Source: Bryobacteraceae bacterium (GTDB taxonomy: Bacteria; Acidobacteriota; Terriglobia; Bryobacterales; Bryobacteraceae). From it: DNA of 64,000 bases. This document shows positions 1 to 64,000 of this stretch, piece after piece. The stretch spans positions 4,179 to 68,178 of the forward strand of contig DATKNQ010000141.1 in the NCBI GenBank assembly GCA_035541265.1, written 5' to 3'. The notes beneath the pieces were generated by a model, which searched no databases, was not told the DNA's origin, and saw only the letters and a program-made list of their open reading frames with translations. Within the stretch, counting starts at the first letter, position 1, and the number at the start of each line of letters is the position of its first letter. The translations under genes were made by a program, and so were the position numbers.

Positions 1-256
1 CGCGCGCTCCGGCGGCGAAGCGTGACGCCTGCGGGCCGCAGCGTTCGACGACGCCAACAACCTGGTGGCCGGGAATCACGCGGCTTTTGCGGGGCGGCAG
101 CTCGCCTTCGGTGACGTGCAGATCGGTGCGGCAGACTCCGCAGGCGCGCACGCGGATCAGCACTTCGCCGGCGCCGGGCTCCGGCGTAGGCGCCTCCGTG
201 AAGACGAGCGGATTGCGCTCGACCGGTCCGGGCGTTTCCAGAATGCAAGCTTTCAT
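1..256 (-). CDS. Zn-dependent alcohol dehydrogenase family protein, N-terminal part (gene runs off the window start)
   Basis: Own translation from ATG at 256: MKACILETPGPVERNPLVFTEAPTPEPGAGEVLIRVRACGVCRTDLHVTEGELPPRKSRVIPGHQVVG. GVCRTDLH and PGHQ..G motifs fit the MDR/ADH N-terminal domain. ATGA start/stop overlap with the upstream hydrolase gene. Confidence 0.8.
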   Translation of the reverse strand, partial: MKACILETPGPVERNPLVFTEAPTPEPGAGEVLIRVRACGVCRTDLHVTEGELPPRKSRVIPGHQVVGVVERCGPQASRFAAGAR

Positions 257-2358
257 GCGAATGCCTCCATATCCCATTTTGCTTCCGGTTGGACAACGAT
301 GTGCGAGCCCGGATAGATCTTGCGCACAGCGGCTGCGGCTAAAGTGCCGCCCATCGCGTCTACAGCGCCGGCGAGAGAGATGCGCCGAGGAGCGAGCGCG
401 GCTGCCACATCGGGCAAGTCAGTATGACGTAACATGCCGAACGTGAAGTTACTTAGCGGGGCACTGTATTGTTCTGTTTCTATTACATTGCGATAAGACA
501 CTAAATGGCCGGCCAGATAGAGCTCAGCGATACCGGGATCCAGGGCGGCTGCGAACAAGGCCGGGACGGTCAGTTCGCCAGAGGCCGCGATCTTTACCGA
601 TTGACCGCGCAGCGCGGGATGCGCGCGCAACGCAGCGGCAAGGGCCAAAATGTCAGTGACACGCTGGCCGAGCAGCGGCTTGCCGAGGATCAGCGACGAC
701 CAGGAGTAGCACTCTTCGGTCGCATGCGAGCGTGCGTGCGCTGCCGGCCCTCGTCCGATTTCGGGTGTGAGGTCACCGACGCCGCGCACGTCGGCCGCAC
801 AGACAGCTGATCCGCGCCTCGCAAGAGTGTGATTCAGACCGCCTTCCTGCCATCTGGCATTGCGGCCGGCCGGCTCGAGCAGCAACAGCACCGGCTTTGA
901 GGCCGCGTGAGTAGACGGCAAATACAGCCAGGCGGGCAGCCAGACGCGCGGGGCGGATGCCACTTCGATGGCTTCTATGGTCACACCAGGCCATCTCATA
1001 CGGCGCAAAGGCAACGGCTTTAGATCGGCGGGCGGACGATCGGCGCCGATCACCTCTTCGAGCGGAGCGGGACGGGTTACGACTGGCGCGTCGCGATTGA
1101 GCTCAAACGGTGTCAGGCTGTGAAACGATCGCACCATGCTGCCGGTCTCAGAGACAAAGAGCGTCTCGTCCTTCTCCGGCCCGGTGGGCGGCTCTTCAGT
1201 GACCGGCCGGTTGTCATTCTGCAGCCAGCGCGCAAACCAGTTGTAGACCTGCATGCGCGAATCATAGGCCAACGCATGCGGCAGCGGCGTATCGACCAAA
1301 GCGAGACGATCGGCAGCGCCGAGGCGCTCGTAAACGGCGCGCAGTTTCTGGAATTCTTCCCAGCCGTTGCGGATGTACTCAGGCGAGTAAGTATGGAAGA
1401 AATCCATGTCACTGACGGAGATTAGCAGCGGCTTGGGCGCGAGGGGATAAAACAAATCCCAACGGTCGAAACCGAGCGGTCCGGAGCCGATCAGATTTTG
1501 TTCGGCATCATCCGTGGAGCCGGGCGGATTGAAGTTCCCACAGGCGACGTTTTCGGTGTTACCGCTCGCGACCGCGGCGGCCGCCAGCCGATCGTCCACC
1601 GCTGCCAACAACATGGTCAACGTGCCGCCGCCTGACTGGCCGGTGGACGCCAAGCGCTTCGCATCGACCAGGGGATGCGCGGCGAGGACATCCAAGCTGC
1701 GTAGCGCATCCCACACCTGCATACGAGTCGCCGTGTTGCCATTCAATAGCATCTGCCTGCCGGGCGTGGTGTGTTCGCTATCGGGCGAGGTCAGGCGGCT
1801 GCGGACGGCGCCGGCCTTGGGATAGTAAATGCGTTCGCCCTGTCCCATGGGGTCGAATGCCAGCACCATGTAACCTAACTTCGCCAGCCCCTGACAGCAG
1901 CGCTGGTAAGTGTCGCCCGCCTTGCCACTGGGGGTGTGGCCCATCTGAAACAACACGCCCGGAAAAGGCCCGTGCCCGCGATCCGGAATATAAAGGTTGG
2001 CGGGGATCTCAAAGTTTGGCACGCTTTCGTACACCAGCTTTTCCAGGCGGTATCCGGAGCGTTCGAATCCGCCGACGGTGCGGAGGTGCAGGGGCGTGCG
2101 GTGGGGCATGCCGCCGGCCAGCTTCCACAATGTCTCGCGCACCCACTGTTGGCGGGCGTGAATCGTGCCCGCCGAGTTGAGCCCGGCGATGGCGCGATTG
2201 CGCACTTCGTACGCCCGCGCAGCGGCGTCGCGGAGGAAGTCCGGAAGGCAACGCGCGTACTCGCGGTATGGCACGCCAGGGAATTCGCTTTGCGATTGTG
2301 CCCGGCATCTCAGCGCGGCCAGAGAGGCCGGTAACAAAACAAAATGGCGCCGCGTCAT
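253..2358 (-). CDS. exported alpha/beta hydrolase (acetyl xylan esterase / dienelactone hydrolase-like), 701 aa
   Basis: Long ORF with an N-terminal signal-like MTRRHFVLLPASLAALRC. GQSGGG nucleophile-elbow motif and an AXE1-like N-terminal region. Confidence 0.75.
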   Translation of the reverse strand: MTRRHFVLLPASLAALRCRAQSQSEFPGVPYREYARCLPDFLRDAAARAYEVRNRAIAGLNSAGTIHARQQWVRETLWKLAGGMPHRTPLHLRTVGGFERSGYRLEKLVYESVPNFEIPANLYIPDRGHGPFPGVLFQMGHTPSGKAGDTYQRCCQGLAKLGYMVLAFDPMGQGERIYYPKAGAVRSRLTSPDSEHTTPGRQMLLNGNTATRMQVWDALRSLDVLAAHPLVDAKRLASTGQSGGGTLTMLLAAVDDRLAAAAVASGNTENVACGNFNPPGSTDDAEQNLIGSGPLGFDRWDLFYPLAPKPLLISVSDMDFFHTYSPEYIRNGWEEFQKLRAVYERLGAADRLALVDTPLPHALAYDSRMQVYNWFARWLQNDNRPVTEEPPTGPEKDETLFVSETGSMVRSFHSLTPFELNRDAPVVTRPAPLEEVIGADRPPADLKPLPLRRMRWPGVTIEAIEVASAPRVWLPAWLYLPSTHAASKPVLLLLEPAGRNARWQEGGLNHTLARRGSAVCAADVRGVGDLTPEIGRGPAAHARSHATEECYSWSSLILGKPLLGQRVTDILALAAALRAHPALRGQSVKIAASGELTVPALFAAALDPGIAELYLAGHLVSYRNVIETEQYSAPLSNFTFGMLRHTDLPDVAAALAPRRISLAGAVDAMGGTLAAAAVRKIYPGSHIVVQPEAKWDMEAFA

Positions 2359-2670
2359 GACTGACAGTGTAGTATGCTTCAGGGCATCGTGAGGTATGTA
2401 CTGGTCAGCACCATAGTTACGCGTCTACCCGATTGGTTTGCGGTGCAGTACCTGAAGGGCTGTATGTGCGGGGCGCGCACGGCATACTACACTAACGGCA
2501 GCTTATAACAGCATTCAGGATAAACGAGCCCAAATATATGACCACCTCAGTTCGCAAGGCGGCTACCGCCGCTTGCGATTGTAAGTGTACTGTTCGTACA
2601 GGTAAATGGAACTTCGAAGTACAGCACGAACTCGGATGGAGCACTTTGCTGAGCGTGAATTGACAACGGC

Positions 2671-2860
2671 ATGCTTGGCGCGCAGGCATACAATTTGCTG
2701 AATCGCCCGAACTTCGATCAGCCGGTGAACGATATCGCGAACCCGCTGTTCGGATCGATCACACGGCTGGTGGGGCCGCACGACCAGTCTCCTGGGATCG
2801 TTTGTGGCGGGCAACGATTCGCTGCGTTTCGCGGAGATGAAGGCGGAACTGCACTTTTGA
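2671..2860 (+). pseudogene. C-terminal remnant of a TonB-dependent-receptor-like outer membrane protein (frameshifted, no N-terminal part)
   Basis: AQAYNLLNRPNFDQPVNDIANPLFGSITR resembles the penultimate strands of acidobacterial TonB-dependent/CarboxypepD_reg proteins. A +1 frame then reads ..LRFAEMKAELHF-stop (terminal Phe). Nothing receptor-like lies upstream. Confidence 0.4.
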
Positions 2861-2866
2861 AAACCT

Positions 2867-3439
2867 TTATTCGGGAGTGAATTCCTTGACTGGTTTTCCA
2901 TCCTCATAGCGGGCGTGCACCTGCTCTTCGCCGGTTCTGGGGTTGACCCAGGAGAATTGTAGCTTCCTCGGCGGCACGAAAGACTTGTCTGATTTGGCCT
3001 TTTCTTTGGGCTTTTCCGGCTGTTTCTGGCGCGCAGCCTTGATGCGTTCTAGCTCGTGATGCGCGCGATGCCAGGCGCGCTTGAGGCGCTCTTCGACCTG
3101 ACTGAGGCGTTCGAGGTGGAGGATGCGGACGCTGCCGGGCAGGTTCTCGGCATACAGGTCGCGCTCGAGTCCTTCGACGCGGCGCAGCTTCCATTCGGAG
3201 TTAGCCATCTCTTCGACCAAGGTGTGCTCGGGTGGATTCTGGGGTTGATAGTACGCTTCCAGGGATCCGAGCAAGGCCTGGAATTCTTCGGGATCTTCTT
3301 CGGGGAGGATGATGGTGCGGGCGCGCAGGCCGTGGCGCAGGGCGTTGAAGCTGGATCGGGCCTTGCCTTCGGCGGTGCGCGGACCGGTGGACTTCTGCGC
3401 GTTGCGGCGGTTGGCCGCGATTTGTTTTTCAGTTGCCAT
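2867..3439 (-). CDS. hypothetical protein (190 aa, basic N-terminus, Lys/Glu-rich C-terminal half)
   Basis: Clean ORF with coding-like composition, MATEKQIAANRRNAQKSTGPRTAEGKARSSFNALRHGL. No family recognised. Confidence 0.6.
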   Translation of the reverse strand: MATEKQIAANRRNAQKSTGPRTAEGKARSSFNALRHGLRARTIILPEEDPEEFQALLGSLEAYYQPQNPPEHTLVEEMANSEWKLRRVEGLERDLYAENLPGSVRILHLERLSQVEERLKRAWHRAHHELERIKAARQKQPEKPKEKAKSDKSFVPPRKLQFSWVNPRTGEEQVHARYEDGKPVKEFTPE

Positions 3440-3586
3440 GAGGTTGTCTCCTTTGGAACGTTCGAAGCCAGTAACAGCGGGCGATTTGTTGGCCGGAGCG
3501 TAGCATGGCTGGGGTGCGAGATTGGCTCGGGGTTAGGGTAGGCTCTTGGTGAGCCGAGGGTTAGGTTTTTGGGCAGGGCTGTGATT

Positions 3587-3612
3587 GGGCGGCCTTTGAG
3601 GCCGCCGCAGGC
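3587..3612. repeat. GC-rich palindromic element GGGCGGCC-TTTGA-GGCCGCCGCAGGC, copy 1 of 2
   Basis: 7-bp stem GGCGGCC/GGCCGCC nested inside an outer GGGCAGG(3571-3577)/CCTGCCC(3619-3625) stem. A 23/26-identical copy lies at 34024-34049. Confidence 0.55.
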
Positions 3613-3636
3613 TGGGAGCCTGCCCCACCTGTTAGA

Positions 3637-4821
3637 ATGCGGGAGTCTATGCCGTTTTCCGTTTCGCGGCGGCGGTTTCTCGGTACACTCGGGGTAATTG
3701 CGCCGATTTTCAAGGCTTGGGCCGCACGCGTTAAGATTTCCGATATTCGGGTGATGGTACTCGAGGGGCCTCGCACTTACACGCTGGTGAAGGTGGTCAG
3801 TGACTCGGGCGTGTATGGGATCGGCGAAGGGTACGGCAGCCCAGGGGTCGGGGTCAAGGCCGGGGTGCTGGAACTGCGGCCGTACTTTCTGGGCAAAGAT
3901 CCGCTCGAGATTGAGACGCTGTATAGCGGGCTCGAGAGCCGGGTGAATGGGTCGGCCAACATGCTGCTGCGGGCGGTGAGCGCGATCGAGATCGCGCTAT
4001 GGGACCTGGCGGGCAAGCTACTGGGTCAGCCGGTGTCGGTGTTACTGGGAGGGCGTTATCGCGAGCGGGTGCGGGTCTACCGGGATGAAGGGCCGAGTAA
4101 CATGCTGGATCGCTCCACCTGCAACGAATGGGCGGACAAGATGAAGGGCGATCCGGCGGGGTGGACGGCGTTCCGCGTTTCGCCGCCGCGGCGCGCGGCG
4201 AAGATCGACGACTTCCGGCAGGCGTTTGAATACTGCCGCGACGCGATCGGTTGGGATCGCGATTTGATTGTACACTGCGAGGGCGATTACGATTTGCCGG
4301 GCGCGCTGGCACTGGCGGAGGCGATCGCGCCGGTAAAGCCGCTGTGGCTGGAGGATCCACTACCGCCGGATTTTTCGGAGAGCTGGGTACGGCTGGCGCA
4401 GGCATCGAAGGTCCCGATCGCGACCGGGGTGAACCTGGCGCGACGGCAAGGATTCCGCCAATTCATCATGAACCAGGGGTGCACGGTCGTGCAGCCGGAC
4501 GTGCGGAACGCGGGCGGGTTGCTCGAATCGAAGAAGGTCGCGAACCTGGCGGAGCTGTGGAGTCTGCCGGTGGCGGCGCAGAACAGCGGGAGTGCGGTGA
4601 GCACGATGGCGACCGTGCAGTGGGCGGCCGCAGTGCGCGATTTTCTGGCGGCGGAGACGGTGATCGGGCGCGGCAACTGGATGGACGATGTGATCGTGCA
4701 TCAGGGCGGGATTGTCTCGCAGGGCTGCATCGCGGTGGCGCAGACGCCGGGGTTGGGAATCGAGCTGAATCCGGATACGGTGAAAGCGAACCTGGCCGAG
4801 GGCGAGCGGTTCTGGGACTGA
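3637..4821 (+). CDS. Tat-signal enolase-superfamily protein (mandelate racemase/muconate lactonizing, galactonate-dehydratase-like fold)
   Basis: SRRRFLGTLG twin-arginine motif. MR_MLE-like blocks VKVVSDSGVYGIGEG, AIEIALWDLAGK, PLWLEDP, VVQPDV..AGGL. An alternative start lies at 3649. Confidence 0.8.
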   Translation: MRESMPFSVSRRRFLGTLGVIAPIFKAWAARVKISDIRVMVLEGPRTYTLVKVVSDSGVYGIGEGYGSPGVGVKAGVLELRPYFLGKDPLEIETLYSGLESRVNGSANMLLRAVSAIEIALWDLAGKLLGQPVSVLLGGRYRERVRVYRDEGPSNMLDRSTCNEWADKMKGDPAGWTAFRVSPPRRAAKIDDFRQAFEYCRDAIGWDRDLIVHCEGDYDLPGALALAEAIAPVKPLWLEDPLPPDFSESWVRLAQASKVPIATGVNLARRQGFRQFIMNQGCTVVQPDVRNAGGLLESKKVANLAELWSLPVAAQNSGSAVSTMATVQWAAAVRDFLAAETVIGRGNWMDDVIVHQGGIVSQGCIAVAQTPGLGIELNPDTVKANLAEGERFWD

Positions 4822-4825
4822 CGGC

Positions 4826-5464
4826 GTGATTGCCTATGTCGCACCGTTTATAGTTTTCATTGCGCTGCGCTGGCTGCCGATTGCGCCGGAGTGGCTGGCG
4901 CCGGTGCGATTGGCGGTGGTGGCGGCGACGATTGCGGGCTTGTCGCGGCGCGTGCTGCCGCGGCGCTTGCTGTTCCCGGTGGGATCGGTGGCGCTGGGCG
5001 CGGCGGTGCTGGTGATCTGGATTGCGCCGGACGTACTCTGGCCGGGCTATCGCGATTTCTGGCTGTTTCACAATTCGATCACGGGCGTGGCGCGCAGTAC
5101 GCTGCCGGTGCGGGTGCGGGTGAATGCGGTGTTCATCGCGGTGCGCGTCGTCGAGAGCGCGGTGCTGGTGCCGATTCTCGAAGAACTGTTCTGGCGCGGC
5201 TGGCTGATGCGTTGGCTGATCCGGAACGATTTTGAAAAGGCGCCGCTGGGACAATATACGGCGTTTTCTTTTTGGGGCGTGGCGGTGCTGTTTGCGCTGG
5301 AGCATGGGCCGTATTGGGAAGTGGGCCTCGCGGCGGGTGTGGCGTACAACTGGTGGATGGTGCGGACGGGCAGCCTGGCGGATTGCATGCTGGCGCACGG
5401 GGTTACGAACGCGCTGCTGGCGGCGTATGTACTGTTCTTCAACCATTGGCAGTACTGGTTGTGA
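4826..5464 (+). CDS. CPBP family intramembrane glutamic endopeptidase (CAAX protease-like)
   Basis: Multi-TM ORF with EELFWRGW, FALEHG and HGVTNAL motifs. Starts 4 nt after the upstream stop. Confidence 0.8.
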   Translation: MIAYVAPFIVFIALRWLPIAPEWLAPVRLAVVAATIAGLSRRVLPRRLLFPVGSVALGAAVLVIWIAPDVLWPGYRDFWLFHNSITGVARSTLPVRVRVNAVFIAVRVVESAVLVPILEELFWRGWLMRWLIRNDFEKAPLGQYTAFSFWGVAVLFALEHGPYWEVGLAAGVAYNWWMVRTGSLADCMLAHGVTNALLAAYVLFFNHWQYWL

Positions 5465-5489
5465 GATTCGATGTACACTGACTGCAATT

Positions 5490-6776
5490 ATGGAACTCGA
5501 CCGCAGATCGTTTTTGAATCAGGGCACCGCCGCGCTGGCCGGCACTGCGCTTTCCTATAGCCGCATCCTGGGCGCTAACGAACGCATCTCACTGGGGCAC
5601 ATCGGGGTGGGATCGCGGGGCACGGAACTGGCCTGGATGGCGGCGCAGCTCAAAGACAAGAAGAACGTGGAGATGACGGCCGTTTGCGACTTGTGGCGGA
5701 TCAACCGCGGCAAGGCGGCGGCGGGGGCCACGGCGGTTTACGGACGGGCGCCGCGGGCGTTCGAATACTTCGAGGACCTGCTGGCGTTGAAAGATGTGGA
5801 CGCGGTGCTGATCTCGACTCCGGATTTCACGCACTCGATGATTTTGAAATTAACCGCCGAGGCCGGCAAGGATGCCTATTGCGAGAAACCCATGGGCAAC
5901 GTGCTGGAAGAAGCCATGGCGGCGCGGGATGCGGTGGTGGCGCGTAAGTTAGTGGTGCAGGTAGGGACGCAGCATCGCAGCGAACCTTACCAGATCGCGA
6001 CGCGGGACTTGATTCGCACGGGCGCGCTGGGGGAAGTGAGTAAGTACGAGGTAGTTTGGAACTATCATGGCCCGCGGTGGCGGGGGCGTCCGGAAGTGAA
6101 GTTACTGCGCGAGGAAGATACGGACTGGAAACGCTGGCTGATGCATAAGCGGTACCGGCCGTTCGATCCACGGGTGTATCTGGAATTCAGGTTGTACAAG
6201 GAGTTTTCGAGCGGCATTGCGGATCAGTGGATGAGTCACGCCATCGACTTAGCGCACTTCTTCATGGAGGATGAGTTTCCGAAGTCAGTGATGGCGCACG
6301 GCGGCGTGTTCGCCTGGCCGGATGGGCGGGAGAATCCGGACACTTTTCAGGCGTTATTCGAGTATCCGAAAGGGTTCTTAGTGAGTTACTCGACCAGCTT
6401 CGGGAATGACAGCGACAGCTTCACGCGGATTATGGGTAAGAAGGCTACTTTGATCAATGTGGGCGGCGAAGGGAGCCAGCGCTGGGAACTGGTGGAGGAG
6501 AAAGGCACGCACGAGGATCATCCTTTTATCCAGCGCAAGAAGACCTTTGTCACGCTGGCGGGAAGTGACAAGCCGGGCCTGCCTTTTATCAGCGATACGG
6601 ATCTTTCACACATGACGAACTGGTTCGATTGCCTGCGCAGCCGGCAGCAGCCGAATGCCACGGTGCGGCACGGATTCGCGCATTCGGTGGCCGTGATTAT
6701 GGCGGCGCGGGCTTATCGCGAAGGGCGGAAATTGTTTTGGAACCGGGAGACGGAGACGATCGGGGAGCAGGATTAA
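5490..6776 (+). CDS. Gfo/Idh/MocA family oxidoreductase with Tat signal
   Basis: In-frame ATG at 5490 gives MELDRRSFLNQGTAALAG then the Rossmann motif LGHIGVGSRG. The tabulated 5232 start overlaps the CPBP gene and is rejected. Confidence 0.85.
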   Translation: MELDRRSFLNQGTAALAGTALSYSRILGANERISLGHIGVGSRGTELAWMAAQLKDKKNVEMTAVCDLWRINRGKAAAGATAVYGRAPRAFEYFEDLLALKDVDAVLISTPDFTHSMILKLTAEAGKDAYCEKPMGNVLEEAMAARDAVVARKLVVQVGTQHRSEPYQIATRDLIRTGALGEVSKYEVVWNYHGPRWRGRPEVKLLREEDTDWKRWLMHKRYRPFDPRVYLEFRLYKEFSSGIADQWMSHAIDLAHFFMEDEFPKSVMAHGGVFAWPDGRENPDTFQALFEYPKGFLVSYSTSFGNDSDSFTRIMGKKATLINVGGEGSQRWELVEEKGTHEDHPFIQRKKTFVTLAGSDKPGLPFISDTDLSHMTNWFDCLRSRQQPNATVRHGFAHSVAVIMAARAYREGRKLFWNRETETIGEQD

Positions 6777-6777
6777 C

Positions 6778-7941
6778 GTGCGATTCATGAGTTGTTTTTT
6801 GTTGTGCGCGACGATGTGCGGCGCTCCGCTGGTGCGATTTGCGGAGCACACGGTCGCGACCGGCCTGAAAGGCGGTTACCAGGTGGTGGCGGTGGATGTG
6901 AACCACGATGGGAAGACGGACTTGATCGCGCTGGCGAGCGGGATGAGCGAGTTGGTGTGGTACGAGAATCCGGGCTGGGAGCGGCATGTGATCGCGGATC
7001 ACCTCTCGGGAATGATCAACCTGGCGGCTTGGGACATGGACGGCGATGGGATTCCGGAGATCGTGCTGGCTTCGGGGTTCGCCATGAACGCGAACGAGAG
7101 CGCGGGAGTTGTTTCGGTGCTCCATCACAACGGCGATCCGCGGCTGATGTGGAGCATACGGGAGATCGACCGGCTGCCGACCTCGCACCGGCTGCGGTGG
7201 GCGGACATCGACGGCAGCGGTCACAAGGTGGTGATCAGCCAGCCGCTGACTAACGCGGCGGCTACGACGCCGCAGGATCGTCTACACACGCCGACGGTGA
7301 TGTACCGGCCGGGCGCGTGGAAGCGCGAGATGATTTCGAATAGGGAAGAAGGCGTGGTGCACGGGATTTACATCGGAGACTGGGACGGCGACGGGCGGGA
7401 CGAGATCCTGAGCGCAGGCTTCAGCGGGATTCATCTTTACAAGCTGGGGCGCAATGGCGTGTGGAATCGGACGGAAATCGCCAAGGGCGATCCGGCGCCA
7501 TGGCCCAAGTGCGGGTCGAGCGATGTGGCGGTGGGGCATGTGGGCAAGCGGCGATTCGTGGCGGCGATCGAGCCGTGGCACGGCAATCAGGTGGCGATTT
7601 ATCGCGAGGCTGGCGGCGTGTGGCAGCGGCACGTGATCGACGACGGGATAGCCGACGGGCACACGATCTGGACCGCGGACTTCAATGGCGACGGGCGCGA
7701 CGAAGTGGTGGCGGGATATCGCGGGAAGGGCGTGAACGTCTACTATGCGCAGGATGGCGACGGCGCGCAGTGGTCAAAGATGGTGCTCGATAGTGACATG
7801 CCCGCGGCGGCTTGCGCGATCGCGGACCTGAATGGGGACGGGCGTCCGGACATCGCGTGCATCGGTTCGGCGACGGCGAATCTGAAGTGGTACGAGAACT
7901 TGGGAGAAGCTCGCGCAAAACATGGCGCCCCGCGCCGCTAG
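6778..7941 (+). CDS. FG-GAP/VCBS repeat beta-propeller protein
   Basis: Repeated Ca-binding-like loops DVNHDGKTD, DMDGDGIPE, DIDGSG, DWDGDGRDE, DFNGDGRDE, DLNGDGRPD. Confidence 0.8.
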   Translation: MRFMSCFLLCATMCGAPLVRFAEHTVATGLKGGYQVVAVDVNHDGKTDLIALASGMSELVWYENPGWERHVIADHLSGMINLAAWDMDGDGIPEIVLASGFAMNANESAGVVSVLHHNGDPRLMWSIREIDRLPTSHRLRWADIDGSGHKVVISQPLTNAAATTPQDRLHTPTVMYRPGAWKREMISNREEGVVHGIYIGDWDGDGRDEILSAGFSGIHLYKLGRNGVWNRTEIAKGDPAPWPKCGSSDVAVGHVGKRRFVAAIEPWHGNQVAIYREAGGVWQRHVIDDGIADGHTIWTADFNGDGRDEVVAGYRGKGVNVYYAQDGDGAQWSKMVLDSDMPAAACAIADLNGDGRPDIACIGSATANLKWYENLGEARAKHGAPRR

Positions 7942-8019
7942 TTTTCTACGAGTTCCCCCCTTAAATGGCGGCGCGGAACGACGCGCCCTTTGCGCTTGAA
8001 GGTGTCGTAAAATCGAAGT

Positions 8020-9033
8020 TTGTCTAAGTTCTTAGTAACTGTGGTGATTCCTACCTTGGCCGCGGACCGGCGGCTAATTGAATGCGTTGCGGCTTTGGGG
8101 AAGCAGACGCAGCGCGACTTCGAAGTGATTATCGTGGACAACAGCGGCAAGGGTGCGGCGCGCAAGAACGGGGCGGAGCGCGCGGGCGTGCGGATCATCG
8201 AGCGGGCGCAAAACAGCGGCTTCGGGGCAGCGGTCAACGAAGGCTACAGACAATCGGACAGCGTGTACCTGGCGACGCTGAACGATGACGCAGCGCCGTA
8301 TCCGGGGTGGCTGGCGGCGATGGTGGCGGCGATGGAGGCGCGGCCGGACGCGGGCATGTGCGCGTCGCAGGTGCGGCTGTATGGCGAGGAGGCGCTGGAT
8401 TCGGCGGGCATGCTGATTTGCGGCGATGGCAGCAGCAAGCAGCGCGGGCATGCGCGCCCGCCGCACTTCTTTCCGGTGCTGGAAGAGGCGCTGTTTCCGA
8501 GCGGATCGGCGGCGCTTTACCGGCGCGCGATGCTGGAACAGATCGGGCTGTTTGACGAAGATTTTTTTCTATACTGCGAGGACACGGACCTGGGGCTGCG
8601 CGCGCGGTGGGCGGGCTGGCGGTGTTTGTATGTGCCGGAGGCGGTGGTGGAGCATCATTACTCGCATTCGGCGGGACGGGCATCGCGATTGAAGGCGTAT
8701 TACGTGGAGCGCAACCGGCTGTTCGTGCTGGCAAAGAATTTTCCGGCGCGCATGATGGCGGCGGCGCCGTGGATTTCGCTGGCGCGGTATGCGTGGCATT
8801 TACGGTACATGTTAGGCGGACGGGGCGCGGCGGCGCGATTCCGGCTGGAAGGGGCACCGGCGTGGCGCATGCCTTTTTACGTGCTGCGGGCGCACGGGGC
8901 GCTGTTGCTGCACGCACCGGCATTGTGGCGGAAGCGGCGCGAGATCCGCCGGACGGCGCGGGTGACGCCGCAAATCTACCGGCGCTTGCTGCGCTCGTAT
9001 TGGATTTCGGCGCGGCGGGTAGCGGAACTCTAA
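8020..9033 (+). CDS. glycosyltransferase family 2
   Basis: VVIPTLA...FEVIIVDNSG, LNDDA, FFLYCEDTDL motifs typical of GT2 (rhamnosyltransferase-like). Confidence 0.85.
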   Translation: MSKFLVTVVIPTLAADRRLIECVAALGKQTQRDFEVIIVDNSGKGAARKNGAERAGVRIIERAQNSGFGAAVNEGYRQSDSVYLATLNDDAAPYPGWLAAMVAAMEARPDAGMCASQVRLYGEEALDSAGMLICGDGSSKQRGHARPPHFFPVLEEALFPSGSAALYRRAMLEQIGLFDEDFFLYCEDTDLGLRARWAGWRCLYVPEAVVEHHYSHSAGRASRLKAYYVERNRLFVLAKNFPARMMAAAPWISLARYAWHLRYMLGGRGAAARFRLEGAPAWRMPFYVLRAHGALLLHAPALWRKRREIRRTARVTPQIYRRLLRSYWISARRVAEL

Positions 9034-9776
9034 TGGGCCGCGACTCACTGTTAATCATCGTGCCGGCGTATAACGAAGAAGGCGCGGTGGGGGACGTGGT
9101 GCGGGCGGTGCACGCGGCGATGCCGGGCAGGCCGGTGGTTGTGATTGACGATTGCTCGACGGATGGCACGCAGAGCGTCGCGCGGCAGGCGGGCGCGCAG
9201 GTGCTGCCGCTACCGCATCATCTAGGTCTGGGCGGGTGCGTGCAGGCGGGATACAAACTGGCATTCGAGCTGGGCTACGAATACGTAATCCGGCTGGATG
9301 GCGACGGTCAGCACGATGCGGGGGACGTACCGCGGATCTTTGAGGCGCTGCGCAGCTCGGGGTGCGAGATGGTGATCGGCTCGCGCTTTCTGGAGGCGAA
9401 CGGATCGGGCACGAGCGCGGTGCGGAGTTTGGGCATTGGTTTTTTCCGGATGGTGCTGCGGCCGATTTTGGGGAAGCCGGTACACGATCCGACATCCGGT
9501 TTTGTGGGCGTGAACCGGCGGGCGCTGCAGGTGTTCAGCAAGAGCTTTCCGCTGGAGTATCCGGAAATCGAGGCGTTGGTAGTGCTGCAGCGGAAGCGGT
9601 TCCGGTTCATGGAGATTCCGTGCAAGATGCATCCGCGCACGACGGGGCGTTCCTCGATCACGGCGATGCGCTCGATTTACTACATCGCGCACGTGCTGCT
9701 GGGGGTGTTCGTCAACGTATTGAAGTACGACCAGAAGGGCGGCCGGAAGAAACGGCGGACGGACGGCGAGTCATAA
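9033..9776 (+). CDS. GT2 polyprenyl-phosphate glycosyltransferase-like enzyme (DPM1/GtrB/ArnC-like)
   Basis: ATG overlaps the upstream TAA (TAATG). LLIIVPAYNEE, VIDDCSTDGT, LDGDGQHD motifs and a C-terminal TM segment. Confidence 0.8.
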   Translation: MGRDSLLIIVPAYNEEGAVGDVVRAVHAAMPGRPVVVIDDCSTDGTQSVARQAGAQVLPLPHHLGLGGCVQAGYKLAFELGYEYVIRLDGDGQHDAGDVPRIFEALRSSGCEMVIGSRFLEANGSGTSAVRSLGIGFFRMVLRPILGKPVHDPTSGFVGVNRRALQVFSKSFPLEYPEIEALVVLQRKRFRFMEIPCKMHPRTTGRSSITAMRSIYYIAHVLLGVFVNVLKYDQKGGRKKRRTDGES

Positions 9777-9789
9777 ACGGAGAAGACGG

Positions 9790-10149
9790 ATGGATCGTTT
9801 GCTGAATGTGTTGACGCTGCTGAGCGGGGTACTGCTGCTATTTGTGCTGGTTTCGGTGAGGCGGGCGCATATCCGGGTAGAATATTCGGTAACGTGGTTA
9901 CTGGCTTCGGCCGCTTTGCTGATTCTTTCACGCGCGCGCGGCTTACTCGAATCCGCCGCACATACCCTTGGGCTGACTTATCCGCCGCTAGCCCTGTTAC
10001 TGGTGGTGGGCTGTGTATTCCTCATGATGTTCTACCGTTTCTCGGTCATTATTTCGAAGCTTCGCGACGATAACATTGCGCTGGCGCAGCGGCTGGCGGT
10101 TCTGGAGTATCACTTACAAAATCTGCGAGATGGAGCGTCCAATGCCTGA
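9790..10149 (+). CDS. DUF2304-like small membrane protein
   Basis: 119 aa with 3-4 TM segments and a C-terminal amphipathic helix. The position right after a GtrB-like GT2 is the usual context of DUF2304. Confidence 0.65.
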   Translation: MDRLLNVLTLLSGVLLLFVLVSVRRAHIRVEYSVTWLLASAALLILSRARGLLESAAHTLGLTYPPLALLLVVGCVFLMMFYRFSVIISKLRDDNIALAQRLAVLEYHLQNLRDGASNA

Positions 10150-11911
10150 GGCGCGGGCCAAGGCGCGTCCGCGGGGTGGCACGAAGGGGAAGGATCGGCG
10201 CGAGAAGGCGGCCGAGGCGGCGCAGGCGCGTCAGAAGACGACGCGCTGGTGGGCGGGCGTGGCGGCCGCGGCTGCGGCGATTTACCTGGCCTTTCAAGTG
10301 TACGCGCCGGCACTGGGCGGGCCTTTTGTGTTTGACGACCGGCTGCTCCCGTATTACGCGCAAGATTTCACGGGCAAACTCGGGGCGTGGCTGGCCGGCG
10401 TGCGGCCGACACTGATGTTGAGTTACTGGCTGAACTACCAGGTGTCTAAAGGCCCGTTCCTTTTCCACGTAACCAACGTACTGATTCACTTAGTGGGCAG
10501 TTTTTTGGTGTTTCTCATCGTGCGGAAGCTGCTGCGACTGGCACGGCCGGAAGGCGCGGAGAATGATGACTTACTGGCCGGATTTGCCGGATTTGTATTC
10601 CTGCTGCATCCGATCCAGACCGAGTCAGTCGCCTATGTGGCGGGAAGATCGGAGAGCCTGAGCGTAATGTTCTTTCTGGCGGCGTTCGCGGTTTTTCTTT
10701 ACCGGCGGGCGGCGGAAGTGTCGTGGTCAATCGCTATCGCAGTGCTGGCATTGTTCGGCGCGGCGGTGACCAGCAAGGAGCACACGCTGGTGCTGCCCGC
10801 ACTGTTGCTATTGACTGACTACTACTGGAATCCGGGCTTTTCGTTCGCGGGTATACGGAGGAACTGGCGGATCTATGCGCCGATCGCGGTGGGCGGGCTG
10901 GCGGGCGGAATCTTCGTGACGCGGATTCTGGCGGGGTCCGAGACCGCGGGCTTCCGGATGGAGGATTTCACCTGGTATCAATATTTCTTCACACAGTGCC
11001 GGGCGTTTTTTGTTTACCTGCGGCTATTCGTGTTTCCGGTGGGGCAGGATCTGGACTGGGACTATCCAATCTCGCACACGATTCTGGAGCACGGGGCGAT
11101 TATCGGACTGCTGGTGATCGTGCTGCTGATTGCTGGGGCGATTTATTACCGGCGGCGTCTTCCTTTGGCGTCTTACGGATTTTTGGCGTACGTGCTTTTG
11201 ATGGCGCCGACGTCGTCGTTCGTACCGATTCGGGATCCGTTGGCCGAGCGGCGGTTGTATATGCCGATGATCGGGCTGCTGCTGGTGGCGGTGGCACTGT
11301 TGCAGCGGGTCCACGTGGACCGGCGGAAGCTTGCGGTGGCGGGATGCGCGGCGCTGGCCGTACTGGCATTCGCGACGTATCATCGCAGCGAGGTGTGGGC
11401 GAGTGACATCAGCCTGTGGGAAGATACAGCGCGGGAGTCGCCGGGCAAGGCGCGGGTACATTTTCAGTTAGCGCACACTTACTACACTCACGGCCGGTGC
11501 CGCGACGCGGTAAATGAGTATAGTGAAACGGCGAAGTTACAGAGACCGGATTACCGGCTGCTGGTCGACTGGGCGCTGGCTTATGACTGCGCGGATCAAC
11601 CGGACCAGGCGCTGGCCAAGCTGCGGCAGGCGGCGGCACTGAATCCGACGGCGCACGTCTACTCGCAGATTGGGATGGTGTACGCCAAACGATCGCAGTG
11701 GCCGGAGGCTCTGGCGGCGCTCGAACAGGCTGAGAAACGCGATCCGAGCTATGCCGAGATCTATTACTATCGCGGCGGCATCCGGGCCAAGACGGGCGAT
11801 ATGCAGGAGGCCGCGGCAGACTTCCGGCACGCGCTGGCGCTCGATCCGAAGTTAGAGCCGGCGCGCGAGGGACTGAATTACGTGCTGACCCAGATACCGG
11901 CGCAGCGCTGA
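10130..11911 (+). CDS. GT-C-fold membrane glycosyltransferase-like protein with C-terminal TPR repeats (TMTC/PMT-like, DUF1736-like)
   Basis: FVFDD first-loop motif, HVTNVLIHL, LLHPIQTESVAYVAGRSE, about 10 TM segments, then TPR repeats. The start (10130 or 10142) overlaps the end of the DUF2304 gene. Confidence 0.7.
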   Translation: MERPMPEARAKARPRGGTKGKDRREKAAEAAQARQKTTRWWAGVAAAAAAIYLAFQVYAPALGGPFVFDDRLLPYYAQDFTGKLGAWLAGVRPTLMLSYWLNYQVSKGPFLFHVTNVLIHLVGSFLVFLIVRKLLRLARPEGAENDDLLAGFAGFVFLLHPIQTESVAYVAGRSESLSVMFFLAAFAVFLYRRAAEVSWSIAIAVLALFGAAVTSKEHTLVLPALLLLTDYYWNPGFSFAGIRRNWRIYAPIAVGGLAGGIFVTRILAGSETAGFRMEDFTWYQYFFTQCRAFFVYLRLFVFPVGQDLDWDYPISHTILEHGAIIGLLVIVLLIAGAIYYRRRLPLASYGFLAYVLLMAPTSSFVPIRDPLAERRLYMPMIGLLLVAVALLQRVHVDRRKLAVAGCAALAVLAFATYHRSEVWASDISLWEDTARESPGKARVHFQLAHTYYTHGRCRDAVNEYSETAKLQRPDYRLLVDWALAYDCADQPDQALAKLRQAAALNPTAHVYSQIGMVYAKRSQWPEALAALEQAEKRDPSYAEIYYYRGGIRAKTGDMQEAAADFRHALALDPKLEPAREGLNYVLTQIPAQR

Positions 11912-11912
11912 C

Positions 11913-13028
11913 ATGGCAGCTTTGCGGATCGGCATCAACGCCCTGTACATGATTCCGGGCGGCGTGGGCGGCACGGAGATCTACTTACGCCACTTACTCC
12001 GGGCGTTGGCGGAGATTGACAGCCGCAACGAATATTTTGTCTTCACGAATCGTGAGACGGGTTGCGGACTGACTCCCGAGCGGGCAAATTTTCACAGCAT
12101 GCCACAGGGCGTGCGGGCACGGCGGCGTCCGGCGCGGATCTTTTGGGAACAGACCGTACTGCCGGGGGCGGCGGCGCGCCTGGGGCTGGATGCGCTGTTG
12201 AATCCGGGTTTCACAGCGCCGTTTTACTGTCCGTGCGCCAGCGTGACGATGTTCCACGACATGCAGCACAAACGCCATCCGGAACACTTCCGCTGGTTCG
12301 ATCTGCCGTTCTGGAGAGCGATGCTGTATTGGTCGGCGCACTTGGCGACGGTGATCCTGGCGAACTCGGAGGCGACCCGCAAGGACGTGCTGAGTTATTA
12401 CCGGCTGCCGGAGGAGAGAGTACGGGTCGCGGAGCTGGGCGTGGATCCAGCGTTTTTCGGAATGCGGCGCACACCGGAAAAGCTGTTGCTGACGGTATCG
12501 ACGCTGCATCCGCACAAGGGCCTGGATGCGCTGCTCGAAGCCTTCGCGCGGTTTCATGGCGAGCGGCCGGAGTTTCGCCTGGCGATCGCGGGGCTACGGG
12601 GATTTCATACCGCGGCGGTGGAGCGGCGGCGCGCGGAGCTTGGCCTAACGGAGGCGGTCGAGCTGACCGGCTGGATTCCGCGCGAGCAATTATACGGCTT
12701 ATTCGAGCGGGCCTGCGCGTTCGTCTTCCCGTCGACATTCGAGGGGTTCGGCATGCCGGTAGTGGAGGCGCTGGCGGCGGGGATTCCCACGGCGTGCTCG
12801 GATATCGAGCCGCTGGCGACGATGGTGGGAGGCGCGGCGGTGTTATTTGAAGCGGGCAGCGCGGAGGCCATCCATGCGGCGCTGGGGCGGCTGGTTGCGG
12901 ACCCGGAACTGCGCGCGCGGCTCGAGATGGAAGGGCCACTGCGGGCGGCGGCCTTCTCGTGGAAGTCCACCGCGCAAGTTACACTGGATGCGATTGTGGA
13001 CGCGGCGGAGGGGAGAAGACGGAGTTAG
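11913..13028 (+). CDS. glycosyltransferase family 4 (GT-B, Glycos_transf_1)
   Basis: FVFPSTFEGFGMPVVEALAAGIP signature. Starts 1 nt after the upstream stop. Confidence 0.85.
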   Translation: MAALRIGINALYMIPGGVGGTEIYLRHLLRALAEIDSRNEYFVFTNRETGCGLTPERANFHSMPQGVRARRRPARIFWEQTVLPGAAARLGLDALLNPGFTAPFYCPCASVTMFHDMQHKRHPEHFRWFDLPFWRAMLYWSAHLATVILANSEATRKDVLSYYRLPEERVRVAELGVDPAFFGMRRTPEKLLLTVSTLHPHKGLDALLEAFARFHGERPEFRLAIAGLRGFHTAAVERRRAELGLTEAVELTGWIPREQLYGLFERACAFVFPSTFEGFGMPVVEALAAGIPTACSDIEPLATMVGGAAVLFEAGSAEAIHAALGRLVADPELRARLEMEGPLRAAAFSWKSTAQVTLDAIVDAAEGRRRS

Positions 13029-13420
13029 AGCAGCGCGGGATCGAGGCGGTCATCCGGCGCCGGCTGGAGCACGGGGCCAGGCAACCCGGCGGACGAACCA
13101 CCCTGCAGAAACTGGAGTAACTGATCCTGGGAGCTTTCAAAGTAACAATCGAGAAACTCCTTCAGGGCCAGGCGGCGCATAGCGTCGCGCGAGACGGAAG
13201 GCTGGTAGACAAAGGCCCGGCCGGATTTGCGGCGAGTGACCACACCGCGGCGCGCCAGGCGGTCGAGGATGGTCATGACGGTGGTGTAGGCCAAGGCGCG
13301 ATTGGGAGTCACTAGCCGGCGGACATCCTTGACACTTCCCTGCCCCAGCGACCAGAGCGCGTTGAGGCAGAGTAATTCGAGCGGCGGCGGGATATCTCGC
13401 GTAGCGGCTTTGCGCATCAA
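13025..13420 (-). CDS. BlaI/MecI/CopY family transcriptional repressor
   Basis: Winged-helix block LELLCLNALWSLGQGSVKDVRRLV...AYTTVMTILDRLARRGVVTRRKSGRAFVYQP. ATGA overlap with the upstream gene. Confidence 0.85.
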   Translation of the reverse strand: MMRKAATRDIPPPLELLCLNALWSLGQGSVKDVRRLVTPNRALAYTTVMTILDRLARRGVVTRRKSGRAFVYQPSVSRDAMRRLALKEFLDCYFESSQDQLLQFLQGGSSAGLPGPVLQPAPDDRLDPALL

Positions 13421-14532
13421 CCCTCCCGTTTAGACCCGGCGATTTGGAGGGCGTCGAGCAGTTTGCCGGCAAACGGCGAGACAGCCGGCGGAGCGGACTT
13501 ACGGGCAACAGCCAAACCGTCAGGCGGACGGGCAGGCTGCGCGGCGGGAGGTTTGGGCGAATCGGACGGCGGCCCTTCGAGATACTTATCCTTCTTGAGT
13601 AACATGCGATCGAGCGGTGAGCAATAACTGGTGAAGTTACCCTCCAGTTGGCGGTCGGTTTCGAGCAGGTGGCGCATGCACTCCATCTTGGAATCCAGGT
13701 CATCCAGATAGTGAAGGAGCATGGCTTCGGGAAACACGGGAGTCTTGGGCGAGCCGAAGTCCAACTGGCCGTGATGGCTGATGATCATGTGTTCGACCAG
13801 CGTACGCAAGCGCGGGGGAAAATCCGGTAAGTCGCGCAACTTGGCCCCGACCATGCGCAGGGCGATCATCATGTGGCCGAGTAGCTGGCCCTCGTCGCTA
13901 TAACTGAAGCCGCGCTCGTACTGCAACTCATATATCTTGCCGATGTCGTGGAGGATGACTCCGGTCATGAGCAGGTCGCCATCGATGATGGGGTAATGGC
14001 AGGTAGTGGCACGGGCCAGGTGACAGAGCGACAGGACGTGTTCGATCAAGCCGCCGAGATAGGCATGATGGATCTGCTTGGCGGCTGGCGCGATGCGGTA
14101 TCGCCGTGCGATGTCGTCATCGTCGAGCAGAGCGTCCACCAGCGCGCGCAGGTGCGGATTCGCGATGGCGGCGGCGAATTCACGGAGCTCGCGCCACATC
14201 TCATCCCGGTCGCGCCTGGAAGCCGGGAAGAAATCGGTGAAGTCCACCTCACGGTCATCGAGGCGCTGGATGGAGTGGACGGTTAACTGGGGGCGGTTAT
14301 GATAGATCTGCAGGAGTCCCTTGATGCGCACGAAATCGTCACGCTCGAAGGTTTCCATGACGACGGTTACGTTGTCGAAGATGCGGGCGTCGAGATCGCC
14401 AGTACGATCGCCGAGCACAAGCGACAAATAAGGATCGCCCTTCTTGTTCTGGCGTAACTCCTTGGAGCAGACCAGAAATGTGGCGGCCTTGACTTCTCCC
14501 GGCTTAAGTTCGTTAACGTAAGGCGATTTCAT
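13417..14532 (-). CDS. OB-fold plus HD-domain 3'-5' exoribonuclease, YhaM-like
   Basis: N-terminal OB fold (FLVCSKELRQNKKGDPYLSLVLGDRTG), HD motifs HHAYLGGLIEHVL and ILHDIGK. Internal ATG at 14532 is chosen; the tabulated start overlaps the upstream gene. Confidence 0.8.
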   Translation of the reverse strand: MKSPYVNELKPGEVKAATFLVCSKELRQNKKGDPYLSLVLGDRTGDLDARIFDNVTVVMETFERDDFVRIKGLLQIYHNRPQLTVHSIQRLDDREVDFTDFFPASRRDRDEMWRELREFAAAIANPHLRALVDALLDDDDIARRYRIAPAAKQIHHAYLGGLIEHVLSLCHLARATTCHYPIIDGDLLMTGVILHDIGKIYELQYERGFSYSDEGQLLGHMMIALRMVGAKLRDLPDFPPRLRTLVEHMIISHHGQLDFGSPKTPVFPEAMLLHYLDDLDSKMECMRHLLETDRQLEGNFTSYCSPLDRMLLKKDKYLEGPPSDSPKPPAAQPARPPDGLAVARKSAPPAVSPFAGKLLDALQIAGSKREG

Positions 14533-14549
14533 GACGGCGGCCGCGCCGG

Positions 14550-15752
14550 TCAGGACTTTTGCGGCGCGGGGGCCGGAGAGACGGTGGGTGGCGCTGCCGT
14601 CGCGGGCTTCTTTACGCCGCCGGTCCACGGAAGCGGGATAACCCAGAGTAAGTGTTTGCGTTTACGGTGAGTAGCCACTTCTTCTTTCGTCACAGTCTGG
14701 GGCTTTAACTGGGCGACGTCTTTCCAGGCAGTATCCTTGCCGGGCGCAGCGCCGCTATCCAGGTAGCCGGCCTTGATCTCCAAGAAGGCATCCTGGCGCA
14801 ACTTAGTAAGATAGGTACGCACCTTGGCGTTCATCTGGGGCATCACGATGCGGCCGGTGATCTCGTCCTCGACCTCTTCGTAAGAAGCCAGGCCTTTTTC
14901 ATGGCGGTCGACGATTTTCAGAACCAGGAAGCCGTTCGGCACTTTGATGGGGTCAGTCACATAGCCTTTGGGCTGCTTGAAGACGATGTCCTCGATCGGC
15001 TTCATCAACTGGCCGCGCTTGAAGGGGGGTAACTCGCCGCCGTTGCGGGCTGTTTCCAGGTCGTCGGAGTTAGTGGTGGCGAGATCGGAAAACTTTTCGC
15101 CCTTGCGCGCGCGGGCGGTCAAGTCCTTGGCCTTCTTTTCAGCGGCTTTAGCCTGGTCCGGCGTTTTGCCTTCGGTGGAGATCAGGATCTGCTGCAGGAA
15201 GACTTCTTCGTCACGGACGAAGTCGTTCTTGTGCTGATCGTAGTATTTGCGCTTCTCGGCGTCGGGAATCGCGATGCGGGAGCTGACTTCCTCGGAGATC
15301 ACGCGCTGGGTCAGGAGCTGATTCTTGACCTGCTGCTTGAAGTCTTCGAAGGGCATGCCCATCTGTTCGCGGACGAAATCGTGGAACTTATCGGGGTCGG
15401 CGAGACCGCTGCGCACCTGCATTTCGGCGAGACGCTTGGTGATCTCGGCGTCGACGCTGATGTTCAGATCTTTGGCTTTTTGCACGAGGAGGAGCTGGTC
15501 AATCTGGTCGCGCAAAGCGTCCGCGGCGCGGGCCTTCACGGCGTCCTGCAGCTTGGCGCCTGTCAAGCCCTGCTGGCGGAGATCGGCCTCAATTTCCTGG
15601 CGGCTATGCAGCAGTTCACCGCGGGTGATGATGTCGCCGTTCACTTTGGCAACGATCTCTTCGACAATGTGCACGTCCGCTCCCGCGAGGAGGGAGAGCG
15701 AGGCGGCGGTCGAAAAGGAGGCTGCCGCAAGAACAATGAGCCTGCGATACAT
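14550..15752 (-). CDS. SurA-like periplasmic chaperone / parvulin-type peptidyl-prolyl isomerase
   Basis: Signal peptide, SurA_N-like region (VAKVNGDIITRGEL), then a rotamase domain (FSDLATTNSDD...GGELPPFKRGQLMKPIEDIVF). Confidence 0.8.
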   Translation of the reverse strand: MYRRLIVLAAASFSTAASLSLLAGADVHIVEEIVAKVNGDIITRGELLHSRQEIEADLRQQGLTGAKLQDAVKARAADALRDQIDQLLLVQKAKDLNISVDAEITKRLAEMQVRSGLADPDKFHDFVREQMGMPFEDFKQQVKNQLLTQRVISEEVSSRIAIPDAEKRKYYDQHKNDFVRDEEVFLQQILISTEGKTPDQAKAAEKKAKDLTARARKGEKFSDLATTNSDDLETARNGGELPPFKRGQLMKPIEDIVFKQPKGYVTDPIKVPNGFLVLKIVDRHEKGLASYEEVEDEITGRIVMPQMNAKVRTYLTKLRQDAFLEIKAGYLDSGAAPGKDTAWKDVAQLKPQTVTKEEVATHRKRKHLLWVIPLPWTGGVKKPATAAPPTVSPAPAPQKS

Positions 15753-15882
15753 ATATGGGACATTCTAGCACCCGGGGCCGCCGGCTTTGGGGAGGGCCGG
15801 CCGCATTCCCAGGGGGAACACCGGAGGCCACAGCGTGTGGTACGCTGATGAGTTCGTAAACTTCAAAAGGAGTCTTCTAAGC

Positions 15883-16407
15883 ATGTCAGCAAGGTTGGGA
15901 GTGCGGGTAGCCGCGGTTTGCCTCGCGCTCGTGTCATTCGGCAAGATCGGTCTGAGCCAGACCAAGGTGGGCGTGGTCAGCTTGCAAAGGGCTGTGCTGG
16001 ACACGGCCGAAATCAAGCAGAAGTCGGCCGAGATGGAGGCGAAATACAAGCCCCGGCAGCAGCAGATGGAGGCTCTGCAACGTGACATCGACAACATCAA
16101 GCAGCAGTTGCAGAGCAACGCGGGCAAGCTGACGGAGGCCGCGTTAGCCGACCTGAATTCGCAGGGGCAGTACAAGCAGCGTCAGCTTCAGCGGATGAGC
16201 GACGATCTGCAATCGGACGTGAATGCCGAGCGCAACGACATTCTGGGGGCGTGCAGCCGCAGGATGCAGGAAGTGGTGCGCAAGCTGGCGGATGAAAAGG
16301 GTCTGGACGTAGTGGTAGACGTGCAGAGCACGGTGTTTTACAAGCCGGCGCTGGACCTGACGGCAGAGGCTGTGGCCGCCTACGACAAGGCATACCCGGC
16401 GAAGTAG
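15883..16407 (+). CDS. OmpH/Skp family periplasmic chaperone
   Basis: ATG at 15883 preceded by AAAAGGAG. Signal peptide then a coiled-coil Gln/Lys-rich region. Divergent from the surA-like gene. Confidence 0.8.
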   Translation: MSARLGVRVAAVCLALVSFGKIGLSQTKVGVVSLQRAVLDTAEIKQKSAEMEAKYKPRQQQMEALQRDIDNIKQQLQSNAGKLTEAALADLNSQGQYKQRQLQRMSDDLQSDVNAERNDILGACSRRMQEVVRKLADEKGLDVVVDVQSTVFYKPALDLTAEAVAAYDKAYPAK

Positions 16408-16416
16408 GATGGAAAG

Positions 16417-16917
16417 ATGGCTGGCTATCTGGATCAATACGGGGCCGGCGACGAACGGCGCGAGAAGCGCAACAAGCTGATTTTCACGCTGGGGGCCGCG
16501 GCCCTAGTTGTGCTCTTCCTGTGGTTCTTCCTTTACGGCTGGGACAAGACGGAGATCCTGCGGATTCAGTCGGTAGCCAGGCTGGCGCAGGTGCTGCGCA
16601 ACCACCGGCAGGAGAGCCGGGTGAAGAGCTTCTTCGACTTACTACGCCGCAAGGATTACAAGGCGGCGTACGCGATGTGGAACTGCACGGACGCGCACCC
16701 CTGCCGGGACTACGCGTTCCCGGAGTTCATGAAAGACTGGGGACCGGACAGCCCGCGCAACCCATCGGACTACGATATTTCGAGGAGCCGCTCGTGCGGA
16801 TCGGGCGTGATTGTGACCGTGGATTTCGACCGCCGCGAGGAAGACGCGCTGTGGGTACAGCGGAGCGATCTGACGATCGGCTTTTCGCCGTTTCCGATCT
16901 GCCAGGCCGGGTCGTGA
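16417..16917 (+). CDS. hypothetical membrane-anchored protein
   Basis: 166-aa ORF with a single N-terminal TM (LIFTLGAAALVVLFLWFFLYGW). No family recognised. Confidence 0.55.
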   Translation: MAGYLDQYGAGDERREKRNKLIFTLGAAALVVLFLWFFLYGWDKTEILRIQSVARLAQVLRNHRQESRVKSFFDLLRRKDYKAAYAMWNCTDAHPCRDYAFPEFMKDWGPDSPRNPSDYDISRSRSCGSGVIVTVDFDRREEDALWVQRSDLTIGFSPFPICQAGS

Positions 16918-16977
16918 GGGGGCGCGGAGCGGGTTCACTGCGCGCGTCATAGAATAGTAAAAAGAGACTGGAACAGC

Positions 16978-18099
16978 ATGGGCACAACAGTGGCAGGTTT
17001 GGAAGGCGTAGTCGCCGGCGAGTCGGAGATTTGCTACATCGACGGTTACGCGGGCGTTCTCAGCTATCGCGGCTATAACATTCACACGCTGGCGGACAAT
17101 GCGACTTTCGAGGAGGTGATTTACCTACTCTGGAACGGACACCTGCCGAAGCGCGAGGAGTTGGAGCAGCTTAAGAAGGAACTGGGCGCCAACCGCGGGC
17201 TGCCGCCGGCCGTGCTGGAGTTTCTGAAATCGGCGCCGCAGGCCAGTCCGATGGACGTGCTGCGCACGGCGGTTTCGATGCTGGGCATGTACGATCCGGA
17301 GACGCCCGACATGATGCCGGACGCGAACGCGCGCAAGGCGATGCGGCTGATGTCACAGACGTCGACGATGGTGACGACGTTCGACCGGTTGCGCAAGGGT
17401 CTGCACGTGATCAACGGCGACCCGGGGATGACGTTCGCCGAGAACTTCCTGTACACGCTGACGGGCAAACGTCCCGACGAAGTGATGGAGCACGCTTTCG
17501 ATGTGGCGCTGATTCTGCATGCGGACCACGAGCTGAACGCGTCCACCTTCGCGGCGCGCGTGACGGCGGCGACGCTTTCCGATATTTATTCGGCGATGAC
17601 GTCGGCGATCGGGGCACTGAAGGGCCCGCTGCACGGCGGCGCGAACCAGGACGTGATCAAGGTACTGCTGCAGCTTTCGAGCGAGGAAGCGGCCATCGAC
17701 CGGGTGAAGAGCACGCTGGCGCGCAAGGTGAAGCTGGCGGGGTTCGGGCATCGGGTGTATCGCACGGAAGATCCGCGGGCTACGCACTTGCGCGTGCTTT
17801 CCGAGGAGTTGGGCAAGCGCACGGGGCACGAGAAGCTGTTCCGCATGTCGCGGGCGATGGAGCAGACCGTCAAGGAGGAGAAGGGCCTGATCGCGAACGT
17901 GGACTTCTATTCGGCCTCGACCTATTATTCGCTGGGCATTCCGGTGGATTTGTTTACGACGGTCTTCGCCGTAAGCCGCATGTCGGGATGGACGGCGCAC
18001 GTGCTGGAACAGTATAAGAACAACCGCCTGATCCGGCCGCGCGCGGAGTACAAGGGGAATCCGGACGGGATGCCGTGGATTCCGATGGGCGAACGCTAA
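16978..18099 (+). CDS. citrate synthase (short, about 370 aa type)
   Basis: GLEGVVAGESEICYIDG, LILHADHELNAST, GFGHRVYRTEDPRA signatures. Confidence 0.9.
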   Translation: MGTTVAGLEGVVAGESEICYIDGYAGVLSYRGYNIHTLADNATFEEVIYLLWNGHLPKREELEQLKKELGANRGLPPAVLEFLKSAPQASPMDVLRTAVSMLGMYDPETPDMMPDANARKAMRLMSQTSTMVTTFDRLRKGLHVINGDPGMTFAENFLYTLTGKRPDEVMEHAFDVALILHADHELNASTFAARVTAATLSDIYSAMTSAIGALKGPLHGGANQDVIKVLLQLSSEEAAIDRVKSTLARKVKLAGFGHRVYRTEDPRATHLRVLSEELGKRTGHEKLFRMSRAMEQTVKEEKGLIANVDFYSASTYYSLGIPVDLFTTVFAVSRMSGWTAHVLEQYKNNRLIRPRAEYKGNPDGMPWIPMGER

Positions 18100-18372
18100 G
18101 TGGACGAACGCGCCTATTATACGGAATCGCAGACGACCAAGCCGGCGTCGTTGCACTGCCCGTTCTGCCGGTCGACGGAGACGTACGAACTGCGCTGGAC
18201 GGTGCGGAAGAAGAAAGATCGTTTGCCGCCGGGGGCGGATGAGCGGGACCGGGCGCGTTTTGCGAAATCGCAGAGTTACATGGTGCTGATGGACGATAAG
18301 GTAGCGTGTAAGAATTTGCGATGCCGGAAGCGGTTCGATATTTCAGGCGTGAAGACGATGGCGTTTATTTAG
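18100..18372 (+). CDS. hypothetical 4-Cys zinc-ribbon-like protein (90 aa)
   Basis: GTG start directly abuts the citrate synthase TAA. CPFC...CKNLRC cysteine pairs. Coding-like composition. Confidence 0.45.
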   Translation: MDERAYYTESQTTKPASLHCPFCRSTETYELRWTVRKKKDRLPPGADERDRARFAKSQSYMVLMDDKVACKNLRCRKRFDISGVKTMAFI

Positions 18373-18391
18373 CCGGACCTTGCGTCTGTGC

Positions 18392-19000
18392 TTACGCAGC
18401 GCCCCGGATGCATGGGCGGAGCAGTTTGGCGAACAGCGATACGTCCCCGGTCGCGTGGCTCACGCGCGAAGCATCGGTCATTTCCTCACGAGTTACGGCT
18501 CGCCAATCGATGTAATGGCCGGCGCGCAATCCAAGCTCGCGCAGAAACTCGCGTTGAGTTCTGCCGTTGCCCTCGCGGAATGGGTGAGCCGCGTTCAGCT
18601 CACTGAGGAACCAGGCGGCTCGCGTTGCAAAGGCAGCGGCGTCCCGGCCGGCGAGGTATTCTTCCGCCGCGAGCTTCGCGAGCGTCTGTTCCAGCGCCGG
18701 CTCGAGAAACGCAGCCAGACCGAACAGATGGCCACCTTTGGATATGTTCACGGTGCGAAACTGTCCCGCCCAACCGTAGACATCCTGAAAGATGTGCCTA
18801 TGAATCGCCTTGAGGTGTGCGATGTTGAAAGTGCCTGCTACGGGCCTCTCAATCAACTCGGCGATGCGCAGGTGCGAACGGCGCGCCTCGAAGCGCTCCA
18901 GGAGCGTGGCGTCAGTGATCCTGCGCAGGTTCCGCAGGACGTTTGTGCCGGGATGCAGATAAGGGTCCGCATTCCCGGGCGTCAAGCTCATCGATGGCAC
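18392..19000 (-). CDS. Fic family toxin (AMPylase-type Fic/DOC domain)
   Basis: Canonical HPFREGNGRTQR (HxFx[DE]GNGRxxR) motif and N-terminal DPYLHPGTNVLRN. ATG at 18991 is an alternative to GTG at 19000. Confidence 0.85.
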   Translation of the reverse strand: MPSMSLTPGNADPYLHPGTNVLRNLRRITDATLLERFEARRSHLRIAELIERPVAGTFNIAHLKAIHRHIFQDVYGWAGQFRTVNISKGGHLFGLAAFLEPALEQTLAKLAAEEYLAGRDAAAFATRAAWFLSELNAAHPFREGNGRTQREFLRELGLRAGHYIDWRAVTREEMTDASRVSHATGDVSLFAKLLRPCIRGAA

Positions 19001-19169
19001 TCCGTACTTCGGACAGGGTTAAGTCTCCGTCGATGTATCGCTGGTAGAGAGCCTTGGTTTGCTCGTCGAGATCCAGCCCTTCCAGGCGGACGGAGGCCAG
19101 CGCTTCTTCGTAAACACGCGTTCGCCGCGCGCGCTCGGCTGCGGTGATCGGGTGTATCGACAGCGCCAT
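18912..19169 (-). CDS. VbhA-like antitoxin of the Fic toxin
   Basis: Small ORF immediately upstream of fic with the inhibitory motif SVRLEG ([ST]xxxE[GN]). GGAG-type RBS upstream. Confidence 0.7.
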   Translation of the reverse strand: MALSIHPITAAERARRTRVYEEALASVRLEGLDLDEQTKALYQRYIDGDLTLSEVRSAIDELDARECGPLSASRHKRPAEPAQDH

Positions 19170-19284
19170 TTTTCTACTCTACTCCTATTCTCCGCCTAAC
19201 AGTCTTTCGGTGACGCTGCGGTGGGGTACGGTCGGGCTTTCCTCGCTCGGGACAGGTACTTGCCGCAGGATTTGGACGCTGGAA

Positions 19285-19306
19285 ATAGTAACACATATGT
19301 TACTAT
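19285..19306. promoter_or_regulatory. AT-rich 8-6-8 inverted repeat ATAGTAAC-ACATAT-GTTACTAT (candidate TA operator within a promoter-like region)
   Basis: Perfect 8-bp arms read directly. Lies in the 270-bp divergent spacer between two TA modules. TTGGAC and TATAGT-like hexamers are nearby. Confidence 0.5.
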
Positions 19307-19439
19307 AGTGCATGGTCGACGTTCCCGGAGCGTCTCGTGATTTTGCCCGGTGGAGGAACGAAGAAGCGCCAGCAGCAGGACATCGCGACTGCCCTCGTGA
19401 GATGGCGGGATTATAAGGAAAGGAAAAAGGATCACAGCC
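19292..19439 (+). pseudogene. C-terminal remnant of a RelE/ParE-superfamily addiction-module killer gene (COG3657-like)
   Basis: The frame reads ..ERLVILPGGGTKKRQQQDIATALVRWRDYKERKK, matching the family C-terminus pattern (vvLLcGGdKssQ..DI..A). Only about 45 codons remain, with no start codon and no stop before the antidote ATG. Confidence 0.45.
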
Positions 19440-19784
19440 ATGGCCCTGACGCGCGATTTCAAGGAGACCATCCGCGCACGCGCGGAGCGGGACACGAAAT
19501 TCCGAAAGGAGCTTCTGCGCGTAGGCGTCGAATGTATGCTCGGCGGTGACGTGACTACCGCCAAGACCATTCTTCGCGACTACATCAACGCCACGGTGGG
19601 GTTTGCGGAGGTCGCCGAGTACACACATATCCCATCCAAGAGCCTGATGCGCATGCTTGGCCCGGCAGGCAATCCCCGCGCCGATAATCTATTCGAGGTT
19701 GTCAGTTTCCTGCAGCAACGCGAGGGCGTGCGTTTTCGCGTCAGTACGGCTCCGGCTACCCGCCGCCTAACAATCCTTCGATGA
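19440..19784 (+). CDS. addiction-module antidote protein (HigA-like HTH, COG3636 type)
   Basis: MALTRDFKETIRARAERDTKFRKELL...AKTILRDYINATVGFAEVAEYTHIPSKSLMRMLGPAGNPRADNLFEVVSFL is the typical family pattern. Confidence 0.75.
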   Translation: MALTRDFKETIRARAERDTKFRKELLRVGVECMLGGDVTTAKTILRDYINATVGFAEVAEYTHIPSKSLMRMLGPAGNPRADNLFEVVSFLQQREGVRFRVSTAPATRRLTILR

Positions 19785-20679
19785 AGCCGTGGTCGATCGG
19801 CCAACTGCCCAGCACGCGCGTGCCGAGGCGGTTGAAGGTGCCGGAGGTGAGGACTCCGCTGAGGTCTTGCGGATTGGGCGTCTGGTGCTCGCGGGCGATC
19901 ATTTCGCGCAGCATGGCGGTGATGTGTTGGAGCTCGGCGGCCAATGCGGCGGCCTGTTCGCCATCGTGGCACTGCACGTTCAGGCGCGCTTCGAAATGGT
20001 TGCCCGAGGGCGCGAGGGCGATGCTGATATCGTTGGCGTCTTCCATGGTGTGGGCGAACATGCGCGTGCCGGCCGGCAGGCCGCTGTCCGTTTTCAGCAG
20101 CGCGGGCGGGATCGAGATCCAGAAGGGCGCGTCAGGCCTTTCAAATTCGCGCCGGCGGGTGGAGCGGGATTCGAGCTCGGTGACGGCGGAATCATCGGGG
20201 CTGACGGCGAGGGCCATCAGGTTCGGACGCAGCGGGAAGAACGAGATCTTGCGGTCGGGTGTGCTGCCGCTCATGCGGCAAAGGGAGTTGTAGCAGGCGC
20301 CGCCTTGTTCGCGCGCGTAGGCCTGCAGGTTGTTCCAATCGAAGCGGCCCTTGACGATGAGGAATTTTGCGCGCGGGGTGAAGCAGGCGAGGACCGCGTC
20401 CAGATCGCGGGTGTAGTCGAAACCGGTCTTCATCACGAAGACGCGGTATTCCGGCTCTTCGGAGACCTTGGAGCCGCTGAGCATCTGGAGAACGCCGCCG
20501 TTGCGGAGCGCCGCAGCATCGATGTAGAAGACCAGGCCGTCGCGCGTGGGGAGGCGCTGGAGCCAATCGGCGGTGGTGCGCAGCGAGCGGTAGTGGAGGC
20601 GCGCCACGCCCCACACGGCGAATCCGCAAACCGAGGCGATCAGGATGATCAGCAGGGCGGCGCGTTGTTTGTAGTTCAC
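19756..20679 (-). CDS. hypothetical membrane-anchored protein (307 aa)
   Basis: N-terminal TM ([19 protein letters not shown]). Starts 10 nt after the DAHP synthase stop, so probably co-transcribed. Confidence 0.6.
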
Positions 20680-20689
20680 GTTGGCAGTG

Positions 20690-21730
20690 TCACACGGCCG
20701 CGGCGGTTTCCGCGACGCGCGCTTCCTTCCACAGATCGAGATACGGCTTAAGCTGGCGCATCATGGCGTGGAAATCTTTCAAAGTGAGCGACTGTGCGCC
20801 ATCGCTGATGGCCTTTTCAGGATTGGGATGGACTTCGACGATCAGGCCGTCGGCGCCGATGGCCACGCCCGCGCGCGCCAGGTCCGGCACCAGGCTGCGC
20901 TTGCCGGTGGCGTGGCTGGGATCGAGAATCACGGGCAGGTGGGTGAGCTCATTCAGCACCGGAACGGCGGCAATGTCGCAGGTGTTGCGGGTGGCGGTTT
21001 CGAAAGTGCGAATGCCGCGCTCGCAAAGCACCACGTTGGAATTGCCATGGGCCACGATGTATTCGGCGGACATGAGCAATTCCTTGATGGTGGAGCTCAT
21101 GCCGCGCTTCAGCAGCACGGGGCGCCCGCAGCCGCCCAGCGATTTCAGCAGCGCGAAGTTCTGCATGTTGCGCGCACCGACTTGCATGACATCGGTGTAT
21201 TCGGCCACCATGCCCACGTGGGCGTCGGTCATGACTTCGGTGACGATGGCGAGGCCGGTAGCTTCTTTGGCCTTGCGCAATAGTTTGAGGCCTTCGAGCT
21301 CCATGCCCTGGAAATCGTAGGGCGAGGTGCGCGGCTTGAACGCACCGCCGCGCAGCATGCGGGCGCCGGCCGCGGCCACGCCTTCGGCGGTCTCCATGAT
21401 CTGGCGCTCGGACTCGACCGAACACGGGCCGGCCATGACGATGAACTCGTCGCCGCCGATTTCAAGACCGTTGACGCGGATGATGCTGTGGTCGGGCTTG
21501 AACTCGCGGCTGACGAATTTGTACGGGGCCGAGATGCGCACGGCGCTTTCGACACCAGGGGTGGCTTCGAGAGATTCGAGGCAAGCGGTGACGTCGCCGA
21601 CGCCGACGACGCCGATGACGACCCGCTCTTCGCCTTCGATGGAGTGGACCTTGTATCCGAACTCCTGAATCCGTTCGCAGACGTGGTCGATTTGCTCGCG
21701 CGTGGCATGCGGACGCATCGAGATAATCAT
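20690..21730 (-). CDS. 3-deoxy-7-phosphoheptulonate (DAHP) synthase, class I-beta with an N-terminal ferredoxin-like regulatory domain
   Basis: ATG at 21730 preceded by [41 protein letters not shown] motifs. About 75-aa N-terminal ACT/FL-like domain as in Thermotoga-type enzymes. Confidence 0.9.
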
Positions 21731-21752
21731 GTGCCGATTCTCCTTCGCTCCG

Positions 21753-21785
21753 AAAATAAAAAACCCACTCTGACGAGTGGGTTGC
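21753..21785 (-). terminator. intrinsic terminator / attenuator hairpin 22 nt upstream of the DAHP synthase RBS
   Basis: Minus strand: (GC)AACCCACTC-GTCA-GAGTGGGTT followed by TTTTATTTT. 9-bp GC-rich stem plus U-tract. Confidence 0.7.
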
Positions 21786-21822
21786 AATTCACAAGAAGCT
21801 GGATGCCCTTCGCAACGCCACT

Positions 21823-21882
21823 CTACCGATTCCGGCGGAACCAGAATCGGAAGCTAAACGAGCTGGCGGAGTAGAAAGACAT
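21823..21882 (-). CDS. putative aromatic-rich leader peptide [19 protein letters not shown]
   Basis: 19-codon ORF, 7 of 19 residues Phe/Tyr/Trp. Its stop codon overlaps the antiterminator arm. No SD; a promoter-like -10 ends 11 nt upstream. Confidence 0.6.
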
Positions 21883-21893
21883 CGTAAAGGGCC

Positions 21894-21923
21894 AGTATAG
21901 GCGAAATCGCGGCGCTATGGCAA
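21894..21923 (-). promoter_or_regulatory. sigma70-like promoter candidate TTGCCA-18 nt-TATACT
   Basis: Hexamers read on the minus strand. The -35 lies 1 nt upstream of the stop codon of the upstream VWFA gene. Confidence 0.4.
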
Positions 21924-22970
21924 GCGCGCGGAAGCGTAATAGCTGTTGCGCGCCTCGACTGTGAGCTTGCCCTTCTTTGCCAGCTTGACCTTCAACTGGT
22001 GCAGATGGCCGTCCGGCTTGGCCGTTGAGACGAAGCTCAGCACATAGTGGCTTTCCGGAGTGGCGAGCCGATGAAAACTGGCGACGTAGTTGTTTCCCGT
22101 CAGATATGTGCCGCCGGTGCCTCGCGCCAGATCGGTAAGCACGATCGGATTCGTCGTCGATGACTCTGTGCGGGCGGCTTCCACCATGCCGGTTTGCTGG
22201 CCAGTGGGCTGTTCCGCTCCCCCGCTCACGGCAGGTTGACCGCCTTCGCCCAGGTCTAGGGAGTCGATCCGCACTTTCGAACGAATGGCCTCCTCAATCA
22301 ATTCCATTTCTTCCTGTCCCCGATCGAGCGCCACCTGGAACCCGGAGGAGACGAGTATGATCGACCGCTGCCCGGGCAGTCTGGACATGCCGCGGACAAT
22401 GTTCCTCAACAACGTTAGCTGAAGCGATTGGATTGTCGAGACGCGGCACACGCGCGGGGGATGCGCCTGCAGGCGCGCCACGGTGTCCTGCAACTTCGCG
22501 CGGTCGTTCGTGAAATCGAGCGCCAGAGTGCATGATGAGGTTAGCAAGGCTGCACGATCGCCCGGTTCGAGGCTGCTGAACTGCTGCGCGGCGGCCTCGC
22601 GCAGGCGCTTCAGATCGCCGAAGTTCCGGATGGCCACATCATCGAAGAAGTACGCAATAAACCGCTCGGGGATGTCCATGGCTGCGGCACCCGCGGATTT
22701 CTTCGCGGGCGCGTTGGGATCGGGCAGCGACCGGTCGGGCGCCACCTGGCCACCCGGTTTCTCCACCGAGAAATTCGCGATCTCGACCGGCTTGCCGTTA
22801 TCGAATAGCTTGAAGTCATCCTTGGCGAGGTCACCGACCACATGTCCGTCGTGATCGCGCACCACCACCGGTACCTGAATCATGGTCACACCCGACTGGA
22901 ACGTTTCGGCAGGCTCCTGTTGGGCAACCGCTGACAGCGGGATCAACAGGAACATAAGAAGTATACGCAT
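21915..22970 (-). CDS. VWFA-related acidobacterial-type domain protein (TIGR03436-like)
   Basis: Signal peptide then the characteristic TFQSGVTMIQVPVVVRDHDGHVVGDLAKDDFKLFDNGKPVEIANFSVE N-terminal module. Confidence 0.85.
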   Translation of the reverse strand: MRILLMFLLIPLSAVAQQEPAETFQSGVTMIQVPVVVRDHDGHVVGDLAKDDFKLFDNGKPVEIANFSVEKPGGQVAPDRSLPDPNAPAKKSAGAAAMDIPERFIAYFFDDVAIRNFGDLKRLREAAAQQFSSLEPGDRAALLTSSCTLALDFTNDRAKLQDTVARLQAHPPRVCRVSTIQSLQLTLLRNIVRGMSRLPGQRSIILVSSGFQVALDRGQEEMELIEEAIRSKVRIDSLDLGEGGQPAVSGGAEQPTGQQTGMVEAARTESSTTNPIVLTDLARGTGGTYLTGNNYVASFHRLATPESHYVLSFVSTAKPDGHLHQLKVKLAKKGKLTVEARNSYYASARLP

Positions 22971-22979
22971 GACTCACCT

Positions 22980-24716
22980 CTAAGGAACGTCGACCGCGGC
23001 GTTTTCCGCGGTTAGCTGCCGGCCTTCAGCATCGCGCGCCACCATCCGCACCAGGTATGCGCCAGGCTTCACGGGGAAATCCGTGACCACGACGAACGGG
23101 GGCCTGTCGTCGAGCCCGCGCACGGTTTCATCACGCAAGCGGAGCTGTACGATTTTTTCCGCACCGGCGATGAAATTGCCGTTGGTATCGAACAAGGCCG
23201 CGACGATCGTGACGTCGTTGCGGCTGCGGTCTTCCACCTTACGCAAGTGGAGGGCCTTTAGATCCACACTGGCCAACACGTTCAACTTGGCCTGGCCGCC
23301 TGGATTGATTACCTGAGTGTGCATGTCCACGGCGAGATCGTGAATCTCGTCACGCGAGAATACGGCATCTTCGATCTCCTGGCGGGAAACCGCAAGTTCA
23401 TCTTCGGCTTGCTGGGGCGCCCAGTAACCGCGGCGGGCTTGCAGGGTGAGTTTCCCGGGGGCGGTGACGGTCACTTTCAGCGAATGAAAGCTGCCGTCGA
23501 ACTTCAGATTCTGGGGCGCGAAACCGAGCACGTAAATGTACTCAGGCGTGGCGGCGGCCTTTCGGATGGCGCCATCGAAATCGTTGTTCAGATTGGCCGT
23601 GCCGCCGGTGTCTTCCGCCAGATCGATCAATTCGCCGGTAGCCACCTCACCATCTATGTCGTGAAATAGGGTCACGTCCGGCGGGGGCGCGCCGCCGGAC
23701 TGGCTGGCCTCGAAGGCTGAACTGGTCCAGACGCCGCGTACGCCCACGGTGTTGATAAGCACCTTGGAACGGATGGCCTGCGCGGTGAGATCGGACGCCT
23801 GCTTTTCCAGATTGAACGAGACAAAGAATCCGGGCGAGGCCAGAATGATGGTCCGCTCTCCGGGCAGCAGGGCCATGCGCCGCACCAGGTTACTGAGCGC
23901 CGCGAGGGTGGCGCGCGATTCCTGTTCACCGCTGTAGTAGGCCGCGTTGATTTCTTGTACCGTGTCCCGGAAGAGCATGCCGGCCGCGGGTCCTTGTGCG
24001 TCGCCGCCACCGATACAGCGGACCGTATCCCAATACGCGGCACTGAGCGGAATCGACCGGGCCATGTCGTCTTCACGAGGATTGAGCGAGACTTGCTGGT
24101 CAATTTGAACGGCCTGGTAGTAACTGATGTACAGACAGGAAGCGAGGGCGGAGGGATGGATGGGATTCGGGGCGATCTGGAGCAGCGGCTGTTCCAACGT
24201 CCCCGGCTCACCGGTGAAATCACGAGCAATTTTGCCCGAAGTGGTATAAAGCGCGACACGGTCACCCGGCTGTAGCGATGAACTCAGATACCGCCGCACC
24301 GCATCGCGCACTTGCGGCAGATCGGCAAACCGGATGTGCACGTCATCGAAGAGAAGGGCGATGAAATGCAGGGGCAGGATCTGCGGCGCGCTTCGTCCGG
24401 CGGTCACGGCCGGGGGAGGAGTGCTGCGCGCGCGGGCTTCCGGAGTTACGACGGCGGTCCTTTTCTGTACGGAGAATTTGGTGATCTCCTGCCGCTTGCC
24501 TTTGTCGAAGAGGTGAAAATCTTCCTGGCGGAGATTTCCGACGGCATCTCCGGCGCGATCGCGCACGACCACGGGGACTTCCACCAGGGTAGTTTGCACC
24601 TTGAAGGTGGGAGTTTGGCCGGTAGTAGTTATTTCATCGGACTGGGAGAAGACGGGGACAGAAGAGAGGAGAACGAGAATGACAGGTGTAAGATAACCCA
24701 TGCCGTGCGCGTTCAT
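22980..24716 (-). CDS. VWFA-related acidobacterial-type domain protein, long form with an extra C-terminal domain
   Basis: TFKVQTTLVEVPVVVRDRAGDAVGNLRQEDFHLFDKGKRQEITKFSVQ. ATG at 24716 has an AAGGGTGG RBS; alternative starts at 24743 and 24701. Confidence 0.8.
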   Translation of the reverse strand: MNAHGMGYLTPVILVLLSSVPVFSQSDEITTTGQTPTFKVQTTLVEVPVVVRDRAGDAVGNLRQEDFHLFDKGKRQEITKFSVQKRTAVVTPEARARSTPPPAVTAGRSAPQILPLHFIALLFDDVHIRFADLPQVRDAVRRYLSSSLQPGDRVALYTTSGKIARDFTGEPGTLEQPLLQIAPNPIHPSALASCLYISYYQAVQIDQQVSLNPREDDMARSIPLSAAYWDTVRCIGGGDAQGPAAGMLFRDTVQEINAAYYSGEQESRATLAALSNLVRRMALLPGERTIILASPGFFVSFNLEKQASDLTAQAIRSKVLINTVGVRGVWTSSAFEASQSGGAPPPDVTLFHDIDGEVATGELIDLAEDTGGTANLNNDFDGAIRKAAATPEYIYVLGFAPQNLKFDGSFHSLKVTVTAPGKLTLQARRGYWAPQQAEDELAVSRQEIEDAVFSRDEIHDLAVDMHTQVINPGGQAKLNVLASVDLKALHLRKVEDRSRNDVTIVAALFDTNGNFIAGAEKIVQLRLRDETVRGLDDRPPFVVVTDFPVKPGAYLVRMVARDAEGRQLTAENAAVDVP

Positions 24717-24782
24717 GGCGCCACCCTTTGATGATAGCGCCACTAACCAGAGGGACGTGACGGACCTTGTGAAGACGAACGC

Positions 24783-24946
24783 CTATACGCGCTGGCCGAC
24801 GTGGGCGACCAGGCTTACCAGGAAGAGCACCTGGAAAATCACGAGAGGATTTTCGCGATGCCGGCGAACGCTACGGCGATACCTCCGAAGCCCAACAGCG
24901 CCGCCACGATGGCGATCACGAAAAACACCAAGGCATAGTACAGCAT
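24783..24946 (-). pseudogene. UPF0391/DUF1328 (YtjA-like) small membrane protein gene with an apparent 1-nt frameshift
   Basis: AAGGGAGGT RBS, then MLYYALVFFVIAIVAALLGFGGIAVAFAGIAKILS-stop. The adjacent frame continues LVIFQVLFLVSLVAHVGQRV-stop. Joined, they match the E. coli YtjA pattern ..LGFGG.AG.AAG.AKI.F....ILFLVSL. Confidence 0.7.
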
Positions 24947-24966
24947 TTGGACCTCCCTTTCACCGA

Positions 24967-25086
24967 TTAGGAATGATGCTTCGCCGAGAATGCGACATGC
25001 ACGATCGCCCATAGGACGGCGATCTGAATCGCGAAAGCCGCGGCGAAGCTCGTTACGACTGTGGCTCCTACAACCAAGAGTTCCAT
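24967..25086 (-). CDS. possible 39-aa hydrophobic peptide
   Basis: MELLVVGATVVTSFAAAFAIQIAVLWAIVHVAFSAKHHS. No clear RBS and no family recognised. Confidence 0.3.
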   Translation of the reverse strand: MELLVVGATVVTSFAAAFAIQIAVLWAIVHVAFSAKHHS

Positions 25087-25126
25087 GCCAGTGAGATGAG
25101 CAAGTGGGAGGCCGATGTACGGCAGA

Positions 25127-26473
25127 TCACGAGTGGGCGGCGAGATAGGCGCAGACATCGGTCTTGCGGCGCATGCCTTCGAGCGACATGTAGCGGATGG
25201 TTCCGAATACCGGGCGTTCGGGCCAGGGACGATCGTGCAGGCCAAAACACCACAGGATGTTCGTGTAGGTGTTGGGATCGCGGCCATCGATAGCCCAGCG
25301 GTCGTGCAGGTAGATCATCGCGCGCAGGGCATCGTCGTAGGTGGGCGACCATTCGATGATCTTCTTGCCCCAGTACATGCGGTAGTAGCCGTGAATCGTG
25401 CCGCGGGTGAGGAGTTCGCGCTGGGTGGCGTTCCATAGGGCGTCGTGCGTGGCGGCGTGTTCGAACTCGTCCTGCGTGTACATATATGGGCGGCGGTCGC
25501 GGCGATGGTGGCGCATGGTTGCGCGGGCCCAATCGGGGAGAACTTCGAGCGAGTCGAGGCGCGGCGCAAAGCGGGCGAAGTTGAAGGCCAGCTCGCGGCG
25601 CACGATCAACTGTTCGAGGAACTCGGCGGAGGATCGGGCGGCCAGCGCGACTTCGAGCGCTGAGATGTGGCCGAAGTGGAGGTAGGGGCTGAGGCCGGAA
25701 GTGGCTTGCGCGCCCGGCTGGTTGCCTTCGGCGGCGTAACGGCTGAGGCCGTGCTTGACGAAGTGCGCCAATTGTTTGAGCGCGGCGCGGCGGCCTCCGG
25801 TGATGCCGGCGGCGGGCGGGACAGAGTGATCGATGGCGGAGGCGGCGATCAGCGCGGCGATGTTTGCGGCGGTGACACAGGTGTGGAACTCGGATTCGTG
25901 CGGCGGGAATCGCCTGCGGACTTTCAGCACCGCGGCGGGACCGAGATATCGGGGGAGCAGCTTGTGGATCTTCGGGCGGATGGTGCGGGCGGCATATTCG
26001 CGCTTATCGAAGCAGGACATGGGGACGATGCAGCTCGCGTCGACGGCGTAGAAGGCGACGTCGAGTTTCGGCGCGACGCTCGCATTGTGGCGCGCGGCGA
26101 TGAACGTGGGGTAATCGTCCGTGACCACGGCGGCGGCCCGGGCGGCAAGGCGGTAGAGGACGTCGTTGGGATCGGAGGCGCGGCGGCGTAAGTAGAAAAT
26201 GTATCCGATGCCGCGGGCGGCGAGGCGCGCTTCGGAATCGGGCACGCCTTCGAGAATGAGGCGGTGCAGACGGTCGTTCGCGTAGGGGTAGCTGTAAGTG
26301 AGGCCTTCGTAGAACAGCACCGGCAGCGAGAGCTGATTGGCCAGATCGATCGCGAAATCGAGCGCCTGGTTGGCGTCGGCGCGGCGATTCATTTGTGCCC
26401 AATAGAGGACATACTCGGCGCCGGGGCGAATCCCGGCCGCATTCAACTTGCGCGCGCGTTCCTGCATGTACAT
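25127..26473 (-). CDS. phr: deoxyribodipyrimidine photolyase, class II CPD type
   Basis: Internal ATG at 26473 (or 26467). YVLYWAQMNRR, LSPYLHFGHISA, GYYRMYWGKKIIEW, ILWCFGLHDRPW motifs. The upstream part of the tabulated 770-aa ORF is antisense to the radical SAM gene. Confidence 0.85.
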   Translation of the reverse strand: MYMQERARKLNAAGIRPGAEYVLYWAQMNRRADANQALDFAIDLANQLSLPVLFYEGLTYSYPYANDRLHRLILEGVPDSEARLAARGIGYIFYLRRRASDPNDVLYRLAARAAAVVTDDYPTFIAARHNASVAPKLDVAFYAVDASCIVPMSCFDKREYAARTIRPKIHKLLPRYLGPAAVLKVRRRFPPHESEFHTCVTAANIAALIAASAIDHSVPPAAGITGGRRAALKQLAHFVKHGLSRYAAEGNQPGAQATSGLSPYLHFGHISALEVALAARSSAEFLEQLIVRRELAFNFARFAPRLDSLEVLPDWARATMRHHRRDRRPYMYTQDEFEHAATHDALWNATQRELLTRGTIHGYYRMYWGKKIIEWSPTYDDALRAMIYLHDRWAIDGRDPNTYTNILWCFGLHDRPWPERPVFGTIRYMSLEGMRRKTDVCAYLAAHS

Positions 26474-26509
26474 GTGATACCAGTTCCGGCGGGTACAATA
26501 TAAGGACCG

Positions 26510-27613
26510 ATGCGGACCTGGAACCGGGCGAAGCTGCTGTGGGGGTATCTCGCGCGCCGTACGAATCTGGCGGGTCTGCCAGTCGAGTACATCGTCGAGA
26601 CCACGGCCAAGTGTAATTTGTATTGCCCGATGTGCCCGCGGGAGACGCACAAACAGCCCAAGGCCGATATGGACGAGGCCGTGTTCGAGCGGCTGGTGCG
26701 CGGCGCGGGCACGACGGCGGAACACATGATGCTGATCGGGCTGGGCGAGCCGTTTATGGATCCGCGGATTTTCGAGCGCATCGAGTTCTGCCACCGGCAC
26801 AGCATTTCGACGCTGCTTTCGACCAATGGGACGTTTCTCGATGAGCGCATCGCGCCGCGGGTGCTCGATTCGCCACTGGAACAGATCACGCTGAGCTTCG
26901 ATGGCGCGAGCAAGGAGAGCTTCGAGTTCTATCGCAAGGGCGCGAAGTTCGAAAAAGTGCGCGACAATTTCGTGCGCTTCGCGAAGATGAAGGATGCGCG
27001 CGGATCGAAGCTGCAGGTGGTGGTGCAGATGGTGCGCATGGAGCGCAACGCGGGTGAGGTGGCGGAATTTGCGCGGTTCTGGAGCGCGGTGCCGGGCGTG
27101 GACCAGGTGCGCATCAAGGAAGACGAGACCAACCTGATGCGTCCAGATGCCGGGCACACGGCCGGGGACTGGAAACATCCTTGCCATTATTTGTGGCGGG
27201 GGCCCGTGTACGTGAAGCAGAATGGCGATGTGTATCCGTGCTGCCAGAGCTACATGCTGGACGGCGCGCCGCTGGGGAACATTGCGGTGAAGCCGCTCGA
27301 ACGCATCTGGAATTCGGAGGAGATGCAGGCGATGCGGCGCGCGCATGCGACGGGGCGGGCGGGCGAGATCGATGTCTGCGCACGGTGCTGCACCACGATT
27401 CCGCATCCGGCGCTGGTGGCGGGCAGCCTGGTTTTTCACGGCAAGACGGTGCGCAGAGTTTTACCGATGATCGAGCGGCTGGTCTACTTTTCGAAGCTGC
27501 CGCGCCAGTTGCTGCGGCCGCCCGCGCAGGCTGCGGGGGCGCAGGAGCTGGTGCAGATTGAAGGTTCACTCGGGCCGGCCGAGGGCCCGCAGCAGTCAGA
27601 GCATAGGCGTTAA
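26510..27613 (+). CDS. radical SAM / SPASM-domain protein
   Basis: CNLYCPMC (CxxxCxxC) cluster motif, GLGEPF, and a C-terminal Cys-rich SPASM/twitch-like region (CHYLW...VYPCC...CARCC). Confidence 0.85.
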   Translation: MRTWNRAKLLWGYLARRTNLAGLPVEYIVETTAKCNLYCPMCPRETHKQPKADMDEAVFERLVRGAGTTAEHMMLIGLGEPFMDPRIFERIEFCHRHSISTLLSTNGTFLDERIAPRVLDSPLEQITLSFDGASKESFEFYRKGAKFEKVRDNFVRFAKMKDARGSKLQVVVQMVRMERNAGEVAEFARFWSAVPGVDQVRIKEDETNLMRPDAGHTAGDWKHPCHYLWRGPVYVKQNGDVYPCCQSYMLDGAPLGNIAVKPLERIWNSEEMQAMRRAHATGRAGEIDVCARCCTTIPHPALVAGSLVFHGKTVRRVLPMIERLVYFSKLPRQLLRPPAQAAGAQELVQIEGSLGPAEGPQQSEHRR

Positions 27614-27791
27614 ATACGCGCAAAAGTTGGTTCTCTAAACCAAATGCCTCAGGCAGTCCGGCCGTACGCGGCCACAGGTCAGCACCTAACGTTAGACGGC
27701 AAAGTGGCACGGCGGGCATTGTCGTCCGCGGGGGCGGTGGTCATTCGTTCGGCATCGGCCAAACTGCCCCGCCTGATGTCTTCCATTTTCG

Positions 27792-28256
27792 TCATCGTTT
27801 CTTCCCCCCGACAAAGGGGTTCGCGGCTGCCTGCTTCATCCACGAGGCTACTTGGTGCTCGTCGAGATCGTCCACGGATTTCAGCTCGACGCCTCGTGTG
27901 GACTTGCCCATCCCAATCGGCGTCACAGGCGGTTCAGGCTTGATCTCCGTGCCGCGGATGAACATCAGTTTCACGTGACCGACGAAAGCGCCGGACGAGA
28001 AGCACCAGCCTCCGCCCACACCGTAGTACGCCATCCCCCACTTCACTGCACGTTGGAGGTTTGGCAACGTATTGGCAGCCAGAGCATCGACACGCTCGGC
28101 GATACCGCGCTGCGGCTGCGGCAAGCTCGCGATATAGGCGAACACGGGCGCGTCGCCTTCCGCGGCCTTCGCGGCGCTGGCCTTGCCGGTCATGGCGACC
28201 AGCAGCTTCGTGCCAGTTTGGCCTTGGGCATCAGGCTTGAGGGGAGGCTTTCTCAT
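27792..28256 (-). CDS. DUF1801 (YdhG-like) domain protein
   Basis: Pattern VFAYIASLPQPQRGIAERVDALA...AVKWGMAYYGV. ATGA overlap with the upstream SRPBCC gene. Confidence 0.7.
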   Translation of the reverse strand: MRKPPLKPDAQGQTGTKLLVAMTGKASAAKAAEGDAPVFAYIASLPQPQRGIAERVDALAANTLPNLQRAVKWGMAYYGVGGGWCFSSGAFVGHVKLMFIRGTEIKPEPPVTPIGMGKSTRGVELKSVDDLDEHQVASWMKQAAANPFVGGKKR

Positions 28257-28738
28257 GATCTCACCAAGGTGACGAGAACTGTGTCCAGCTGCTCGAACTG
28301 CTCGCCTGCCGCGCCTGTGCCTGTGCTTCCAGAGGCGATTGCGTCGTCGAGCGCTTGCTTTGAGGGATAGAGTTCGTTCAGGACCAGTAGCGTCATGCCG
28401 CCCTTTTCCTCGAAGGTCACCGTGGTAATGGGGCCATCGGGGCTTTCCTCATTCGTCCAGACGATGCGCGAGTTGGGCGTCACGTCGATGTACCGGCCGA
28501 AGAACGCCATAGGCTGCTCAGAGTCAGGGTGGCGGAACACGAAACGGTACGCGCCCCCCGTACGAACATCGGCCTCGCAGGAAATGAAAGACATTCCAAA
28601 CGACTTCGGCGCCCACCACCGCTTGAGCAACTCAGGCTTGGTCCAGGCCTCGAACACGATGTGCGCAGGGCCGTGGAAGGTTCGCGTGACGACTAGCTCA
28701 CGCTCAGACTTTCGTTCTACCGTCGTGGGGTTCTTCAT
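28253..28738 (-). CDS. SRPBCC superfamily protein (AHSA1/Aha1-like)
   Basis: ELVVTRTFHGPAHIVFEAWTKPELLKRWWAP...RIVWT pattern. Confidence 0.8.
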   Translation of the reverse strand: MKNPTTVERKSERELVVTRTFHGPAHIVFEAWTKPELLKRWWAPKSFGMSFISCEADVRTGGAYRFVFRHPDSEQPMAFFGRYIDVTPNSRIVWTNEESPDGPITTVTFEEKGGMTLLVLNELYPSKQALDDAIASGSTGTGAAGEQFEQLDTVLVTLVRS

Positions 28739-28744
28739 AAGGGC

Positions 28745-29110
28745 TCACTTTCTCTTCTTTCGTCCATCGACTCTTTCCTCCCGTTTCAATGACTCAACGA
28801 TCTTGTCCAACTCGTCGAAGCGCGCGTCCCAGAGCTGGCGGTAGCTCTCAATCCATGCTGTCTCTTCCTCTAGGCGGCGTAGGCCGAGCTTGCAAGTACG
28901 CACGCGCCCGACCTTTTCCGTGCTGACGAGCCCCGCCTGCTCCAAGACACCGACGTGCTTCTTCATGCCCGTGAGGGTCATATGGAACTTCTCGGCAAGG
29001 TCGGTTATCGAAGCGTCCGCACGCCCGAGCCGCTCCAGAATGCCGCGTCGGGTGGCGTCCGAGAGCGCGGCGAACGAGGCATCCAGGTGGGCTCGTTGAA
29101 ACTGAACCAT
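28745..29110 (-). CDS. ArsR/SmtB family transcriptional regulator
   Basis: Internal ATG at 29110. FAALSDATRRGILERL...ITDLAEKFHMTLTGMKKHVGVLEQAGLV HTH. The usual ArsR-SRPBCC operon context. Confidence 0.8.
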   Translation of the reverse strand: MVQFQRAHLDASFAALSDATRRGILERLGRADASITDLAEKFHMTLTGMKKHVGVLEQAGLVSTEKVGRVRTCKLGLRRLEEETAWIESYRQLWDARFDELDKIVESLKREERVDGRKKRK

Positions 29111-29120
29111 TGAGTTCAGT
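29101..29120. promoter_or_regulatory. 7-6-7 inverted repeat ACTGAAC-CATTGA-GTTCAGT spanning the arsR-like start codon (candidate auto-operator)
   Basis: Perfect 7-bp arms read directly. The spacer contains the ATG (29110-29108, minus strand). Confidence 0.45.
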
Positions 29121-29505
29121 ATATGACACGGATCGGCGGCATGCAAGGGGAGGTCGGGCGCGAGCTGCATCGTTCCAGCCACCTTCACTCCCAGGCGCTC
29201 CTTCCTGGGCGGCGTGAGCGGCGAAGTGAACGGGCGATGTGCGCATTCTCTGCCCAGTCGAGAGACGGAACAGGTAGGGAACGAAATACGCGTTGTGTTT
29301 ACCACGTCGCCGCTCTGTCCGCATCGTCGGTTTATACCGGACGTAATCCACTTGGCCGTGTAGTCCCCGACTCGCGGAAACGCCAGCGAGCGCCGCTCGG
29401 CCGTTGGGCGCCCGCCGGTATCCGTCCTGTTCATCGATGGGCGGGCTCACTTCTAACCGAGGACCACGGACTTGTGAACCCGGCTTATTGAACGCCTATG
29501 GGCAG

Positions 29506-30093
29506 TCAGAGTGACTGCCCCACGCTTTTTGCGGGCTTGGCGCGGTCGACGTACTTCAGGTTCGTGACATCCAGACGAATCCAGTCGCCGGATTTGATGA
29601 ACTGCGGCGTCATGATTTCGACGCCGTTTTCCAGGCGCGCGGACTTCCAGGCGCTATCGGCCTGCGCGTGAACGGGCGGCGTGGTGCCGGCTACGCGCAC
29701 TTCGAGAATCTCCGGAAAGTCGACGCTGACCGGACGCTCCTCAATGAATTCCACCGGCAGCTTCATCTGCGGCTGGAGAAACCGGGCTTGCTCGCCGACC
29801 ACCGCGAGCGGGATGCCGGCTTGCTCGTAGGTCTCAGGATCCATGAAGTAGCAGTGATCCGTGTCGGAATACAGAAACTCCATGGAATGTTTTTCGACGG
29901 GCAGGGTGTCGAGTTTGAGCTCGGCGCGGAAGCTATGCTCCCAGAAGGTGCCGGTCTCCAGATTCTTCAAGCGGGCGTGAGCCACGCCGCCCATCTTTCC
30001 CTGCCCTGGATGATAGTCGCAGGCCATGACCTTGTATGGCTGGCCCTCGAAACGAATCGCCATTCCGGCGCGCAATTGGGATGCAATAACCAT
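29506..30093 (-). CDS. efp: elongation factor P family protein
   Basis: LRAGMAIRFEGQPYKV...HARLKNLETG, FMDPETYEQ, three-domain length (195 aa). A 9-bp hairpin GGGCAGTCA/TGACTGCCC (29500-29520) spans the stop codon. Confidence 0.85.
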   Translation of the reverse strand: MVIASQLRAGMAIRFEGQPYKVMACDYHPGQGKMGGVAHARLKNLETGTFWEHSFRAELKLDTLPVEKHSMEFLYSDTDHCYFMDPETYEQAGIPLAVVGEQARFLQPQMKLPVEFIEERPVSVDFPEILEVRVAGTTPPVHAQADSAWKSARLENGVEIMTPQFIKSGDWIRLDVTNLKYVDRAKPAKSVGQSL

Positions 30094-30109
30094 CGGGCGC
30101 CTCCGATGT

Positions 30110-30937
30110 CTACGCTATCACCAATTTGCGGCGGAGGATCTCCTCGGCGCGCTGCGCGGTTTCCTGGACGAGGATGCCCATTTTCGGATGGGTGGGTTCA
30201 AGGTCGGGATGAATGCCGGCTTCTGCGAGAGCTTCGGTGGTGGTGGGCCCGATGGAGCCGACCACCACGCGCTGGAAGGCGGCGCGCACGGCGTCTTCGA
30301 TGCCCTCGTCGGCGGCCACGCGCAGGAGATGCCCGATCTGAATCGCCGTAGTGAACAGCGCGGCTTGCAGCTCGCCGGCGGCCAGGCGGCGGGCGGCGTC
30401 GCGCAAGGGCCCGGTGTCTTCGGGCAGAACCCACTGGTAGACGCGCACGCTGGTGACTTCGGCGCCGCGGCGGCGCAGCCCGGCGATCAGCTCGGTGTTG
30501 GAGCGGCCGTATTCCTGCACGGCGATGCGGCGCTCGGGACGATTTTCAATGGCCACGAGTAGCTCGCGCCAGGTGTTGGGCTCGGGCACGCTGACGGCTA
30601 TCGGCACATCCCAGATGCGCATGACCGCGGCCGGTTTGGGACCGCGCACCACGACGGTGAGGCCGCGCAACGCTTCGGCCAGACGGCCGGCGGGATAGCG
30701 CGCGAAGAGCGTTTGATCGAGCAGGCGCGCGCCCACGCCGGTGAGCAGGATCATCATGTCGAACTCGCCGGCGAAGAGGCGCTCGGCGAAGCGGAAAGCT
30801 TCTTCGTTTTGGGTGAGCGGCGCTTCGCGCATGGATGGCGCGACCACGGGATCGCCACCGTGGCGGCGGATCAACTCCGCGATTTCCACCGCGCGGCGGC
30901 TTTCGAGTGACAACACTTTCATGCCCGCGAATAACAT
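30110..30937 (-). CDS. hemD: uroporphyrinogen-III synthase
   Basis: HemD-like two-lobe pattern (VLSLESRR...ILLTGVGARLL...ALFTTAIQ). Start at 30937 or 30922. Confidence 0.75.
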   Translation of the reverse strand: MLFAGMKVLSLESRRAVEIAELIRRHGGDPVVAPSMREAPLTQNEEAFRFAERLFAGEFDMMILLTGVGARLLDQTLFARYPAGRLAEALRGLTVVVRGPKPAAVMRIWDVPIAVSVPEPNTWRELLVAIENRPERRIAVQEYGRSNTELIAGLRRRGAEVTSVRVYQWVLPEDTGPLRDAARRLAAGELQAALFTTAIQIGHLLRVAADEGIEDAVRAAFQRVVVGSIGPTTTEALAEAGIHPDLEPTHPKMGILVQETAQRAEEILRRKLVIA

Positions 30938-30952
30938 AGTGCGCCCCGAGAC

Positions 30953-31471
30953 TTAGGCCAAAGTCCGGCCGCCTGCCCGCCGGACCTCCAGTAACAGGAT
31001 CACACCCTTGGCCAGTTCTTTCAACTGGTCAGCCTGTTCGGGAGTGAGATGGCGCGGCTGGCGATCGAGTACGCAAAGGGTGCCGAGCGCCAGTCCTTCG
31101 GGCGAAAGCAATGGCACGCCGGCGTAGAAGCGCACGCCGGCCGACTCGTGGACCAGCGGATTATTTGCGAAACGTTCGTCGGGCAGCGCGTCGTGGGCCA
31201 CATACAATTCGGACTGGCAGATAGCATGCGCGCAAAACGAAGTTGCCCGCGGCGTCTCACGCAGATCCAGGCCGGCTCGCGACTTGAACCAGACGCGGTC
31301 GCGATCCACGAAGGTCAGCAGGCTGATGGGCGCCTGGCAGACCTGGGCCGCGCGCGCCGTAATTTCATCGAACATCGGCTCGGCGGCGGTGTCGAGTATG
31401 TCGTATTGGCGCAACAGGTTGAGGCGCGAGCGCTCGTTCAGCGGAATCGGCGGCTTCATGGAACTCTCCAC
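30953..31471 (-). CDS. stand-alone GAF domain protein
   Basis: ERSRLNLLRQYDILDT...PISLLTFVDRDRVWFKS...FCAHAI...FYAGVPL..G..LGTLCVLD is the typical GAF pattern. Confidence 0.8.
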   Translation of the reverse strand: MESSMKPPIPLNERSRLNLLRQYDILDTAAEPMFDEITARAAQVCQAPISLLTFVDRDRVWFKSRAGLDLRETPRATSFCAHAICQSELYVAHDALPDERFANNPLVHESAGVRFYAGVPLLSPEGLALGTLCVLDRQPRHLTPEQADQLKELAKGVILLLEVRRAGGRTLA

Positions 31472-31638
31472 CAGGATTTGACTGTAACAAATTTATAAGC
31501 ACTACAGTTACCTGTCACCTAAGGTTCCGCCCAGTAGCGCTCTTGTTTGACCGATTCTTTCTGGAAGCCGGCGCGCCGCAATGTGCTCGCGGCAGAGAGG
31601 GAACTACTCCAGTGACTGTAGCGGACAAAGCCGCGGCG

Positions 31639-32928
31639 TCAACTTACCTTCGGGGACGCGGGAGTCTGATGTTTGAGCTCGACTGTGGGATCAACCATCA
31701 GCCAGAGCAGCGAGCCGGCCGCGCAGAGGGCCGCGGCCACCAGGAAGGAGGCGGTCCAACTGAAGGCGTGCGCAATCAGCGGCGTCAGCGACGCCGTGAC
31801 GATACCGCCGATCTGGCCGCCCATGTTCATGATGCCGGAGACGGAACCGGCCGAAGCGCCGCCCATATCGGCGGTCACCGACCAAAAGGAGCTCTGCGAA
31901 AGATAGAGCGCACCGGCGCCGCCCGCCAGGACCACGCTGGCCAGGCGCGCGCTCGAGACCTGCGTGCCCAGGGCGATGAAGATGGCCGCCAGCGCGATGC
32001 CGGCTATGGCGACGCCGCAGCGGCCGACGCGTTTGCCGTAGCGGTGCGTGAGCCTGTCGCTGGCGATTCCGCCAATTGTGGAGCCGACCGCCATGGCGAT
32101 GAAGGGTAGCATCGAGTAATAAGAGCTGGACTTGAGATCGAGGCCGCGCACGCGGCTCAGGTAGATGAAGAACCAAGCGAAGAAAATCCAGGCAGCGTAG
32201 CCGTAGGTGAAGTAACTGGCGGCGATGGCCAGCACTTCTTTGCTTTTCAGAATGGTGCTCCAGGGGAGGGCCTTGCCGATCTCGAGTTCCGCGGGCGGCT
32301 CGGGCAATCCGCGCTCGATGAGCGTCATTTCTTCCCTGGTCACCCAGGGATGCTCTTCGGGCCGGTCGCGCGCGATCCAATACCAGATGGCGCCCGCGCC
32401 CAGGCCGATCGCGGCGCTGATCCAGAATGAGGCGCGCCAGCCGTACGTCAGAACGATGTAGGTGACCAGAGGCGGCGTCACGCCAGCGCCGACTCCCACG
32501 CCCGCGAAGATCAGCCCGTTGGCCAGGCCGCGTTCTTCGGTAGGAATCCAGGCGGCAACCAGGCGGTTGGATGCCGGATACAGCACCGCTTCGCCCGCGC
32601 CCAGCGAGAAACGGACGACGAGCAGGATGGCGAGCACGCCTGCCATGCCCGCGGATATTGAAGCGGTCAGCGTAGTGAAGACTCCCCACCACAGCGTGCC
32701 GAACAGCAGGATGCGGCGGGGTCCGAACCGGTCCGCCAGGCGGCCGGCGGGCGCTTGCAGCAGCGCGTATCCCACCAGGAAGGCGCTGAAGACCGGACCG
32801 AGTTCCAGGTCGGTGATGTGGAACTCCTGCTGAATAAAACGGCCGGCGATGGAAATGTTGACACGGTCGAGATACGAGATGGCACTGATGGTAAACACCC
32901 AGAAGATGAGCAGCCAGCGGACGCGCAT
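31639..32928 (-). CDS. MFS transporter, anion:cation symporter (sugar-acid transporter-like) family
   Basis: Internal ATG at 32928. ISYLDRVNISIAG, GRLADRFGPRR motifs and 12 TM-like segments. Confidence 0.85.
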   Translation of the reverse strand: MRVRWLLIFWVFTISAISYLDRVNISIAGRFIQQEFHITDLELGPVFSAFLVGYALLQAPAGRLADRFGPRRILLFGTLWWGVFTTLTASISAGMAGVLAILLVVRFSLGAGEAVLYPASNRLVAAWIPTEERGLANGLIFAGVGVGAGVTPPLVTYIVLTYGWRASFWISAAIGLGAGAIWYWIARDRPEEHPWVTREEMTLIERGLPEPPAELEIGKALPWSTILKSKEVLAIAASYFTYGYAAWIFFAWFFIYLSRVRGLDLKSSSYYSMLPFIAMAVGSTIGGIASDRLTHRYGKRVGRCGVAIAGIALAAIFIALGTQVSSARLASVVLAGGAGALYLSQSSFWSVTADMGGASAGSVSGIMNMGGQIGGIVTASLTPLIAHAFSWTASFLVAAALCAAGSLLWLMVDPTVELKHQTPASPKVS

Positions 32929-32986
32929 AGAAAGACAATCATACCCGCAGGCAGGGTGCGCATCGCGCTGATGTACAATCTCTGTT

Positions 32987-34015
32987 GTGAAAAACGTCCT
33001 GGCAGTCTCCTCTCTCGCCCTGTTCGCGATGGCCGCGCCGCTGTTCCCGCAGACCGTCAAGAAACTGGACCCCGCGCTCGACAAGCTGATTCCGGCGGGC
33101 GCGAAACTCACGCGCGTGGCCACGGGATTCAACAAGTGGACCGAAGGCCCGGTATGGACGCGCACCAATGCGCTGCTGTTTGCCGAGATCCCCGGCAACA
33201 GCATCATGATCTGGCGGCCGGACCAGAAGGCATCGATCTTCATGCATCCGAGCGCTTACACGGGTTCGGCGCCGTACGGCGGTCCGGAGCCGGGATCGAA
33301 CGGAATGACGCTCGATGCGCGCGGCCGGCTGACGGTGGCGGGGCATGCGCGGCGGAATGTGTGGCGGCTCGAGAAACTGGATCCCAAGGCGACCATCACG
33401 GTGCTGGCGGATCAGTACGACGGGAAGAAGCTGAACAGCCCGAACGATCTGGTGTACAAGTCGGACGGGTCGCTGTATTTCACCGATCCGCCGTATGGAC
33501 TGCCCACGCAGGGCGATTCGGACCCGGCGAAGGAGCTTAAGGTGAATGGCGTTTACCGGGTTTTGGGGGCGCTCGATCAGAAACCGGGCGCGCCGCCGGA
33601 TCACGCGAAGATCCAGCTTCTGATCAGGGACCTGCCGCGGCCGAACGGGATCGCGTTTTCGCCGGACGAGAAATTTCTGTACGTGAATAATTCCGAGCCG
33701 AAGAAGATCTGGATGAAATACACGGTGCAGCCGGACGGGACCGTGACGAACGGCACGCTGATCTGCGACGCCACCAGCGATCCGGCGGTGGGAGCGCCGG
33801 ATGGGATGAAGGTCGATCGCGACGGCAACATCTATAGCGCCGGTCCGGGCGGCGTCTGGATCTTGTCACCCGCGGGGAAGCATCTGGGGACCATCGTGGT
33901 GCCGGAGCGGGTCGGGAATCTGGCTTGGGGCGGTCGGTCGGGCAAGACGTTGTATATCACGGCGAGCACCAGCGTGTATGCGATGGATGTGACCTTGGGC
34001 GGCGTGAAGCCTTAG
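32987..34015 (+). CDS. SMP-30/gluconolactonase/LRE family protein, secreted
   Basis: Signal peptide. WTEGPVW, NSPNDLVYKSDGSLYFTDP, PNGIAFSPDEKFLYV motifs. Divergent from the MFS gene (58-bp spacer). Confidence 0.85.
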   Translation: MKNVLAVSSLALFAMAAPLFPQTVKKLDPALDKLIPAGAKLTRVATGFNKWTEGPVWTRTNALLFAEIPGNSIMIWRPDQKASIFMHPSAYTGSAPYGGPEPGSNGMTLDARGRLTVAGHARRNVWRLEKLDPKATITVLADQYDGKKLNSPNDLVYKSDGSLYFTDPPYGLPTQGDSDPAKELKVNGVYRVLGALDQKPGAPPDHAKIQLLIRDLPRPNGIAFSPDEKFLYVNNSEPKKIWMKYTVQPDGTVTNGTLICDATSDPAVGAPDGMKVDRDGNIYSAGPGGVWILSPAGKHLGTIVVPERVGNLAWGGRSGKTLYITASTSVYAMDVTLGGVKP

Positions 34016-34023
34016 TTTTGAAG

Positions 34024-34049
34024 GGGCGGCCTGCGAGGCCGCCGCGGGC
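34024..34049. repeat. GC-rich palindromic element GGGCGGCC-TGCGA-GGCCGCCGCGGGC, copy 2 of 2 (terminator-like position)
   Basis: 23/26 identical to 3587-3612. Followed by a second hairpin GGGCCGGG/CCCGGCCC (34046-34063). Lies 9 nt after the lactonase stop. Confidence 0.55.
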
Positions 34050-34089
34050 CGGGGGCCCGGCCCACCATTCCGGCTACAATTGCAGAATC

Positions 34090-34452
34090 ATGGCCTACTT
34101 GCCCCTCATCGCGATTGGTTTAGGCGCCGGTGTGCTCGCCGGCATGTTTGGTATCGGCGGCGGATTGGTGATTGTGCCTGCTTTGCTTTATTTCATGAAG
34201 CTCAATGAAGTGGACGCCATCGGCACGTCGCTGGCTGCGCTGATTCCGCCGGTGGGGCTGCTGGGCGCGCTCGAATACTACCACAACGGCCACATGAATC
34301 TGAAATACGCCCTGATTATCGCGGCCGGTTTGTTTGCGGGTTCTTACTTTGGCGCGCGGATTATTCTGTCACTGCCGCCCATCATGATCCGGCGGATTTA
34401 CGCCGTTTTCCTGGTAATTGTGGCGGCACGCATGCTGCTATCGAGTAAGTAA
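34090..34452 (+). CDS. half-size TauE/SafE family membrane protein (120 aa)
   Basis: ATG at 34090. GMFGIGGGLVIVPAL motif and about 4 TM segments only. Confidence 0.75.
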   Translation: MAYLPLIAIGLGAGVLAGMFGIGGGLVIVPALLYFMKLNEVDAIGTSLAALIPPVGLLGALEYYHNGHMNLKYALIIAAGLFAGSYFGARIILSLPPIMIRRIYAVFLVIVAARMLLSSK

Positions 34453-34917
34453 TCAACGCAACAGGCGGTTGCCGTTGGCGGTCTGACCCACGCTCACTAC
34501 ATCGACAAACGAGGTGAGGCTGCGCGCGGCCTTGTCGACGTCCTCGCCTTCCTGCAGCACGATCTCGTGCTCGATCCAGTTGGAAAGCGGGATATTGCGG
34601 AAGAAGATGCGCTCCTGCAGAACCAGGGCCTTGCGATTCTGGAACAGCAGCTTGTTATCGCGCACGTAATGGCGCTGCTCGACGTGCACGTCGCCCAAGA
34701 AATCGTCGAGGGCTTCGCGGCGGGCGGCTTCCTTGGCGCCGCGCAGAGCCTGTTCGAGCGAATGCTTCTCGGCTTCCAGCGCGCCGCGGGCTTGGGCCAT
34801 GGCTTCGCGCTCGCGGGCCAACGCGACTTCCATGCGGGACTGCATGACGTAGAAGGCCAGCAAGCCGGAGCCGACCGCCACGAAGCCCGGCAGCAATATC
34901 CACAGAATCGCGTCCAT
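34453..34917 (-). CDS. hypothetical membrane-anchored coiled-coil protein
   Basis: 154-aa ORF with an N-terminal TM then a charged helix. No family recognised. Confidence 0.55.
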   Translation of the reverse strand: MDAILWILLPGFVAVGSGLLAFYVMQSRMEVALAREREAMAQARGALEAEKHSLEQALRGAKEAARREALDDFLGDVHVEQRHYVRDNKLLFQNRKALVLQERIFFRNIPLSNWIEHEIVLQEGEDVDKAARSLTSFVDVVSVGQTANGNRLLR

Positions 34918-34962
34918 CGCCTACATGATAGCCGAAACCGTTGCCCGGCGCTTGTTTCTTCT

Positions 34963-35805
34963 TTATTCCTGTTGACTTCCGTCAATCTTTTGCCCGGCCA
35001 ACAGATATTTCAGGAGGCCTAACTGGAGGGAACCGAGGGCGCCAAATATGGCTCCGATCTGGGCCCACAGGCCGCTGAAGAATCCGCCGTATTTCCCGAT
35101 GAAGGCGATGGTGCCCTGGCGGCGGTCGGCCTGGCGCAGCGTAGACTCCGCCTCGCGGCCCGTGTGCCGCGCGCGGGCCTGCGGCGCCACAAGGATCTTC
35201 TTGCCGGCGCGGCGGATCTGGAAGCACAGGTCGGCGTCGCTGCCGAACTGGCCGTAGCGCTCGTCGATCTGGCGGATCGCGGTGTACAGGAAGCGGCGCA
35301 TCATGAGGGCCGCACCGCGCGGAAAATCGACCGGCATTGGTTCGGTTGCAGGCTCCGCGGGCCGCCAGGTATCGTCGGGCGGAAAGTGGCCCAACTGGGG
35401 CGCCGGCCGGCCTTCGGCGTCCACTAACAATGGACAGGCCGCGCCCACCTCGGGCTGCTGGTCGAGCAATTCGGTCAGGATGCGCAGAGTCTCGGGGAAG
35501 ACTTCGGTATCTTCGTGCTGGAAAAATACATACTCGCCTTCTGAGCCGCGGATGCCCAGGTTGAGCGCTTTGGTCAGCCCGAAGTTGCGCGGGATACGAA
35601 TGAAGCGGGTGCGCGGATACTCGCTTTCGAGTTGAGCGCTGCCGTCGGTCGAGCCGTTGTCGACCACTACGATGTCGATCGTCTCGCGGGCTTCGGAACG
35701 CTCCAACGCCTCAATGGCGCGCCGCAGCAGAGGTTGTCGATTGTAAGAAACGACCAGCGCCGACACCTTCGGCGGTTTCGGCGCCTGGCCGGAAGATTCT
35801 GGCAC
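34963..35805 (-). CDS. glycosyltransferase family 2
   Basis: VSALVVSYNR, VVVDNGSTDGS, FFQHEDTEV motifs. Confidence 0.85.
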   Translation of the reverse strand: MPESSGQAPKPPKVSALVVSYNRQPLLRRAIEALERSEARETIDIVVVDNGSTDGSAQLESEYPRTRFIRIPRNFGLTKALNLGIRGSEGEYVFFQHEDTEVFPETLRILTELLDQQPEVGAACPLLVDAEGRPAPQLGHFPPDDTWRPAEPATEPMPVDFPRGAALMMRRFLYTAIRQIDERYGQFGSDADLCFQIRRAGKKILVAPQARARHTGREAESTLRQADRRQGTIAFIGKYGGFFSGLWAQIGAIFGALGSLQLGLLKYLLAGQKIDGSQQE

Positions 35806-35890
35806 TTTCCGCAGCTTAACACGTGCTATCGCTTCCGGAGCGTGAATCTACTCCGATGGTGCCGCATCACATGCGTGTTGGAGAAACAGC

Positions 35891-36394
35891 ATGTCATTAA
35901 GCCAATCCGTATTACCCGAATTCGACCGCGAGATGTCGAGCACCCGCAAGACTCTCGAACGCCTGCCGGACGACAAGTTCGGCTGGAAACCGCACGAGAA
36001 ATCGATGCCACTGGGGCGCCTGGGCTCCCATCTGGCGGAACTGTGCGGGTGGATCAAGACCACGCTCGAGACCGAATCGCTCGATTTCATGCCGCCGGGC
36101 GCTCCGCCCTATCAGCCCGTCACGGCGCCGTCACGAGCCGCGGTACTGGAGATGTTCGATCAGAACGTGGCGGACGCGCGGGCCGCGATTTCGGCTGCCA
36201 GCGACGAGCAATGGCTGGTCCCGTGGAGCCTGCTGGCCGGCGGGAAAACGATCTTCACCATGCCCCGCATCGCGGTACTGCGCGGCATGGTGATGAATCA
36301 CGTGATCCACCATCGCGGCCAACTGACTGTTTATTTACGATTGAATGACATTCCGGTGCCGGCGCTGTACGGGCCATCGGCGGATGAAAGCTGA
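35891..36394 (+). CDS. DinB family protein
   Basis: Four-helix DinB pattern ending in NHVIHHRGQLTVYLR. Confidence 0.8.
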   Translation: MSLSQSVLPEFDREMSSTRKTLERLPDDKFGWKPHEKSMPLGRLGSHLAELCGWIKTTLETESLDFMPPGAPPYQPVTAPSRAAVLEMFDQNVADARAAISAASDEQWLVPWSLLAGGKTIFTMPRIAVLRGMVMNHVIHHRGQLTVYLRLNDIPVPALYGPSADES

Positions 36395-36464
36395 CCGGCG
36401 CTTTTACAAATTTCTCACATATGCATAACCTGCCCGGAGGCGATCTCCGGGTAGGTTGATCTCC

Positions 36465-37586
36465 ATGCGCATACTTTTGCTCCCCACTGCAATGTTGTTC
36501 TCGGCGTTTGCCGCCTTCGCCCAGACTGGTCCCGGACCGGTCGTGGTCCACACAAAGTTCGGCGGCCAGATTTTCGGCTTCGATATCGATCAGAACGGCA
36601 CCGAGGGTGTGCTGAGCGAATCGAAGACGTTGGTCAACGGCACGATCCTGGCTGCTGTTGAGACTTTCGATCAGACCACGGGCGAAATTCTCGACGTAGT
36701 GGCGTCCACCGATACGCAAGACGACTTCGTGACCATGGGTGTAGTTGGCAATAGCGTGGGATTGGTGGAGCACGAGCATGTGACGGGCATTTACGTTTCC
36801 TCGCGCACATTCAAGACGATCAATCCGCTGAGCGCCAACAAGCTGACGGGTACCTGGACGCCGCCGATCGGGCCGCAGAATATCATCATGCCGGGCGGAG
36901 TGAGTCGCAACCAGGGAGTGCCGAAGGTGGCCGTGTTCGCCTATGACAATAGCGGCAACTTCATGCCTCTGGTGTTCTCCGCGAACGTGGCGGCGAATAC
37001 CTTCGGGCCGGTGGTGGCGATCACCGATTCACTCGATTTCGGCAGCGTGCCGCCGCCGATCGCCTACAACAGCAAAACCAACCAGGCGTTTCTGGGTGGC
37101 GGGGACGGATGCTTCGGCTGCTTTCCGGTGATCGGCGTGGCAAATCTCACGCCGGGCAGCTTCACCTCGTTTAGGGGCATCGGCTTCGGCTTCGTCAACG
37201 GCATTGCCGTGGACCCGGCGGACGACATCCTGTGCACAGACACGGAGGATGACGCGGGCGTGGAGTTCTACGATCTGGCGACGCATACCGCATCTAAAGT
37301 AACCCTGCCGGGATCGGGGGGCCAGCAGATTTTCAGCGGCGCGGACGTGGAGTTCGATAGCGTGAATAACCTGTTCCTGGTGGCGCAGCCGGTTTCCAGT
37401 TCTTCCGCAAGCGGTAGCACGATCTATGTGTACGACACGAAGGGCAACGTGCAGGAGACGCTTAACGGGTTCACTTTTTCGAATGCCTCCACGGTGGTGG
37501 CGATGCACATCGCGCTCCATCCCGCCAATCGTAGCGGGTACGTGGATGGTCCGGGAACGGGCGAGCTGCAGTCGTTCACTTACTAA
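36465..37586 (+). CDS. hypothetical secreted protein (beta-rich, possibly propeller-like)
   Basis: ATG at 36465 gives the signal peptide MRILLLPTAMLFSAFAAFAQ. Gly/Thr/Val-rich repeats. No family recognised. Confidence 0.65.
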   Translation: MRILLLPTAMLFSAFAAFAQTGPGPVVVHTKFGGQIFGFDIDQNGTEGVLSESKTLVNGTILAAVETFDQTTGEILDVVASTDTQDDFVTMGVVGNSVGLVEHEHVTGIYVSSRTFKTINPLSANKLTGTWTPPIGPQNIIMPGGVSRNQGVPKVAVFAYDNSGNFMPLVFSANVAANTFGPVVAITDSLDFGSVPPPIAYNSKTNQAFLGGGDGCFGCFPVIGVANLTPGSFTSFRGIGFGFVNGIAVDPADDILCTDTEDDAGVEFYDLATHTASKVTLPGSGGQQIFSGADVEFDSVNNLFLVAQPVSSSSASGSTIYVYDTKGNVQETLNGFTFSNASTVVAMHIALHPANRSGYVDGPGTGELQSFTY

Positions 37587-37756
37587 GGCGGCGGATCGCC
37601 CGCACATATACCGGAATTGGCACCAGGATCGGTCGGGCGAACCGGGAGTCAGCCCGGATAACAGGCCTCTATAACCGCCGGGACGATGAAGTCTCGCCTA
37701 ACGGTTGCAAAGTATTGCATGATTAAAGGCCGTCTGCAGCGACGCCGAATTCTTAG

Positions 37757-37954
37757 TCACCACCAAGTTACGGGGTAACAGTTAGATTTGCCGGAGGCTT
37801 CGAAGAACGGTATGTTGTTTCGCAGCCACTCCCATGAGGACTTGTCGTCAATATAGTTGACGGTGCGCTCCGCGTCGTTGCGATTGAAGGCCTGGATGTA
37901 GTGCCGGAAGGACTCCGGATTAAGCACGGCGGCGCCCTCGTGCCTTGGGTTACC
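37757..37954 (-). pseudogene. 65-codon remnant resembling the N-terminal region of a six-hairpin glycoside hydrolase
   Basis: Stop-to-stop frame GNPRHEGAAVLNPESFRHYIQAFNRNDAERTVNYIDDKSSWEWLRNNIPFFEASGKSNCYPVTWW-stop. The pattern F.HY...FN..D....I.N...WEWL..NIPFFE.......Y...WW is recalled from MGH1-like/GH63-like enzymes. No start codon, truncated. Confidence 0.35.
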
Positions 37955-37971
37955 TTAAGGAATGAACTGAC

Positions 37972-40437
37972 ATGAGACACTCCCCAAGATGGTTTGCCGG
38001 CGCGGCCGCGATGCTGTTTCTAGCGAGCGCGCCAGGATGGCAAAGGCAATCCCCGGGTGACGGCCGGACCAGTGCCGCGCACGACTATCCCATCCGGCCC
38101 GTGCCTTTCACCGCGGTCCATTTAACCGACGTGTTCTGGGCGCCCCGCATCGAGACCAACCGCAAGGTAACCATCCCGTTCGCGTTCTCGATGTGTGAGG
38201 AAACCGGGCGGGTGGCCAACTTCGTGCACGCCGCCGAAGCGTTGCGAGGCCAGATCGGCGCCAAGGACCGCATGATCCCGCCTTATCCTTTCGATGACAC
38301 TGACATCTATAAGGTCATCGAAGGCGCCTCATATACGCTGAGCGTGAAGCCCGACCCCAAGCTGCAGTCGTATATCGATGGCTTGATCGAGAAGATCGGC
38401 GCGGCGCAGGAGAAGGACGGCTATCTGTACACGGCCCGCACCATCGATCCCGCGCACCCGCACCCGTGGGCCGGCGCGCATCGCTGGGACAACGTCGAGG
38501 TGCTCAGCCACGAGCTATACGATCTGGGCCACCTCTACGAGGCCGCGGTCGCGTATTACCAGGCCACCGGCAAGCGCAGCCTGCTGAACATCGCGCTGAA
38601 GAGCGCGAACCTTTTGTGCGGCACTTTCGGTCCAGGCAAGAGAACCATCTGGCCGGGTCATCAGATCGTCGAGATGGGGTTAGTAAAGCTCTACCGTGTA
38701 ACCGGCGACGAACGCTATTTGAAATTAGCGAAGTTCATGCTCGACTCGCGCGGGCCGGGCGGTTCCTCATACAATCAGGCTAACCTGAGAGTGATCGACC
38801 AGACCGAAGCCGTGGGTCACGCTGTCCGCGCCACTTACATGTACTCCGGCATGGCCGACGTGGCCGCCATGACCGGCGACGCGGCCTACGTGCACGCCAT
38901 CGACGCGATTTGGGAGAACGTGGCCGGCAAGAAACTTTACATAACCGGCGGCATCGGAGCTACCGGCAATGGAGAAGCATTCGGCGCTAATTACGAGTTG
39001 CCGAATCTGACTGCTTACAATGAGACTTGCGCGTCGGTCGGCAACGATTTCTGGAACGAGCGGCTCTTCCTGCTGCATGGCGACGCCAAGTACATCGACG
39101 TGATGGAGCGCACGCTGTACAACGGACTTGTCTCCGGCGTGTCGCTCGACGGTAAGTCATTCTTCTATCAGAACCCGCTCGAATCGAACGGCAGAAAGGG
39201 ACGCAGCCCGTGGTTCGGCGTGGCTTGCTGCCCGGGTAACATCACGCGCTTCATGGCTTCCGTCCCCGGCTATGTTTATGCGCACGCAGGCGAGACAATT
39301 TACGTGAACCTGTTCACGGCGGGGAACGCGCAGATTCCTCTCGGCCCGCGCACCGTGAAATTTGTCCAGCAGACGCGCTACCCGTGGGACGGCAATGTGA
39401 AGATCGCTGTCGATCCCGGCAAGCCCGCTGTCTTTTCGATCAAGGTCCGCATTCCCGGTTGGGCGCGTGGCGAGGTGGTGCCGAGCGATCTGTATCACTT
39501 TGTAGACAATGCGCATGAGCCCGTCAGGCTGCGCGTGAATGGCCGGGATGTGCCCTTCCGCCTGGACGAAGGATACGTGACGTTGCATCGTGAGTGGAAG
39601 GCCGGAGATACAATCGATCTCGACCTGCCGATGCCCGTGCGCCGCATCGCCGCCAATAACCTGGTGGGCGCCGACCGCGGGCGCGTGGCTCTCGAACGCG
39701 GTCCGATTGTCTATGCCGTAGAAGGCATCGACAGCCCGACCCATAAGGTCCGCAACCTGCTGCTGCCTCCGGATGCGAAGGTCACCGCCGAGTTCCGGCC
39801 CGACCTGCTGAACGGCGTGGAGGTGCTGCAAGCGGGCGCCGTGTCGCTGGCTTACGACGCGCATGGGAAAGTGGTCCGAACCGCGGTTAGGTTCACCGCG
39901 ATTCCGTATTATGCGTGGGCCAACCGCGGCCGTGACGAGATGCTGGTCTGGATCCCGGCGCGCGAATCCGCGGCGAAACCGGCGCCGTGGCCGACCCTCG
40001 CCATGACCAGCAAGGTCAGCGCATCGAACAGCGGCAAGGTCAGCGGGGAGGGCATGGCGAGACTCCCTCAGGCGGTGAACGACGGCGACGAGCCTTCCTC
40101 TTCGAGCGATCCGGCATCTTACTTCGACTGGTGGCCGGAGAAAGGCAAGACCGAGTGGATCGAATACGACTTCCCGAAAACCTCGACGGTATCGCGCGTG
40201 AAGGTCTATTGGTTCGACGATACCGGGCGCGGCGATGTGCGTGTGCCGGCATCCTGGCGCGTGTTATACAAAGACGCCGACGCATGGAAGCCCGTGGATA
40301 GCGCCGGCCGTTGGGGCGTCGAGAAAGATAAGTACAACGCAGTTACTTTCAAGGCCGTCACTACCGGCGCGCTGCGCCTGCAGGTGACTATGCAACCCGA
40401 CGCTTCCGCCGGTGTGCAGAAGTGGAAGGTTGAATAG
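37972..40437 (+). CDS. glycoside hydrolase family 127 (beta-L-arabinofuranosidase-like, DUF1680) with a C-terminal carbohydrate-binding-like domain
   Basis: VHLTDVFWAPRIETNRKVTIPF...ETGRVANF, HAVRATYMYSGMADVA, NETCASVG, ACCPGNITR motifs. Confidence 0.85.
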   Translation: MRHSPRWFAGAAAMLFLASAPGWQRQSPGDGRTSAAHDYPIRPVPFTAVHLTDVFWAPRIETNRKVTIPFAFSMCEETGRVANFVHAAEALRGQIGAKDRMIPPYPFDDTDIYKVIEGASYTLSVKPDPKLQSYIDGLIEKIGAAQEKDGYLYTARTIDPAHPHPWAGAHRWDNVEVLSHELYDLGHLYEAAVAYYQATGKRSLLNIALKSANLLCGTFGPGKRTIWPGHQIVEMGLVKLYRVTGDERYLKLAKFMLDSRGPGGSSYNQANLRVIDQTEAVGHAVRATYMYSGMADVAAMTGDAAYVHAIDAIWENVAGKKLYITGGIGATGNGEAFGANYELPNLTAYNETCASVGNDFWNERLFLLHGDAKYIDVMERTLYNGLVSGVSLDGKSFFYQNPLESNGRKGRSPWFGVACCPGNITRFMASVPGYVYAHAGETIYVNLFTAGNAQIPLGPRTVKFVQQTRYPWDGNVKIAVDPGKPAVFSIKVRIPGWARGEVVPSDLYHFVDNAHEPVRLRVNGRDVPFRLDEGYVTLHREWKAGDTIDLDLPMPVRRIAANNLVGADRGRVALERGPIVYAVEGIDSPTHKVRNLLLPPDAKVTAEFRPDLLNGVEVLQAGAVSLAYDAHGKVVRTAVRFTAIPYYAWANRGRDEMLVWIPARESAAKPAPWPTLAMTSKVSASNSGKVSGEGMARLPQAVNDGDEPSSSSDPASYFDWWPEKGKTEWIEYDFPKTSTVSRVKVYWFDDTGRGDVRVPASWRVLYKDADAWKPVDSAGRWGVEKDKYNAVTFKAVTTGALRLQVTMQPDASAGVQKWKVE

Positions 40438-40542
40438 CGATCCTTATTTCGCGAGTTAACTTTGGCAGGGCGTAAACGGTCGTGCCAGCCAAGTAATTTG
40501 GCGCCGGTTCGGCTTCCCGCAATTTCAATTACAATCGCTAGC

Positions 40543-41754
40543 ATGTTGCGTTCGCAGAGCCTGCGCGCCCGATTTGGGGCCATCGCGGGCGTCCTTATTT
40601 CCCTGCTGCCGGCCGCCGCCGGGGCTGCCTCCCTCGACGCCGAACGTCTCAAACTGATCCCGGCGCGGATGCAGGAATTCGTAGACAACGGTTCCATCTC
40701 GGGGGCCGTGTGGCTGATTGCCTATCGCGGGCAGGTGGTGGCTCTGGATGCGGCCGGATTCGCCGGCATCGAGCATCGCAAGCCGATGCGCGCCGACTCG
40801 ATTGTGCAGATCATGTCACAAACAAAATCGTTCACCGGCGTTGCGGCCATGATGCTGGTGGAGGAGGGCAAGCTCGATCTGACGCGTCCCGTGCGCGACT
40901 ATCTACCCGAGTTCCAGGGTCAGCTCGTCGAGGAGAAACACGCGGATGGCTCGCGTTCCACGCACCTGCCCGAACATCCCATGACGGTCTGGCAGTTGAT
41001 GAGTCACACGTCGGGCTTCGATTTTCTCCCCCCGAGCGGCCCGCTGAGCCGCATCAACTTCACGCTGAACGCCACGCTGGCCGACGCCGTGCACGGCTAT
41101 GCCCGCGAGCATCTGATTGCCGAGCCGGGCACCCAATACCATTACAGCAACATGGGGATCGCGACCCTGGGCCGGATCGTTGAAGTCTTGTCCGGCCAGG
41201 ACTACGCGCAATTCGTCGAGCGGCGCATCCTGACGCCGCTGGGCATGACAGACAGCTTCTTCTATCCGCCGCCCGATAAACGCGGCCGCATCGCGATGGT
41301 CTACCAGCACGAGAACGGCAAACTGGTGCTGTCGCGGGAGCGCGCGCAGGCCGGCGATCCGGCCTTGTACCGCGCCGGCGCGAAATATCCGGGGCCCGAG
41401 CTGGGACTTTACTCGACCGCCACGGACTTATTCCACTTCTACCAGATGCTGGCGAACGGCGGCACTTACAACGGGCGGCGCTATCTCTCGCCGCAATCGG
41501 TAGCGGCGATGACGGAAGATCACACGCCGGAGCATTCCGGCTACGGGCTGACGTTGAGCGTCGCGGGCAAGCCGGGCGCGCTGCTCCACCTGCTTTCACC
41601 GGGTACGTTCGGCCACGGCGGCGCCTTCGGCACCGACGGGCTGGTGGATCCCGCGCACGGGCTGGTCATGATCTTCCTGCCGCAGATGAATGATGGAACG
41701 GCGGGTCCGGCGGGCCATGCGGTCGTACAGATTGCGGAGTCGGCGGTGGAATGA
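40543..41754 (+). CDS. serine hydrolase, beta-lactamase (class C/PBP4-like) family
   Basis: ATG at 40543 with a signal peptide. SQTK (SxxK), YSN and HGG motifs. Confidence 0.85.
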   Translation: MLRSQSLRARFGAIAGVLISLLPAAAGAASLDAERLKLIPARMQEFVDNGSISGAVWLIAYRGQVVALDAAGFAGIEHRKPMRADSIVQIMSQTKSFTGVAAMMLVEEGKLDLTRPVRDYLPEFQGQLVEEKHADGSRSTHLPEHPMTVWQLMSHTSGFDFLPPSGPLSRINFTLNATLADAVHGYAREHLIAEPGTQYHYSNMGIATLGRIVEVLSGQDYAQFVERRILTPLGMTDSFFYPPPDKRGRIAMVYQHENGKLVLSRERAQAGDPALYRAGAKYPGPELGLYSTATDLFHFYQMLANGGTYNGRRYLSPQSVAAMTEDHTPEHSGYGLTLSVAGKPGALLHLLSPGTFGHGGAFGTDGLVDPAHGLVMIFLPQMNDGTAGPAGHAVVQIAESAVE

Positions 41755-41831
41755 GATGACGGACAAAAAGGAACCGAAGGAGCCGAGGATTTCGTCGCTC
41801 TCATCCAGGCGCTCAGGAAGCAGGGCTGAAA

Positions 41832-41978
41832 TCAGGCTACAGCCTGGAGACCGTTCTTCGCCACCAACGATAGCAGTTTCAGAGAAGCACCCTGTGGGCG
41901 CTTCTCTCCGCGTTCCCACTGGCTCACGAGGCCGGTGGTCACATTGAGATAGCGGGCGAACACGGCTTGACTGGCTGA
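41832..41978 (-). pseudogene. XRE-family (COG2944/YiaG-like) antitoxin-type HTH gene interrupted by an in-frame TGA
   Basis: The frame reads ..SRYQMRP-TGA-SASQAVFARYLNVTTGLVSQWERGEKRPQGASLKLLSLVAKNGLQAVA-stop. No start codon downstream of the TGA and no partner toxin recognised. Confidence 0.55.
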
Positions 41979-41982
41979 TCAT

Positions 41983-42004
41983 GGTCGCATTTGGTAGCGC
42001 GACG
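41983..42004 (+). repeat. 22-bp direct repeat copy A: GGTCGCATTTGGTAGCGCGACG
   Basis: 21/22 identical to 45898-45919 in the same orientation. Confidence 0.65.
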
Positions 42005-42237
42005 CTCCGCCGGGCAGCTCCGATTGGGACCTATCGTTTATCGTTCCTAAATCATTTCGGTACCTGTTACAGTGAAGACGTTTTTGCGGAATCTAGTTGG
42101 TCATTGGGACAGGACGGGGACGGCGGAAGAAAACCGTTTGGGGAGCTGGATAGGGGCGCCGGCCAATGAGGCGCGGAATTCCAACCTTGCCGGCAAAACC
42201 TCCAGCACCGGGTGTATACTCGACCCCAGTTCCCAAA

Positions 42238-45200
42238 ATGGAAGAAGACCGTCTATTCCGCAGGAGGTGTCATTTGCCGCGAACTTACCTTCCTTTGCTC
42301 TCGCTGAGCGCGCTTTTGCTGGCACCGTTGATGTGGAGCGATAGCCTTGCCGACATCCGGCCTGACAAGCCGCTGCTGCTGCGGCACCCGACGATCAGCC
42401 GCACGCAAGTCGTCTTCAGCTTCGCGGGCGACCTGTGGAGCGTCAGCCGCGACGGCGGATCGGCCATCCGCCTCACCACCGGAGCGGGCGTGGAAACGGA
42501 TCCGATCTTCTCTCCGGATGGCTCGCAGATCGCCTTCACCGGCGAGTATGACGGCAACGTGGACGTGTTCGTCATGCCCGCGGCGGGGGGAACGCCCAAG
42601 CGGCTCACCTATCATCCCGCCGCGGATCGCGCCATCGGTTGGACGCCGGACGGCAAGAATGTCCTGTTCGCCTCTAACCGCAGCAGCTATTCGGGTTTCA
42701 GCCGCCTATTCACGGTTCCGGTGGAAGGCGGGTTTGAAACTCAACTTCCGCTCGATCGCGCCGTCGCGGGGGCGTATTCGCCGGACGCGGCCAAGCTCGC
42801 ATATGTGCCGATCGACCAATGGCAGCGGGCCTGGAAGCGCTATCGCGGCGGCCAGACGACGCCAGTTTGGATCGCCACCCTGAGCGATTCGAGCATCGTC
42901 AAGATTCCGCGCGAGAATTCGAACGACTTCGACCCCATGTGGGTCGGCGACACGGTCTATTTCCTCTCGGACCGCAAGGGCCCAGTCTCGCTGTTCGCTT
43001 ACGACACGAAGTCGAAGCAAGTCACCGAAGCCGTCAAGAACGACGGCCTGGATTTCAAGTCCGCTTCGGCCGGAGGCGGCGCCATCGCCATCGAGCAGTT
43101 CGGCGCGCTGGTGGTGTACGATCTCAAGACGCGCAAGACGCACGCGGTGAAAGTGCAATTGAGCGGCGATCTGGCCGAAATCCGGCCGCATTTCCGCAAG
43201 ATTCAGGTCAACGAAATCCGCTCGGCGGGGATTTCGCCCACCGGCATGCGAGCCGTATTGGCAGCGCACGGCGAGATCTTCACGGTACCGGCGGAGAAGG
43301 GAGACATCCGCAATCTGACCAAAACCAGCGCCGTGGAGGAGCGCGATCCCGCATGGTCGCCGGACGGCAAATCGATCGCCTACTTCTCCGATGCCTCCGG
43401 CGAATACGAACTCGAAGTCCGCGACCAGAGCGGGCGCGGCGAACCCAAGCGCATCAGCCTGGGAAAGCCGATGTTCCCCTATTCGCCGCGCTGGTCGCCC
43501 GACAGCAAGAAAATTGCCTACACCGACCAGCAACTGAACGTCTGCTACATCGACCTCGACAAGCCCACGCCGGTCAAGATCGACACCGACCTTTACGCCG
43601 GGCCGGTGTCGCTCGAGCCGGCCTGGTCGCCGGACAGCAAATGGATCGCTTATACCCGCAAGCTCAAAAGCCAACTGCACGCGGTGTTTGTGTATTCGCT
43701 CGAGCAGGGCAAGAGCTTCCAGATTACCGACGGTATGAGCGACTCCGCCCACGCCGCGTTCGACAAAGACGGCAAGTATCTCTACTTCACCGCCAGCACC
43801 GACGCCGCGCTGAGCACGGGCTGGCTCGATATGTCGAGCCTTCAGCGCCCGGTAACCGCCAGCGTCTACCTGGTGGTGCTCTCGAAGGACGAAGCGTCGC
43901 CCCTGGCGCCAGAAAGCGACGAGGAAAAGCCGGCCGGCGAAGCCAAGAAAGACGACGCTGACAAAGGCGGCGGCGCAAAGGAGGATACGGCGAAGAAAGA
44001 CGATTCCGGAAAGAAGGAGGAAGCGGGGAAAAAGCCGGAACCCAAGAAAGAGGTCACGGTGAAGATCGATTTCGACAAAATCGATCAGCGTATACTGGCC
44101 CTGCCTTTACCCGCGCGCAATTACGTTTCATTGGCCGCGGGAAAGACGGGCGTGATTTTCCTGCAGGAAGCGCCGGAGGTGGCATCCCTCACCGGTCCCG
44201 GCGAAGGCCGCACGCTGGTGATGTTCGATTTGAAGACACGCAAGACGGAGCGGATTCGGGAGGATATCCGCGGATTCGCTCTGTCTTTTGATGGTGAAAA
44301 GATGCTGTACCGGCAAGGGCAGCAATTCTTCATCGCCGGGGCAGGAAAAGGGCCCTCGGGACCCGCCGCAGGTTCGGGTTCGGGAGAATCGGGCAGCGGG
44401 TCCGGCGGGGCGCTGAAACTGGACACCATGGAAGGCTATGTGGATCCGCGCGCCGAATGGGAGCACATGTACCACCAGGCGTGGCGCGATGAGCGCGACT
44501 TCTTTTACGATCCCGGCCTGCACGGCGTGAACCGCGAACTCTTCGAGGCCAAGTACGCACCCTACCTTGCCAATCTCTCGAGCCGCGACGACCTGAACTA
44601 TCTGTTCGAGGAGATGCTGGGCGAGATGACGGTCGGGCACATGTTCGTCGGAGGCGGCGACCGGCCCGAGGTGAAACGCGTTCCCGGCGGTCTGCTGGGC
44701 GCCGATTACACCGTCGAAAACGGCCGCTATCGTTTCGCGCGCGTCTACAGCGGTGAAAATTGGAATCCCAGTTTGAAAGCGCCCCTGACGCAACCCGGCG
44801 TCAACGTAGTAGCCGGCGAATATCTGCTGGCCGTGGAGGGCCGCGATGTTCGTCCGCCGGCCAACGTCTACAGTTTCTTTGAAGAGACGGCGGGCAAAGC
44901 GATCGTGATACGCGTAGGCCCGGACGCATCCGGCGCGAACGCGCGCGATGTGACGGTTGTTCCGGTGGCCAGCGAGAACGCGCTGCGCAATTTCGCCTGG
45001 ATCGAGGACAACCGCCGCAAAGTGGATCACCTCAGCGGGGGGCGCGTCGCCTACGTCTATTTGCCCAACACCGCGGGCAGCGGTTACCTGAACTTCAACC
45101 GCTATTTCTTCAGCCAGGTGGGCAAGGAAGGGGTCATCATCGATGAGCGTTTCAATGGCGGCGGCGACATCGCCGACTATGTTATCGATTATTTGCGCCG

Positions 45201-45672
45201 TCCCATAATGGGCCGATTCACGATGCGCTACGGTGAAGACATCACCGTGCCCATGGAAGGAATCTTCGGCGCCAAGGTGATGATCATCAACGAAATGGCG
45301 GGTTCGGGCGGCGACGCCATGCCGTGGCTATTCCACAAATCCGGCATTGGTCCGCTGGTGGGCATGCGCACCTGGGGCGGGCTGGTGGGGCATTACACCA
45401 GCGCCGGCGACTTCATCGATGGCGGCAACGTGGGCATGCCGGATCTCGGCTTTTACAACCTGGAAGGACAATGGGACGTGGAAAACCATGGTGTCTCGCC
45501 CGACTATGAGGTAGAGATGGATCCCAAGCTGGTGCGCGAGGGCCACGATCCCCAACTCGAAAAAGCGGTCGCGGTTGCGCTCGGCCGGCTCAGCAATAAC
45601 CCCGTGAATTACGGCAAGCGACCGGCATATCCGGACTATCACAGGGGCCAGAAGAGCACGCAGCAACCCTGA
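42238..45672 (+). CDS. tricorn protease homologue (TolB-like propellers, PDZ, S41 peptidase)
   Basis: [49 protein letters not shown], repeated WSPDGK/WSPDSK blades, C-terminal S41-like region ([19 protein letters not shown]). ATG at 42238 is chosen. Confidence 0.85.
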   Translation: [1144 protein letters not shown]

Positions 45673-45897
45673 CGCGCCAGTTCCCAAATAGAGAGCAGCG
45701 AGTCGTTTTGCGAGGGTCTGGAACACGGTGTTCCGCTTCGAGCACAGAGCCAGGCTGCACCGTTGTGATCGTAGACAGCAGCGGGCACTTAAATACGTAC
45801 TGAGAATGAAAGTATTATGTGGGCAACTAACGCAGCGGACGATGCACATGCCCGCTCCAAGGATAGCGGAAACCGCGGTTTCGGCTCCCTCGAGTAC

Positions 45898-45919
45898 GGT
45901 CGCATCTGGTAGCGCGACG
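45898..45919 (+). repeat. 22-bp direct repeat copy B: GGTCGCATCTGGTAGCGCGACG
   Basis: 21/22 identical to 41983-42004. Lies 115 nt from the 3' end of tRNA-Arg. Confidence 0.65.
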
Positions 45920-45925
45920 AAAACC

Positions 45926-45962
45926 TGCTGATGATTTCGGAAGATTGCTGATGATTCCGGAA
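45926..45962 (+). repeat. tandem direct repeat, period 20: TGCTGATGATTTCGGAA / TGCTGATGATTCCGGAA
   Basis: Two 17-nt cores (16/17 identical) spaced 20 nt apart, read directly. Confidence 0.6.
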
Positions 45963-46033
45963 ACGCCCGAGAACCGCCATCGCGAGGCTCGCACACCACG
46001 CACGCCAGATGGTTCTTAGATTAATGAAAACAA

Positions 46034-46110
46034 TGGCGCGCCCGGAGGGACTCGAACCCCCGGCCTACTGGTTCGAAGCCAGCCGCTCTATCCAACTGAG
46101 CTACGGGCGC
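46034..46110 (-). tRNA. tRNA-Arg (anticodon TCG), CCA encoded
   Basis: Manual cloverleaf: acceptor GCGCCCG/CGGGCGC, D arm GCTC-AGTTGGATA-GAGC, anticodon arm GCTGG-CTTCGAA-CCAGT, T arm GGGGG-TTCGAGT-CCCTC, discriminator G, CCA. 77 nt. Confidence 0.95.
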
Positions 46111-46124
46111 GCACCTGATCGATT

Positions 46125-47036
46125 TTACCGCGAACAGACCAGTAACAAATACCGGCCGTCCGGGCTGGGGATCTCTTCGAGGATTCGCAAGCCGCCGTGG
46201 TCCGCCAGCAGCGACCGGATCGCCTCCGCCGTGAAGCGGCAACTGAAATTCAAATTGATGCGCTCGCCGCGTTCCACCAGCACCTCCTGCACCGCCGTGA
46301 CGATCCGCAAATCGCGCGCCGTGCGGAAGTGCGACGCGGTCACGTGCAGGCCGTCGGTGCTCTTGTCCTGCTTGTGTTCGAAGCGCACTTCGCCATCGTC
46401 CGGCGAGACGCCTAGCGCGGCCAGCGGCGCGAACGCGAACTCGCGCGGCTCTTCCGGTTCGCCGCAGTCATAGATCTCGGCATCCAGTATCAGGCGATCG
46501 TCGCCGTGCAGGCACTGCGCCACGTGCTTGATCTGATCGAGCGGATCGAATCCGCCCAGCGTGTTGCCGGACATCAACAGCAGCTTGGGCGACTCTGCCG
46601 CATCCGAGGCGAAGACCAGATGCATCGGGCTGGCTATATCGGCTTTGATGCCGCCCGTTTCGATGTCGAGGTCCTCGGCGCCGGCGCAGGCCATTTCGAG
46701 CAGTGCCTGGCTGGCATCCACGGGATAATACCTCACCTCGCGGCCGGCATTACCAATGGCGGCGAGCAGGGTGAAGTCGGTGACTCCATCGCCCGCGCCA
46801 AAGCTGATCACCTGAACGGGCGGACCGAACGGTTCGAGCAGCCAGCCGATTCTGCCGGCGAGCTGTTGCCACGCGGCGCGCAGGCTGCCGAACGCCGGCC
46901 CGGCTGCACGGGCGCGCCAGGCCAGCACGGAGAGCGGGCTCCAGTAGAAGAATTTCTCCGGCAGGTCGCGCGCCTCCACCGCCTCGGCCAGCTCCTGGAC
47001 GATCTCCGCTTCCGTCAGGACGACTTCGATCTTCAC
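46125..47036 (-). CDS. SAM-dependent methyltransferase, EgtD-like (Methyltransf_33-like)
   Basis: LPEKFFYWSP, ISFGAGDG, YYPVDASQALL, SGNTLGGFDP...GDDRLILD resemble the histidine N-alpha-methyltransferase fold pattern, but divergently. Confidence 0.55.
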   Translation of the reverse strand: MKIEVVLTEAEIVQELAEAVEARDLPEKFFYWSPLSVLAWRARAAGPAFGSLRAAWQQLAGRIGWLLEPFGPPVQVISFGAGDGVTDFTLLAAIGNAGREVRYYPVDASQALLEMACAGAEDLDIETGGIKADIASPMHLVFASDAAESPKLLLMSGNTLGGFDPLDQIKHVAQCLHGDDRLILDAEIYDCGEPEEPREFAFAPLAALGVSPDDGEVRFEHKQDKSTDGLHVTASHFRTARDLRIVTAVQEVLVERGERINLNFSCRFTAEAIRSLLADHGGLRILEEIPSPDGRYLLLVCSR

Positions 47037-47048
47037 GGCCGCGCCTTT

Positions 47049-47819
47049 CTATAAGCCCATGACCTGGATTCCCGCGTCGACGAAGATCGTGTTGGCGGTG
47101 ACGCCGCGACCCAGGTCACTGGCCAGGAACACGGCCGTATCGGCGACCTCGGCGGGATCGGTGTTGCGGCGGAACGGCGCGCGCTGCGCGACGTAATCCA
47201 GAATCGTGGTGAAGTCTTTGATGCCGCGCGCGGAGGCCGTCTTCACCGGCCCGGCCGAGATCGCGTTGACGCGAATGCGCTGCGGCCCGAGGTCGCTCGC
47301 GAGGTAGCGCACGGAGGCTTCGAGCGACGCCTTCGCCGCGCCCATCACGTTGTAGTTCGGGACGACGCGCGTCGAGCCGAGATAGGTGAGAGTCATCAGC
47401 GCGCCGCCGCCGGTCATGAGCGGAACCGTGGCGCGGGCCACGGCCACCAGCGAATACGCGCTCACCTCCTGCGCCAGCAGGAAGCCGGCGCGCCCAGTCT
47501 CGACGAAAGGCCGCGAGAGATCGTCGCGGTTGGCGAAGGCCAGGCTGTGCACCACCGCGTCGAGCGGACGATTCAAGCCGCGCAGCGACCCGGTGAGCGC
47601 CGCCAGATCTTCCTCTTTCGTCACGTCGCAGGGCCACAAGCCGGCCACCGGCAAGCCTTGCGACAACTCTTCGATGGCCAGTTTTTGGCGGTCTCCCAAA
47701 TAGGTGAGCGCCAATGTGGCGCCCTCCCTCCAGAAGGCCTGCGCGATGGCATAAGCCAAACTCCATTTGTTGGCAATTCCGAGGATGAGGGCCAGTTTGC
47801 CCTCCAGCAGATTTGACAT
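47049..47819 (-). CDS. fabI: enoyl-[acyl-carrier-protein] reductase (NADH)
   Basis: LEGKLALILGIANKWSLAYAIA, SLAFAN, YNVMGAAKASLE, RVNAISAGPVKT motifs. Confidence 0.9.
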   Translation of the reverse strand: MSNLLEGKLALILGIANKWSLAYAIAQAFWREGATLALTYLGDRQKLAIEELSQGLPVAGLWPCDVTKEEDLAALTGSLRGLNRPLDAVVHSLAFANRDDLSRPFVETGRAGFLLAQEVSAYSLVAVARATVPLMTGGGALMTLTYLGSTRVVPNYNVMGAAKASLEASVRYLASDLGPQRIRVNAISAGPVKTASARGIKDFTTILDYVAQRAPFRRNTDPAEVADTAVFLASDLGRGVTANTIFVDAGIQVMGL

Positions 47820-47831
47820 GAGCGTAGTCTT

Positions 47832-48776
47832 CTATGGTAACCGCATCGGGCGTCCGCCTTCATCCTTGCTGCGTTGGGCGGCGTCCATAAAAGCGTAGAT
47901 CTCGACCGTCTCCTGGTTGGGCACGGGTGGCTCTCCGGTCGCGAAGAACTTCATGATTTGAACGACCAGCGGGCGATAACTTCCGGACGGCTGCGACGGA
48001 CTTTCGATAATCTGTTTCGGGCGGAAAACCACGGCGCCGTAGTCACTGTAAGGGCGTAGCGCGCGCACCGTGCCGATGCGGCCGTCTTTCCAGCGTCCCA
48101 CGATCACGTCGGCATCCGGCGTGAACATGCGTGTGACCTCTTCGCAGCCCGGCCCCATCAGCGTGTAGAGCAGCTCGATGGGATGGATGGCGTACCAGGC
48201 GAGCTCGAGTTGGTGGTGCGGCTCGAGCGGTCCGGGGCCCCAGGTTGCGACGCCGGTGGCGTCTTTGAACTTCATCGTCTCCGCGATTTCGCCGTAGCGC
48301 AGGCTCGAAGAGCTGAACCACGGCACGCCGGCCGCGTGCGCCAGGCGGTCGATTTCGCGCACGTCGGCGAAGGTGGCGGCCAGCGGCTTGTCGATAAACA
48401 CAAGCTTGTGCGCGGCGATCACGGGCCGGACCTGTTGCAGATGCACGCGGCCATCCACGCTTTCGAGCAGCACCGCGTCCACGTTGCGGCACAGTTCGGG
48501 TATGCTGTCGTAGAACCGCACATTCCACTTCGTGCGCAGCTCTTCGGCGTACTTGTCGACGCGCGTGGCGCTCGACTCGATGTCGGGGCTGCCGCCTTTG
48601 AACGCAGCTACGACCTTGCCGCCCGGAACATAATCGGGCGACGATTCGTCATTGAGCATCGCGGCGAAGGCGGTGGCGTGCGACGTGTCGGTACCGATGA
48701 TGCCGATCCGCAGGTTAGCAGCCGCGGCCGGCATGGCGCATAGAAATACGATGGCGGTAAGCTTCACTTCGGGCAT
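47832..48776 (-). CDS. Gfo/Idh/MocA family oxidoreductase, secreted
   Basis: ATG at 48776 gives a signal peptide then LRIGIIGTDTSHA. Confidence 0.8.
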   Translation of the reverse strand: MPEVKLTAIVFLCAMPAAAANLRIGIIGTDTSHATAFAAMLNDESSPDYVPGGKVVAAFKGGSPDIESSATRVDKYAEELRTKWNVRFYDSIPELCRNVDAVLLESVDGRVHLQQVRPVIAAHKLVFIDKPLAATFADVREIDRLAHAAGVPWFSSSSLRYGEIAETMKFKDATGVATWGPGPLEPHHQLELAWYAIHPIELLYTLMGPGCEEVTRMFTPDADVIVGRWKDGRIGTVRALRPYSDYGAVVFRPKQIIESPSQPSGSYRPLVVQIMKFFATGEPPVPNQETVEIYAFMDAAQRSKDEGGRPMRLP

Positions 48777-48793
48777 TGTACACTGTGGTGGGA

Positions 48794-50893
48794 ATGGATT
48801 TCGCAACTCCGCTCACTTACGTGAAAGGCGTCGGGCCGGCACGCGCGGCCATGCTGGAAGCTAAGGGTCTGGCCACGGTGGAAGATCTGTTGGGGTACGT
48901 GCCGTTCCGCTACGAGGATCGCAGCAACGTGAAAGTGGTGAATGAGCTGGCGCCCGGCGAGATGGCCACCGTGATCGCGGAGGTGCGGTCGGCCAGCCTG
49001 TCGGGCTTCAAACGCCGCAACCTGGGATTGTTTGAGGCCTCATTCACCGATCGCTCGCGCGGCATCCTGATGGGCAAATGGTTTCATGGCGGATATCTCG
49101 CCAACGTGCTGGCGCCGGGGCAACGCGTCGCTTTGTTCGGCAAAGTGGAATTCGACAGCTACGCCGGGCAGCTCACCATGCTGCATCCGGAATTCGAGAT
49201 TCTATCGGAGGACGACGAGGCGGCGGAAGCCGCGCTGCACCTGGGCCGCGTCGTGCCGGTCTATGAGGCCGTTGCGAAGATCACCACGCGCGTGCTGCGT
49301 ACGCTGGTGCATCGTGTGCTGCAGGAGCTCGCACCGGTGGAGGACCGGCTGCCCGAAAAAATTCGGCAGCGCCTGAAACTGCCGGACCGCTGGACAGCCA
49401 TCCGCGAGACGCACTTCCCGCCGCAGGAGACCGACATCCGGCTGCTGAACGCATTCCGCTCGCAAGCGCAATTCCGGCTGATCTTCGAAGAGTTCTTCTG
49501 GCTGGAATGCGGTGTGGCGCTGAAACGCAGCAAGGCGCGCACCATGCCGGGCATCTCGTTCGAGCTGACGGAACACGTGCGCGAGAAGGTAAAAGCCATG
49601 CTGCCGTTCAAGCCCACCGGCGCGCAGAAGCGCGTGCTCGGCGAGATCGCGCAGGACATGAAAGCGCCGCATCCCATGAACCGGCTGCTGCAAGGCGATG
49701 TGGGCAGCGGCAAGACCATCGTCGCGGCGGAGGCCGCCGTGATCGCGATCGAAAACGGATACCAGGTGGCGGTGCTCGCGCCCACCGAGATCCTGGCCGC
49801 GCAGCATTATTTCTATTTCAAGCAACTGCTGGCGCGGCTGGGTTACGTGGTGTTGCAGCTCACCGGATCGTTCACCAGCCGGGAGAAAGGACAACTGAAG
49901 AAGTTGATCGCCGCGGGGATGGCGCACGTGGCAATCGGCACGCACGCGCTGATCGAGAAAGATGTGGAGTTCTCGAAGCTGGGGCTCGCGATCGTCGATG
50001 AGCAGCATCGGTTCGGCGTGATGCAGCGGTTCGAACTGCTGCGCAAGGGCGTGCATCCGGACGTGCTGGTGATGACCGCGACGCCGATTCCGCGGACGCT
50101 GGCGCTGACGCTCTACGGCGATCTGGATGTTTCGGTGATCGACGAGCTGCCGCCGGGGCGCAAGCCGATCGTGACCAAGCACGTCACCGCCGATCACGCC
50201 GAGCGCGTCTACAGCTTTCTGAAGAAACAAATCGATGAAGGGCGGCAGGCGTACGTGGTTTATCCGGTGATTGAAGAATCGGAAACCAGCGCGATGAAAG
50301 CCGCCGAAAAGATGTACGAGCATTTGTCGCAGGAAGTGTTCCCGGGCATCTCTGTGGGCCTGCTGCACGGGCGGCTCCCAACGGACGAGAAAGAGTCGGC
50401 CATGGCGCGCTTCAAGGAAGGCGCGACCAAGATCCTGGTTTCGACCACGGTGATCGAAGTGGGAGTGGACGTGCCGAACGCCACGGTGATGGTGATCGAA
50501 CAGGCCGAGCGGTTCGGCCTCGCGCAGTTGCATCAGCTTCGCGGACGGGTAGGACGGGGCGCGGCACAGAGTTACTGCGTCCTGATCACCGAGCGGATGA
50601 ACGAGACGGCCAAAGAGCGCATCGCCGCGCTGGTGGGTTCGAATGACGGATTCGAGATCGCGGAAATGGACCTGAAGCTGCGCGGCCCGGGCGAGTTCTT
50701 CGGGACGAAGCAATCCGGCCTGCCGTCGCTGCGCGTGGCGAACATCCTGCGCGACAAAGAAATTCTGGAAGCCGCGCGGCGCGAGGCCGTGGACTTCGTG
50801 AGCCGGCCGCCTTCGGAGGAGGAACTGCGGCGCGCGATCGCCTACATTCGGGATCACTGGCAGCGGCGCTACGGGCTGGTGACGGTCGGCTGA
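48794..50893 (+). CDS. recG: ATP-dependent DNA helicase RecG
   Basis: Wedge domain, GDVGSGKT, DEQHRFG, TATPIPRTL, HQLRGRVGRG motifs. ATG at 48794 lies 17 nt from the divergent gene start. Confidence 0.9.
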   Translation: MDFATPLTYVKGVGPARAAMLEAKGLATVEDLLGYVPFRYEDRSNVKVVNELAPGEMATVIAEVRSASLSGFKRRNLGLFEASFTDRSRGILMGKWFHGGYLANVLAPGQRVALFGKVEFDSYAGQLTMLHPEFEILSEDDEAAEAALHLGRVVPVYEAVAKITTRVLRTLVHRVLQELAPVEDRLPEKIRQRLKLPDRWTAIRETHFPPQETDIRLLNAFRSQAQFRLIFEEFFWLECGVALKRSKARTMPGISFELTEHVREKVKAMLPFKPTGAQKRVLGEIAQDMKAPHPMNRLLQGDVGSGKTIVAAEAAVIAIENGYQVAVLAPTEILAAQHYFYFKQLLARLGYVVLQLTGSFTSREKGQLKKLIAAGMAHVAIGTHALIEKDVEFSKLGLAIVDEQHRFGVMQRFELLRKGVHPDVLVMTATPIPRTLALTLYGDLDVSVIDELPPGRKPIVTKHVTADHAERVYSFLKKQIDEGRQAYVVYPVIEESETSAMKAAEKMYEHLSQEVFPGISVGLLHGRLPTDEKESAMARFKEGATKILVSTTVIEVGVDVPNATVMVIEQAERFGLAQLHQLRGRVGRGAAQSYCVLITERMNETAKERIAALVGSNDGFEIAEMDLKLRGPGEFFGTKQSGLPSLRVANILRDKEILEAARREAVDFVSRPPSEEELRRAIAYIRDHWQRRYGLVTVG

Positions 50894-51429
50894 TGCGGGT
50901 GATCGGGGGCGAGTTCCGTTCGCGCCGGCTGAAAACACTGCCCGGTCTGGGAACGCGGCCGACGCCTGACCGGCTGCGCGAGACGCTATTCAATATCCTG
51001 GCGCCGCGGATCGCGGACGCGGTCTTCGTGGATGCTTATGCGGGCACCGGCGCGGTGGGCATCGAGGCGCTCAGTCGCGGCGCCGCCCGCTGTATCTTTC
51101 TCGAGCGCAGCAAGGCCGCGGTCGACGTGATCCGCGACAACTTGCACGCGCTCGGCATCACCGAGCATGCGAACGTCGTGGTGGGCAAGGTGCTCGTGTC
51201 GCTCGGGCGGCAGCGCGCTGACATCATTTTCCTCGATCCACCGTATAACATGGAAACGGAGTATGCGTCAGCGCTAGCCGAGGCGCATGCGCCGCTCGTC
51301 ATCGCGCAGCATTCCGTGCGCTTCGATCCCGGCGAAACGCATGGCCCCCTGCGGCGCTCGCGCGTGGTGCGGCAGGGGGACAATGCGCTAAGCTTTTACT
51401 CCGGCTCTACTGATTTTTCGTGTAGTTGA
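50893..51429 (+). CDS. rsmD: 16S rRNA (guanine966-N2)-methyltransferase RsmD
   Basis: RVIGGEFRSRRL, RPTPDRLRETLFNIL, DAYAGTGAVGIEALSRGA, FLDPPY. The start overlaps the recG stop (TGATG). Confidence 0.85.
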   Translation: MRVIGGEFRSRRLKTLPGLGTRPTPDRLRETLFNILAPRIADAVFVDAYAGTGAVGIEALSRGAARCIFLERSKAAVDVIRDNLHALGITEHANVVVGKVLVSLGRQRADIIFLDPPYNMETEYASALAEAHAPLVIAQHSVRFDPGETHGPLRRSRVVRQGDNALSFYSGSTDFSCS

Positions 51430-51616
51430 TGGTGCTGACCGGCAGGTTCTTGTCTTCACCGCTGGCCGTGAAGCTGGTAATGGTACTATAGCCGCCGGCA
51501 GGTGGATCGTGCGCGCAACGCTTCCAGCACCCTCCCGTCGTCAGCAGCAGTTCCAGGCGCGGCTCGGTCACAGGCTGCCGCCACGCCGATCCTGTTTCCA
51601 CAAATTCGAATTGCAT
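51407..51616 (-). CDS. possible small protein (69 aa) at the 3' end of the ThuA/Gfo operon
   Basis: Starts 6 nt after the Gfo gene stop with GC3-rich codons. No family recognised. Its 3' end overlaps the convergent rsmD by 23 nt. Confidence 0.3.
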   Translation of the reverse strand: MQFEFVETGSAWRQPVTEPRLELLLTTGGCWKRCAHDPPAGGYSTITSFTASGEDKNLPVSTINYTKNQ

Positions 51617-51622
51617 AGGCTG

Positions 51623-52927
51623 CTATAGCAGCCGGGTGACTCCCGGAACCAGCACCGGATAATTGCCATCCGGGCCTGGCGCCACCGGCGGTTCCGTTTC
51701 CGCGGCGACATTCTCAGGCAACGGTGGGTAGTAGAAATCTGATTTGTTGAACTGATCCCAGGTAACCTGTTGGCCCGTGTAGCAGGAAAACTGCCCGAGC
51801 AATCCGATCTGCGTGCTGCGCACCATGTAATCGCCGTTGTTTACCGGCGCGCCTTTGCGAATGCCGGTGAAGAGCGCCACATGTTCCAGGTCGTACGCAT
51901 CGGCCTTGGACTTGGCGGCTTGCGATTCCCAGTTCGTTTCGCCCGTAATGCGGAGTTGCAACAGATCGCAGCGTCCCTTGGTGCCGAGGATCAGGCTGGA
52001 GTTTTCGTTATAGCAGTTGTCGATCGTGCGGCAGAAAGCATACACGCGCACACCCTGCGGAAAGTCGTAGACCACCGCATGGTGATCGAAGACATCGCCG
52101 TAGACTTCGCCCTTGAGCGTCGAACGGCCTCCCATGCCGTAGCAGCGTGTGGGCGCCGCGTTGTGTAGCGCCCAACTCGACCGGTCAAGATTGTGGATCA
52201 GAGTCTGCGGCACATCGTCGCCGGACAGCCAGTGGAAATGATATTGATTGCTGGCCTGATACTCTATTTCTTTCATGCCCGGGCGCCGCGGGTACAACAC
52301 GTAGGGCGGCCGCAGCCACGTTTCCTGAATGGCCACGACCTCGCCGATCGCGCCATCATGCACCCGCTTCATCACATCGATGTAGCCTGGGTGGTAACGG
52401 CTTTGCAATCCGGAAACGATCGAGAGCCCTTTGACCTTGGCCAGTTCGCACGCGGCGCGCAGTTTATTGATACCCACGGGGTCGATGGCGTGCGGCTTCT
52501 CCACGAACACGTGCCGGCCCGCTTCGATGGCGGTCTTGGCATGCAGCGAGTGGAACTTCGCGGCGTTGGCAATGATTACCACGTCTGAAGCTTCGATCAC
52601 TTGCCTGTAAGCGCCGAAGCCTGCAAAGCAGCGGTCATCCGGGACGTCCACTTGGCCGGGATATTTAAGCCGCAGCGCGCTGCGCTTTTCCTGCACGCGG
52701 TCCAGCAGGATGTCGCCCATAGCCACGATGCGCACGTCCTTGCCGGCATTCATAGCGTTCATGGCAGCCGCCTCGCCGCGGCCGCCGCATCCGATGACTC
52801 CTACCCGGATGACGTCACTTCCGGCCGCGTGCACGAGCGGCAGCGGCAAGCTGCCGAGCACCATTGCCGGCGCGGCAGCCTTTAGAAAATCGCGGCGCGA
52901 CGCCGCCTCATAATTCTGCGGTTCCAT
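51623..52927 (-). CDS. Gfo/Idh/MocA family oxidoreductase with Tat signal
   Basis: SRRDFLKAAAPAMVLG, IRVGVIGCGGRG. Confidence 0.85.
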   Translation of the reverse strand: MEPQNYEAASRRDFLKAAAPAMVLGSLPLPLVHAAGSDVIRVGVIGCGGRGEAAAMNAMNAGKDVRIVAMGDILLDRVQEKRSALRLKYPGQVDVPDDRCFAGFGAYRQVIEASDVVIIANAAKFHSLHAKTAIEAGRHVFVEKPHAIDPVGINKLRAACELAKVKGLSIVSGLQSRYHPGYIDVMKRVHDGAIGEVVAIQETWLRPPYVLYPRRPGMKEIEYQASNQYHFHWLSGDDVPQTLIHNLDRSSWALHNAAPTRCYGMGGRSTLKGEVYGDVFDHHAVVYDFPQGVRVYAFCRTIDNCYNENSSLILGTKGRCDLLQLRITGETNWESQAAKSKADAYDLEHVALFTGIRKGAPVNNGDYMVRSTQIGLLGQFSCYTGQQVTWDQFNKSDFYYPPLPENVAAETEPPVAPGPDGNYPVLVPGVTRLL

Positions 52928-52941
52928 GAGTCATTGCCTCC

Positions 52942-54408
52942 TCAATCCAGCCGGTGCGCCGTCCATAAGATCGCGTTGTGGACGAGCTTACGATAAGCCG
53001 GATCGCGCATGGTCGAATCGCTGTGGCCGAGTTGAATGTAGATCACGCGGGCCTTCAGTTGCGGTCCCACATAAACTACCGGCCGGTCGTTCAGGGAAAA
53101 ATCGGTCTCCATCAAAACCTGGATTTGCGGCGAGTGCCACATGCCGCGATAGGCTTCGTCGTGGACCACCAGCGGGGGCACGTCGCGCGTCACCGGGTGG
53201 GATTGCCCCAGAGCAGTGTGCGTCACGATCATATCAACGCCTTCCTGGTAGGCGGACACCGGGTGTCCCGGCTGATCCTTGACGAAAAACTCGCCGCCGG
53301 TGACTTTCTCCCACCACCAGGGCCAGCGCGTGTAATCAACGATGGCATGATGCAGGGATACGATCCCTTTGCCGGCTTCCACGAACTCACGCAGATTCTT
53401 GCGCAGAGCGGGTTCCAGGTCTTCCCACATATCGTGCAGCACAATCACGTCGAACCGCCTCGCCAGGCCGGCGGTGAATGCTTCGTCTGGGGAGGTGGCG
53501 TGCTCCCACGTTATATCGGGCTGGTTCTCGAAGAGCGTGTAAAAGGAAACCGGGTACGGATGCCCGCCCGTGACTGCCAGCACCCGCACTGCATCCTGGC
53601 CGCTCTTGCCCGGCACGATCCGTGCAGGCAGCGTCACTTGTTTGGTGGCGGCCCATTCGGCCGCGCGGGCAAACGCGGTGGTGAAGCCCGGCTGCGACAT
53701 CGCCGTCAGATCGTGGCCCAGCGTGAGATGGGCCCAGCGGCCGTTGCCGAACGCCCGGGTCCAGATGATCGGCTCATCCTTGCCCGTGCCTCCCGTTGCC
53801 GGATCGCTGAACGCCGTGGCGAGCACCTCGGTTCCCGGCAGCAGTTCCATCCGGTGGTACAACTCGTCGTTAGCCTGAAACTCCCGTTCGAGATCGCGGC
53901 TGATGGGGTGTTCGCGATTGGTCCACTTCACCGCGAAGACATGCCTTCTGCCATGGCCAATGTTCGCGGGCATCCACCGCGCGCCGATTAAAGCAGGATA
54001 GGCCGGCCAGCCCGCGTCCGGACCCGCGTTCCAGTGTCCAGCCTCAAACACCTGACCGTAAAAAGGGCCGTAAGTGACACCGTGAAACGAAACTACGCCT
54101 TTGCCGCCGGCGACGAAATCTTCCACCGCGCGCTCGCTCTCGATGCCCCAGCGCGGCCCCATGTAGTTGAGAACCAGCAGATCGAATGGCCTGAGAGTCT
54201 CCGCGGTGATGCCGCGCGGCTGTTCTTCCACCTTCACCACGAAACGGCCGGTGCTCTCCAGCAGACTGCGCAGGAACGGAGTGGAAACGCGCCAGTCGTG
54301 ATATTGCGTGTCGCTTTCCCCGGTCAGTATCAGGGTCTTGATGCGCGGCGGCGGAGATTGCGCCCACGCCAGCGCGCCAAGCAGGATCGTGATCGCCGCG
54401 GGTCTCAT
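52942..54408 (-). CDS. double ThuA-domain protein (two trehalose-utilisation-like domains fused), secreted
   Basis: ATG at 54408 (ATGA overlap with the upstream gene). Two ThuA-like halves: IKTLILTGESD...DLLVLNY...GKGVVSFHG and VRVLAVTGGH...DVIVLHDM...GKGIVSLHH. Confidence 0.8.
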   Translation of the reverse strand: MRPAAITILLGALAWAQSPPPRIKTLILTGESDTQYHDWRVSTPFLRSLLESTGRFVVKVEEQPRGITAETLRPFDLLVLNYMGPRWGIESERAVEDFVAGGKGVVSFHGVTYGPFYGQVFEAGHWNAGPDAGWPAYPALIGARWMPANIGHGRRHVFAVKWTNREHPISRDLEREFQANDELYHRMELLPGTEVLATAFSDPATGGTGKDEPIIWTRAFGNGRWAHLTLGHDLTAMSQPGFTTAFARAAEWAATKQVTLPARIVPGKSGQDAVRVLAVTGGHPYPVSFYTLFENQPDITWEHATSPDEAFTAGLARRFDVIVLHDMWEDLEPALRKNLREFVEAGKGIVSLHHAIVDYTRWPWWWEKVTGGEFFVKDQPGHPVSAYQEGVDMIVTHTALGQSHPVTRDVPPLVVHDEAYRGMWHSPQIQVLMETDFSLNDRPVVYVGPQLKARVIYIQLGHSDSTMRDPAYRKLVHNAILWTAHRLD

Positions 54409-55280
54409 CGAGCCGGAACCTGCGCTTCCACGGGCGCCACCACGCCGCGCAGCCATTCCAGGCTGCGCTCGATCATAGGTCCGCCCTGCCCCTCGCATTC
54501 GATACTCAGCACGCCATGGTAGCCCGCGCGAACCAGCATCTCGATACAGCGGACAATGTTCGCCGCGTTGATGCCATCGCCCAATGCGCAGTGGCTCACC
54601 GCGATGCCGGTCAACTCGCCCCGGGCAGCCGCAGCCAGGCTTTCGCTGACATCCTTGATGTGGACGTGGCTGACCTTCCGGATCAGCCGCTCCAGAAATG
54701 CCGGCGGATCCTGCCCTGCAATAAAGGTATTGCCGGTATCCATGTTCATGCGCAGGAATGGGGAATCGACGAACTCTAGCATCTCCGCCATGATCTCGGG
54801 ACGAGTCGTGAAATACCCGTGCGGCTCGATGTTGATGGTGATCTCGTAACCTTCCGCCACCGGTACGATGGCCCGATAAAGTCCGCGCATCATATCGAGT
54901 GCCTCGCGTTCGGTCATGCCCTTCGGCGGGAAGCGATCATCCGTGGTATCCACACGCGGGCAACCCGCCAGCTTGGCCCAGCGGATGGTGTGCAGGATAT
55001 ACTCGACACCCAGAGTGGCGCCCTGCGGCACGGAAAGGGGGAACGCGGCGTCGATTTGGGAGAATGCGATTTCCAGTTTCTCCATTTTCCGGTGCAATTC
55101 CAACGGGTCCTGCCACAGGGCTACGTGTGGCTGGTAGCCCAGCCCATGAATCCAGCTCACGCCATCGATCGCGCCACACTCGATATAGTGCAGGCTCTGG
55201 CGGTGTGCCCACTCCAGGCACTGATCGAAGCTCCAATAGCTGGAATTGAACGCATCCGTGTGAAATCCAATGGAGAGCAT
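54405..55280 (-). CDS. sugar phosphate isomerase/epimerase (xylose isomerase-like TIM barrel)
   Basis: AP_endonuc_2-like pattern: ITINIEPHG, MNMDTGN, VSHVHIKD. Confidence 0.8.
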   Translation of the reverse strand: MLSIGFHTDAFNSSYWSFDQCLEWAHRQSLHYIECGAIDGVSWIHGLGYQPHVALWQDPLELHRKMEKLEIAFSQIDAAFPLSVPQGATLGVEYILHTIRWAKLAGCPRVDTTDDRFPPKGMTEREALDMMRGLYRAIVPVAEGYEITINIEPHGYFTTRPEIMAEMLEFVDSPFLRMNMDTGNTFIAGQDPPAFLERLIRKVSHVHIKDVSESLAAAARGELTGIAVSHCALGDGINAANIVRCIEMLVRAGYHGVLSIECEGQGGPMIERSLEWLRGVVAPVEAQVPAR

Positions 55281-55396
55281 ACGCGTGACTCCAGGCTCAT
55301 TATAGCGGCTTTGCAGATTTAGAGGCCTACTTCTCTCTAATCCCGCGGCCGCTCAGCAGGAACAATAGAACGGATTCTCGAGCGACTCATTGGCGC

Positions 55397-57013
55397 CTAT
55401 TTGGAGGCAGCCTGCTGAGAGCCGGCGAAGCTTCTGGCGTGGGCGAGTTCGGGGCGGGCCGAGTCGTGGCCGTTGTTGGTGGATTTGAGCAGCGCCGCAT
55501 AATAGAACTGCGCCTTCGCCGGCTCACCCGCGGCCTCTGCAGCCCGGCCCGCGTTATAGAGCCCGTTCAGCCGGTTGGGGCTAAGCTTCAGCGCAACTTC
55601 GTACTCGTCCAGGGCCTGCTTTGGACGGCCGAACTCCAGCAGCATATCGGCGAGCATCTCGCGCGCTGGAATGTCTACTTCGGCCTGGCCCACCTTGTCC
55701 TGCAAATCGGCCGCCGTCCGCATGTTCGCCAGCGCCTCTTTCTCGTTGCCTTCCGCGAACGCGGTCCACGCCAGCACCTCGCCACGCTCGATCTTCGGAC
55801 CCGTCCCCTCGACCATGTATGCGTGTTTGCCTCTCTTGACCTCGGCCATCAACGCGTCGTACCGGGCGAGGTCGGCCCGCGCCTGCCCGGCGTTCCGCAG
55901 CCGTCCGTCGGCCACCACGCGCGCCCAGTACACCAGGGTCGCTATCTCCGGCGGCGACCCCGCCAACGGCTCCAACGCCGCGGCGGATTGCCAATCTCGC
56001 ATCTCCAGCGCATAGAACGCCGGCAGTTTCGTCCGATAGTACGGAATCATCCCAGCCATGCGGTCTGACCCCATGTCCGGCATCGACGCGATGGCCTTCA
56101 GCGCCATTGCGTTTTGTTCCAGCACCGACTTCGCGCGCGCATCCTGGCCGCTTTGCAGATAGGCATACAGCAGAAAGTCGTAGGAGTGCGGTTCATCCAT
56201 GATGCCGCTCAAGCCGCGCGCCTCGGCCGCTTGCGCCGCCGCCAGTGAGCCCAGTTGCGAGGCTATGTCCTGCCGCCACATCCCCAGCCGCGCATAAATA
56301 TGTCCGGGCATGTGGAAGGCGTGCGCGCCGGACTGCGCGATCTCGCCATAGTGGCCGGCCGCGGCCAGACCCTCGGCGGCCATCACCGGGTTGTCACAGG
56401 AGTGGATGATGTAGTGCACCACACCCGGATTGTCCGGATACCTTGCGAACAGCGGCTTGAGCACCGCCATCGCCTGACGCTCCTGTGCCACACTCGAATC
56501 GTCCGGCGCCTTGGCGGCCAGCAGTGACAACGCGTAGAAGGCGCCCGCGTCCACGTCGTCCGGATATTCGGCGTACACTTTGGCCATCGCCGCCGAGTAG
56601 GCTGCTACGCGGGCCGGATATTTCTCCGCGCCCGGATGATAGAAACCGGCCAACGCCGCAATGTAAGCGCGCTCGCGGGCGGTGCCGGCGTGCAAGGATT
56701 GCGCTTTGCGCATCTCGGCCCATCCGAGCTTCATGCTCTCCGCGTCGGGGCGGCCCCAGATTTGGTGAAAGAAGCTCATGGCCACGCCCCAGTGCGCCAT
56801 CGTGCAGCCCGGGTCGCTCTTCGCCAGGCGCTGGAACTGGGCGCGCGCCTCTTCGTACCAAAAGTCGTGTAGCAGAGCGACGCCGCGGTCGAATGGTTGC
56901 GATGGCGGCGCGCAGGAGACCGGAAACCGGACCGTGCCCAGCCGTTCCGCAGCCGGCTGTGCTGCCACCGGGATCGCCATCAGCATAGCCAGGAGGGGTA
57001 CCAGTGTTTTCAT
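55397..57013 (-). CDS. secreted TPR-repeat protein
   Basis: Signal peptide MKTLVPLLAMLMAIPVAAQ. TPR-like helical repeats through the C-terminus. Confidence 0.7.
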   Translation of the reverse strand: MKTLVPLLAMLMAIPVAAQPAAERLGTVRFPVSCAPPSQPFDRGVALLHDFWYEEARAQFQRLAKSDPGCTMAHWGVAMSFFHQIWGRPDAESMKLGWAEMRKAQSLHAGTARERAYIAALAGFYHPGAEKYPARVAAYSAAMAKVYAEYPDDVDAGAFYALSLLAAKAPDDSSVAQERQAMAVLKPLFARYPDNPGVVHYIIHSCDNPVMAAEGLAAAGHYGEIAQSGAHAFHMPGHIYARLGMWRQDIASQLGSLAAAQAAEARGLSGIMDEPHSYDFLLYAYLQSGQDARAKSVLEQNAMALKAIASMPDMGSDRMAGMIPYYRTKLPAFYALEMRDWQSAAALEPLAGSPPEIATLVYWARVVADGRLRNAGQARADLARYDALMAEVKRGKHAYMVEGTGPKIERGEVLAWTAFAEGNEKEALANMRTAADLQDKVGQAEVDIPAREMLADMLLEFGRPKQALDEYEVALKLSPNRLNGLYNAGRAAEAAGEPAKAQFYYAALLKSTNNGHDSARPELAHARSFAGSQQAASK

Positions 57014-57272
57014 CGTGGATCAGTATATCAGTTGCGCCATCCGCGGCAGGCTGAACGATCGATCCCACGCACGCTACGAGACGGCCGAACACCTGCTGCG
57101 GCAGTCGCGAGTGCCTACTTAGTTAGTCCATACTTCGTCCTCTGGGGAGACGTAGAACATCGGTTCCTCGACCTAAGCGGGCAGCGTCTTGCTGGTGTAG
57201 AGAAGTCCCGGACTGTTAAAGCGAGCTCGCTGAATCGTGTACAATCCACCAGCCAGTTACAGCCTGGTTAGT

Positions 57273-58661
57273 CTAGAACACGTTGTAATTAAGCATCACA
57301 TAGGGGTAGGTGTAAGACCGCGCGTGATGCGTGCGCAGCAGGAAGTCACCCGACTGGATGTAGCCGACACCCGCGCCGAGTTCCAGATTCCGATTGAGCC
57401 GGTATGACGCCTGGACGTCAAACTCGTGGCCGATGTGCGTGCCCGACTTGCCCGTCGGATCGCGCGCCACAACCGTGCCGGAGGCGCTGTAGAAAGCATC
57501 GTTGGGGCTGGCCAGCCACCAGTCGTTGTACGCGCCGGCCAGCATCCAATTGCGCCGCAGCGAGATTCGTGCGCCCGTACGGTAAGACTTCAGGTTCTGC
57601 CAGGCGATCTGGTCAGCCAGGCCGTGATGGTCGTGGATATTGGGATAGAGCTGATCGAACGTTCCGTGTACGCCGTCTCTCGGGTTCCTGTCACCCGATG
57701 CGAAATCATATTTCACGAACACGCGCGGCTTGAAGCGGTTCGAGCGAAAGGTGTACCCGGCTATGCCACTCCAGGCCCAAGCCCGAATCTGGTCCGGGCC
57801 GATATCTCCGAATTGGCCTACGGTTTCCAAGTCGTAATCGAATGGGCGCGCCGTACCCGCCCAGCGGACGCCGGTGGTCTTCTCGTCGAGCTTGGCCAGG
57901 TGGCCTTCTTCGGTTTTGATGCCGGGTGTCAGCCGCCAGAGCACATACGGCTCAATGGTCGACGATGGAATCCAGTTCTTCAGCGCGGTGTAGATGCCGT
58001 CGAAGTTGTTTCCCGGCTGGTGGTGGCTGAGCCCGTTATCACCGTTGATGACCGGCGCGGCGGCAAATATGTTCACGCGGACCGAGTTGTGTTTCACAGC
58101 CAGCATGGCGGCGTCGTAGCCGCGCGAAGCGTTGCGCCAGTAGGCGGTGCCCACCAGGCGCATGTGGCCAAATGCCAGATCCTGACGGCCTACCCGCAAG
58201 CTGATGGGACCTTCGTCGAGATCTCCGAAGTCGACATAAGCGCGTCGCAGATCCCAAGTGCTTTGATAAGGCGGCCCCAACACCCCCTTCTTCCAAAACG
58301 CATCGGCATCCTGCAGTTCCACGAATGTTTTCATCCAATGGGTGGGCTTGATCAGCATTCCCAGACGGAACCGCGTCAGCAAGTACGTATCGGAGTTTCC
58401 GGGCTGGAAACCTCCAGCGCTGTAAGACTCCAGGCGGGTGCGATATCCGGCAGTGAAACACACCCAATCGGGTAGTTTCTCGTTCATCTCCGCGATTGGT
58501 GAGAATCGGGCGGCGGGAACATCCTCATCCACCGGCCGGTTGGCGCTGACCCGGCTGCCGCCCGGATTGTCCACGATGCATTGCGCCGCGGCGGGAACGG
58601 CCGCGGCAAGCATCGAGAGGAGCATCGCCCAATGTGAGACCCCTACGAAGCTTCTCGTCAT
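57273..58661 (-). CDS. alginate-export-family outer membrane beta-barrel (AlgE-like porin)
   Basis: ATG at 58661 (ATGA overlap with the tauE-like stop). Signal peptide. GYRTRLESY...YLLTRFRLG...FVELQDA pattern. C-terminal ..MLNYNVF beta-signal. Confidence 0.7.
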   Translation of the reverse strand: MTRSFVGVSHWAMLLSMLAAAVPAAAQCIVDNPGGSRVSANRPVDEDVPAARFSPIAEMNEKLPDWVCFTAGYRTRLESYSAGGFQPGNSDTYLLTRFRLGMLIKPTHWMKTFVELQDADAFWKKGVLGPPYQSTWDLRRAYVDFGDLDEGPISLRVGRQDLAFGHMRLVGTAYWRNASRGYDAAMLAVKHNSVRVNIFAAAPVINGDNGLSHHQPGNNFDGIYTALKNWIPSSTIEPYVLWRLTPGIKTEEGHLAKLDEKTTGVRWAGTARPFDYDLETVGQFGDIGPDQIRAWAWSGIAGYTFRSNRFKPRVFVKYDFASGDRNPRDGVHGTFDQLYPNIHDHHGLADQIAWQNLKSYRTGARISLRRNWMLAGAYNDWWLASPNDAFYSASGTVVARDPTGKSGTHIGHEFDVQASYRLNRNLELGAGVGYIQSGDFLLRTHHARSYTYPYVMLNYNVF

Positions 58662-59479
58662 ATCATCAAGAACCCGATAACGTAAGTGAGGGCCAAGCCT
58701 GTCACCAGAACTCCGAGAACGCCCCGGATCCAGCGCTCGGGCAAGCGCTTCTGAAGCCGTGCGCCCAAATAGCCGCCGGCCAGGCCGCCCACGCCAAACA
58801 GAAGACCCAAGGCCCAATCGGGCCGTACGGCCGTGCTAGCGGCGAGGGCCGTCCGGCTGAACACCTCGAAGGAGGCGACACCCACCGCCGAAGTCGCCCA
58901 TGTGCCAAGCAATGCCGCGCCCGCAATCGCGCGGGCGGGCAGCCGTAAGACCGTCATGGCAAATGGCGCGATCATGGCCCCACCGCCTACTCCGTAAATT
59001 CCGCCAACGATTCCGGCAATCAATGCCGCGGCCATCAGCGGGCGGCGATGGAACGCGGGGACTCCATCGGGATTCGCGGTCGGTGAGGGCGCCGTGTGGA
59101 CCAGGAGGCGAACACCAAGGTAAAGCAGTACACATCCAACGAAGAGTTTTGCGTAGCGTGGGCCGGGCAGGAAGCGAATGCGGATGATGGCTCCCAGGAA
59201 AACGCCGGGCAGAGTTCCGGCCATGACGGCCCACGCCACGTCCCAGGCCATGCGGCGCTCACGAATATACTGCGCAATGGCGCCGGGCGTGGCAACCAGG
59301 TTATAGATCAGATTCGTGGGCGTGACCGCGGGGGTCACGAAACCGAGCACGCTGATCTGAAAGGGCAGGAGCAAAAAGGCCCCTGAGATCCCAGCCGGAG
59401 CTGTCAACAAGGCCACCAGAAACGCGGCGGCCGGCGGGAGCCAGAATGAGCACTCGACCCCCGAAACGGGAAAACGCAT
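58658..59479 (-). CDS. TauE/SafE family sulfite/anion exporter (full length)
   Basis: 273 aa, about 8 TM segments, two internal repeats with GGIYGVGGGAMIAP-type motifs. Confidence 0.85.
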   Translation of the reverse strand: MRFPVSGVECSFWLPPAAAFLVALLTAPAGISGAFLLLPFQISVLGFVTPAVTPTNLIYNLVATPGAIAQYIRERRMAWDVAWAVMAGTLPGVFLGAIIRIRFLPGPRYAKLFVGCVLLYLGVRLLVHTAPSPTANPDGVPAFHRRPLMAAALIAGIVGGIYGVGGGAMIAPFAMTVLRLPARAIAGAALLGTWATSAVGVASFEVFSRTALAASTAVRPDWALGLLFGVGGLAGGYLGARLQKRLPERWIRGVLGVLVTGLALTYVIGFLMI

Positions 59480-59492
59480 GCGGGCCTCGCGC

Positions 59493-59735
59493 TTAAGTGC
59501 GAAAGAACGCGCCGCTAGCCCACATCAACACCACAAGCAGGAAGACGCCGAGCAGGATGCTCCAGAGGACCAACTTCTTCTCGATCGGCAGCAGCGGCTC
59601 GTATGGCATCTTTTGAAGCTCTTCGGCGAGTTTCGGCTGCTCCGCAGCCTTGGGTGGCGCGGCCGGCGCGGTTTGTGGCGCCGGTTTCGGCACATCGGCC
59701 GTGCTCACCCTCTCGGCAACCGGGGTGTGTTTCAT
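59493..59735 (-). CDS. small membrane protein (80 aa, Pro/Ala-rich N-terminus, C-terminal TM)
   Basis: ATG at 59735 preceded by TAAGGA. Lies 11 nt after the upstream stop and 13 nt before the tauE-like start. Confidence 0.5.
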   Translation of the reverse strand: MKHTPVAERVSTADVPKPAPQTAPAAPPKAAEQPKLAEELQKMPYEPLLPIEKKLVLWSILLGVFLLVVLMWASGAFFRT

Positions 59736-59746
59736 ATATGTGATCC

Positions 59747-61177
59747 TTAAGCGACGGGCGGCTGGATACCGTGGAAGAAGATCCAGGAAATAGCCAGGCC
59801 GATCCAGACAATGAAACCGAACAGGCTGAGTACATAAACCAGGGCGAGCTTTCCGATACCTTCCTGCCACAGTCTGCGAAAATCGGAGACCACGCCGATG
59901 GTGAAAAAGGTCATTACGAAGAAGATGCCGCGGAATACGTTGGCTTGCGACATGGCGGCTTTGACCTTGGGAACGAGGTGCGGCATCGACAGACCGATCG
60001 CCGCGATGATGGCGAAGGTCGCCACATAGCCGAGCACGAATTTGGGAAAGCGCTGCCAGATCTCAACGGCTTTCACCTTTTCCCCGCGTTGAGGTTCGAT
60101 CTTGGCGGACCAGATCCAGGCCAGCACGAACGCCCAGATCCCGATGAAGATATCGATGAAGACTTTGACGGTAGTGCTGACGCCCATGATCCATCCGGGC
60201 TTGTAATGAATACCGTAGTCGGCCAGCGCTTTGGCGCGAATCAAGGCATCGGTTACGGCGCCGCTGGTGACCGCCGCGCCATCGGTCTTCACCGCCAGGC
60301 CCATCCAGGCTCCGGCAACCATCGGTTGATGCGAGAGGAAGGTCTGCGCCACAAACGGCAGGAAAAGCAACTCGATCACGGCGAAGATGACGACCAGCGA
60401 GGAGACCATCACGGGAACGACCGGCCGCGCCCGGATCGCCGATCCGGTGGCGATGGCGGCCGACACACCGCAGATCGAGATGCCGGATGCCAGCGGCGCC
60501 GCCCACTCGCGGCTGAACTTGAAGAAGCGGCGCGCGACGTAGTACACCACGGCCCAATAAATCAGGTAAGCCACCACGATCGCGGACAGGCCGCTGAACA
60601 TGATGGAGGTGGCCAGGCCGAGCTGCTCAGCCGCGGTCACGCCGAGGAAACCGCCCAGGATGACGATGGCGGTCTTGATGTATAACTCCGGCCGGATTGC
60701 CTCCTTCATGCGCGCGGCTGCGACAGGCAGAAAGTTGCCCACGAAGAGCCCGGCGATCAAGGCGACGATGTAACCGGCTTCATTGGTCAAGTTGAGCGAC
60801 CAACCGATGTGGAAGGCCGCGCGTTTATCGGGAGTGGCGGCGATGTAGGCCCAACTTCCGATCATCCACGAGAGATAAGCGGCGCAGAAGACCGCGGTGA
60901 AACCTTTTGCGAATCGCCACAGGTCCAGGTGCAGCGTCCTGGCCCCGAGGGTCATGAGCGCCAGGAGAAACACGTAAGTCGCCAGCAGCGACAGTAGCCC
61001 CGGCAGCCCGGCATAGTGCTTCGAGGCAGGCCCCAGCGCTTTCGCGGGGCTGGTCCAGACATTGGTTGAGACAGCCCAACCGAGGGCGTCTAAACCGAAA
61101 AAGCTCGCGAGCGACAACGCGAAGATGAACAAGCCGAGCCAGACGGACAGCCAGTCTTCGTTGAACGCTTTTTTCAC
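59747..61177 (-). CDS. YeiH/UPF0324-family putative sulfate exporter-type transporter
   Basis: 476 aa polytopic protein. SGISICGVSAAIATG motif typical of the family. GTG start overlaps the dsrP-like stop (GTGA). Confidence 0.75.
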   Translation of the reverse strand: MKKAFNEDWLSVWLGLFIFALSLASFFGLDALGWAVSTNVWTSPAKALGPASKHYAGLPGLLSLLATYVFLLALMTLGARTLHLDLWRFAKGFTAVFCAAYLSWMIGSWAYIAATPDKRAAFHIGWSLNLTNEAGYIVALIAGLFVGNFLPVAAARMKEAIRPELYIKTAIVILGGFLGVTAAEQLGLATSIMFSGLSAIVVAYLIYWAVVYYVARRFFKFSREWAAPLASGISICGVSAAIATGSAIRARPVVPVMVSSLVVIFAVIELLFLPFVAQTFLSHQPMVAGAWMGLAVKTDGAAVTSGAVTDALIRAKALADYGIHYKPGWIMGVSTTVKVFIDIFIGIWAFVLAWIWSAKIEPQRGEKVKAVEIWQRFPKFVLGYVATFAIIAAIGLSMPHLVPKVKAAMSQANVFRGIFFVMTFFTIGVVSDFRRLWQEGIGKLALVYVLSLFGFIVWIGLAISWIFFHGIQPPVA

Positions 61178-62373
61178 GTGAGCACTTCAGCTTTCGCGGA
61201 GGGCGTGGGGGAGAAGAGCACGCCCTCCCGGACAGAGAAAGCGATCTTATACAGCACCGTCAGAATCAGCGCGCCCACCGCCCAGATCCCCAGCGTGATG
61301 AGGATCTCCGGCAGGGAGGGCGAATATTCGGTCACCGCGCCAAAGGGCGAGGGGATAAATCCAGCTACGATCAGGCCGATGCCTTTGTCGATCCAGAGCG
61401 ACACGAACACCATACCGCAGGCCGCGGCGAGCAGCGTATCGTGATGGCGGTATCGCGGCACCAGCAGCAGGACGAGAGAGACGGCGGCCAGAAGCATCGA
61501 AACCCACATCCAGGGCGCAAGGCGCGCGTGCCCGCCCAAGCCCGCGAACATGTAGCGCAGCGATTCGGTGTGCTCGGGGATGTGGCTGTAGAACGCGGTG
61601 AAGAATTCCATCAGCACGAAGAACACGCTGATCACCATGGCGTAGGTCACGATCGTGGCCAGCTTCTGAATCGGTTCCCGCGGGCTCGGCAAATGGTTCA
61701 CCTTGGCGATGATCATCGCCAGCAGGATCAGCAAGGCGGGGCCGGAGGCAAACGCGGAGGCCAGAAAGCGCGGCGCCAGGATGGCGGTGAGCCACAGGCT
61801 CCTGCCGGGGAGACCGTTATAAAGGAACGCCGTAACGGTATGGATGCTGACGGCCCAGGGTACGGATAAGAAGATGACGGCTGTGATCCAGACCGGCGGC
61901 GCCACACTCTCGCGTTCGGCGCGCAGAGTGGTGAACGCGATCACCGCATTCAACACCAGATAGCCTGCCAGAGAGATCATATCCCAGAACATGAGGGAGT
62001 GGGGCGTGGGATAAAGCAGCACATTGAATACACGCGTGGGCTGGCCCATGTCGACAAAGATGAAGAGCATGCACATGGTCACGGCCGCAATGGCCAGAAA
62101 TTCGCCCAGGATGGTGAGGCGGGCGAAGGCCTTCACGTGGTGTATGTAGTAGGGCAGCACGACCATGACGGCGGACGCCGCTACGCCCACCAGAAACGTG
62201 AACTGGGCGATGTACAGGCCCCAGGTGACGTCGCGGCTGAGGCCGGTGATTCCGAGGCCGTAGTCCAATTGGCGCCGGTAGGCCAGAAGACCGGCAAGCA
62301 TCACCGCGAACAGGCAGGCGAGCCATATCCAGTACCTGCGGCTGCCGGTGAGCGCCTTTTCAAACATCAGCAT
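61174..62373 (-). CDS. dsrP: NrfD/PsrC-family integral membrane quinone-interacting subunit, DsrP-like
   Basis: 399 aa, about 10 TM segments, NrfD-like N-terminus (DVTWGLYIAQFTFLVG). Position after the dsrO-like gene. Confidence 0.8.
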   Translation of the reverse strand: MLMFEKALTGSRRYWIWLACLFAVMLAGLLAYRRQLDYGLGITGLSRDVTWGLYIAQFTFLVGVAASAVMVVLPYYIHHVKAFARLTILGEFLAIAAVTMCMLFIFVDMGQPTRVFNVLLYPTPHSLMFWDMISLAGYLVLNAVIAFTTLRAERESVAPPVWITAVIFLSVPWAVSIHTVTAFLYNGLPGRSLWLTAILAPRFLASAFASGPALLILLAMIIAKVNHLPSPREPIQKLATIVTYAMVISVFFVLMEFFTAFYSHIPEHTESLRYMFAGLGGHARLAPWMWVSMLLAAVSLVLLLVPRYRHHDTLLAAACGMVFVSLWIDKGIGLIVAGFIPSPFGAVTEYSPSLPEILITLGIWAVGALILTVLYKIAFSVREGVLFSPTPSAKAEVLT

Positions 62374-62382
62374 GGCGGAACC

Positions 62383-63105
62383 TCATACGATGTAGAACAC
62401 CTGGGGCTGGGTACCTAGTTCGGGCTTCCGCCGCATATGCCGGCGGGAGGCCAGCAGTTGGCGGATCTCCGAATGCGGGTCGGCCAGGTTGCCGAATACC
62501 AGCGCCTTCTCGGGACACACCGCGACGCAAGCTGGCGGCTGTCCAACGGCCAGCCGCTCGGAACAGAAATTGCATTTTTCTACCACGCCCTTGGTACGCG
62601 TCGGAAAATCCGGGTTGGGCTGGTGAATGTACGCGCGCGGGTCCTGCCAGTTGAAGCTGCGCGAACCGTAAGGGCAAGCGGCCATGCAATAGCGGCAGCC
62701 GATGCAGCGGTGATAATCCATTTCCACAATGCCGTCGTCACGCTTGAAAGTAGCCTGCGTGGGACAGACGCGCACACAGGGCGGATCGTCGCAGTGATTG
62801 CAGAGCACCATCACGGGCGCCGCGCGCAGCGGCGAATAGTCGTCGACCTGGTTCAGGAAGGCGCGGTCGAACGGCTCTTTCCAGATCCATTTGACGGTGT
62901 GCCGCGGATCCGGCAATTGCGGCACATTGTGCGCGTGATTGCACGCCTCGATGCACTTGGTGCAGTCCGGCTGCTTCAGACATTTGGCGGTATCGATGGC
63001 CATGCCCCAACGCGTGCGGCCGGCCGCGGCGGCCAATTTCCGGAACGTCAGCCCGACGCACCCGAGCCCGCTCAGCCGCAGGAAGTCCTTACGTGAGATC
63101 TTCAT
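62383..63105 (-). CDS. dsrO: periplasmic 4x[4Fe-4S] ferredoxin-like subunit with Tat-type signal, DsrO-like
   Basis: ATG at 63105 with a GAGGAG RBS. SRKDFLRLSG signal. Cluster motifs CNHCDDPPCVRVCP, CIGCRYCMAACP, CNFC...CVAVCP. Confidence 0.85.
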   Translation of the reverse strand: MKISRKDFLRLSGLGCVGLTFRKLAAAAGRTRWGMAIDTAKCLKQPDCTKCIEACNHAHNVPQLPDPRHTVKWIWKEPFDRAFLNQVDDYSPLRAAPVMVLCNHCDDPPCVRVCPTQATFKRDDGIVEMDYHRCIGCRYCMAACPYGSRSFNWQDPRAYIHQPNPDFPTRTKGVVEKCNFCSERLAVGQPPACVAVCPEKALVFGNLADPHSEIRQLLASRRHMRRKPELGTQPQVFYIV

Positions 63106-63497
63106 CTGGCGCTCCTCAACACGGGCTTGACATCGAGGTGGCAATTCCAACAGGGCAGCGAGACGGCCGTGTAATTGTGGCAGCGGTCGCAGAATTCGGC
63201 CTTGGAGCCGTGGCACTGGAGGCAGGTCTTGGTCAGGCTCATGTTGTAATGCCTTCCGTCGAAGGTGGTGTAGTCCCGCCCGCTCTGCCGCACCACGTCG
63301 GCCCGCCAATCGAACAAAAGATCCATATGCGAGGTCCGCATGTAAGCCAGCGGCGCGACGCATTGCTTCTCGTGCGCGGGCAGCACCGGCGCGGGGCCTT
63401 TGGTGGTGACGTGCGCCGCGAGATTGTGCCAGATGGGCAGCGTCAGGAATCCGGCGAACAGCAGCAGCCCGCAGTAGATCACAGGCCGGTCACGCAT
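63102..63497 (-). CDS. dsrJ: membrane-anchored trihaem cytochrome c, DsrJ-like
   Basis: ATG at 63497 with an AGGAGGTG RBS. N-terminal anchor. Three CxxCH motifs (CLQCH, CDRCH, CWNCH) plus an extra conserved-position Cys (KQCVAP). 131 aa. Confidence 0.75.
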   Translation of the reverse strand: MRDRPVIYCGLLLFAGFLTLPIWHNLAAHVTTKGPAPVLPAHEKQCVAPLAYMRTSHMDLLFDWRADVVRQSGRDYTTFDGRHYNMSLTKTCLQCHGSKAEFCDRCHNYTAVSLPCWNCHLDVKPVLRSAR

Positions 63498-64000
63498 GGG
63501 CCACCTCCTGTTCCGTGGCTGCGGCCAGCGGCTCGCCGCGCAGATCGGTGGTGCGCTGCTTCTCGCCGCGCAGGATGAGCGCATTGCCGACCAGTTCGTG
63601 AATGCCGGCCACCTCCACCCCCGGAACCCAGTATTCGAGCAGCGGCGGCAAGGTGGCCTTGTCGATGGCGCAAATGCAGGTCAGCAGATTCACGCCGTAC
63701 TTGTCGTGCACATAGCGCACCGCATTGGCGCGCGGAAGACCGCCGCGCATGCGCATCTCGAAGTTTTCGTCGGTACCTAATCCTGAGCCGGAGCCGCAAC
63801 AGAAGGTCTGTTCGCGGATGGTATTCTCGGGCATTTCGTGGAACTGCCGGACCACGTTGCGCAGGATGTAACGCGGCTCTTCGATCAGCCCCATGGCGCG
63901 CGCCGGATTGCAGGAATCGTGGAACGTCACATTCCACCGGTCGTTGCGCGAGGGATCCAGGCGCAGCTTGCCCTCGTGGATCAGGTCGGCGGTGAACTCG
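63490..64000 (-). CDS. dsrK: HdrD/DsrK-like CCG-domain iron-sulfur protein, C-terminal part (gene runs off the window end)
   Basis: The frame is open to the window edge. VTFHDSCN...FCCGSGSG CCG-domain motifs. Followed by J-O-P in the dsrMKJOP order. Confidence 0.8.
   Translation of the reverse strand, partial: EFTADLIHEGKLRLDPSRNDRWNVTFHDSCNPARAMGLIEEPRYILRNVVRQFHEMPENTIREQTFCCGSGSGLGTDENFEMRMRGGLPRANAVRYVHDKYGVNLLTCICAIDKATLPPLLEYWVPGVEVAGIHELVGNALILRGEKQRTTDLRGEPLAAATEQEVAHA

Follow-up and report, generated by a model that had tools for sequence, protein, structure and literature searches.

A candidate leader-peptide transcription attenuator conserved upstream of class I-beta DAHP synthase in Bryobacterales

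The enterobacterial attenuators pheL-pheA and trpL-trpEDCBA (Rfam families Phe_leader and Trp_leader) are built from 1:2, 2:3, and 3:4 pairings and an intrinsic terminator, with the regulatory codons in or beside segment 1 and a stop codon at which the terminating ribosome covers segment 2. Their leaders are Shine-Dalgarno-led ORFs with runs of codons for a single amino acid, and they control genes of terminal branches. The E. coli ilvGMEDA and thr leaders carry codons for several end-products in one peptide, and a shortage of any of them relieves termination. In Firmicutes, T-box and TRAP systems work without a leader ORF, by direct sensing of an uncharged tRNA or a Trp-activated protein. The most similar arrangement to the one described here involves aroF of Corynebacterium glutamicum, which encodes another DAHP synthase subtype. 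An account of the aroR-aroF leader was first given in PMC4046766, and leader-peptide attenuation of this DAHP synthase gene is attributed to Neshat et al. 2014 in PMC11802643, where ribosome stalling at Phe limitation is described as raising transcription. The ilvB leader peptide of the same organism is made without a ribosome-binding site (Morbach 2000, as cited in PMC4046766).

We analysed 64,000 nucleotides of genome DNA from a member of the Bryobacterales (Acidobacteriota), hereafter the window, in which a preliminary description had proposed an attenuator in front of a DAHP synthase gene. Although Acidobacteriota rank with the most abundant bacteria of soil, to our knowledge next to nothing has been learned of how they regulate their genes. 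According to a 2010 survey, the attenuators predicted for this phylum had almost no functions assigned to them (PMC2965389), and leaderless genes have been predicted at 9.7-19.4% in Acidobacteria genomes (PMC3160421). The preliminary description had regarded the element as new for both the lineage and the enzyme. We found no description in the literature of a leader-peptide attenuator of DAHP synthase in Acidobacteria, where an earlier in-silico mention is possible; leader-peptide attenuation of a DAHP synthase gene, in contrast, had already been shown for aroR-aroF. The mechanism is classical, and the element represents a new family of a known kind, so far uncatalogued in Acidobacteriota. Judged from its sequence, it is very likely a ribosome-mediated (leader-peptide) transcription attenuator of the class I-beta DAHP synthase operon in Bryobacterales.

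Like aroR-aroF, the locus places a short leader peptide with aromatic codons ahead of a DAHP synthase operon. It differs in lineage (Acidobacteriota versus Actinomycetota), in a regulated enzyme of class I-beta with a ferredoxin-like domain, and in its motif, (F/Y)-R-(F/Y)-W-(F/Y) compared to F-Y-F without Trp in aroR as known from the published description of that leader. The three pairings, the terminator, and the placement of regulatory codons and stop codon are those of pheL and trpL, whereas the ORF lacks a Shine-Dalgarno sequence, lies 7-12 nt from a -10 box, mixes three amino acids, and precedes the gene for the first common step of the aromatic pathway. With the ilvGMEDA and thr leaders, which concern other amino acids in another lineage and have no sequence relation to it, the element shares several end-product codons in one peptide, its multivalency being read here from codon content only. 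Like T-box and TRAP systems, the element would set a terminator against an antiterminator in the 5′ leader of a gene for aromatic biosynthesis, but it lacks the length and complexity of a T-box. A cmscan search of positions 21500-22200 on both strands against all 4227 Rfam families, with E allowed up to 10, returned neither a leader family nor a T-box, and assignment to a T-box or other Rfam family was rejected on this ground; the matches returned (RNAI, mir-598, and a toxic sRNA) were at chance level, with E >= 2.

Locus and distribution of the element

The element occupies the 184-nt spacer between the stop codon of an upstream VWFA gene (TIGR03436, E = 1.5e-50) and the ATG of the DAHP synthase gene (21730). 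Its leader ORF, the overlap at the stop codon, region 3, the terminator, the promoter-like site, and the spacer itself all lie where the preliminary description had located them (Table 1). One distance was misattributed there: the 22 nt said to separate the T-run from the ribosome-binding site separate it from the DAHP synthase ATG. The regulated enzyme had been described as a class I-beta DAHP synthase with an N-terminal regulatory domain, and database comparison bears this out. The protein matches DAHP_synth_1 (PF00793, E = 2e-81) and DAHP_snth_FXD (PF18152, E = 1e-19) in Pfam, exceeds the cut-offs of TIGR01361 and NF006421 in NCBIfam, and aligns end-to-end over residues 1-332 with the T. 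maritima enzyme 1RZM/3PG9 (E = 3e-106); the catalytic barrel of DAHP_synth_1 and the N-terminal FXD domain, which together mark a class I-beta enzyme with a ferredoxin-like regulatory domain, are both present. The membrane-anchored protein encoded next has no match in Pfam or NCBIfam. Its gene is conserved in this position in 66 of 80 loci and is probably the second gene of the operon.

Table 1. Positions of the features of the locus in the window, in order of transcription
Feature	Position	Strand	Remarks
Promoter-like site TTGCCA-18-TATACT	21894..21923	-	-35 at 21923-21918; -10 TATACT at 21899-21894
Leader ORF, 19 codons plus stop	21823..21882	-	5 Phe, 1 Tyr, 1 Trp
Region 1, 5′ strand of anti-antiterminator, CGCCAGCTC	21860..21868	-	Codons 5-8 of leader
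Regulatory codons F11-R-F-W-F15	21852-21838	-	Within leader ORF
Inner hairpin CCGATTCTGGT-TCC-GCCGGAATCGG	21826..21850	-	11 bp by RNAfold; 5′ arm consists of the R-F-W-F codons
Region 2, antiterminator 5′ arm, GAGTGGCGTTGC	21812..21823	-	Initial G doubles as the final base of the TAG stop (21825-21823)
Segment GAAGGGCATC	21802..21811	-	Pairs with GATGTCTTTC (21883-21874) in the window MFE fold
Region 3, GCAACCCACTC	21775..21785	-	Common to antiterminator (with region 2) and terminator (with region 4)
Intrinsic terminator	21753..21783	-	9-bp GC-rich stem AACCCACTC / GAGTGGGTT (21783-21762), loop GTCA
Terminator T-tract TTTTATTTT	21761-21753	-	Conserved
Shine-Dalgarno AAGGAG of DAHP synthase	21745-21740	-	Begins 7 nt after the T-run
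Class I-beta DAHP synthase, regulated gene	20690..21730	-	N-terminal ferredoxin-like regulatory domain
307-aa membrane-anchored protein, function not assigned	19756..20679	-	Start 10 nt past the DAHP synthase stop

A covariance model of the element (R1) gave 60 strong matches (52-135 bits) among 81 orthologous DAHP synthase loci. Every one of them, an element of about 135 nt, is on the coding strand immediately 5′ of DAHP synthase, and no match was found away from DAHP synthase within 571 kb. When metagenomes were scanned with an RNA-only pattern, 120 matches were returned, and all 116 with sufficient downstream DNA precede DAHP synthase and no other gene. The analysis covered about 175 loci with the element. 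In the attenuator-free loci it is replaced by a similar promoter fused directly to DAHP synthase, 6-9 nt ahead of the ATG of that gene itself. An arrangement in which a -10 box is followed 6-12 nt later by an ATG, and then by a short ORF and a terminator, occurs only once on the two strands of the 64-kb window, and further copies of the element there were considered and rejected. Taken singly, promoter-like sites (1 versus 0.6 expected from shuffles) and terminator-like sites (2 versus 2.3 expected) are not in excess in the window; the non-randomness of the element rests on its conservation in about 175 loci and not on these motif counts.

Such unexceptional counts, together with a hairpin that follows the VWFA stop by 130 nt on the strand of this gene, speak for the ordinary terminator of the VWFA gene, accompanied by a chance mini-ORF and with DAHP synthase expressed by leaky read-through. 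However, the gene upstream of DAHP synthase is not conserved, a VWFA gene being found there in none of the other 80 loci while the element is present in 60 of 81, and the element is therefore not the terminator of that gene. The ORF, region 2, and the promoter are moreover conserved jointly with the terminator, and what takes the place of a missing element is a promoter belonging to DAHP synthase. We consider this explanation extremely improbable.

Leader ORF and its putative translation start

The promoter-like site, whose -35 hexamer overlaps the stop codon of the VWFA gene, ends 11 nt ahead of the leader ATG in the window, where no Shine-Dalgarno sequence precedes this ATG. Both features had been pointed out for the window, and both recur in the orthologues. 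In 158 of 165 instances the leader ATG follows a TATACT-like -10 box at a distance of 7-12 nt, most often 9 nt, and an SD-like tetramer precedes the leader ORF in only 7 of 170 instances, these 170 being related sequences whose counts are not independent events. Since the leader ORF has no Shine-Dalgarno sequence, its mRNA probably starts at the ATG itself or carries at most 5 nt of 5′ UTR.

The alignment of orthologous upstream regions, which the preliminary description had named as a test, revealed a conserved aromatic mini-ORF. The leader ORFs encode 14-27 aa from an invariant ATG, and the mean aromatic fraction of the peptides is 0.34-0.36 compared to 0.087 and 0.052 in the other two frames, a four- to seven-fold enrichment in one frame only. 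The core of the peptide is (F/Y)-R-(F/Y)-W-(F/Y) across orthologues, with 5-9 aromatic residues per peptide and an Arg that is nearly invariant (53/56) and mostly encoded by CGA. In a codon-interchange test all five aromatic codons were found to swap at one leader position, and near-miss non-aromatic codons occurred once against 8.7 expected. Non-aromatic positions are variable, as is the length of the peptide, and a minority of leaders is weakly aromatic, for example MSYRFASSFTYRLSR, with 4 aromatic residues of 15 and no Trp. Five orthologous peptides (20-27 aa) had no match among the leader-peptide families of Pfam and NCBIfam at E up to 10. The position of the stop codon is constrained as well: it begins 0-12 nt 5′ of region 2 in 160 of the 170 related instances, the leader ORF running through region 2 in the other 10, and the Trp codon lies 15-36 nt 5′ of region 2. 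This is the ribosome geometry that had been suggested from the window.

The columns of the leader ORF do not vary with a three-base period (permutation p about 0.7), and the +1 frame is open in 141 of 158 sequences. For this reason we infer translation from the conserved ATG, the promoter spacing, the frame-specific aromatic codons, and the placement of the stop codon. The same two observations would fit a translation-independent cis-regulatory RNA, in which a ligand, a tRNA, or an RNA-binding protein sets the switch and the mini-ORF is incidental, and it is in keeping with such an RNA that peptide conservation (YA(S/N)SF, Arg CGA) largely coincides with pairing-constrained nucleotides. An incidental ORF, however, would account neither for an invariant ATG whose distance to the -10 box stays within 7-12 nt nor for aromatic enrichment in one frame with all five aromatic codons swapped and near-miss codons avoided, and stop codons would hardly keep their distance from region 2 across peptides of such different lengths. 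The lack of an Rfam family, T-box included, and a 5′ domain that is a simple hairpin of variable register with no conserved ligand pocket also argue against it. We therefore judge a switch of this kind unlikely and favour a translated leader.

Mutually exclusive pairings of the leader RNA

Base pairs were counted explicitly in two alignments: A1, in which MAFFT aligned the whole elements, and A2, a gapless subset stacked by codon. The antiterminator formed by regions 2 and 3 is 90.9% paired, with six pairs changed on both sides, compared to 32-47% in slid controls, and the terminator is 98.1% paired across 58 sequences, with compensatory changes in four pairs. In 4 loci (L010, L042, L015, and L023), for instance, GAGCGG in region 2 is accompanied by CCCGCTC in region 3. 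Since region 3 is itself the 5′ arm of the terminator, the two structures are mutually exclusive, in agreement with what had been proposed from the single sequence. A third conserved pairing, absent from the preliminary description, completes the classical 1:2/2:3/3:4 scheme: region 1 pairs with GAGTGGCG, which is the GAG-TGGCG portion of region 2. This helix is 85.7% paired in A1 and 92.4% in A2, and RNAalifold recovered it de novo on A2; on A1, RNAalifold found the terminator only, because the length of the 5′ domain varies. Double-sided covariation of the 1:2 helix is absent in A2 and limited to 8 cells in A1, which is explained by region 2 being nearly invariant between loci. Among 158 distinct sequences, the 5′ domain folds with a mean z of -2.55, and upstream sequence sequesters region 2 in 91% of its MFE folds.

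The inner hairpin was found at the position given in the preliminary description, with 11 bp by RNAfold instead of the 10 bp reported there. Nearly all orthologues have such a hairpin in a shifting register. A fixed-register model, which pairs just 60% of cells, was rejected, and the hairpin is therefore conserved in presence but not column by column. It may be a pause hairpin or a part of the anti-antiterminator. In the MFE fold of the window, a predicted helix between GAAGGGCATC and GATGTCTTTC lengthens the 5′ domain across the start codon, and comparable extension helices appear in the MFE folds of many orthologues.

Folding of both alternatives, as had been advised, gave duplex energies in the window of -18.3 kcal/mol for regions 2:3 compared to -14.2 for the terminator, and the whole leader folds at -61.5 kcal/mol (z = -5.9 relative to dinucleotide shuffles). 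In all 58 sequences the 2:3 duplex reaches <= -11.4 kcal/mol; its mean of -16.8 kcal/mol, versus -9.6 with region 2 shuffled, is comparable to that of the terminator (-15.1).

A conserved antiterminator would have no purpose in a stand-alone sRNA gene, which bears on whether the element could be an independent small gene, producing an sRNA of roughly 130 nt or a functional 19-aa peptide with a role of its own, such as nascent-chain arrest or sensing, and with DAHP synthase transcribed as a read-through by-product. The element does have a promoter-like site of its own and a strong terminator, its peptide core is conserved down to the nearly invariant Arg, and attenuated leader transcripts can act in trans in other bacteria. 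Yet only 22 nt separate the T-tract from the DAHP synthase ATG, too few for a separate promoter, so that transcription of DAHP synthase has to pass the terminator. The exclusive linkage to this gene and the variability of the peptide outside its aromatic positions point in the same direction, and we regard an independent small gene as very unlikely. A leader-peptide attenuator agrees better with this anatomy, in which an ORF of end-product codons, an intrinsic terminator, an antiterminator exclusive with it, a sequestering segment, and a fitting ribosome geometry occur together.

Predicted control by the translating ribosome

According to the proposed mechanism, transcription would begin a few nt 5′ of the leader ATG, and a ribosome would load on an essentially leaderless mRNA lacking a Shine-Dalgarno sequence. 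With charged Phe-, Trp-, and Tyr-tRNAs available, the ribosome would reach the stop codon and mask region 2, because the stop codon abuts or overlaps it; regions 3 and 4 would then pair into the terminator, and the transcript would end at about 21753. If an aromatic aminoacyl-tRNA runs short, the ribosome would be expected to stall on the (F/Y)-R-(F/Y)-W-(F/Y) codons and to open the 1:2 helix and the inner hairpin, leaving region 2 free 15-36 nt downstream. Region 3 would pair with region 2 as it emerges, no terminator would form, and RNA polymerase would enter the DAHP synthase gene. If the leader were not translated at all, region 1 and the inner hairpin would sequester region 2, and termination would be expected.

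Constrained folds of the nascent RNA were consistent with this scheme. Placing the ribosome at the Trp codon gave the antiterminator in 127 of 158 sequences, and placing it at the stop codon gave this structure in 25 of 158. In contrast, equilibrium folds of the full-length RNA show no switching: the terminator was favoured in 134-157 of 158 sequences under three modelled ribosome states, and the ribosome positions are told apart by nascent-transcript folds only, so that read-through would have to be decided kinetically. In the sequence of the window, nascent RNA without a ribosome favours the antiterminator at equilibrium, and termination without translation would therefore depend on the order of folding.

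The mixture of Phe, Trp, and Tyr codons in one peptide suggests that the sensor is multivalent for the three amino acids. Multivalency fits an enzyme that heads the common aromatic pathway and itself carries an allosteric domain. A variant of the leader-peptide mechanism is that the (F/Y)-R-(F/Y)-W-(F/Y) core, with its nearly invariant Arg, acts as a programmed arrest or sensor peptide on a leaderless mRNA, with TnaC-like tuning or direct sensing of aromatics. We think this improbable; if true, it would represent a mechanistically distinct class of attenuator and the first functionally assigned attenuator in Acidobacteriota.

The element predicts transcriptional control of carbon entry into the aromatic pathway, beyond the allosteric control exerted through the N-terminal domain. 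It also indicates attenuation driven by a leader ORF that would start essentially at the 5′ end of the transcript, an arrangement that bears on transcription-translation coupling with leaderless mRNAs. The element is a candidate for a new Rfam family, and its leader ORF of 14-27 codons has likely been overlooked by gene callers.

The leader element in the window and its linkage to DAHP synthase

On the minus strand of the window, we found the leader ORF, the hairpins, the pairing segments and the promoter-like site at the positions claimed in the preliminary description (table below). The end of the T-tract had been wrongly placed 22 nt before the ribosome-binding site, 22 nt being the distance to the DAHP synthase ATG. 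The flanking genes were correctly named: domain and structure matches identified an acidobacterial VWFA protein (TIGR03436) upstream and a class I-beta DAHP synthase with an N-terminal ferredoxin-like domain downstream, the latter aligning over its whole length with the T. maritima enzyme (1RZM/3PG9). The -35 hexamer TTGCCA abuts the stop codon of the VWFA gene, so the candidate leader promoter sits inside the end of the VWFA reading frame.

Features of the leader element and neighbouring sequences (window positions)
Feature	Position	Strand	Details
Promoter-like TTGCCA-18-TATACT	21923-21894	minus	ends 11 nt 5' of leader ATG
-35 hexamer and VWFA TAG stop, TTGCCATAG	21915-21923	minus	
Leader ORF	ATG 21882 to TAG 21825-21823	minus	19 codons; 5 Phe, 1 Tyr, 1 Trp
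Inner hairpin	21850-21826	minus	
Region 2 segment GAGTGGCGTTGC	21823-21812	minus	complementary to region 3
Region 3 segment GCAACCCACTC	21785-21775	minus	complementary to GAGTGGCGTTGC
Terminator	21783-21762	minus	AACCCACTC-GTCA-GAGTGGGTT
T-tract of terminator	21761-21753	minus	TTTTATTTT
SD AAGGAG of DAHP synthase	21745-21740	minus	begins 7 nt past T-tract
307-aa gene	19756-20679	minus	

The leader RNA of the window folds at -61.5 kcal/mol (z = -5.9 against dinucleotide shuffles). Counts of promoter-like and terminator-like sequences in the window alone did not exceed shuffle expectation; across both strands of the 64 kb, this is the one place where a -10 box is combined with a close ATG, a short ORF and a terminator.

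A scan with one genome per species yielded 80 further loci, nearly all from Bryobacterales or other Terriglobia MAGs, with DAHP synthases 77-91% identical to that of the window. This comparison of orthologous upstream regions, proposed in the preliminary description, revealed the same element in most loci, with conservation and covariation of its pairings, and supports the attenuator reading. A covariance model built on 58 seed sequences and searched over the window and the 80 loci (571 kb, both strands) gave 60 strong matches (52-135 bits; two outside the seed), all of them immediately 5' of DAHP synthase and on its coding strand. Weak remnants were detected in four loci, and the remaining matches were solely antisense, on the palindromic terminator. 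We also scanned metagenomes with a pattern of the three RNA boxes alone (GAGTGGCGTTGG ... CCCACTC ... GAGTGGG), which was derived from DAHP synthase-linked elements and did not use the downstream gene as a search criterion. It matched at least 120 times; among the matches listed, the next gene was DAHP synthase, and no other, in all 116 with enough downstream DNA, and an aromatic-rich mini-ORF lay upstream in nearly all. This exclusive linkage, the gap of just 22 nt to the DAHP synthase ATG and the conserved antiterminator make an independent sRNA or small-peptide gene very unlikely.

The loci labelled Pseudomonadota, Singulisphaera or Candidatus Limnocylindrales (L043, L064, L025, L074) have DAHP synthases 77-87% identical to Bryobacterales ones, with the same leader in L043, L064 and L074, and are probably contigs mis-binned in the MAGs.

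That the hairpin terminates the VWFA gene beside a chance ORF has a negligible probability, since synteny excludes it. The VWFA gene adjoins DAHP synthase in none of the other 80 loci, while a 307-aa gene is kept downstream in 66 of them, which rules out a mere VWFA terminator. In the window the 307-aa gene starts 10 nt past the DAHP synthase stop, and this proximity and its conservation suggest that it is probably co-transcribed under the same attenuator. Its product has an N-terminal transmembrane segment and gave no match to Pfam and NCBIfam.

Predicted leader peptide and competing RNA pairings

In 158 of 165 leaders a TATACT-like -10 box precedes the leader ATG by 7-12 nt (mode 9), an SD-like tetramer occurs in just 7 of 170, and the aligned sequences show little or no variation in the ATG. 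The peptides span 14-27 aa around the core (F/Y)-R-(F/Y)-W-(F/Y), with a mean aromatic fraction of 0.34-0.36 in frame (F 0.18, Y 0.09, W 0.07) compared to 0.087 and 0.052 in the other frames. All five aromatic codons occur just before the Arg (n = 142; TTT 61, TAC 32, TTC 13, TAT 10, TGG 4), and near-miss non-aromatic T[T/A/G]N codons were seen there once against 8.7 expected.

The Trp codon lies 15-36 nt upstream of region 2. Three stop-codon layouts exist in this one family: the first base of the stop lies 2 nt before region 2, with overlap as in the window, in 100 of 170 leaders; 10-11 nt before it in 41; and 14-20 nt past its start in 10, where a ribosome would read through region 2. Eight loci (L051, L058, L060, L066, L068, L071, L074, L078) have longer peptides of 24-27 aa ending in ...CRGASAKN or similar; their region 2 is GAGGGGC instead of GAGTGGC, and the ORF runs through it to stop 14-20 nt past its start. 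The ORF lacks three-base periodicity, as a translation-independent RNA switch would predict; an ATG that does not vary and keeps its spacing from the promoter, aromatic codons confined to one frame and the placement of the stop codon make such a switch unlikely.

The terminator (regions 3:4) was paired in 98.1% of alignment cells, with 4 pairs changed on both sides (slid partners 25-55%), and the antiterminator (2:3) in 90.9%, with 6 such pairs (slid partners 32-47%). An anti-antiterminator (1:2, CGCCAGCTC with GAGTGGCG), predicted de novo by RNAalifold, extends the scheme of the preliminary description. It was paired in 85.7% of cells in the MAFFT alignment of whole elements, with 4 pairs (8 cells) changed on both sides, and in 92.4% in the gapless codon-stacked subset, with none; double-sided changes are few because region 2 is nearly invariant. 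In four loci region 2 GAGCGG occurs together with region 3 CCCGCTC, and two of these keep the U in the terminator 3' arm as a G-U pair, which links region 2 specifically with region 3. The regulatory codons form the 5' arm of the inner hairpin, which is found in nearly every sequence with a shifting register (60% of cells paired in a fixed one). Across 158 distinct sequences, the 5' domains exceeded dinucleotide shuffles in stability (mean z = -2.55), and the 5' domain sequestered region 2 in 91% of cases.

Mean duplex energies were -11.1 (1:2), -16.8 (2:3) and -15.1 kcal/mol (3:4). The 2:3 duplex reached -11.4 kcal/mol or stronger in 58 of 58 sequences, compared to a mean of -9.6 kcal/mol with region 2 shuffled. 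When nascent RNA was modelled up to region 3, the antiterminator formed in 127 of 158 sequences with a ribosome at the Trp codon, in 25 with a ribosome at the stop codon and in 55 with none. In full-length RNA the terminator was favoured in 134-157 of 158 in every modelled state, indicating that the decision must be kinetic, before region 4 is transcribed; classical attenuators likewise decide kinetically. The ribosome-free nascent RNA of the window preferred the antiterminator at equilibrium, so termination without translation would require the 5' domain to fold beforehand.

Proposed mechanism and precedents

Judged from sequence, the element is very probably a classical ribosome-mediated attenuator of DAHP synthase. 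A ribosome would load on the essentially leaderless leader mRNA and, with charged Phe-, Trp- and Tyr-tRNAs, reach the stop codon and mask region 2, allowing the terminator to form. Under shortage, stalling on the aromatic codons would open the 5' domain and free region 2 to capture region 3, and transcription would run on into DAHP synthase and probably also the conserved next gene. The mixed Phe, Trp and Tyr codons suggest a multivalent sensor, well suited to an enzyme at the pathway's first common step. The data show the anatomy of the element, its conservation and covariation, the codon bias confined to one frame, the geometry and the gene linkage; transcription start, translation, stalling, termination and the physiological response are inferred.

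The trp and phe attenuators share this working principle. The nearest known case comes from C. glutamicum, where the DAHP synthase gene aroF is preceded by the leader peptide aroR (F-Y-F), which responds to Phe limitation (PMC11802643, PMC4046766); this species also makes its ilvB leader peptide without a ribosome-binding site (Morbach 2000, cited in PMC4046766). For aroF of E. coli and Shewanella, too, attenuation has been proposed (PMC2659441). DAHP synthase attenuation through an aromatic leader peptide thus has experimental backing from another phylum. Rfam models gave no match to the element at E up to 10, nor did the leader-peptide models of Pfam and NCBIfam, and it belongs to no catalogued family. 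The literature consulted yielded no description for Acidobacteria; according to a 2010 survey, predicted attenuators of this phylum are almost without assigned functions (PMC2965389). The family is new and the mechanism textbook; novel are the lineage, the enzyme class controlled, and the tri-aromatic core with a consistently SD-less, promoter-adjacent start. The finding is solid and helps both annotation and the understanding of regulation in a phylum that is ecologically dominant and little studied; it would not surprise a specialist.

Loci without the putative attenuator and degenerate copies

About 16 orthologous loci with DAHP synthases 84-90% identical lack the attenuator (among them L006, L007, L011, L014, L016, L017, L025, L026, L030, L044, L045, L046, L054, L056 and L059). 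Within the ~130 nt that precede the start of DAHP synthase (e.g., L006:2870-3003), a GTGTATACT-type promoter lies 6-9 nt 5' of the ATG, and the SD is absent in about a dozen. This implies a leaderless DAHP synthase mRNA in those loci, and the spacing provides independent evidence that this lineage uses such ATGs as leaderless starts. For three acidobacterial genomes, 9.7-19.4% of genes were predicted to be leaderless (PMC3160421). A conserved ATACACC-N8-10-GGTGGTG, ~65-75 nt further upstream, may be an operator for another kind of regulation.

Four loci carry degenerate copies. In L005:2864-2976 and L022:2836-2982 the terminator hairpin directly follows the promoter, the leader ORF and region 2 being missing; in L067:2884-2974 and L076:2884-2977 the terminator is kept and the mini-ORF is truncated or lost (covariance model scores 21-33 bits). 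They may represent evolutionary intermediates, artefacts of assembly or copies that are constitutively attenuated.

Follow-up and report, generated by a model that had tools for sequence, protein, structure and literature searches.

A Candidate Sulfur-Oxyanion Transport Tail in the dsr Operon of a Bryobacteraceae Genome

Gene Content and Organization of the Locus

The window, the whole 64,000-nucleotide stretch of DNA that was analysed, comes from a Bryobacteraceae metagenome-assembled genome (MAG) and contains a chain of eight open reading frames on the minus strand at positions 57273-64000 (Table 1). Gaps between neighbouring genes do not exceed 13 nt, and four junctions are start/stop overlaps: 8 nt between dsrK and dsrJ, ATGA at both dsrJ/dsrO and TauE/barrel, and GTGA between dsrP and the transporter gene Y. 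The remaining junctions are gaps of 9 nt (dsrO-dsrP), 11 nt (Y-s), and 13 nt (s-TauE). All coordinates and junctions match exactly those given in a preliminary description of the locus. Terminator-like sites were not enriched (7 observed vs. 6.1 expected), and none was located at a gene junction. A chance arrangement was ruled out because the same arrangement recurs across many genomes.

Table 1. Positions of the eight chained genes in the window
Gene and product	Positions	Strand	Remarks
dsrK, 3' part (C-terminal 169 aa)	63490-64000	minus	frame exits window end
dsrJ, membrane-anchored trihaem cytochrome c, 131 aa	63102-63497	minus	three CXXCH motifs in translation
dsrO, periplasmic Fe-S protein, 240 aa	62383-63105	minus	Tat-like N-terminus/signal
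dsrP, NrfD-type membrane subunit, 399 aa	61174-62373	minus	
Y, divergent PF03601 (YeiH/PSE-family) secondary transporter, 476 aa	59747-61177	minus	
s, small single-helix membrane protein, 80 aa	59493-59735	minus	
TauE/SafE (TSUP-family) permease, 273 aa	58658-59479	minus	
Alginate_exp-family outer-membrane beta-barrel, 462 aa	57273-58661	minus	signal peptide; last gene of the operon

Identification of the Dsr Genes

The identity of the Dsr subunits was set by the cut-offs of the NCBIfam equivalog HMMs. DsrJ (NF038038, 142.7 bits, cut-off 100), DsrO (NF045797, 297.4 bits, cut-off 200), and DsrP (NF045798, 464.6 bits, cut-off 350) all scored above them, with additional Pfam matches of DsrO to Fer4_11 and of DsrP to NrfD. 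The dsrK fragment, which contains a CCG domain according to Pfam, reached 222 bits over the last third of the DsrK model NF045796 (model positions 304-449) and is 90.6% identical to the full-length DsrK of a relative (L003; 728 bits, cut-off 400). These searches identified the genes described earlier as DsrKJOP-like as true DsrKJOP genes, and Pfam/NCBIfam profiles likewise bore out the family calls for all named components (DsrK/J/O/P, PF03601, PF01925, and PF13372).

In 34 species-level relatives, the array extends upstream as dsrA-B-hyp-L-C-T-M, giving the order dsrA-B-x143-L-C-T-M-K. As the preliminary description had anticipated for dsrM and dsrAB/C, these genes lie upstream in every relative with the same array, as does dsrL. 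Judging from these relatives, the genome of the window probably carries dsrM, dsrC, and dsrAB beyond the window edge as well. The array is the published dsr cluster of peatland Acidobacteriota.

Properties of the Transport Genes

Y matched PF03601 with 75 bits (cut-off 24.5) and shares the signature GxSICGxxAxxAT with the YeiH/PSE family, but it reached only 16 bits against TIGR00698 (cut-off 232.6). Since it also shows only 22% identity to E. coli YeiH (over 143 aa), the transfer of function from YeiH to Y is weak. The protein has an extra N-terminal region of ~135 aa. A structure model of Y gave no match in the PDB at E <= 0.001 (TM 0.2-0.39), the best, weak matches being the Na+/H+ antiporters NHA2 and NhaP.

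The product of s had no family match in the Pfam/NCBIfam profile searches. Its gene was detected immediately downstream of Y at 60 of 79 loci, which span six or more phyla, and a core of ~50 aa is conserved, in which PKLAEELxKMxYEPLLPxEKKL is followed by a transmembrane (TM) helix; the window copy adds a Pro-rich N-extension to this core. The microprotein is a probable accessory subunit of Y.

The TauE permease covered the full-length PF01925 model (125.9 bits), and TauE genes follow Y-s in 14 of 80 genome loci. The barrel matched PF13372 with 255.9 bits and showed no detectable sequence match to solved structures, AlgE included, at E <= 1. Barrel orthologues were found in the dsr tails of L003/L164, L009, L011, L025, L084, and L168, near sat/dsrN in L165, and at the end of an assimilatory TauE-cysD-cysN operon in L167 (60.5% identical). 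The gene partners of the barrel are small-anion permeases and sulfur-metabolism genes.

Recurrence of the Linkage between dsr and Transporter Genes

At 33 of the 69 genome loci, J-O-P is continued by Y and s; the distance from dsrP to Y is -7 to +61 nt in 26 of 31 cases. This placement of Y was observed behind 22 of 25 close dsrP relatives but only 3 of 27 distant ones. The synteny survey thus revealed a recurring linkage, against the possibility raised in the preliminary description that it would appear in no related genome.

The composition of the tail varies in mosaic fashion, its building blocks being Y-s, TauE, barrel, u174, a second TauE (TauE2), and DUF1634. Of these, TauE and the barrel are interchangeable additions that occur in one clade only, the Bryobacterales. 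TauE stands directly after dsrP in L092 and L105, and TauE or the barrel does so without Y in L092, L093, and L168; these three loci and L101 are dsr operons of the same clade that lack Y. Conversely, the four-gene cassette Y-s-TauE-barrel occurs without dsr in L002/L012, and Y-s is found in many further genomes without a dsr neighbour and in heterogeneous contexts. By gene order, the widely conserved partner of dsrP is Y with its microprotein only. In this respect the hard-wired dsr-transporter-barrel set proposed earlier needs correction.

The preliminary description was right about dsr identity and linkage, as demonstrated by the HMM scores, the upstream genes of relatives, and the recurrence; its observation was confirmed and its interpretation partly supported. 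The linkage had been taken as undescribed, but the neighbourhood is already present in published material that does not interpret the tail: Hausmann 2018 (PMC6018796) draws "syntenic genes 1-4 of unknown function" in Fig. 2, and Dyksma & Pester 2023 (PMC10564751) list the Y orthologue in Suppl. Data 2 as a co-induced "conserved hypothetical".

Proposed Function and Direction of Transport

The locus represents the 3' half of the canonical acidobacterial dissimilatory sulfite-reductase operon, and we consider it somewhat better than an even proposition that the operon ends in a modular transport tail, transcribed together with dsr, that handles a small sulfur oxyanion. Sulfite and/or sulfate would be the most likely substrate, by analogy with the sulfite and thiosulfate data on the YeiH family and with the family membership of TauE. 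The tail's conserved core would be Y working together with the ~50-aa single-helix microprotein, while TauE would offer a second inner-membrane pathway, and the barrel would form a passive, probably anion-selective outer-membrane pore of the Alginate_exp type. With DsrAB and DsrC in the cytoplasm and DsrMKJOP connecting DsrC to the quinone pool, such a tail would join cytoplasmic Dsr chemistry to the cell exterior.

In metatranscriptomes of the relative CO124 (PMC10564751), the Y orthologue (gene 1353) had an RPKM of 0 in four oxic samples and of 3.2-6.5 in four anoxic samples (log2FC -7.07, padj 1.8e-9), and was co-induced with dsr/apr/qmo; it is silent under oxygen and expressed during anoxic sulfate reduction. 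Uptake of an electron acceptor under reductive operation is our favoured reading, held tentatively and at a little under even confidence, because acidobacterial DsrAB is of the reductive type and accompanied by DsrD and DsrL-2, CO124 shows the behaviour of a sulfate reducer, sulfate in peat is at low micromolar levels, and several peatland acidobacterial MAGs have the sulfite-reducing part of the pathway only. Disruption of a PSE transporter and the adjacent small TM protein in D. vulgaris, which gives a fitness gain under molybdate as its sole phenotype, points the same way, as do the barrel orthologues near sat/dsrN and in the cysDN operon, where transport must be inward. Against uptake, genetic data on PF03601 and TauE proteins all indicate efflux or detoxification. 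The TauE of the acidobacterial cysDN operon, 24-27% identical to the window TauE, belongs to a different subfamily, and the outer-membrane pore, being passive, is by itself uninformative on direction.

The tail might instead export cytoplasmic sulfite when DsrAB/DsrC lag, which we rank second and regard as rather unlikely. Such sulfite could come from AprBA or organosulfonates, and protection would apply in reductive operation or at oxic/anoxic switches. Loss of YeiH-family proteins renders Salmonella and Bordetella sulfite-sensitive, a single enteric sulfite sensor, YeiE, activates sulfite reductase genes together with yeiH, TauE gives its name to a family of sulfite/sulfoacetate exporters, and YeiH and TauE of H. 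denitrificans are proposed sulfite exporters; the joint induction of Y and dsr fits this role just as well. However, up to three inner-membrane systems and an outer-membrane pore are heavy equipment for overflow, exporting a respiratory substrate is wasteful at micromolar sulfate, the barrel has an orthologue in an assimilatory sulfate operon, and Y is very distant from characterised YeiH. Last among the three directions, and improbable, is export across the envelope of sulfite or sulfate produced by reverse Dsr during sulfur oxidation, a role in keeping with the preliminary description, which had allowed for reverse Dsr and named the transporters putative exporters. The exporter family names, a thiosulfate-induced YeiH in a sulfur oxidiser, the DsrL in relatives' operons, and the possible reverse operation discussed by Hausmann 2018 (PMC6018796) speak for it. 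It nevertheless fits less well than uptake or overflow, because of the reductive-type DsrAB with DsrD and type 2 DsrL, the induction of the CO124 operon, Y included, only under anoxic sulfate-reducing conditions, the barrel orthologue in the cysDN operon, and the low identity of Y to YeiH; Sox, Sqr, Fcc, Soe, and DsrEFH are also absent from the studied acidobacterial MAGs.

Two further explanations dispense with a sulfur-transporting tail. Y-s(-TauE-barrel) could be an autonomous mobile cassette for another substrate that landed behind dsrP in one lineage and was then inherited, in line with the cassettes lacking dsr, the heterogeneous neighbours of Y-s outside Acidobacteriota, the clade-specific linkage, and the 67-86% identity of Y across phyla, which suggests horizontal transfer. 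We hold this to be decidedly improbable: TauE, the barrel, TauE2, or Y stands directly behind dsrP in independent arrangements, translational overlaps join the genes, Y is strictly co-regulated with dsr and, at the rearranged locus L049, neighbours dsrC and dsrM2K2, and the barrel is tied to sat/dsrN and cysDN elsewhere. Least probable of all, Y-s would be an ion-translocating, Na+/H+-antiporter-like accessory module adding energy coupling to DsrMKJOP rather than a solute transporter. The antiporter matches of the Y model and its GTGA coupling to dsrP would agree with this, but those matches fall short of significance, Y-s often stands by itself at a distance from dsr, and dsr operons of the same clade exist without Y. 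Overall, the tail is a good candidate route for sulfite/sulfate across the cell envelope, with import more probable than export.

Comparison with Known Systems

The peatland clusters (Ca. Sulfopaludibacter/Sulfotelmatobacter MAGs SbA1-7 and CO124) have the order dsrAB-hyp-dsrL-dsrC-dsrT-dsrMKJOP followed by a 1428-bp "hypothetical" gene, which is Y, as in the window. SbA3 (L010) and CO124 (L007) are among the relatives of the window, with Y identities of 83-86%. Their tails differ: the window has Y-s-TauE-barrel, SbA3 and L006 have Y-s-TauE-u174-TauE2-DUF1634, and the CO124 contig stops after u174, the barrel being seen in none of these three.

With the YeiH/PSE family (TC 2.A.98; Salmonella YeiH, Bordetella BP2808, H. 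denitrificans Hden_0834, and Paracoccus SuyZ), Y has the PF03601 domain and a link to sulfite biology in common; H. denitrificans yeiH shows 526-fold induction by thiosulfate. Unlike these members, Y is paired with a microprotein, and its gene belongs to a respiratory operon instead of neighbouring the gene for a LysR sulfite sensor. By description, a pair resembling Y-s is DVU0543/0544 of the sulfate reducer D. vulgaris Hildenborough, a PSE transporter followed by a 133-aa single-TM protein, although this pair does not adjoin dsr. The DVU0542-0545 genes are under a histidine kinase and the response regulator DVU0539, which activates the DVU0542 promoter; similarly, genes for a sensor kinase and a response regulator stand ahead of Y-s in the Nitrospirae loci L065 and L074, the L065 regulator being confirmed as sigma-54-type.

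The TSUP family (TC 2.A.102) unites TauE/SafE with C. glutamicum CysZ and covers both directions of transport, having among its members a sulfate importer from a cys operon as well as transporters proposed to export sulfite or sulfoacetate. The window TauE likewise has a full-length PF01925 domain but differs in its translational coupling to an outer-membrane barrel. That barrel shares the Pfam family (256 bits) and a signal peptide with the alginate secretion barrel AlgE, but not its sequence at a detectable level, and alginate biosynthesis genes were not found nearby.

Precedents exist in which a respiratory or reductase operon brings along a channel or an antiporter for the anion that it consumes or produces: NarK is encoded in narK-narGHJI, and asrABC adjoins the gene for the FNT hydrosulfide channel. 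These proteins belong to families unrelated to the window tail, and neither system has an outer-membrane component.

Gene content and ends of the unit

All eight minus-strand reading frames of the preliminary description were recovered. Their junctions agree with it: an 8-nt overlap between dsrK and dsrJ, ATGA overlaps between dsrJ and dsrO and between the TauE and barrel genes, a GTGA overlap between dsrP and the PF03601 transporter gene that follows it (Y), and gaps of 9 nt between dsrO and dsrP, 11 nt between Y and the small single-helix membrane protein gene (s), and 13 nt between s and TauE.

Genes of the dsrKJOP and transporter unit in the window
Gene	Position	Strand	Profile match and remarks
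dsrK fragment (C-terminal 169 aa)	63490-63999	minus	DsrK NF045796, 222 bits; frame leaves window end
dsrJ	63102-63497	minus	DsrJ NF038038, 142.7 bits (cut-off 100)
dsrO	62383-63105	minus	DsrO NF045797, 297.4 bits (cut-off 200)
dsrP	61174-62373	minus	DsrP NF045798, 464.6 bits (cut-off 350)
Y, PF03601 transporter	59747-61177	minus	PF03601, 75.4 bits
s, small membrane protein	59493-59735	minus	80 aa, no family match
TauE	58658-59479	minus	PF01925, 125.9 bits; 273 aa
Alginate_exp barrel	57273-58661	minus	PF13372, 255.9 bits

The HMM check also bore out the Dsr identity proposed for the redox genes. The curated cut-offs of the equivalog models for DsrJ, DsrO and DsrP were exceeded, and the dsrK fragment, which contains a CCG domain and aligns to the final third of the DsrK model, the gene being incomplete in the window, scored 222 bits on it against 53 bits for HmcF and 45 bits for TmcB (NCBIfam). 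The next-best model for DsrO was QrcC (148 bits), and QrcD scored just 67 bits on DsrP. Because the DsrK, DsrO and DsrP models scored far higher, an Hmc, Tmc, Qrc or Hme identity was rejected for these three proteins, and the profile scores identify the redox genes as true dsrKJOP rather than Hmc, Tmc or Qrc paralogues. DsrJ has three CXXCH motifs and a hydrophobic N-terminal anchor, and the DsrO N-terminus, MKISRKDFLRLSG, is Tat-like with RK replacing RR.

Downstream of the barrel gene, a 259-bp gap is followed by genes for a TPR protein, a xylose-isomerase-like TIM barrel, ThuA and a Gfo/Idh/MocA oxidoreductase, none of them sulfur-related, and the unit therefore ends at 57273. A promoter/terminator scan gave no signal exceeding shuffled expectation; terminator-like hairpins numbered 7 against 6.1 expected, with none at gene junctions. 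Window positions 1-57013 encode heterotroph functions, including an acetyl-xylan-esterase-like protein, a GH127 arabinofuranosidase, Gfo/Idh/MocA oxidoreductases, ThuA, an MFS transporter, a tricorn-type protease, a beta-lactamase-fold protein and a tRNA-Arg(TCG) (46034-46110), and no sulfur-metabolism gene was among the ten largest ORFs scanned in this part. Such a gene complement agrees with the polysaccharide degradation by which dsr-bearing Acidobacteriota are reported to live.

The upstream dsr array and recurrence of the linkage

dsrM, and possibly dsrC and dsrAB, had been predicted to lie beyond the window edge. They do so in relatives, which suggest the same arrangement for this contig. 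In the closest long relative (L003/L164; Y 86% and DsrK 91% identical to the window, with 90.6% identity between the dsrK fragment and the full-length DsrK of L003, itself 728 bits on the DsrK model), the order is dsrA-dsrB-x143-dsrL-dsrC-dsrT-dsrM-K-J-O-P-Y-s-TauE-barrel, followed by a divergent two-component system; L003 scores in NCBIfam were 489 bits for DsrM, 123 for DsrC, 519 for DsrB and 434 for DsrA. The upstream arrays of 34 relatives were read as far as the stored 10 kb allow, and dsrM and dsrK were found upstream in all 34 species-representative genomes with J-O-P-Y, as were dsrC, dsrL, dsrB and dsrA where the sequence reaches. By sequence, this array is the cluster published for peatland Acidobacteriota, with SbA3 (L010) and the 'Ca. 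Sulfopaludibacter' MAG CO124 (L007) among the matches. The x143 gene of this order (L003:2029-2460, gene 1362 of MAG CO124) is a conserved 143-aa ORF of no family that lies between dsrB and dsrL in most such operons, and the CO124 study gives it an anoxic induction as strong as that of dsrAB, with an RPKM of 10-18 (PMC10564751).

A scan based on Y, with one genome per species, returned 503 relatives, and the best 80 were examined. Among these, dsrJ-O-P stands directly before Y in 33 of the 69 loci with enough upstream sequence, and the spacing from dsrP to Y was -7 to +61 nt in 26 of 31 measurable cases, with start/stop overlaps in eight. In the reverse test, a metagenome scan from DsrP covering relatives with sufficient 3' sequence, Y followed dsrP in 22 of 25 relatives at 66% DsrP identity or above and in just 3 of 27 more distant ones. 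Surveyed from either side, the proposed linkage recurs: it is real and conserved, and confined to the terrestrial acidobacterial dsr clade. Over P-Y-s-TauE-barrel, the window and one metagenome contig (L083) share 97-100% identity. In a neighbour-joining tree of Y, dsr-linked copies occur in both major acidobacterial clades with unlinked copies interspersed, and other phyla are nested and unlinked.

In one rearranged locus (L049:6548-11434), Y is preceded by a dsrM2-like gene (38.6 bits), a dsrK2-like gene whose 317 bits fall short of the DsrK cut-off, a dsrL remnant of 76 aa and an intact dsrC; the locus has the look of a dsr cluster that decayed or recombined and retained Y. Clustering of the ORFs flanking Y-s returned, as conserved non-dsr neighbours, lineage-specific synteny only, together with some kinase/regulator pairs. 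In four loci without dsr (L048:9204-9788 and cluster c5 in L032, L033 and L050), a gene for a weak Rrf2-family (CymR/IscR-like) regulator, scoring below the family cut-off, adjoins Y, which hints at a sulfur- or Fe-S-responsive control of stand-alone Y.

The Y-s pair and the mosaic tail

Y scored 75.4 bits on PF03601 (cut-off 24.5) versus 16.3 bits on TIGR00698 (cut-off 232.6), and it shares 22% identity over 143 aa with E. coli YeiH, relative to which it has about 135 extra N-terminal residues. Given the TIGR00698 score and the low identity, Y is assigned to a divergent PF03601 subfamily and is not a YeiH orthologue. A search for solved structures similar in sequence to Y, TauE or the barrel found none at E <= 1. 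The AlphaFold model of Y (pLDDT 69.8, pTM 0.74) had no Foldseek match in the PDB at E <= 0.001; its best, non-significant matches were Na+/H+ antiporters and CitS (TM 0.2-0.39), a weak similarity that proves nothing, although it would accord with the proposal of an ion-coupled, elevator-type fold for YeiH.

The gene directly 3' of Y encodes the microprotein s in 60 of 79 loci, in six or more phyla (Acidobacteriota, Zixibacteria, Nitrospirae, Verrucomicrobia, Desulfomonilaceae and other Deltaproteobacteria, and Planctomycetota). The median length of s is 50-56 aa; its core, PKLAEELxKMxYEPLLPxEKKL, is followed by one hydrophobic (TM) helix, and it belongs to no Pfam or NCBIfam family; further examples are L065:11503-11586 and L075:6372-6524. 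The 80-aa s of the window has a non-conserved Pro-rich N-terminal extension in common with L003. We suggest that s may act as an accessory subunit, hitherto unrecognised, in a PF03601 subfamily.

The window TauE covers positions 3-235 of the 237 in PF01925 and is a full-length member of the TSUP family, which contains proposed exporters of sulfite as well as CysZ, the sulfate importer of C. glutamicum (PMC5840216). Among the best 80 Y relatives, TauE was found in 14 loci and the barrel in 5, in Bryobacterales-type loci only. The tails of relatives also hold a Cys-rich 174-aa ORF of no family (u174), a second TauE (TauE2) and a DUF1634 protein. Such an extension, with TauE2 at 166 bits on PF01925, is seen at L006:12481-14235 and in L010, L009, L092, L098 and L168; none of the three genes had a match within the 64-kb window.

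The arrangements behind dsrP were Y-s-TauE-u174-TauE2-DUF1634 (SbA3 and L006, among others), Y-s-barrel-u174 with or without TauE2-DUF1634, Y-s-TauE-barrel with or without u174, and Y-s-u174, and Y was absent from TauE-u174-TauE2-DUF1634 and from barrel-u174-TauE2-DUF1634 (L168, intact). The conserved core of the tail is Y plus s. A complete Y-s-TauE-barrel cassette with no dsr genes nearby lies on a 3.16-Mb acidobacterial contig (L002:10001-13838, the same as L012), adjoining a CheR fragment and a divergent gene for a 2078-aa PAS sensor kinase with a response regulator, and the four genes are thus a separable module. Since several different permeases, and the barrel, each stand directly behind dsrP in differing arrangements, the tail argues for a functional link to dsr over a frozen accident.

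Expression in MAG CO124

By length, contig and position, gene 1353 of MAG CO124, a 1428-bp hypothetical gene on NODE_20 that adjoins dsrP, is the Y orthologue of L007. In the metatranscriptome study, its RPKM was 0 in four oxic samples and 4.0, 3.2, 3.2 and 6.5 in anoxic ones (log2FC -7.07, padj 1.8e-9), a pattern that parallels those of dsrMKJOP (2-7 RPKM), dsrAB, dsrC, qmo and apr (PMC10564751). In that paper, 'SulP' occurs in the words of references only.

The outer-membrane barrel

The barrel matches PF13372 over profile positions 2-387 of 395. In the window its neighbours are TauE, Y, the dsr genes and unrelated sugar-metabolism genes; alginate export was rejected, with no alg genes (such as alg8, alg44, algK or algX) in any barrel context. 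Seven orthologues were sampled for context: two lie in dsr tails (L164 and L168) and three in unrelated surroundings. In a sixth (L165:8001-15487), an orthologue 67% identical to the window barrel lies about 3 kb from an opposite-strand sat gene (471 bits) and a cobB/dsrN-like amidase gene (404 bits), with an 84-aa ORF that is possibly dsrD, and a uroporphyrinogen-III (siroheme) methyltransferase gene; fragments of IS91-type transposase and integrase genes directly precede this barrel.

The seventh (L167:4572-9383) is a TauE-cysD-cysN-(150 aa)-barrel operon whose barrel is 60.5% identical over 451 aa. Frameshifts, probably errors of long-read assembly, interrupt its cysD and cysN, and by gene content the operon resembles a unit for assimilatory uptake and activation of sulfate. 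As uptake is the sole sensible direction in an assimilatory sulfate-activation operon, the barrel subfamily is best read, by analogy, as a sulfur-oxyanion outer-membrane pore. The L167 TauE is of a different subfamily from the window TauE (24-27% identity), so the uptake inference does not transfer to the latter.

Cargo and direction of transport

The last four genes of the dsr operon are tightly coupled and encode a microprotein, two permeases of the inner membrane and a barrel of the outer membrane. Their cargo may be sulfite and/or sulfate (or thiosulfate), and the three layers could form one envelope-crossing route. For uptake of sulfite or sulfate we see a nearly even chance. In its favour are the reductive physiology, the barrel orthologue linked to cysDN, the micromolar sulfate levels of peat, the dsr-only MAGs, and the general use of specific outer-membrane pores for scarce substrates. 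The dsr-only, sulfite-reducing MAGs need an importer (PMC6018796). The authors of the CO124 study regard this MAG as a sulfate reducer and note that known acidobacterial DsrAB are all reductive-type and occur together with DsrD and DsrL type 2 (PMC10564751); export during reverse-Dsr oxidation appears quite improbable.

All genetics on YeiH and TauE proteins point to efflux, in which the tail would be a safety valve for sulfite, a rather unlikely reading in our estimate. The evidence on PF03601 members is purely genetic and comes from proteins distant from Y: Salmonella yeiH and Bordetella bp2808 mutants are sulfite-sensitive, and H. denitrificans yeiH rises 526-fold with thiosulfate. Because enterics place the sulfite reductase genes and yeiH under one sulfite-responsive regulator, co-induction with dsr does not separate uptake from efflux. 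The remaining probability falls to another role or to no functional link. We put forward tentatively, as possible rather than probable, the full uptake model: an envelope-spanning route for the respiratory acceptor (sulfite and/or sulfate), hard-wired in the dsr operon and composed of a PF03601-like transporter with an obligatory microprotein of about 50 aa, a TSUP permease, and an Alginate_exp pore of the outer membrane acting as sulfur-oxyanion channel in dissimilatory and assimilatory pathways of Acidobacteriota. The transporter-microprotein pair also occurs in Nitrospirota, Zixibacteria, Desulfomonilaceae, Planctomycetota and Verrucomicrobiota. If the model is true, Dsr-based respiration would gain its missing importer for sulfite/sulfate, and a channel for these anions in the outer membrane would be described for the first time.

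Significance and relation to known systems

The preliminary description took the linkage to be undescribed. The neighbourhood itself is visible in two papers, uninterpreted in both: as 'syntenic genes 1-4 ... unknown function' in Fig. 2 of Hausmann 2018 (PMC6018796) and as 'conserved hypothetical' in Suppl. Data 2 of Dyksma & Pester 2023 (PMC10564751). A functional interpretation is absent from the literature searched, which yielded no paper linking DsrMKJOP to PF03601/TauE transporters or an outer-membrane channel in dsr-bearing Acidobacteriota. The dsr part was already known; added here are the two-component Y-s pair with its distribution over several phyla, the mosaic make-up of the transporter tail and the sulfur-linked barrel subfamily.

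Such a tail is not surprising in principle, yet it offers concrete candidates for sulfate/sulfite transport in Dsr-based metabolism. Comparative genomics of sulfate-reducer transporters has given candidates and no confirmed system, with TSUP proteins the sole candidates in some reducers (PMC5840216), and the SbA7 MAG has a full sulfate-reduction pathway and no recognised sulfate transporter (PMC6018796). Testable candidates for the inner and outer membrane come from a transporter set that is co-induced with dsrMKJOP, translationally chained to it, and reshuffled yet kept in dozens of species; the analysis also defines a conserved transporter-microprotein pair found in several anaerobic phyla. 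Annotation as 'sulfate exporter', as 'sulfite exporter' or as 'alginate export' may mislead here. In peatlands, where sulfur cycling at low sulfate suppresses methanogenesis, dsr-bearing Acidobacteriota are abundant.

Among the kinase/regulator pairs near Y, Pfam identifies at L065:6414-9732 a kinase with a Tll0287-like periplasmic domain and a sigma-54-dependent regulator; the pairs of L074 and L066, the latter farther upstream of Y, are grouped with it by sequence similarity alone. In D. vulgaris, a PSE transporter and an adjacent small one-helix protein, related to Y-s by description only, are detrimental under molybdate, as would be expected of an oxyanion importer. The kinase-regulator-Y arrangement of L065, L074 and L066 resembles the molybdate-responsive D. 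vulgaris cluster DVU0539-0545.
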